This document shows positions 1 to 41,073 of a stretch of 41,073 nt of DNA, piece by piece. How positions within the stretch are numbered: the first letter of the stretch is position 1; each line of letters starts with the position of its first letter. Origin of the DNA: Octopus bimaculoides (Eukaryota); contig NC_068996.1 in assembly GCF_001194135.2 (NCBI RefSeq), positions 27,923,258 through 27,964,330 on the forward strand, written 5' to 3'. Below the pieces are notes generated by a model. It saw only the letters and a list, made by a program, of their open reading frames with translations. It was not told where the DNA came from and did no database searches. The translations under genes were made by a program, and so were the position numbers.

Positions 1-205
1 CCCTATAAACCAAATGAATCAGTGAGAGAACTTCCATAGGGTTGTTCTATCAGCTAGAAGTAGCCAAATGACCCTCAAATCACACTCTACCATCTTAATA
101 AAAAAAAAAAAAGGATGCATTTCTTTTAATATTGAATCTTTATAATCATTTGTTTCTTTAGTTGTTCTTTTTCATCATCAGTATTTTTTTTACTATTTCC
201 ACCAG

Positions 206-319
206 GTACCGGTAAACTTGGATTTTCATTTGTGAGAATCACGTCTTTGTTGATCTCTTGTAATCGGTTATGGATAGGAACCGGTAATGGTGTCATTATA
301 TCAGTTCCACTCTCAGAAA
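206..319 (+). CDS. MAPK8IP3: JIP3/JIP4 (Sunday driver/UNC-16) internal coding exon, phase 1-1
   Basis: Acceptor ttttactatttccaccag at 204-205 and donor gtaagc at 320. Manual translation (G)[37 protein letters not shown] matches the recalled JIP3/JIP4 C-terminal segment [16 protein letters not shown]...RLW.GTGNGV.IS.PL.E. Not in the ORF track. Confidence 0.95.
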
Positions 320-1126
320 GTAAGCTTTCTATCTTTGAATTTCATTGTTGCTATTGAATGCATGATGTCTATTGACCATAATTATTTAACACTAATGAAG
401 GTATTAAAAAAAAAAAGGAAAGAAAAAACAAGAACATTGTTGTATTCTCTGGAGGTTCTGTATGAAATATCTTTTGAAATTCTTTTATCAATTCCTAATG
501 GTTTTAATACTAATTAATGCTTACGCTTTTTTCCTAACAAATTTGGGGAAAACAAAATTAACATTGAATGCTCAATTTTACAGTAAAATACTTTTGAATG
601 TTTATGACTTTAGTACGAAAGAGAAGAAAATATTGGCATAATGACTCTAAGGTTACAGGGTTTATAATACAGGATTACTGACAAGATAATGAGTTCAGCT
701 TTAAACTTTTCGTTTTTGCAGTATCTGTTTGTCAAATTGCTGTGACTGACTCAGTTTTTTTTAGGTGGTGGTAGAGATGACATGTAGATATATATAACAT
801 TAGTTTCAAATATTTAATGTAAAAATTGTTCTTAACTGTGTGATAGTAGAAGGAAATATTGATTTGAAAAGCAGAATATTTCAGTGAATTAGATCAGTGA
901 ATAGTTTATAGAATCAAGACAAAATACCATTTATTACTCATGACCAGTTTGTTTTAAAGACTGGAACTAATTAATAATAATAATACTATATGGGTAGGTC
1001 TGTGCAATAATTATTAGGGAAAATGGCTCTCCCAAAATGTACTCTTATTTTATTAATCCTGTATGGAGGGAAGACAAAGTTGATTTTGGTGGGATTTGAA
1101 ATAAGAATGTGAGGAGCCAGAATATA

Positions 1127-1161
<35 letters not shown>

Positions 1162-1179
1162 TCATCATCATCATGGGGA

Positions 1180-1500
1180 TAATTTCAAATTTTGGCACAA
1201 GGCCAGCATTTTCAGGGGAGGGAGTAAGTCGATTACATTGACTCCAGTACTCTACTGGTACTTATTTCATCAACCCCGAAAGGATGAAAAGCAAAGTTGA
1301 CTTCAGTAGAATTTGAACTCAATGTAAAGATGAACAAAATGCTGCTAAACATTTGGCTTAGCATACTAACAATTCTGCCAGCTTGCCTCCTTAATAATAA
1401 TAATAATAATTCTTTTTATTTTGGCACAAAGTCAGCAATTTTAAATGGAGAATGTTAGTCTATTTTATTGGCCCCATTACTTGACTGGTACTTTATTTTA
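1180..1500 (-). mobile_element. SINE family A: one near-full copy (1180-1391) plus a tandem partial copy (1410-1500)
   Basis: Reverse complement of the 35-36-kb copies, separated by (AAT)n. Confidence 0.8.
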
Positions 1501-1786
1501 TTGATATTAAAGCGGCTGGTTATTATTTTTCTCACACCTCCTTTGAAAGGTAGACTTTATTGTACACAGTTGAAATTTAAGTTAGTTTGGACATATGAGC
1601 ATGTANNNNNNNNNNNNNNNNNNNNNNNNNNNNNNNNNNNNNNNNNNNNNNNNNNNNNNNNNNNNNNNNNNNNNNNNNNNNNNNNNNNNNNNNNNNNNNN
1701 NNNNNGTATATATATGTATATATATATATGTATATATATATGTATATACATATGTTAATCCAAACAGGAAGAATAGAACTCAAAAT

Positions 1787-1975
1787 ATCATCATCGTCAT
1801 TGTTTAACAGCTGCTTTCCATACCGGCATGGGTTAGACAGTTTGACTGAGGTCTGGCAAGCCAGTGAGCTGCATCAGGCTCCAATCTGATCTGGCAATGT
1901 TTCCACAGCTGGATGCCCTTCCTAATGCCAACCACTCTAGAAGTGTAGTCGGTGCTTTTTATGTGCCACTGGCAA
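1787..1975 (-). mobile_element. RTE 3'-end copy (truncated LINE or RTE-tailed SINE)
   Basis: Matches 40028-40218 (catcatc..gtttaac..ctttccat..gcatgggtt..gctggatgcccttcctaa.gccaaccact). Confidence 0.85.
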
Positions 1976-2074
1976 TTAAGCCAGTCAGGTGGCACTGGTT
2001 ACGGCTACAAATTCGATTTTTTAGTGATAGTTGTTATGTAAAACAGATTAGCAATGGAAGGAAGCCTCAGCATC

Positions 2075-2132
<58 letters not shown>

Positions 2133-3084
2133 TCACACACATGTTGATGCAAATGAGTATATGTATATTTTTATTAATATTTAGCAGAAGTAACAGAGTG
2201 GCTCAAGGTCCAAGAGTTTTGTGCGTTGGCACAAAACTCTGAGACTTCGAGTCATTCCATTACTAAGGCTAAATGTTAATAAATATATATATATTGAGTG
2301 ACAAGGGAACAAGTATTATGTGATTAACTTCATTGGCCTACAACTATTTCTGCTGTAAGGTACAGTACACTCAGAGCCGAGTTTTGTGTGACATCCTACA
2401 ACTTCCTTGAAGCCTTTAAAATGAAATGTATGTTTATTTTGGAAAGTGTTTAAATACATTGAAATTATTACCTTCAGAACAATATATATATACATAAATA
2501 ATGCAATACATTAGAAGATGAGGCACTTCTCTAAGAAATATATAAATTTAAATTAAACATGTATTCACACATGCACATGTGCATTTGTGTTTATTCACAC
2601 ACATGTTTATATACAGAAACAGACACATATACATACATATATGTTGTGGAGCTCTAGTCAACTGGGACTTGCAGGTATCATCTGTTGGCTTGTTCAACCA
2701 GTAAAGGAACCTATCCTGACTTAATGTTTTCTGTATAGGGAGGAATGTCATGTCAAAAGATAGGAGTGTGCTTGATAAATTTTTACAATTTATTAAATAT
2801 TTCAATGAAAAGAACCCTTTGTTTTATCTGAGGTGGTTAATTAAATTATAGATGGAAAGTAAAAAGAAAACAAACATAAAAAAAAAACCTAGGTAGACCA
2901 CTTAGTATTCAGATTACTCTGTTGAATAATGCTTATTTATTTACGTTATCTTAAATTAATCATGGCCTATCTTGCTTTGAAATTTTGATGACATGATTGT
3001 TTAGTTTTTTGAATGATATTGTAGGGTAGTTGTGATAGGCTGGATCCTGTCATTTTGAATATATTGGAAATAAATTTATAAATA

Positions 3085-3530
3085 AATAATATCCTATTTA
3101 AATGGACAAGAAGCTAGAAAATAATTGGCCAGATATTACAATAACAGACAAGGAAGAGCGAAGTTGCCTACTAATTGATCCATCAAGTCCATTTGATTCC
3201 AGGATTGTAAACGAAGATGAAAAACAAAAAAAACAAAAAATACAATCACTTAAAATTTGAAATCACAAGAATTTGGAAAAAAAATTGTAAAAGTTGTGCC
3301 TTTAATAATTGGTGCATTGGGAATTGTAAGCAAAGCTATTGACAAAGGAAATTGGATAGAATGCCCTGCCTCTTAGGTACAGGAAAGATTATCAGGAGGG
3401 TCTTAAGCACTTGAAAGACTATTGAAAGATTGTAGATACCTAAGGTTACAGGTCGTAATCCACTACCCACATAAATTCTATGAGGAATAAGAACAAACCT
3501 GAGTCAAATCAGTGATAGTAATAATAATTC
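3085..3530 (+). mobile_element. Degenerate R4/Dong-like LINE 3' end (restriction-like endonuclease, 3'UTR, TAA tail)
   Basis: Pieces MDKKLENNWPDITITDKEERSCLLIDPSSPFD, KYNHLKFEITRIW, VKVVPLIIGALG and CLLGTGKIIRRVLST*, ending in agtaataataat. Confidence 0.8.
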
Positions 3531-3534
3531 ATTT

Positions 3535-4420
3535 CTCTGTCAAGAATTGAAAGAGAAGGTGAGAAACAAAGGTCTCAAGAGAGCAAAAAGAGTGTTAGGC
3601 TCAAAAGTAAATGGAGGGTAAGTAAACACATGGGTGATCTCTTTCTAATATGATATTCTGCAGCTTTCCTGAACTGGCCTAAGGAAGAGCTAAGAAATAT
3701 AGATTGTAAGACCAGAAAGATAATGCCCATGTACAAGTCATGATATCTCAGAGAGAGTGTTAATAGATTATATCTACCATGGAAGGATGGGAGAGAGGAC
3801 TGATATCAATAGAAGATTGTGTAGAGATGACAAAATGTGATATAGAAAAGTATATGAAGAGCAACTCAGACTGATTTCAACTGTCAGAGGAGAGGAGAAA
3901 GAAACTACAGGGATAGCAAAAAGAAAACAGGAGTGCAAAAGAAACACCTGGGGAAAAGAACTACATAATCAGCATCTCAGACGTTGCAGCAGAGAATTCT
4001 TAGTTATAGGTGAAAAATGAAAGACTTTCAGAAAGAAATGGGAGGACTTGTAATGGCTGTTCAAAGTCAGTCATTGGTGATGAATATCATTAAGGCCAAA
4101 ATAGACAAATCTGCGAAAAGTGCAGAGTATGTAACAACCTAATGACCATGTAGACTATCATATCTGAGACCTAAGTATATCAGGGTATATGTCTGCACCT
4201 GATAGGTTCCTTTCCATGACACAAGCCTAGACAAATTATTGTTATTTCTTTTTCTTAATGAAAGACCAGTAGTTAGTTACCTACATAGCAAGGCTCCTCT
4301 CCCCATTTCAATCATGTTGTCCACGCAAAAAACAAAGGTTGATATAGTTTGGCACCAATGTGATTATGGCTATACTCAGCCTAAATGGTTAGAACAAATA
4401 CTGCCAGACATCATTCTATC
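3535..4420 (+). mobile_element. Degenerate R4/Dong-like LINE fragment (RT thumb to zinc knuckle)
   Basis: Pieces LNWPKEELRNIDCKTRKIM, NRLYLP.K.G.RGLISIEDCVE, IKAKIDKSA..CRVC and KVDIVWHQCDYGYTQPKW, heavily frameshifted. Confidence 0.8.
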
Positions 4421-6489
4421 ACTGATATCAATCTACTGATCATCTGTGTGTCCCAAACACACAATGAAATAGTAGTCAGAATAATTGATTTAGTATGTCA
4501 AGAAATTTTTATTAACTAACTTCTTGTTGATGAGAAAACTAATTATTTTTGTGACTAATTCTGATGATAAAAGGCAATGGAAATAATCCTGAAAATTAAT
4601 TAAATAGGGAATACGATGGTGAATGAGTTTGATATTTGGCAAAGGAATGAATACTCTTCTAGACATGTTTCAGTTTTATTATACATCCCGAGTGAACTAT
4701 AGTCTTACTGAGTGTTTCTTGACCTTATTTATTGGACATCCCAAACGCTTAGACACTTTCTATGGTTCCTAGGTTTTATATCACTATGTAATACAATAGT
4801 AGTTGTAGTTGAATTTGAAAACTGCTTTCCACCTCCTTCATGGTTCTTAATGTTCTCCCTGGTTGGATTGGGGTATAGAACTATTGTTGGTTTACTGCAT
4901 AGTGGCCTTATGTTTTCAGTCATTAAACACTGAATGGTGTGATAAAAATTAAAAGAATGCCTAGGGTAAAAAATGTCCAGAGACAGATGCTACATAGCAT
5001 GCATGATGTAGTAAATCAAGGAATTTTAATTAAAAGATAGACCCCTGAAATTGAAGACTTGCAGTGGATTTGAACTCATGATCTTTGGAGATATTATTGA
5101 TAATCTCTTTTGCATTTCACATATCTGTACTGAATGAACATCACAAACTTCCCTACCCTCCCATACATATATACACATGCACACTTGTTTATGTACAGAT
5201 GTGTCCACACATGACACCAATGTGTGCACTCACATAATCATATGCACGACTTTTAGACTTGCAGTGTCGTACATTAGTGTATTAGGCTATTAGTAGTTGC
5301 CTTCTTATTTTTACATGCACTCACACAAATACACACACAAACACATGTATACATACACATGGGTGTATGTCTATATATGTGTGTATGTTTGTGTGTGCAC
5401 ATTCACACATACCTTTGCACAAGAGCGAGTATGTGCTTGCAGTATATATTTCTAAATGTCTGTATATCAATGTTTGTTGCCTTTTTATTTATGTGTGCAT
5501 ATATTCAACACACTTTCACACTCACATACACAAATCTGTGCATTACAGTTGAGTTATGGTAAAACAAAGCTGAAGTATTGGATTATAATTGAAGGAAACT
5601 GTTTTTACTTGTGTGTGGGTTGGTAACATAGGTGATAGAATGTATTGTTCATATCTTTTCTCAAGGGTCATAACTAGATATTAAAACAAAACAGTCTTAA
5701 CTGGAAGTTGGAACCAGGCAAGTATTGTTTGTAGGTATGACTGACTGCCTGATGGTGCTAGTATTTGGTTCAGATTCATTAAGGCACTTCTTGTACTAAG
5801 GTGTTATTACTACTGCTAAGACCAGTGTTTCTTAACCATTTTTCTGTATTACTCCCTTTATCATTTCATTATTCTGATCTTCTCTCAGATAAAGAAAAGT
5901 AGTTTTGTATTCAATAATATTAAAGTACTCTTATTATAGAACTGTTTATTACATAATATGACTAGTTATTTTAAAAATAAGTTTTGTATTCAACTCAAGT
6001 TATTACATAACATTAACAACTCTATATTAACTAAATATTAATAAACTTAAAAATTGACATTAAGGAAAATAATCTAGCAAAAACAGTGAATAATGATAAA
6101 GAATTTTCCAGTCTATAAGCAATTTTTCCTTGGAATACTGAAATAATGTGATAAAATATAAGCAGTAAATTACTATACAGTCAATTATAGAATTTCCCAC
6201 AAAAAAAAGGAAAAAAAAGAAAAAAATTGCCTTGTATCTTGTCAAAATAAATTTATAATTCAGTAGGTTTAAAATTTTATAACTTTTATTATCATCATGG
6301 ATATTTATTTCACAAACATGTCATAGAATTCTGCCACCCACTTCCATTTTCCACAAGCTAGCAAAAGAGCCTTTATGTGGTTGTCAGTCTGCTAGAAATA
6401 GTGGCCAGATCTTCTTCAAATCATCTTGAAAAACATAACAAATTTGTCAGTGTAGTCTGTGGTATAGTATTGTTGAAAGTAAGAAGTGA

Positions 6490-6549
6490 CATGGGTCTGT
6501 TTGAACAGATCATGGGTCTGTTTGAACAGATCATGGGTCTGTTTGAACA
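6490..6549 (+). repeat. 21-bp minisatellite x2.9 (catgggtctgtttgaacagat)
   Basis: Exact repeats; this is the source of the MGLFEQI repeats in the ORF track. Confidence 0.95.
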
Positions 6550-7379
6550 AGGCCAACTTGATGCTAAGCCACAACAACAACACACACACGGGCATGTATG
6601 CACACACACACATTCACTTTCTCTCTCTCTCATGTACATATACACATGCTCACTCATGATCCTGGTTTGAATAGGAAATAAATTAAGCTACAATATACTA
6701 GAAGTTATAAATCTCTAAAAACATAGGATTATGAAGTCAATAGTTAAAAAAACAACTAATTTGCATGATTAGAAAATGTATATAACCAAGTAATAAGAAT
6801 TTGTGGTTTACCAGTTCTGCTTACACCAATACTTGTATGAACATCTTCTCTGTCACCCTTCCACTTTCCTTTTTCAGTCTTCTATTGTTAGCATTTCCCA
6901 GTATTTTATTTTCACAAGAGTTTTAGAACTCTCTATTTTCTAATTAATTGTATTTTAATGTATGTTACTTCAGTTAATACTAGACTACAGTTAAAGTGTT
7001 AAACACCATATTTACTATTTTAATCATTCTTTATATGAAAACATTAACTATTTTGTTGCATATTAATTACTTAATATTATACTATTAATAATCGTATACT
7101 TCAATTAATATTCAGCCTTAATTAAAGTTGCCTTTACTATTTACTATTTCATTATATTTTAATAAACATTGACTATTTCACTGTTCTTTAATTGGTAACA
7201 GTGTTAGATCAATTTCACTGTACTTTGATTGATATATTTTAATTAACAAGTGTTATAGATCACATTTACTATATTTCATGTTACACATCACATTTTGCTA
7301 TTTTGCTGTACTTAAATTCTATGCTTTAATAACAGTGCTAACACAACATTTAACTATTCTATTGTACACAAACCAATGA

Positions 7380-7690
7380 GGGTGCCTCACCATGGTTGCT
7401 TGTCCTGTAAGAAAGAGTAGTTTGATCTCCCTCAAATCACACTCTACTATCTTTAAAAGAACAGATAGACATATTAGATAATATAAACTATGTCTCACAT
7501 GGTGAAACGGCCATAGAATGCTTTTGATTTTAGCTCTGAAATCTGGAAGTCATTTAAGCGCAATCAGAGTTATAACTATTTCATTGTTGGTAACTAATGT
7601 CAATAACGCTGAGCAGTGGTTGTTCTGATAATAGAATAAGCAATTAAATCTCCTTCAAATCACACCATACTGTCTTAAAAAGAGAATATA
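7380..7690 (+). repeat. Interspersed repeat family G (gctagaaatagc.gccaaat.tccctcaaatcacac.ctac..tcttaaa), two partial copies
   Basis: Same motif at about 55-105, 6388-6425 and 34978-35030 (+), and at 37670-37830 and 39180-39230 (-). Class unknown. Confidence 0.6.
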
Positions 7691-7691
7691 T

Positions 7692-8298
7692 NNNNNNNNN
7701 NNNNNNNNNNNNNNNNNNNNNNNNNNNNNNNNNNNNNNNNNNNNNNNNNNNNNNNNNNNNNNNNNNNNNNNNNNNNNNNNNNNNNNNNNNNNNNNNNNNN
7801 NNNNNNNNNNNNNNNNNNNNNNNNNNNNNNNNNNNNNNNNNNNNNNNNNNNNNNNNNNNNNNNNNNNNNNNNNNNNNNNNNNNNNNNNNNNNNNNNNNNN
7901 NNNNNNNNNNNNNNNNNNNNNNNNNNNNNNNNNNNNNNNNNNNNNNNNNNNNNNNNNNNNNNNNNNNNNNNNNNNNNNNNNNNNNNNNNNNNNNNNNNNN
8001 NNNNNNNNNNNNNNNNNNNNNNNNNNNNNNNNNNNNNNNNNNNNNNNNNNNNNNNNNNNNNNNNNNNNNNNNNNNNNNNNNNNNNNNNNNNNNNNNNNNN
8101 NNNNNNNNNNNNNNNNNNNNNNNNNNNNNNNNNNNNNNNNNNNNNNNNNNNNNNNNNNNNNNNNNNNNNNNNNNNNNNNNNNNNNNNNNNNNNNNNNNNN
8201 NNNNNNNNNNNNNNNNNNNNNNNNNNNNNNNNNNNNNNNNNNNNNNNNNNNNNNNNNNNNNNNNNNNNNNNNNNNNNNNNNNNNNNNNNNNNNNNNNN
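7692..8298. other. Assembly gap (largest of 8: 1606-1705, 7692-8298, 10510-10571, 12886-12895, 14583-14862, 16797-16806, 22131-22140, 40219-40692)
   Basis: Runs of N. Confidence 1.
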
Positions 8299-9190
8299 GA
8301 CCTTGTCTACAGAATTCATATTTTTCCTGTCCAAATGATTTTGAAGACTGTGAAATAAACGATAATCAGATGGAGCAATGCAGCAATTATGGTGGGTGGG
8401 GCATCGTTTCCCATTCAAACTGCTTGTATGTAACTGAGCATTATCTTGATGAAAGAACATCTTTCGTGTTGAAACCAAAGATGGTTGTTTTTCTTCTAGT
8501 GCTGACTTAAGCCACTCAAGCTGCTTGCTGTAGATCTTCTTTGTTATCGTTTGGTTTGGGTTTAAAAGTTCAAAGTGGACTAAACCTTTCATATCTCATC
8601 AAACAGATAACAACACCTTAAATGGGTGAAGACCTTCTTTAACCTGAGGTGCTGGTGTTTCCCCTTTTCCATTCACTGTCTTTTTTTATAGAGAACCCAT
8701 TTCTTGTCACCACGGCAGCAAAGAAGAGCAGACATTCACTCTGTGTGTGATTAGACTCAGAAACTTTGTGAGGAGCCCATTGACCCAATTTACTGACTTT
8801 TCCAATAGCATACAGGTGTCGTTGAATGGTTGAATGACCAAATCCAAGTTTTTCTGCAAGTTCCTCAACAGTTATGATAGGATTTTGTTCCACCAGGGTT
8901 TGCAGGACATCTTCATTGAGTTCTACAGATCTTTCATGACAAGGTTCATCTTCTAGGCTGTTCTTTTTGACTCAGAATTTCTGGAACCACCATTGACACT
9001 GGCTTATGTTTATTGTCCAATCCCCATATACTGCATTAATATTCCTTGCATTTTCCATTGCATTGTTGCTTTTATTGAACTTATAAAGCAAAATATGCTG
9101 AATATGCTCCTTTGTCTCTTTCATTATAGCTTTGAAAAAGTAACTGTTAAAATTGAACTGCACTCTTCAAAACTTGAACTAAGAATAAGC
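8299..9190 (-). mobile_element. Degenerate mariner transposase fragment (runs into assembly gap)
   Basis: ORF pieces KEHIQHILLYKFNKSNNA..ARNINAVYG (HTH), GKVSKLGQWAPHK, FHQDNAQLH and IAPSDYRLFHSLQNHL are typical mariner motifs. Confidence 0.9.
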
Positions 9191-9264
9191 ATAAGGTAAA
9201 ATTACTACCTGCTTTTATAGGATGTTGATGCAGGTAGTTTATCCCATTCCCCTCCCGACTATTA

Positions 9265-9470
9265 AACCTTTCTTGGAGTGATTGGCTGAGAGGAGAAACT
9301 CTTATAGACTCTGTGTACATGTGTATGCTTCTGTACACATGCATGTGTGTATGTGCATGCATGTTCATGTCTATGATGCTTTAGGGTTTGTTCCCACTAT
9401 GAAGATGTTGTTGGCTAGTGTCAGCCATGAGTTGAACAATGCCTTGTCTGTGTGGTGTGTCCAAATATAT
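9265..9470 (+). repeat. ~205-bp direct repeat, second copy at 11023-11228
   Basis: cctttcttgg.gtgattggctg.gaggagaaactcttata..gatgttgttggctagtgtcagccatgagttgaacaatgccttgtctgtgtg.tgtgtcca occurs twice, about 1.76 kb apart. Confidence 0.85.
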
Positions 9471-9535
9471 ATACTTACAATTGAAAAAAACTACATCATT
9501 TATTCATGGGATGACCCAGTATTTCCAGTATTTAT

Positions 9536-9745
9536 GTGTGTGTCTTTGTGTTTGTCCCCCCACATACACACCATCACTTGACAACCGATGTTGGTGTATT
9601 TACGTCCCATAACTTGGTTTGGCAAAAGAACCGATAGAATAAGTACTAGGCTTACAAAGAATAAGTGCTGGGGTTGATTTGTTCAACTAAAGCCCTGGTG
9701 CTCCAGCAGAGCTGCTGTCAAATGGCTGAAGCAAGCAAAAGAATA
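9536..9745 (+). mobile_element. SINE family C, 3' half
   Basis: gtgtttgtcccccc..cacttgacaaccgatgttggtg..ggcaaaagaaccgatagaataagtactaggc matches 27130-27340. Confidence 0.8.
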
Positions 9746-9790
9746 TATATGTACACACACACACACACATGTATGCGGTTCCTATATATA

Positions 9791-9856
<66 letters not shown>

Positions 9857-10157
9857 CAACATACACAGTATAAATTTGTATTGTTTTTGATTCTTTGTCC
9901 GAAGAATTACAGATAGGTAATTCTATACATGTTTTTTCTAAATGTATATCTTTAACACCTATCCTATAATGAAACATGTATAACATGGAATTCTTCTTAA
10001 CAGCTTGATAAATTGTGAATTAAATTAATATTCCAACCAGGAAACCCTGAGTAGCTATATTTCACAAGGCTTCTTGTTTCTGTTATATCTTCACTCTCTT
10101 AACTGATTGAGTGCTATACTTGTTGAAACTTACTACACTGTATATGTGTGTGTGTGT

Positions 10158-10485
10158 ATCATCATCATTGTTTAAGTCCACTTTCCATGCTGGCATGGGT
10201 TTGACTGAGGACTGGTGAGGCAGAGGCTGCACCAGGCTCAATCTTGTCTGACAAAGTTTCTACAGCTGGATGCCTTTCCTAATGCCAACCACTCTGAGAG
10301 TGTAGTGGTTGCTTTTTACGTGCCACCGTTACACAAGGGCCAGTCAGGCGGTTCTAGCAATGACCACACTCATGCTCAAAAGGTGTTTTTACGTGCTACC
10401 TGCATGGGATCCAGTCCAGCGGCACTGGCAATGACCACGCTCGAATGTTGTTTTTCATGTGCCACCGGCGATGGTCACGCTTGGA
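10158..10485 (-). mobile_element. RTE 3'-end copy
   Basis: Same tail family as 40028-40218, extending further into the 3'UTR. Confidence 0.85.
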
Positions 10486-11221
10486 TATATATATATATAT
10501 ATATATATANNNNNNNNNNNNNNNNNNNNNNNNNNNNNNNNNNNNNNNNNNNNNNNNNNNNNNNNNNNNNNTATAGTCATTATTTTCAAAGCATGTTTAA
10601 GAATAACACCAGAACATTTACTGATGGTGTGACTCTATACCCATGATAGTTAAATTTATTTTGAAGATCCAGTTGGCCGGAGCTTCATTATATATATAAC
10701 TATGCTATTTTGGTACATTATGCACATAACCAAGAGAGGATAGTGATGCCCAGAATACCTTTGATCATAAGTTTGCTTTATTGACAGCTAACCTAGGGCT
10801 AATAAAGAAAGAAACAACTACTACTTCAACATTACTCTAACACTATCGAGGATTGCGTGTACCCTCTAAAAGGATTTGGGCACAGCAATACATACACGTA
10901 CACATACATACATGCACACACACACACACATATGTATAAAATCAAGGCATGCTAAGCAGTGATGATAAGAATAAAGTTGTGTACATTTATATTTGAAGTG
11001 CTTGTGTACACCCAAATGTAGAAAGACCTTTCTTGGGGTGATTGGCTGGGAGGAGAAACTCTTATAGGACTCTGTGTGTATGTGTTTGCCTCTGTACACA
11101 TACATGTGTGTATGTGCATGCATGTTCATGTGTATGATGGTTTAGGGTTTATTCCCATTATGAGGATGTTGTTGGCTAGTGTCAGCCATGAGTTGAACAA
11201 TGCCTTGTCTGTGTGATGTGT

Positions 11222-11263
<42 letters not shown>

Positions 11264-11264
11264 A

Positions 11265-11458
11265 CATCATCATCATCATCATCATCGTTTAACGTCCGCT
11301 TTCCATGCTAGCATGGGTTGGACGATTTGACTGAGGACTGGTGCAACCGGATGGCTACACCAGGCTCCAATCTAATTTGGCAGAGTTTCTACAGCTGGAT
11401 GCCCTTCCTAACGCCAACCACTCAGAGAGTGTAGTGGGTGCTTTTACGTGTCACCCGC
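11265..11458 (-). mobile_element. RTE 3'-end copy (young, close to 40028-40218)
   Basis: Near-identical to 40028-40218 with (CAT)n on the + strand. Confidence 0.88.
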
Positions 11459-11542
11459 ATGCACATACATACATATATACATACATAGGGACAAAGTGTT
11501 TGGGATAGTGTACAGGATAGTATAATGTTAACTTTATTTAAC

Positions 11543-11613
<71 letters not shown>

Positions 11614-11668
11614 ATATGAATTAGAAGCAGGTTGAGGAATATAAACAATATTGAACACACATATACAA

Positions 11669-11904
11669 AGTATGTGATTCGCTAGTTTGTGGGTAGGCTG
11701 CGTTATAGGCGTAAGAGAATAAATTCTCATCAATTCATTTGGTGTTAAAACACCTGGAAGTCATAGGCAAACGAGAAAACTTGTATCCGGTCTCATCTCG
11801 CTTGTCTATGACTTACAAGTGTTTTAGCACCAGGTGAATTGATGAGAATATATTATTTCATGCCTATAAATGCAACCTACCTACAAACTAGCAAAACACA
11901 TACT
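11669..11904. repeat. 236-bp palindromic (hairpin) element, MITE-like
   Basis: Arms 11669-11776 and 11796-11904 are reverse complements (roughly 80% by eye), with a 19-nt loop. Confidence 0.8.
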
Positions 11905-11929
11905 CTCTGTATGTATGTGTGTGTGTGTG

Positions 11930-11996
<67 letters not shown>

Positions 11997-12274
11997 TGTT
12001 TGTTGAACATTTATTTTTTCATGGTAGCATAGGTTAGTTGGGCAGGTATATGAAGCAGCATTTTATGGCCAGATGCCCTTCCTGTTGCCATTCCTTAACT
12101 GCCTTTTCAAGAAAGAGACTGTTTTTCCATTTGGTCATTGAAAGTGCAGAGTGACCAGTTTGGATATCAACAAAGAATGTAAACATCATATCACTATTTC
12201 ATTCAGATAGTGACAAGCAAAACTGTGGAAATTCAGTATTCATGTTCAAACATGTGCAACAAGCAAGCATATAC

Positions 12275-12620
12275 ATCAGGGCTGTGTGTGATAAGAAGCT
12301 TTTTTCTCAACCAAATGGTTCCAGGTCCAGTCTCATTGCACGGCCTTGTGAGTGGGCTCACAGCCTGTTGTATGCACATTCACCCACACACATATATGTA
12401 TATATATTTATGTATCTGCGTCTGTGTTTGTCCCTCACCACTGATTGACAACTTATGATGGTGTGTTTATGTCCCTGCAACTTAGTGGTTTGGCAAAAGA
12501 GACCAATAGAATAAATACTAGGCTTAAACAAAATAAGTCCTAAGATGAATTTGTTTGATTATAACCTTCAAGGTGGTGCCCCAGCATGACTGCAGCCAAA
12601 TGACTGAAAAGAGTAAAAGG
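12275..12620 (+). mobile_element. SINE family C copy
   Basis: Head ggctgtgtg..aagaagcttt..atggttccagg plus the same 3' half as 9536-9745. Confidence 0.78.
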
Positions 12621-12650
12621 CAAAGCACACACACACACACATGCACACGC

Positions 12651-12686
<36 letters not shown>

Positions 12687-23253: not shown

Positions 23254-24482
23254 GTAAGTGCACTAAGAAATCATTATATGTTGTTGTTATTGTTGTTATC
23301 ATCATTGTGTTATTCACCTGTTAATGTTTTCCAGACTGTCTCCAAGTTTGAAACGTTTATTCTGGAAATATGTGTTTTATTGCAACTGTTATAACTGCCA
23401 TTTCTTGTTTTCACCAAAAGAGACCAAAAGAGTCAAGTTGGCAGACATGTGCATACATTGTCTCTCTCTCTCTCTCTCTCACAAACAGTCTGTTAAATCA
23501 CAAAAGTTATTTTATACTCTTACCTTAATCATTCCGGTCTCCTCGCTTTATTCTCAAAACTATATCTGATATAAAGAATATTCACTGATTTCATGATGCT
23601 GGTGCTGAATATGACATTGATAAAGAAAGTCTCTGATAATTATGTGAAAGCTTGGGGTGGAAGTAATAACTTCCTGTATTAAGTATGTGTATGTATGCGT
23701 GTGCATGTACACACATGTAGGCAGGCAGGCAGGCAGGCTCACTCACATGTAGATTTAGAAATGTAAACAAGAAAAAGAGTACTTGATACAGGCAGTATTT
23801 ATTTATTGGTACTAAGTCAATTTATTTCACAGATACTACTTGGAATTTTATGCAGGAGATATTCATTCAGGTTGTCTAGAAAAGTTAAAAGCAAGTTGGT
23901 GGACAGAATTCATACAAATTCCTGACTGTCGTTGGCTAGAGGTCAGGTTATGAACTTCAGTGCCTTCTATTAGGGTTGTTAGTAGTCAAGAGATAATTAA
24001 TACTTATTGTGTACAGTGCAGTTTTCTAAGATCGAAAGGTGGACACTCTAACTAAAATCCAGTGGCAAATAGCATGCTCATAATTACATCTTTATAATAA
24101 AGTTTTGCCATAGGTACAGTGGCTCAAAATTTTCCCCTTTTTATTCAGCGATTATAGTTCTTGGATTGGAATGTAAAATTATTCCAATATATACAGCTCG
24201 CATATAATTGTCCCTTTGGTATAGTGAGGTACTGTATTTAGATATGACTTCCCCTGTATACAAATTCACATACATAGCATTACTTTACACAAAATATATT
24301 TCCTTATTTGCTCCTGTTTTCTAATATATTGCTTTTTATTACTGCCTTGTACACTATTCAAAGGTTATTTATCTTAGGGTAGTGGAAGAAAACAATGCCA
24401 TTTTATATTTCTAATGAAGTTAGAATAATTTTCTGTTGTTTATAAACACATTGCAAATATGATACTTCATTGGCAAACATGG

Positions 24483-24576
<94 letters not shown>

Positions 24577-25072
24577 GCACGCGCACGCGGAACTTTAAAA
24601 GTAAAATGCGAGTAAATATTGAAAAACATTTATGCTAATTTAGACAGACTAATGCACTAATATATAAACGCATAGATATATTAAACAATGCACATGAATG
24701 CCAGGACACTCGTAGCAGTGAACAAACTATAAAGTGTAGTGAAGTAAGAGTGATTTCCCTTAGTTTACATGCAGTTTCTTAACTGCTACTCATAAACGTG
24801 ACATAAATACAACACAAAACAAAACAACGACAACAAAAATGTTGGTTGCTACATTCAGCAACAACAGTAGCAGTGATTTTTGATTTAGGCAGAAGGCCAG
24901 AAATTTCGAGGGCAGAGGGTTAGTCAATTGTATTAATCCCAGTACTTGACTGTTGGGCTCTGAATATAATGAACTGAAATAGATTTTGTTTGCTGTCCCA
25001 AGAATTCAGTAATCGTCAAATAATATTAATAATGGTAATTGTTTTTTTATTTTAATATTAATTTTCTAATTT

Positions 25073-25295
25073 AAGGCAGTGAGCTGGAAGAATTGTTAGC
25101 ATGCCAGGCAAAATGCTTAGTGGCATTTCGTTTGTCTTTACATTCTGAATTTAAGTTCCATCAAGATTAATTTCACCTTTCATCCTTTCGGGGGTCAATA
25201 AAATAAGTACCAGTTGAGCACTGGAGTTGATGCAAGCGATTCATCTCCTAACCTGAACTTGCTGGCCTTGTGCCAAAATTTGAAACCAATATTAA
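25073..25295 (+). mobile_element. SINE family A full-length copy
   Basis: aggcagtgagctggaagaattgttagc through gctggccttgtgccaaaatttgaaacc. Confidence 0.85.
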
Positions 25296-25679
25296 TTTTC
25301 TAATGTTTCTAATATAGACATAAAATCAATGATGAGATGTCATATATTGACAATTTGTGTTATTAAAAATATTTTAAATTTCCATTTCTTTTCATGTAAT
25401 TTGGAAAGCAGGAGGTAAAAAAAAAATGGTTAAAAAGAGAAAAATACAGTAAAGGAAAAGACAAAGAGCCATTCAGTTGTCTTTGTTATTGATAATGTGA
25501 TGTTCCGCTTATAACAAACTGAATATTACAATAAGTTATTACAAATAATCTTCAACCAGTTGTGGATTGTATCTCAATTGCTGCTTTCATGGACTCCTTT
25601 GACTCTCTGTTGCTGTCCGATTCCATTATTATGAATTTGAATTGGAAACTTGAGTCATAGTGAATCTTTTATTAGTTGA

Positions 25680-26380
25680 CTAGCAGCTAAGCCCGGTTTC
25701 ACCCAGTCAGAGAATGACGCGAAGAGAGAAACGAAGACATAAAAAAGAGGACGAAGTGGATACAAAGTGGTGTTTGGGCGACGGATCTTGGTAGAAAAAA
25801 AAGAATGTCATGGTGAGTTAGTAAGGAGAGCAAAGCAAGACTGGACTAACGTGGGCTGGCAGGACGATGAAAAAATTGCGGAGTTGAAATTGGAGCAGTT
25901 GAAGTTGCCGTTGTTATCATTGGAGTGCCTCTTGGTAGACAACAGTCTTCGTCCTTCCATCGGCTGCACAAATAGAAAGACAATGGGGACAGTCAACGTA
26001 CAGTTGTGCATGTGAGAATACTTGCTCTGTCAGATTCAAACCAACCGCTTGCACTGATTGTCCCTGCGCCTTGTTGATTGTAATGGGAAAGCAGAGTTTG
26101 ATGGGAATTGCATCTGTTTAAACTTGTAGGTCGTATCGGAGTGGGTAAGGGACATGGGAGTTATAAGTATGTCTTAGCCAGCGGCCGGTTCATTCAAGAT
26201 TGTTGCCTACAGAACTCGGGAGCACAATTTTTTGATAATCATCCGCGTACCATTGCACATTATTTGAGCATCTAAATTCCTTAGCATCATGATTGACGCG
26301 CCAACTTTCAGATGCAGTTCGTGAGCTGGTAGTTCTTCGGGTCCCCCCTTTTGTCAGATTTGTCATGGGCCGGCTGGTCT
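25680..26380 (-). mobile_element. Helitron 3' fragment: PIF1-like RepHel helicase C-terminus, subterminal hairpin and CTAG end
   Basis: Minus strand translates (with stops and frameshifts) LPAHELHLKVGASIMMLRNL..MCNGTRM..KFKQMQFP/KLCFPITINKAQGQSV.AVGLNL.EQVFSHAQLYV..RTKTVVYQEAL*. It ends ctgggtgaaaccgggc-ttagctg-CTAG|T at 25683-25679. Confidence 0.9.
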
Positions 26381-27009
26381 ATTTCAGATACATGGGAAGC
26401 TGGATAAAATTTTTCATCAACTCAGGGGAGCCGAAATAAATTTTTTCAATGTCCAAGGGAAGCCAAATTGCGAAAAAGGTTGAGAAATGCTGATCTATAA
26501 CGATGGTTTTTATTTAGGCACATCGTAAAAGTAATTATAATGAATTGCTTAATATAAAGAAAAGTATGTTTTTTCAAGCAAATACAGTTAGAAAAAATAT
26601 TTACCATTTCAAGTCATCACTAAATGCTACCTCTTCTGCTACCTCTTCACAATCCACCATTCTGCAGTCTCATGGCAGGGTGGCTAAAAGGGTGCTATAT
26701 CTTGCCAAATGGCAGCCAGTAACTATGCAGGGCACAGTTGTCACTCTGAGAGGTATTTTCAAAATACCTGCATACCTCTAATGAGATGTGAAAATTTTGT
26801 TAGTGAAAGTTTTTGTCAAAAAAGAACATTAAAAAAATCACCTGATCTTATTGCCAAAATGATTAAAATAATATTCATCATTCAGCTAATGTCTTTTTCA
26901 TTATTGCATAATTGTTTTTAATTAGATTTTAAATTCTATTTAGAAATAGTACTAACTTCATTTTTATATATTTAATGCTCACTGTATAAAATATGTTTAC
27001 ACTAATGTA

Positions 27010-27340
27010 TAGGTGCAGGCATGGCTGTTTTGTAAGAAGTTTGTTTCTTACCCATATGGTTCTGGGTTTAGTTCCACTGCATGATACCCTGGGCAAGTGT
27101 CTTCTACTTTAGCCTTGAGCCAACTAAAGCCTTATGAGTGTGTATGTCTTTGTGTCTGTATTTGTCCCCCACCACTGTTTGACAACCGGTATTGATGTAT
27201 TTACATCCCTGTTACTTTGTGGTTCAGCAAAAGAGACTAATACAATAAGTATCAGGCTTAAGAAAATAAGTACTGGGGTCAATTCTTCAAGGAGGTACTC
27301 CATCATGGCTGCAGTCTAATAACTGAAACAAGTAAAAGAT
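27010..27340 (+). mobile_element. tRNA-derived SINE family C (CORE-like centre)
   Basis: A/B-box-like head ggcatggctgt..ggttctgggtttagttccac, then ccctgggcaagtgtcttctac, and tail gcagtctaataactgaaacaagtaaaaga. Related copies at 9536-9745, 12275-12620 and 13890-14037 (minus). Confidence 0.8.
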
Positions 27341-27682
27341 CAATGTTACTATTGTTTATTATTTAAATATACTAATTTTTCTTGCCTGCTTGTGTACAAT
27401 ATTTTGTGTCTATGTAGTGATTCTTTCTTTCCTAGTTCAACAAGTACAATGATGTCTAATTTGTTGAAGAGATGTGATAAGGCAGAATCTTGCTTGCGGT
27501 TGTTCCTGTACCTGCCTAAATTACGAAAATAATTTGAACCATTGAGCTGATGTTATCTGTTACTTAATTAGATATTTAGTGATCACTGCATTATGTATAA
27601 CTTACAGTTATGCACCCCCTCCTCCCCCAATAGACAGATATATATATGTACATGATATACATTGGTGAATAATGCAAACATC

Positions 27683-28090
27683 AGGTGCAGGGGCATGCAA
27701 TTAGGAAGCTTGCTTCCCAATCATGTTCTCTTGGGTTCAGTCTTTTTGCATGTTGCCTTGAGCTAGTGTCTTCTGTTATAGCCCCAGGCTTGTGAGTGGA
27801 TTTGGGAGAGTGAAAATGTGTAGAAGTGCATCGTGTGTGTGTGTGTGCATGCGCATGTGTGTATGCCCTTGTCTTGACATCACATGATAGTTGTAAACAA
27901 GTATCACTGTCATACAACTGTTTGTTTCCAATCTTTCATAGAAAACGTCTGGTCATAGGGAAATATTAACTTGCTTTGAAGCAGGTGAAAGCTGACAACA
28001 GGAAAGGTATTTGGATGTAGAAAACCTGTTTCAATAAATTATGTCTGATCTATGCAAGCATGGGAAAGTGGATGTTAAAATGATTATGGT
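27683..28090 (+). mobile_element. SINE with family-C head and RTE-like tail (family C2)
   Basis: Head shared with 27010. The 3' end gcaagcatgggaaagtggatgttaaaatgat matches the RTE terminus gctagcatggaaagcggacgttaaacgatgat (11265-11310 reversed). Confidence 0.75.
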
Positions 28091-28455
28091 GACCAGTCAC
28101 TTTGCATTAAAACACCTTGTGTAGTATTTGTTCTTCCCTGGCTAAGAAATCCCTTGTCACTCTAGCCATCATAAATACAGTGAACCAGTGATTTGGCTCT
28201 TGTAAGCCTGTAACCAATCACATTGTTATTCACAAAACATGACATAAAGAAAAATATTTTTAAAAAATGATAAATACCATTTGTCTTTGGTTAGCATGGG
28301 AAAATCAAAATTTAAAAAAAAAATGAATAAAGGTACACATAGAAGAATTGTTTGCATATGTATATGTGTGGATGTGTGATGGATATTTAGTTGTATATTG
28401 TATTTAGTTATATTTGTATTTAGTTGTATTTGTAACATGGTGTTGTATTTTTCAG

Positions 28456-28596
28456 GATCTCCAGTGAAAGGAATTAGTGCTGCTAGTGTTGATAGTGAGG
28501 GTACAAACAAAAACGTCAGAGAAGCTACACCTGTTGTACATTCACTGGCGAAATTGGTAATTTCTGGAGGAGAAGGATACATTGATTTTCGTACTG
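28456..28596 (+). CDS. MAPK8IP3: JIP3/JIP4 penultimate coding exon (141 nt, phase 1-1)
   Basis: Acceptor gtatttttcag and donor gtcagt. Translates (G)SPVKGISAASVDSEGTNKNVREATPVVHSLAKLVISGGEGYIDFRT(G); LV.SGGEGYIDFR is a JIP3/JIP4 motif. Lies within ORF 28398..28748. Confidence 0.95.
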
Positions 28597-29362
28597 GTCA
28601 GTTTTGTTTTATTTATTTCACCACTCACCAACACCAATTACCACTGCCAACCACCATTACCATGAACCATCATCATTTTTCCAAGTCCATGAGTTTCTTT
28701 TTATATAAATGTTATGCTCCAGTGCTTCTAGTGGCACACTGTTGTTAAATAATCAAAAGAAAAAGTAATAAAGACCAAACTGGTTCTCTAAATAATGTAT
28801 GTTATCATTGCTTCTTAATCTCCTGTGAGACTCAGTACTATATAAGACTGAATCTAGTCCTAAGATGCACAATATCATGAAACTAATGTTAAACCTGTTT
28901 ACATTCATTTTTGAATCATTACAAGACTGAGCTTGAATTTTCAACAGGATGTTATGGGTTAACTAAGTTCCTGGTTATTCCCTCTAGTTCAAAGGGTAGT
29001 GCTGAACAGACCAGGAGTCATTGTCAAACTTTCATTAATAATAATAAAAATTATTATAATAGCAATTGAGAAACCAAAATAAATAAATCAATTGTTATAG
29101 AATACCTCAACACTAAGAATATTCTCTTTGAAATGAGTGGAATCATTAACTTTTAATATTAATAATAAATCTACATAACCTTTCAATCTAACCATGACCT
29201 AATTTAGGAATTATATTTCACTTCACCCACCACATTTAGTAGAAGTGAACCCTAAGTCAAGATTCCTACAACTATTAGTAGTACGACCTCTACCTCCCAT
29301 AAAACACTTTATTCACTCAGTTTGCTGATTCTTTCAGTTTTACTTTGAAATGGCAAAGGGTA

Positions 29363-29448
29363 AGGACTCTGACGAAACTGCACCGACCATGATGCTAGGT
29401 TGCATATACAAGTGTGCAATTGCTGCAGTTGAAACATGTGTAGGTCCT
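29363..29448 (+). ncRNA. Type I hammerhead ribozyme motif (minimal, Penelope/retrozyme style) in the last JIP3 intron
   Basis: Stem I aggact(29363-68)/ggtcct(29443-48); core CTGACGA(29369-75); stem II aactgca(29376-82)/tgcagtt(29424-30); GAAA(29431-34); short stem III AC..GT around atgt; NUH triplet GTA(29440-42). All invariant core nucleotides are present. Confidence 0.8.
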
Positions 29449-30470
29449 ATAAAGATACTGTAAATAACTGTTAAATAAAATTATGGATGTGAAAAATCTC
29501 TGTTCTCCCTATCATTATTAATACTATTACTTTCTCTACGGAAAATATGCAGTCCAGAACAGGACACTCAGATTTACCCAGCAAGAATAGTTACCAGAGC
29601 CTAGCAACTTATTGTTAGCTTGGGTATCACATAAGGACCATTGTGGTTAGCCTACATCTGAAACTGATTTAAGAGGAAACATGGTAACTGCCAGGATAAT
29701 ATATCCCTTTAAACACATCTTATATATAGATATTCACTATACTTTGATTTTATATACACACATTTATATATACACATTTATATATAGGTATATTGATGCA
29801 AACAGGAAAAATAGAACTTAAAATATTAGTCTCTGTATATTTTTATTAATATTTAGCAGAAATAACAAAGTGATTCAAGGTCTGAGAGTTTCATGCATTG
29901 ATGCTTATCAAACTAGTTACAGGTCAAAAGGCAGTGAGTTACAGGTCAAAAGGCAGTAGGTTTATTATGTAGGACAGGTGGGGATTCAGTCAACCACACA
30001 CCTGTATTAAGCAGCAAATAAGCAGAGTTGCTAAAGTATAGATTATCTTGCAGAGTTTGTTCAAATCTTGCTGAGGTCAACTTTGCTTTACATTCTTTTA
30101 ATCTGGATAAAGTACTAGTCTTTCACTAGATCAATTCTTCTTCCTTACTCTCTCTTTCACTCTCTCACTCTTCTCTGCTCTCTTTCTCTTTCCATCTCAC
30201 TTTATCTTTCTGAAAAAGATTGGCTGTATTTAGACCTGGAGATGGATAGGTTCTTCCAGGTCTAAAAAATGTTCAAGACAGACCATATATCATGATCATA
30301 CCTCTAGGACTACATCAGGAATTGAAGACCCAACACAACACACTTTTGCATTATTAAAAAAAAACAAAAAAAATGTTAAAACATTGCTTGTCTTGTGAAA
30401 AGAAAAATATATGTTTGTGTTAAATATTGTTATTTTTGTACTATATTAGTATAATTTTTTAAATTTGTAG

Positions 30471-30577
30471 GTGATGGAGAAGAAGATGATTCAAACCAAG
30501 ATGAGGCAAAGAAAAGTTGCTTAAACCGAGGTGAACGCAGCCATCTGATTGTTTGGCAGGTTACTTGTCCTGATTAA
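30471..30577 (+). CDS. MAPK8IP3: JIP3/JIP4 terminal coding exon to TAA stop
   Basis: Acceptor aaatttgtag. Translates (G)DGEEDDSNQDEAKKSCLNRGERSHLIVWQVTCPD*; ERSH.IVWQV is the conserved JIP3/JIP4 C-terminus. Confidence 0.95.
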
Positions 30578-30605
30578 CAATGCTCATTAAGTGAAACACA
30601 GACTA

Positions 30606-30755
30606 TCCACTTTCATAGGAGAAGCCACTGGGAAACACCACAACATACAACAAATGTACTCGCCCAGACAGTGCAATGGAAAAAACATACAACACCTAGA
30701 GTACTTCTCTTTCAGACAGACCAACACTGTGGGGGTTGGAATCCTCCCCTCCAAC

Positions 30756-30795
<40 letters not shown>

Positions 30796-31001
30796 CAAAC
30801 ACATGGTATCCCTTTTCGGATCAATACAGTGGGGGAAAAGAAAAAGAAAGAAAAACATATACAATACATTGTGTCCACTTTCAGACCAGCCCAGTGGAGG
30901 GAGTGGAGGGAAACATTATAACATGCAATGTCCATTTCCAGACCAACTAAATAATGGAATGATATAGCTTAAAGAATTCACTTTCAGACTACTTAATGGA
31001 A
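30606..31001 (+). repeat. Degenerate ~45-65-nt repeated motif (about 7 units) in the proximal JIP3 3'UTR
   Basis: Recurrent tcca(c/t)tttcagacca...a(g/a)tgg(g/a)...aaacata at about 30606, 30657, 30704, 30809, 30874, 30931 and 30977. Confidence 0.6.
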
Positions 31002-31007
31002 AATAAA
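31002..31007 (+). promoter_or_regulatory. Candidate polyadenylation signal (AATAAA) of the JIP3 transcript
   Basis: First AATAAA after the stop, about 425 nt downstream. Several later AATAAA exist (32.2-33.0 kb), so the true 3' end is not determinable here. Confidence 0.3.
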
Positions 31008-31249
31008 AGCAAAATTATACACAAGTATAAATACACACACATACACACACACACACAAGCACGGACGATTTATTGAACCAAAATCAGAAAATGAAAAGAA
31101 AAGAAAATACTGATGAAATCATGTTAAGGAACAAAATCAAATACTCCCATTCCCCCTTTTACAGAACTTTACAAGGAAAATATAAGACTGTTTGTGGAGA
31201 GGATAGGGTGGGTGAGATCTTAATAGTAAATATATGTGTGCATGTGCAT

Positions 31250-31830
<581 letters not shown>

Positions 31831-32045
31831 ATCATGTATGCTGATACTTTTTATGAAATCACATTTAGTGCAATCTTCCATTTTAGCTCCTAATCCCTGG
31901 TCCTATTTGATCTTGTTTTATATTTTTTTGTTGAGCAAGTAAACTAATCGTGTTAAAGACATACAAGTAATTCTATTGTTCCAAGAACACAGTCTATCAA
32001 TAATAATAGTAATAATAATAATTATTATTATTATTATTATTAATA

Positions 32046-32077
<32 letters not shown>

Positions 32078-33113
32078 TTCATTGTCCACAGTCAATTTTT
32101 TTTGTTGCAAAGATGATGATGACGATAATGATGATCCTGTTGCCACTATTAAATACACAATAATTATGTCATCCATTCACTCCCTCCCACAAATCTAAAA
32201 AAAACAAACCTTCTCTCCCTTCAGTATCTTCCCCCATCTAGGAAATTAAATAAAAATAAAATAAAATTTTAAAAAAATTTGAAAAGTTAATGAATTATAT
32301 AATAAAATGTAAACTACACACTAATTCTTGGTCTTTTTCACTACTTATGAGGATCATAGAATTGTATTTAGTCATCTCAGTTGAAACCCTCATAAATGGA
32401 ACAAATCCCGAATTCTGTTGTTTTTTTTAAAAATTATATTTGTAAAAGAAAATGTCTGAAATATTTTTTTTTTTCCATTTTGTGCATGTTCTTTCTTCCT
32501 AGTGATTAAGGAAGAAATATTGTTGGTTAAAGAGGAAACTTTTCGACAGAAATTGTTATGGAATAAAAGAGAGAATAAAGAACTAAATAATAAACCAGAG
32601 ATTACACCAATAATTACTAGAGTTTAAGCAATCAAAAGCAATTTAGGAAAGGGGTTGAATATTCTTACATGTTTTATTTATTTTTACCTTTATATATATA
32701 TATATATGTACACATACACACACATATTTCTGCCCCACTCTATCCCTTTCTTGACTTTGAGAATGATTTTTCTGTCTGTTTAACAATTCAAACTGGAATT
32801 TTCTGTGTTATATGGAAGTTGGCTATATATATATATATATATATTTCCTTGTTGTTACTGAAACAGTTAATAATGAACAATTAAGCAAAAATGAAAATAA
32901 TTAAATAAATGGATATATTTAAAAAAAAAAAGAAAAACAACAAACAAGCAAAACAAATAATAATGCTGGTTAATATTAAAAATATATGTGGAGTGGAATA
33001 ATAAAAACCTTATTTGAAGAAAGCTAAATTAATTGTTCAAATATTTTTCTGTGTTTCTCTAACTTGCCAATACTTCACTTGTTTGTTCATTTGAAAAGAC
33101 AACCCTTTATTTG

Positions 33114-33155
<42 letters not shown>

Positions 33156-33179
33156 GTCTGTCTGACCTCCTCTCTCTCA

Positions 33180-33495
33180 GCATGGCTGTGTGGTCAGGGA
33201 GTTTGCTTCTCAGCCATATGCTTTTGGGTTCAATTCCAGTATGCTGCATCTGGGGCAAGTGTTTATCTTTGGCTGGCCAGAGCCTTTTGAGTGGATTTGG
33301 TAGATGATGGTAGACAAAAACTGAAAGAAGCTTGTCATATGTTTGTGTGTACACCTTTGGCTTGGTATCATTCAATAGTTGTAAATGAGTGTCATTGTCA
33401 TACAAGCAGTGTTGCTTGCTTCCAGTCTTCCATGAAAACCATGTTCAACTATGGAGAAAACATGTCAGGAAAGTTCAAGTTGAAATGATGATGAA
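33180..33495 (+). mobile_element. SINE family C2 copy (3' truncated or diverged)
   Basis: gcatggctgtgtggtcagggagtttgcttc..gggttcaattcc..gagtggatttggtaga..gtcattgtcatacaagcag matches 27683-27960. Confidence 0.72.
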
Positions 33496-33512
33496 GATGG
33501 GGAGACATATAC

Positions 33513-33720
33513 CATCATTGTCATCATCATTTAACATTTGTTTTCCATGTTAGCACAAGTTGGATGGTTTAACCGGATTTGGTGAGCCACTGAGCTGCAT
33601 CATGCTCCATGTCAGCTTTGGCTTGGTTACTATGACTGGATGCCCTTCTTTAATAACATCTACTTTACAATGTGTATCGAGTGTTTTTTAGTGCAACCGG
33701 CACTAGTGAGGTTGGAAAGT
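33513..33720 (-). mobile_element. Diverged RTE 3'-end copy
   Basis: catcatcatttaacatttgttttccatg...gactggatgcccttc, diverged from the same family. Confidence 0.7.
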
Positions 33721-34548
33721 AGCTTGCAAGAGAGGAAAAGAATGGAGGGATCCCCTCCACTAAGTGGGGAAGAGGTGGTTTTATGCCAGGGACAAGCAGA
33801 AGTGCTTTGCTAAGGAGAAGATACATGGTTACTCTACATTATATAAGGATAGGTGGGAGTAGCTGGGAAGAAGATAAGATGATAGTGATGAGATAATAAA
33901 AGATATGTGCAGTGGATCAGGAGGGGGAAGCTGTTATGAGAGTGTGAAGGAAGAGTAACGAATGGGAGATAGGGGTTGAGGTGAATATAGTGAGTGATGA
34001 GCAGGAGTGGAAGTGTGGCTTGAAGGGAAATATCAGTATGGGATTGGGGGTAAAGTGAGATAGATAGAAATGGATCAAAGATACAGGATGATAAGCAAAT
34101 CATATGAATGCTGGGGAGATAGATGTAGAGGTACATAAAGGTGGCTATAGTGAGTGGGCATGGTAGTAGACATTAGAGTGTGCTGGAAATGATAGCAGAT
34201 ATGAGAGGTGTTAAGATGAAGTATGGTAGAGGACAAGGGACAGGATGAAAATGAGAAAGATGGAAGTTGAGGAAGGCAGCAACTGGTTGTGTAAAGGTGA
34301 TATGTTCCGAAGTGAGATAGATGTTGGAAGAAGGGAGTTTGGGACATGTATACATATAGGCAAAACAAAAATAAAGCAAAAGTCAGAAGGATGTATTCAG
34401 TGAATGTATTAGGTTAATGGTCAGTTTAAGATGGAAAAGAGAAGGGTGTGAGATTTCAAGCATGGTTCTTTGTCAGGAAAGAAGAAAGGTCCAGAGAGAA
34501 GGAAGAGTCTGAAAAGAGCATGTGTGTGGTTACATGGCTCTCGCTTTC

Positions 34549-34921
<373 letters not shown>

Positions 34922-35186
34922 TATAGATAGATATATACACACACAAACACAAACCTCTTTCCAACATCCTTGACAATGCTGCTAGAAATACTGACCAGCC
35001 TTCTCTCCAATCCCATTCTATCATCTCAGAAAACAGATGGAATTGTCACAATTGCAATACCTTTCATAATAAGGTCTGATCATTGACAACTGGCCTGGGG
35101 CTAAATGCCAACAACAACTGTACATATCTGTTTCCTGCTTGTCAGCCATTTTTTGTTGGCTTCCTAAATTTACAAATCTACTGATT

Positions 35187-36424
35187 AAGGCAGTGAGCTG
35201 GCAGGATTGTTAGCCCCTCACACAAAATGCTTAGCAGCATTTGATCCGTCTTTATGTTCTGAGTTCAAATTTTGCCAGGGTCAGCTTTGCCTTTCATTCT
35301 TTTGGAGTCAATAAATTAAGTACCAGTGAAGCACTGGTGTTATGTAATTGACTGGTCCCCTCCTGCAAAATTTCAGGTCTTGTGCCTTTAGTAGAAAGGA
35401 TTCTTCTTCTTATTTAAGAAGGGAGCAAGTTAGCAGAATCGTTAGCACGCTGGGCGAAATGCTTAGCGGTATTTCGTCTGCCGCTACGTTCTGAGTTCAA
35501 AATTCGCCGAGGTCGACTTTGCCTTTCATCTTTTCGCGGTCAATTAAATAAATACCACTTATGCACTGGGGGCAATATAATCGACTTAATCCATTTGTCT
35601 GTCCTTGCTTGTCCCCTCTGTGTGTAGCTCCTTGTAGGCAGTAAAGAAATAACAATTGTTAGCATGCCAGACAAAATGCTTAGCAGTATTTCATATGTTC
35701 TGAGTTCAAATTCCACTGAGGTTGACTTTGCTTTTCATCCTTTCAGAGTCAATAAAATAAACCTTCTAAGCACAGGGGTCGATGTAATCAACTAACCCCC
35801 TCCCCCAAATTTCAGGCCTTATGCCTCGGGCTTTTAGCAGAATCATTAGAGTGTCATTGTGGACAATTATGTCTTTCATCTTTTTGGGGTTGATGAAATA
35901 AATACCAGCTATGTACAGAAATCAATGTAATCAACTAGCTCCCGTCTCCCAAAATTTCAGGCCTTGTTCCTATAGTAGAAAGGGTTATTGTTATTAAGGT
36001 GGTGTACTGCCAAGATTGTTAACACATCGGACAAAATACTTAGCTGCATTTTGCCCATCATTATGTTCTGAATTCAAATTCTGCCAGGGTCAACTTTGCC
36101 TTTCATCCTCTTGAGGTTGATAAATTAAGTACCAGTTGAATACTGGGTTGATGTAATCGACTATCCCCCTTACCCAAATTTCAGGCCTTGTGTCTATAAT
36201 AGAAAGGATTATTATTATTATTTAAGAAGGTGGTCAGCTGATTAAATCATTAGCTCACTGGACAAAATGCTTAGTGGCATTTCACCTATCTATATGTTCT
36301 GGGTTCAAATTCTGCCAAGGTTGATTTTGCCTTTCATGCTTTTGGGGTCAATAAAATAAGTACCAGTTAAGTACTGGGGTCGATGTAATCGATTGGTTCC
36401 TTCCCCCAAATTTCAGGCCTTGTA
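35187..36424 (+). mobile_element. Head-to-tail array of six tRNA-derived SINE copies (family A)
   Basis: Copies start at about 35187, 35420, 35653, 35832, 35996 and 36222. Most carry ggcagtgagctggcagaat.gttagc..aaatgcttagc..gttctgagttcaaatt..gactttgcctttcatcc..gataaattaagtaccag (copy 3 is 5'-truncated, copy 4 internally deleted). Confidence 0.9.
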
Positions 36425-36849
36425 TTAGGGTATTTTTCATATGGATTTACGTACAATGTGCCCATTAACATGCCACTAGTGAATGGAAAAAATATGAAAG
36501 CGCTTGATCCAAACAAAGAATGGAGATGAGTGTATATATTATTTACTCAACATAAATTTTACTCTAAATATTAGACCAACCATAAAACACTATCATTATA
36601 TGTGGTTAAAAATTGTTTGGAGGTGTTATTTGGGTAAGTTAGGAGGACAAGTTGAGGTTTTGGGACAAGACTGTTTTACCTCATATATTCTATTATTTGT
36701 TTATCACCAATTCATTAAAATTTTTTTTAACCAAACATTCGTGATAAACAAGGATAGATGTACTAATAAAATACTGGAAATCAATATAATCTACAGGTCC
36801 CCACCTCCAATTTCTGACCTTGTGTGCTTGTCAGAAAATTTATTTAAAT

Positions 36850-37150
36850 AGGTGAAGATGTGACTGTGTTTTAAAAAGCTTGCTTCCCAACCACATGGTT
36901 CCAGGTTCAGTCCCACTACATGGCACCTTGAGCAAGTATCTTCTGCTATAGCCCTTGGCCAACCAAAGTCTTGTAAGTGAATTTGGTAGATGGAAACTGA
37001 TGAAAACAGTTCATCATTTATTTCCATGGGGAAATATTACCTTGTTTATTGATAGGAAGGGCATTTGGATGTAGAAAAAAAAATCTACCATTATAAATTT
37101 CATCCTGCCCATGTAAGCATGGAAATGTGGATGTTAAATAATGATGATGA
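36850..37150 (+). mobile_element. SINE family C2 copy with RTE-like tail
   Basis: cttgcttcccaaccacatggttccaggttcagtcccac..ggcaccttgagcaag.. ending gtaagcatggaaatgtggatgttaaataatgatgatga. Confidence 0.8.
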
Positions 37151-37422
37151 ACACTTAATTGGTTAGAAGCAAATGGTTAAGTTGGTAGGTAGCCAACCAG
37201 CCAGCCAAGCAAATAGTTGGTGGTTCATATCCATTCATCAGCAAGTGTCTTCTATCCATAGAACAAAGAATTCTATTTGGTAGATGGAAACTGATATATT
37301 CAGACATTATTCCATGTATTTTCTAGGTGATGCCCCAGCATGGCTGCACTTCAATGACTGTTATAAGAAAAAGATGAAAGATTATGTTTATGCCTTCAGA
37401 ACTACATCATCCAATGTATCTT

Positions 37423-37636
37423 TTTTTCTACTCTAGACACAAGGCCTGAAATTTTTGTGGAGGGGGCCAGTTGATTAGATCAATCCCAGTACCTAACTGG
37501 TACTTAATTTATTGACCCCAAAAGGATGAAAGGCAAAGTTGACCGTGGCAGAATTTGTACTCAGAATGTAAAAACAGATGAAATGCCGATAAGCATTTCA
37601 CCCTGCGTGCTAATGACTCTGCCAGCTCACAGCCTT
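37423..37636 (-). mobile_element. SINE family A full-length copy, inverted relative to the 35-36-kb array
   Basis: Reverse complement of the array copies over about 210 bp. Confidence 0.88.
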
Positions 37637-38547
37637 AATAATCATAATAATACATCCAATATACCTTTCCATGGTAGAGTGTAATTTGAAAGAGATTTAA
37701 TTGCTATTTCTAGCAAGTCGAATGATCTTTGTCTTGAAATGCTGACTTGTGTATATTGTTGTTCTTTAATGAAGTATGATGGTAAGGTGTAAAGTGAGGG
37801 AGATTTGGTTGTTATTTCTAGTAGATTGCATGACTGCATAGAGACCTACTTGCTGCTTGTAGGCTCATGTATTTAACAGTATGATGATAAGCTAGAGTTG
37901 ACGAAATGTGTGTGAGTTGGAATCAGTCCTTAATCACATATTTTTTGTTACTTAAGAATGAAAAAAACCAAATGCAAAAAGAAAAAGATCAGGAAAACAG
38001 TTCATTTCACAACATTATGTAGGGATTTTTCTGTGTAGTGATGAATGTTGATATGATGGTGCAGTTAGTGTAGCATTCATTTTTTGCTGACAGTCAGGTT
38101 GTTAAAACAGACTTGCATGACAGAAGTTCTGTTGGTGTTTTGATGGTAATATCAGTTATAGAATTTCGTTGGTATTTATGTTTCATCATTCATGACTCTT
38201 ATCAGTTTCTATTGTCTTTAGCTGATACTGCATCATGTCACCAAATATCAGCTTGCAGCTTACTAACTGGTGACCTATGATTGTGTTCATCTCTGTGTTA
38301 CTGTCTGTTGTTTGATACTCTTTATAAGCTGTGTTTAGCAGAATTAAAGCTCTATTGATTTTCAATCAACAATTTAGGATTTAATAGAATTTTTGCTGAC
38401 ATCATTCAAAGACTATGATGTGTAGTTATTGAATATCATTAGTTAGATTTTTCTTGACATCATTATACCTGTTAGTTGTTTTGAACAAATTCTAAAAATT
38501 CCTAGTAAACCATTGGTCAGAGTTTTACTAACGTGATAAAATACCAG

Positions 38548-38936
38548 ATGTGGAGGCGCAATGGCCCAGTGGTTAGGGCAGCGAACTTGTGGTCACGGGA
38601 TTGCAGTTTCGATTCCCAGACCGGGCGTTGTGAGTGTTTATTGAGAAAAAACACCTAAAGCTCCACGAGGCTCCAGCAGGGGATGGTGGCGAACCCTGCA
38701 GTACTCTTTCACCACAACTTTCTCTCACTCTTCCTTCCTGTTTCTTTTGTGCCTGTAATTCAAAGGGTCAGCCTTGTCACACTGTGTCATGCTGAATATC
38801 CCTGAGAACTACATTAAGGGTACACATGTCTGTGTAGTACTCAGCCACTTGCATGTTAATTTCATGAGCAGGCTGTTCTGTTGATTGGATCAACTGGAAC
38901 CCTCGACGTCGTAAGTGACAGAGTGCCAGCAACACC
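38548..38936 (+). mobile_element. tRNA-derived SINE family D with 10-bp target-site duplication
   Basis: A box tggcccagtggttagg and B box gtttcgattcc; TSD aaaataccag at 38538-38547 and 38937-38946. Confidence 0.88.
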
Positions 38937-39524
38937 AAAATACCAGTTACAACTTTTTGTGTTTGGAAACTAAGAGGCTCCAAGTTTAAATCACAGTATA
39001 GATCTGTTCATGTGTAGCATGTAAAGGTGCACCTGGTAGTTGTTGATAATTGCTCTTGTTTTTCCATCAATCAGCTTTGATTTGAGCTGACCTGACCAAA
39101 AGCATCGTAGCTTTGATCATTCACCTTTTTATTTAGACAATGTCAACAAAATCCAACAATCCAGTGTGCCATTCCTCTTTTTAAGATGGTAGATTAAGAT
39201 GTGATTTGGCTGCTATTTCTAGCAGATAGCTAATGATTTCAAGTTGTTAAAGGCAGTCAGCACTCTAAAACTACCTGAGTGCTATCATTACAGTTTTGAG
39301 TTCAAAATTGTCTCAACTATGAATCTTCATCTCTTTATACATTAAATTTATGGTCCTTACTCAATTTCCTGTACTCCCAATAACCTTTAGTATAGCAATA
39401 GCTTTATTAAAGGTTCAAATAAAATCTTTCAACAGTGGCAAGAATATTTTACTGACTTGCTGAATTACTCATCAAACACTGATTGATTTATATTTAGGAC
39501 CCATTCATCGCGTACCAATTAAAA

Positions 39525-39985
39525 TGCTTTCAGTGAAGTAAGTGATGCTTTATGCAAACTTAAAATGTAAAAGCTCCTGGTATTTATGACACTCCAACAG
39601 AAGTGCTCAAATTAGGGCAAAACAGAATGTTTAGTTTTCTGTAGAATATTGAACATAATATGCAGGAAAATGATAATTTCATCAGGGATTGGAGAGATAC
39701 AATACTGAAAATGTTGAGCAAAGGGAAAAATGGTAAAGATTTACATGGTAATTCTGCAGGTATTTCTCTTCTTAGTAGGGAAAATATTGAGTGGAATTAT
39801 TCTTGTTCATCTCATACAACATATTAGGACATCTTTTCTTCCCAAGACTCAATCAAGTTTTTAGAATGGCAGAGGAACCAATGATGTGATATTTTCTGCT
39901 TGTCAACTTCAAGAGAAATGAATTGAGCAGTGACTTGACCTCTATCATTGCTTCAGTGGCCTCGCTAAGACTTTTGATTCGATTG
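39525..39985 (+). mobile_element. Degenerate RTE(BovB-like) reverse transcriptase fragment
   Basis: Frameshifted translation KAPGIYDTPTEVLKLG..DWRDT..GNSAGISLLS/GKILSGIIL..LPKTQSSF*NGRGTNDVIFSACQLQEK*IEQ..AKTFDS follows the RTE RT pattern KAPG.D.IP.E..K.G..DW.DA..GNYRGISLLS..GKIL..LPESQ.GFR.GR.T.D.IF..RQLQEK. Confidence 0.82.
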
Positions 39986-40027
39986 CAATATGTTATGGGC
40001 AATTCTCAGAAAAGTTGGTTGTTCCAA

Positions 40028-41073
40028 TCATCATCATCATCATCATCATCGTTTAACGTCAGCTTTCCATGCTAGCATGGGTTGGATGATTTGACTGAGG
40101 ACTGGTGAAACCACATGGCAACACCAGTCTCCAATCTGATTTGGTAGAGTTTCTACGGCTGGATGCCCTTCCTAAACGCCAACCACTCAGAGAGTGTAGT
40201 GGGTGCTTTTACGTGTCGNNNNNNNNNNNNNNNNNNNNNNNNNNNNNNNNNNNNNNNNNNNNNNNNNNNNNNNNNNNNNNNNNNNNNNNNNNNNNNNNNN
40301 NNNNNNNNNNNNNNNNNNNNNNNNNNNNNNNNNNNNNNNNNNNNNNNNNNNNNNNNNNNNNNNNNNNNNNNNNNNNNNNNNNNNNNNNNNNNNNNNNNNN
40401 NNNNNNNNNNNNNNNNNNNNNNNNNNNNNNNNNNNNNNNNNNNNNNNNNNNNNNNNNNNNNNNNNNNNNNNNNNNNNNNNNNNNNNNNNNNNNNNNNNNN
40501 NNNNNNNNNNNNNNNNNNNNNNNNNNNNNNNNNNNNNNNNNNNNNNNNNNNNNNNNNNNNNNNNNNNNNNNNNNNNNNNNNNNNNNNNNNNNNNNNNNNN
40601 NNNNNNNNNNNNNNNNNNNNNNNNNNNNNNNNNNNNNNNNNNNNNNNNNNNNNNNNNNNNNNNNNNNNNNNNNNNNNNNNNNNNNNNNNNNNGGAAAGGT
40701 ACGCATAAGTGGGCTGGCTACACCCCTGGCAGAGGCCTTGGATTTAGGCCTCACTTGGCTTGCCGGGTCTTCTCACGCACAGCATATTTCCAAAGGTCTC
40801 GGTCAGAAGTCATCGCCTCGGTGAGGCCCAGTGTTCGAAGGTCTTGCCTCATCACCTCAGCCTAGGTCTTCCTGGGCATACCTCTTCCACGGGTTCCCTC
40901 AACTGTTAGGGTTTGGCACTTTTTCACGCAGCTATCCTCGTCCATTCTCGCCACATGTCCATACCAGCGCAATCGTCTCTCTTGCACACCATAACTGATA
41001 CTTCTTATATTCAGCTTTTCTATCAAGATACTTACACTTTGTCGGGTATGCACACTGACATTACTCATCCATC
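40028..41073 (-). mobile_element. RTE-clade LINE, 3' part (ORF C-terminus, 3'UTR, (GAT)n tail), interrupted by gap 40219-40692
   Basis: ORF 40862..41068 RRLRWYGHVARMDEDSCVKKC..VEGTRGRG.PRKT continues past a premature stop as AEVMRQDLRTLGLTEAMTSDRDLWKYAVREKTRQAK*; tail ttaaacgatgatgatg. Confidence 0.9.

What the first reader, a model, noticed from the sequence alone, without database searches (positions are those of the whole stretch)
29363..29448. Complete hammerhead ribozyme core on the sense strand of the last JIP3 intron
Seen: stem I aggact/ggtcct, CUGACGA, 7-bp stem II (aactgca/tgcagtt) closing a 41-nt insert that can itself fold, GAAA, minimal stem III and a GUA cleavage triplet (predicted cut after 29442). 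The stem III region ACATGTGT is quasi-palindromic (ACACGTGT after reversing one CpG decay) and could form an 8-bp intermolecular helix. Known: minimal type I hammerheads with palindromic helix III occur in Penelope-like elements and animal retrozymes and cleave best as dimers; intronic hammerheads are known in amniote genes such as RECK. Inferred: this motif is transcribed with every JIP3 pre-mRNA between the last two exons, so cleavage could compete with splicing of the terminal exon of a neuronal transport adaptor. Weak points: A-U at 10.1-11.1, G-U at 1.1-2.1, and only one copy locally.
Basis: partly seen in the sequence, partly recalled or inferred. Interest (0 to 1): 0.85.

Follow-up and report, generated by a model that had tools for sequence, protein, structure and literature searches.

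The report
Relic transposon hammerhead ribozyme in intron
The motif is a genuine hammerhead-ribozyme sequence, but it is an old, slightly decayed, single copy of a repeated retrotransposon-type element sitting in the last coding intron of a JIP3/JIP4 gene, and nothing found here suggests it cuts the gene's RNA.

Summary
Window 29363-29448 (+) holds a complete type I hammerhead: 6-bp stem I, CUGACGA, 7-bp stem II with a 41-nt insert, GAAA, a 2-bp helix III inside ACAUGUGU, and GUA with the cut after 29442. It is the only such motif in the window. None as good appeared in 82 Mb of simulated sequence.

It is not a private feature of this gene. It belongs to a ~500-bp repeat copy (~29215-29714) with a few dozen genomic relatives at 80% identity or more. 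Read depth rises toward the 3' end, and copies end beside TA repeats. Most relatives carry the canonical states that this copy has lost: C2.1, CUGAUGA and the ACACGUGU palindrome.

The insertion is shared with at least two, probably three, related species at flank-like divergence.

No partner ribozyme exists in the 41 kb. Helix III barely forms in a monomer. No RNA ends or circular joints were seen, although RNA coverage was far too low to test this.

Verdict: an ordinary relic of a Penelope-like or retrozyme-type element. A role in JIP3 processing is unsupported.

The parts
29363..29448 (+). Type I hammerhead ribozyme motif, whole
   Evidence: Read. It is the only descriptor hit in the window, with about 0.001 or fewer expected by chance.
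29363..29368 (+). Stem I, 5' strand (AGGACU). U2.1 at 29368 is C in about two thirds of related copies.
   Evidence: T>C in 39 of 58 reads.
29369..29375 (+). Core C3 U4 G5 A6 C7 G8 A9. N7 at 29373 is U in about 63% of related copies.
   Evidence: No listed variant at 8% or more at C3-A6 or A9 (8 rows of the table were not shown). G8>A in about 13% of copies.
29376..29430 (+). Helix II: 7 bp (29376-82 with 29424-30) closing a 41-nt insert (29383-29423) that forms its own hairpin
   Evidence: pair probability about 0.6. Most family variation lies in the insert.
29431..29442 (+). G12 A13 A14, then the quasi-palindrome ACAUGUGU (helix III plus loop 3), then A17. The predicted cut is after 29442.
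   Evidence: Monomer helix III pair probability is 0.005. The self-duplex is -6.0 kcal/mol against -10.3 for the family form ACACGUGU.
29443..29448 (+). Stem I, 3' strand (GGUCCU)
   Evidence: Pair probabilities are 0.72-1.0 for five of the six pairs and 0.23 for the junction pair G1.1-U2.1.
29215..29714 (+). 5'-truncated copy of the multi-copy repeat that carries the hammerhead. The boundaries are approximate.
   Evidence: DNA read depth at >=80% identity is 0-2 at 29150-29200, about 13 from 29218, 24-38 over the hammerhead and 47-58 at 29575-29640. Paralogue similarity ends at 29713/29714 (loose ends).
29720..29790 (.). TA-rich microsatellite directly 3' of the element. TTATAT occurs at both edges (29211-29216 and 29720-29725).
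   Evidence: Other copies also run into (TA)n (loose ends at 29527 and 29713).
28597..30470 (+). Last coding intron of the JIP3/JIP4-family gene (1874 nt, GT..AG)
28456..28596 (+). Penultimate coding exon (..SPVKGISAAS..LVISGGEGYIDFRTG)
30471..30577 (+). Last coding exon (GDGEEDD..GERSHLIVWQVTCPD, stop TAA at 30575-30577)

Best explanation
The motif is the hammerhead ribozyme of an old, 5'-truncated copy (~29215-29714) of a retroelement. The element resembles the pseudo-LTR of a Penelope-like element, or a non-autonomous derivative of one (a non-LTR retrozyme or SINE-like element).

In the parent element (inferred from the literature), two such ribozymes pair through the palindromic helix III ACACGUGU. 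They do this in tandem copies or between transcripts. The active dimer cuts after GUA, releasing unit-length RNA with 5'-OH and 2',3'-cyclic phosphate ends for reverse transcription.

This copy landed in sense orientation beside a TA-rich tract in the last coding intron of a JIP3/JIP4-family gene, before the split of at least two, probably three, related species. It has since drifted. It keeps every catalytic-core base. It has lost C2.1, which is now a G-U pair, and the central C-G of the helix III palindrome. It has no partner motif.

It is transcribed passively as intron RNA. It is predicted to be inert or nearly so, and to be removed with the intron.

Shown here: the motif, the repeat family, the decay direction, the shared insertion and the intron context. 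Inferred: the parent element class, the dimer mechanism and the inactivity of this copy.
For: The motif is real and far beyond chance.

Repeat family:
- Genomic reads at >=80% identity pile up 13- to 58-fold over 29218-29650, against 0-2 in the flank at 29150-29200.
- Depth rises toward the 3' end, as expected for 5'-truncated retrocopies.
- Roughly 100 reads from three runs cover the hammerhead. All are under 95% alike, which marks an old family.

The majority of family copies restore canonical features:
- 29368 C gives G1.1-C2.1.
- 29373 T gives CUGAUGA.
- 29437 C (44%) and 29438 A (31%) are the two decay products of a CpG in ACACGUGU.
- No listed variant at 8% or more falls in C3-A6, A9, GAAA or GUA.

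Copies whose hammerhead is too diverged to align still read TTGAAAC(A/G)CGTGTAGGTC in loose-end consensuses.

Other copies end at (TA)n, and some contigs show inverted head-to-head pieces. Such complex tandem/inverted insertion structures and a microsatellite insertion bias are described for Penelope-like elements (PMC8557442).

The architecture matches published invertebrate and Penelope-like hammerheads (PMC4209133, PMC7229834): type I, a large 7-bp helix II, and a 2-bp helix III capped by a palindromic tetraloop. Those papers also report that most such motifs occur as single copies from truncated elements, and that single motifs do not detectably cleave.

Orthologous presence:
- A 792-nt RNA contig of organism C bridges the single-copy flank (from 28871) into the element up to 29378, with 25 differences.
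- Further contigs of organisms B, C and D cover the rest at about 95-98% identity.

Weak fold:
- The hammerhead-constrained fold is 2.8 kcal/mol above the minimum free energy structure.
- It is not adopted in the 221-nt context.
- Helix III pair probability is 0.005.

There is no partner motif in the 41 kb. An RNA(?) contig of X1 runs uncut across 29302-29651. There are no end piles or back-joints in three raw RNA runs.
Against: No reverse transcriptase or GIY-YIG reading frame was linked to this family, in the window or elsewhere. The Penelope-like assignment therefore rests on architecture and insertion habits.

Two features reported as typical of Penelope-like minimal hammerheads are absent even in the family consensus: G10.1-C11.1 (here A-U) and an unpaired base between A9 and 10.1. 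The 41-nt insert in helix II is also unusual.

The catalytic core is fully intact after long neutral drift, and the insertion has been kept in several species. That is compatible with, though not evidence for, some retained role.

Inactivity is predicted, not measured. The RNA data held no read >=95% identical to the locus in the sampled 6% of three runs, so cleavage at 29442/29443 was not really tested.
Confidence: 0.8

Rival explanations
1. The motif is an exapted intronic ribozyme. The hammerhead is still active, perhaps with protein help or by pairing in trans with other family transcripts. It cuts the JIP3/JIP4 pre-mRNA in the last intron and tunes production of the terminal exon. This is the first reader's reading, analogous to the amniote RECK/CTCL intronic hammerheads.
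For: All core bases are intact and stems I and II are good. It lies in sense orientation in the intron. The insertion is retained in at least two, probably three, other species. In organism B there is at most 1 difference in 80 nt of the hammerhead, against 4 in 97 nt downstream, which is not significant. In vertebrates retrozymes are reported to be depleted from introns (abstract of 10.64898/2026.07.22.740005), so a retained sense copy is mildly unusual.
Against: Divergence in organism C is flank-like and includes a stem II change, 29429 T>C, seen in two runs. This copy has moved away from the family's canonical states. Monomer helix III is essentially unformed and there is no partner in 41 kb. 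Rfam HH9, HH10 and Hammerhead_1 give nothing even at E<=10. An uncut contig spans the site. Single minimal hammerheads of this class showed no detectable cleavage in vitro (PMC4209133).
Confidence: 0.05
2. The motif arose by chance. Random AT-rich intron sequence happens to satisfy a loose hammerhead pattern.
For: Rfam models do not recognise it. Fold z-scores are unremarkable at -1.1 and -0.3. Helix III is only 2 bp and 10.1-11.1 is A-U.
Against: About 0.001 or fewer such motifs are expected per window. The segment belongs to a repeat family whose majority sequence is a better hammerhead than this copy. Chance cannot explain that.
Confidence: 0.02
3. The locus is a live retrozyme. It is an active non-LTR retrozyme that produces self-cleaved circular RNA.
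For: It is a type I hammerhead with a palindromic helix III, as in animal retrozymes (PMC7229834). Family members are transcribed at a low level on both strands.
Against: There is no tandem repeat and no second hammerhead. No back-joints were seen and only tens of family reads per ~1.8 Gb of RNA reads, whereas retrozyme circRNAs are described as highly expressed. Family copies are 10-20% diverged.
Confidence: 0.03

Closest known systems
Minimal type I hammerheads in the pseudo-LTRs of Penelope-like elements (Cervera & De la Pena 2014, PMC4209133; Craig et al. 2021, PMC8557442)
   Same: Both are type I topology with a long helix II (7 bp; 7-8 bp reported). Both have a very short helix III with palindromic 15.x-16.x positions suited to dimer formation. 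Both occur genome-wide, mostly as single motifs in truncated copies with high sequence heterogeneity. Copies sit next to (TA)n, and inverted adjacent pieces occur.
   Different: This one has A10.1-U11.1 instead of the highly conserved G10.1-C11.1. It has no unpaired base after A9. It has a 41-nt insert inside helix II, and stem I is 6 bp rather than 4-5. No RT/GIY-YIG reading frame was tied to the family here.
Animal non-LTR retrozymes (Cervera & De la Pena 2020, PMC7229834; bioRxiv 10.64898/2026.07.22.740005)
   Same: The hammerhead style is invertebrate-type: a 2-bp helix III capped by a tetraloop. The host sequence has low GC. These elements probably derive from Penelope-like pseudo-LTRs.
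   Different: Retrozymes are tandem 170-400-bp units, each with a ribozyme, and are expressed as abundant circular RNAs. This locus is a single unit with no circular joints and almost no RNA.
Conserved intronic hammerheads of amniotes (HH9/HH10 in RECK, CTCL; De la Pena & Garcia-Robles 2010, cited in PMC7229834)
   Same: A hammerhead on the sense strand of an intron of a protein-coding gene, shared between species.
   Different: The amniote motifs are ultraconserved, have stable helices and loop-loop contacts, and are single-copy. This one is a member of a decayed repeat family, has flank-like divergence, and gives no match to the Rfam HH9/HH10 models.
Schistosoma Sm-alpha / newt satellite 2 hammerheads (own knowledge; mentioned in PMC4209133 and PMC7229834)
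   Same: These are repeat-borne type I hammerheads. The weak helix III makes cleavage depend on dimers.
   Different: Those families are very abundant, tandem or SINE-organised, and transcribed. The family here has only a few dozen recognisable copies.

Membership tests
Hammerhead ribozyme (type I) | Conserved core: C3 U4 G5 A6 N7 G8 A9, G12 A13 A14, A15.1-U16.1, H17 not G | tested here: met
   CUGACGA at 29369-75, GAAA at 29431-34, U16.1 at 29441 and A17 at 29442.
Hammerhead ribozyme (type I) | Three helices around the core, with stem I open-ended | tested here: met
   Stem I is 6 bp, stem II is 7 bp, and helix III is 2 bp plus a tetraloop. Helix III has pair probability 0.005 as a monomer.
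Hammerhead ribozyme (type I) | G10.1-C11.1 pair at the base of helix II | tested here: not met
   A29376-U29430. No listed variant at 29376 and only ~6% T>A at 29430 among family copies, so this is a family trait and not a decay of this copy.
Hammerhead ribozyme (type I) | Match to Rfam covariance models (Hammerhead_1, _3, HH9, HH10, _II) | tested here: not met
   No match at gathering score or at E<=10 on 601-nt and 102-nt stretches. The likely cause is the 41-nt helix II insert and the minimal helix III (inference).
Hammerhead ribozyme (type I) | Self-cleavage 3' of H17, giving 2',3'-cyclic phosphate and 5'-OH ends | not testable with these tools
   Only indirect data. There is no end pile at 29442/3, but no read >=95% identical to the locus was sampled.
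Penelope-like element pseudo-LTR hammerhead | Sits in direct repeats flanking an RT plus GIY-YIG reading frame | tested here: inconclusive
   The window copy is truncated at ~29215 with single-copy DNA upstream. No RT-like ORF is evident among the window's ORFs: the ORF list was read, but only a handful of ORFs were scanned against Pfam. Full-length relatives could not be fetched with these tools.
Penelope-like element pseudo-LTR hammerhead | Palindromic 15.2-16.2 / loop 3, allowing a dimeric helix III | tested here: met
   The family form is ACACGUGU, with a self-duplex of -10.3 kcal/mol. The window copy ACAUGUGU gives -6.0.
Penelope-like element pseudo-LTR hammerhead | Multi-copy and 5'-truncated, with microsatellite-adjacent, tandem or inverted insertions | tested here: met
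   There is a 5'-to-3' depth gradient. (TA)n follows the copy ends. Inverted head-to-head pieces occur in contigs. No tandem was seen.
Penelope-like element pseudo-LTR hammerhead | Unpaired nucleotide between A9 and 10.1 | tested here: not met
   Helix II pairs flush with A9 and G12.
Animal non-LTR retrozyme | Tandem repeats of 170-400 bp, each with a hammerhead | tested here: not met
   One motif only. There is no repeat of the unit in the window.
Animal non-LTR retrozyme | Abundant circular RNA of unit length | tested here: not met
   No back-joints and only tens of family reads in 3 x ~1.8 Gb of RNA reads. Only about 6% of each run was sampled.
Amniote-type conserved intronic hammerhead (HH9/HH10) | Stronger conservation than the surrounding intron, and single copy | tested here: not met
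   It is multi-copy. In organism C there are 1-5 differences in 86 nt, against about 5% in the flanks. For organism B the difference is not significant.

The most novel reading that the evidence does not exclude
The relic is not dead. Its core has stayed intact and the insertion has been kept in several octopus species. It might therefore still cleave conditionally, through trans-dimers with other family transcripts or with chaperone help. That would give a co-transcriptional cut in the last intron and lower the yield of the conserved C-terminal exon of a neuronal transport adaptor. It would be an invertebrate counterpart of the amniote intronic hammerheads.
Probability: 0.04. Interest if true: 0.7.

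Novelty: new member of a known kind. Interest (0 to 1): 0.2.

Why it matters
This locus matters little on its own. Repeat-borne minimal hammerheads are known to litter invertebrate genomes, mostly as single dead copies.

It does add a cephalopod example. I found no paper on cephalopod hammerheads in the held library. The family has an unusual helix II, with a 41-nt insert and A10.1-U11.1.

It also offers a clean natural test case. This is a sense-strand, core-intact motif fixed in an intron of an essential neuronal gene across species. If it were shown to cleave, it would bear on whether transposon ribozymes get recruited into mRNA processing outside amniotes.

Tried and rejected
- Rfam scans of the whole window at gathering score, then 601-nt and 102-nt stretches at E<=10, found no hammerhead hit. 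The only match was a spurious snR33 hit at E = 4.
- My first IUPAC pattern allowed too short a helix II span and missed the site. Its 3 hits elsewhere matched the chance expectation.
- Two simulation scripts timed out before a faster one worked.
It cost one call. I defined the exons instead by tblastn with a C-terminal JIP4 sequence recalled from memory. That was a lead only, later confirmed by the database search and by reading the splice sites.
- The PDB sequence search with the exon products found nothing.
- I first read the depth fall on both sides of the hammerhead as 'the ribozyme is the best-conserved block'. Comparison shows it is an edge effect of the short stretch, so I dropped that claim.
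- I did not try to link the family to an RT/GIY-YIG reading frame. No tool holds this genome, and no Penelope-like protein is encoded in the window to seed a search.

Full report
**1. Is the motif there?**

Yes. Reading 29200-29620 gives the following on the + strand.
- Stem I: AGGACT 29363-29368 pairs with GGTCCT 29443-29448 (6 bp, with a G-U pair next to the core).
- Core: CTGACGA at 29369-29375.
- Helix II: AACTGCA 29376-29382 pairs with TGCAGTT 29424-29430 (7 bp, A-U at 10.1-11.1). It closes a 41-nt insert.
- GAAA at 29431-29434.
- ACATGTGT at 29434-29441, which as a monomer gives A15.1-U16.1 and C15.2-G16.2 capped by a tetraloop.
- A17 at 29442, so the predicted cut is between 29442 and 29443.

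A descriptor I wrote finds this site and nothing else on either strand of the 41 kb. It requires stem I >=5 bp, helix II >=4 bp and helix III >=2 bp, and allows G-U pairs. In 41 Mb of first-order Markov sequence with the window's composition, scanned on both strands, it found one relaxed hit and none with I>=6 and II>=5. The expectation per window is therefore about 0.001 or less.

A much looser scan (3-bp stems, U3/A8 variants, optional bulge) gives only trivial hits elsewhere. blastn finds no second copy of the surrounding sequence in the window.

Rfam does not see the motif at all. I attribute this to the long helix II insert and the minimal helix III, but that is an inference. It counts as a failed membership test for the Rfam models, not for the ribozyme class.

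**2. Where does it sit?**

I ran tblastn with a JIP4 C-terminal sequence recalled from memory, used only as a lead. It picks out + strand exons at about 205-321, about 23080-23258, about 28434-28601 and 30476-30562.

Reading the junctions gives:
- a penultimate coding exon at 28456-28596 (..LVISGGEGYIDFRTG);
- a GT..AG intron at 28597-30470 (1874 nt);
- a last coding exon at 30471-30577 (GDGEEDD..GERSHLIVWQVTCPD, stop TAA at 30575).

The joined product hits Pfam WD40_2. Its best named database relatives are 'C-Jun-amino-terminal kinase-interacting protein 3' and '...4', with E-values down to 6e-58.

The cut site is 846 nt from the 5' splice site and 1028 nt from the 3' splice site.

**3. It is part of a repeat family.**

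I laid raw genomic reads of the same species on 29150-29650 at >=80% identity. Depth runs as follows:
- 0-2 at 29150-29200, the single-copy level for that sample;
- about 13 from 29218;
- 24-38 across the hammerhead;
- 47-58 at 29575-29640.

Most reads are under 90% alike. Three genomic runs laid on the motif alone give about 100 reads, all under 95% alike. This points to a few dozen recognisable relatives, old and diverged. Abundance rises toward the 3' end, as in 5'-truncated retrocopies.

Paralogue similarity stops at 29713/29714 (loose ends). The window copy is followed by a TA-rich tract at 29720-29790. Other copies run straight into (TA)n or (TG)n (loose ends at 29527 and 29713). Some contigs join two pieces head to head on opposite strands.

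These are the habits described for Penelope-like elements: 5' truncation, microsatellite targets, and inverted or tandem partial copies (PMC8557442). A recent octopus repeat annotation reports a Penelope-like expansion at Jukes-Cantor distance of about 0.2 (PMC13282606). That is in line with the 10-20% divergence seen here, although this link is an inference.

**4. The family sequence is a better hammerhead than this copy.**

Among the related reads:
- 29368 is C in about two thirds, which turns the G1.1-U2.1 wobble into G-C.
- 29373 is T in about 63%, giving the textbook CUGAUGA.
- 29437 is C in 44% and 29438 is A in 31%.

No listed variant at 8% or more falls in C3-A6, A9, GAAA or G16.2-U16.1-A17 (eight rows of the table were not shown). 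G8 is A in about 13% of copies. Most variation lies in the helix II insert.

Copies whose ribozyme half is too diverged to align still show TTGAAAC(A/G)CGTGTAGGTC in the loose-end consensuses.

A10.1-U11.1 is a family trait and not a lesion of this copy.

I withdrew one tempting argument. The depth fall on both sides of the motif is an edge effect of the short stretch, as comparison shows.

**5. Orthologues.**

Transcriptome contigs from three other coded species carry near-identical sequence.
- In organism C, a 792-nt contig runs from the single-copy flank at 28871 into the element up to 29378, with 25 differences. A second contig covers 29381-29750.
- Organism B has a contig over 29369-29545 with 5 differences.
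- Organism D has one over 29437-29666.

So the insertion predates the split of these species.

Divergence inside the 86 nt is not visibly lower than outside.
- Organism C has 29429 T>C in helix II, seen in two runs. It also has up to four unresolved mismatches beside a reproducible contig break at 29378-29383.
- Organism B has at most one change in 80 nt, against four in the next 97 nt. That difference is not significant.

All examined orthologues share the decayed T at 29437. Presence therefore shows age, not constraint.

**6. Would this copy work?**

For the 86 nt folded alone:
- stem I has pair probability 0.72-1.0, except the junction G-U pair at 0.23;
- helix II has about 0.6;
- helix III has 0.005;
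- the hammerhead-constrained fold (-20.9 kcal/mol) lies 2.8 kcal/mol above the minimum free energy fold.

In a 221-nt context the minimum free energy fold is a different structure. Shuffle z-scores are -1.1 and -0.3.

The helix III self-duplex needed for a dimer is -6.0 kcal/mol here, against -10.3 for the family form. No second motif exists in the 41 kb to pair with.

Published tests of this class found no detectable cleavage for single motifs and low cleavage for dimers (PMC4209133). Salamander motifs with similarly weak helix III cleave efficiently only as dimers (PMC7229834).

**7. RNA evidence.**

Contigs from run X1, labelled 'RNA?', cover the intron at depth 2-3. One runs uncut over 29302-29651.

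Three raw RNA-seq runs were sampled at about 6% each. They gave no read >=95% identical to the locus and only tens of family reads, on both strands. They showed no pile of ends at 29442/29443 and no back-joints.

This is consistent with an inert relic and argues against an abundant circular retrozyme RNA. It is far too thin to exclude cleavage of the intron.

**8. Verdict.**

The functional idea is not supported.

The best explanation (about 0.8) is a passively transcribed, slightly decayed, single hammerhead from an old 5'-truncated retroelement of Penelope-like or retrozyme type. Whether the parent was an autonomous element's pseudo-LTR or a non-autonomous derivative is open, because no reverse transcriptase frame could be linked.

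The rivals are:
- an exapted ribozyme acting on JIP3/JIP4 RNA (about 0.05);
- a live retrozyme (about 0.03);
- chance (about 0.02).

It is a new member of a known kind, and interest is low (0.2). The one feature worth a specialist's glance is the family's odd helix II, together with the fact that a core-intact, sense-strand copy is fixed in an intron of a conserved neuronal gene.

Noticed in passing
window 7675-8893 (-) and 16046-16494 (+): There are relics of mariner-type DNA transposons. Two ORF fragments match Pfam PF01359 Transposase_1 (E = 2e-9 and 5e-19). The first copy is interrupted by an assembly gap (a run of N).
   Followed up: partly
window 30059-30100 and 29740-29927: Two other short repeats lie in the same intron and are extremely abundant in RNA contigs. 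Word depth reaches about 20,000 for 30069-30115 and about 5,000 for 29740-29786. Many diverged copies exist, and related pieces occur elsewhere in the window (about 1713-1788, 2153-2228, 35263-35303). They are probably SINE-like or microsatellite-associated elements. Neither was identified.
   Followed up: no
window 29456-29527: The ~70 nt just 3' of the hammerhead has much higher contig word depth than the rest of the element (8,000-16,000 against ~2,000), and many copies end at 29527 in (TA)n. Raw-read depth does not show this peak. It may be a short, very abundant sub-element or an artefact of contig depth.
   Followed up: partly
window 29378-29383 in organism C contigs (runs X28, X29): Contigs from two independent samples of a related species break at the same place, inside the 5' strand of helix II, with unlisted mismatches beside the break. 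The same species has 29429 T>C on the opposite strand. A compensatory change at 29377 is possible but could not be read.
   Followed up: partly
window 29211-29216 and 29720-29725: TTATAT occurs at both edges of the repeat copy. It could be a target-site duplication in a TA-rich target. About 5 extra bases (29715-29719) lie between the end of family similarity and the second TTATAT.
   Followed up: no
window 29218-29250: An 8-bp inverted repeat, TTCACTTC...GAAGTGAA, sits at the 5' edge of the repeat copy. A separate, uniformly diverged paralogue of 29215-29282 is transcribed in all three RNA runs.
   Followed up: no
window 29907-29957: There is a local tandem duplication of about 24 nt (gttacaggtcaaaaggcagt, twice) inside the intron.
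   Followed up: no
whole window: The window has many (TA)n, (CA)n and (GA)n microsatellites and several runs of N (1553 N in all). GC content is about 0.2-0.43.
   Followed up: no
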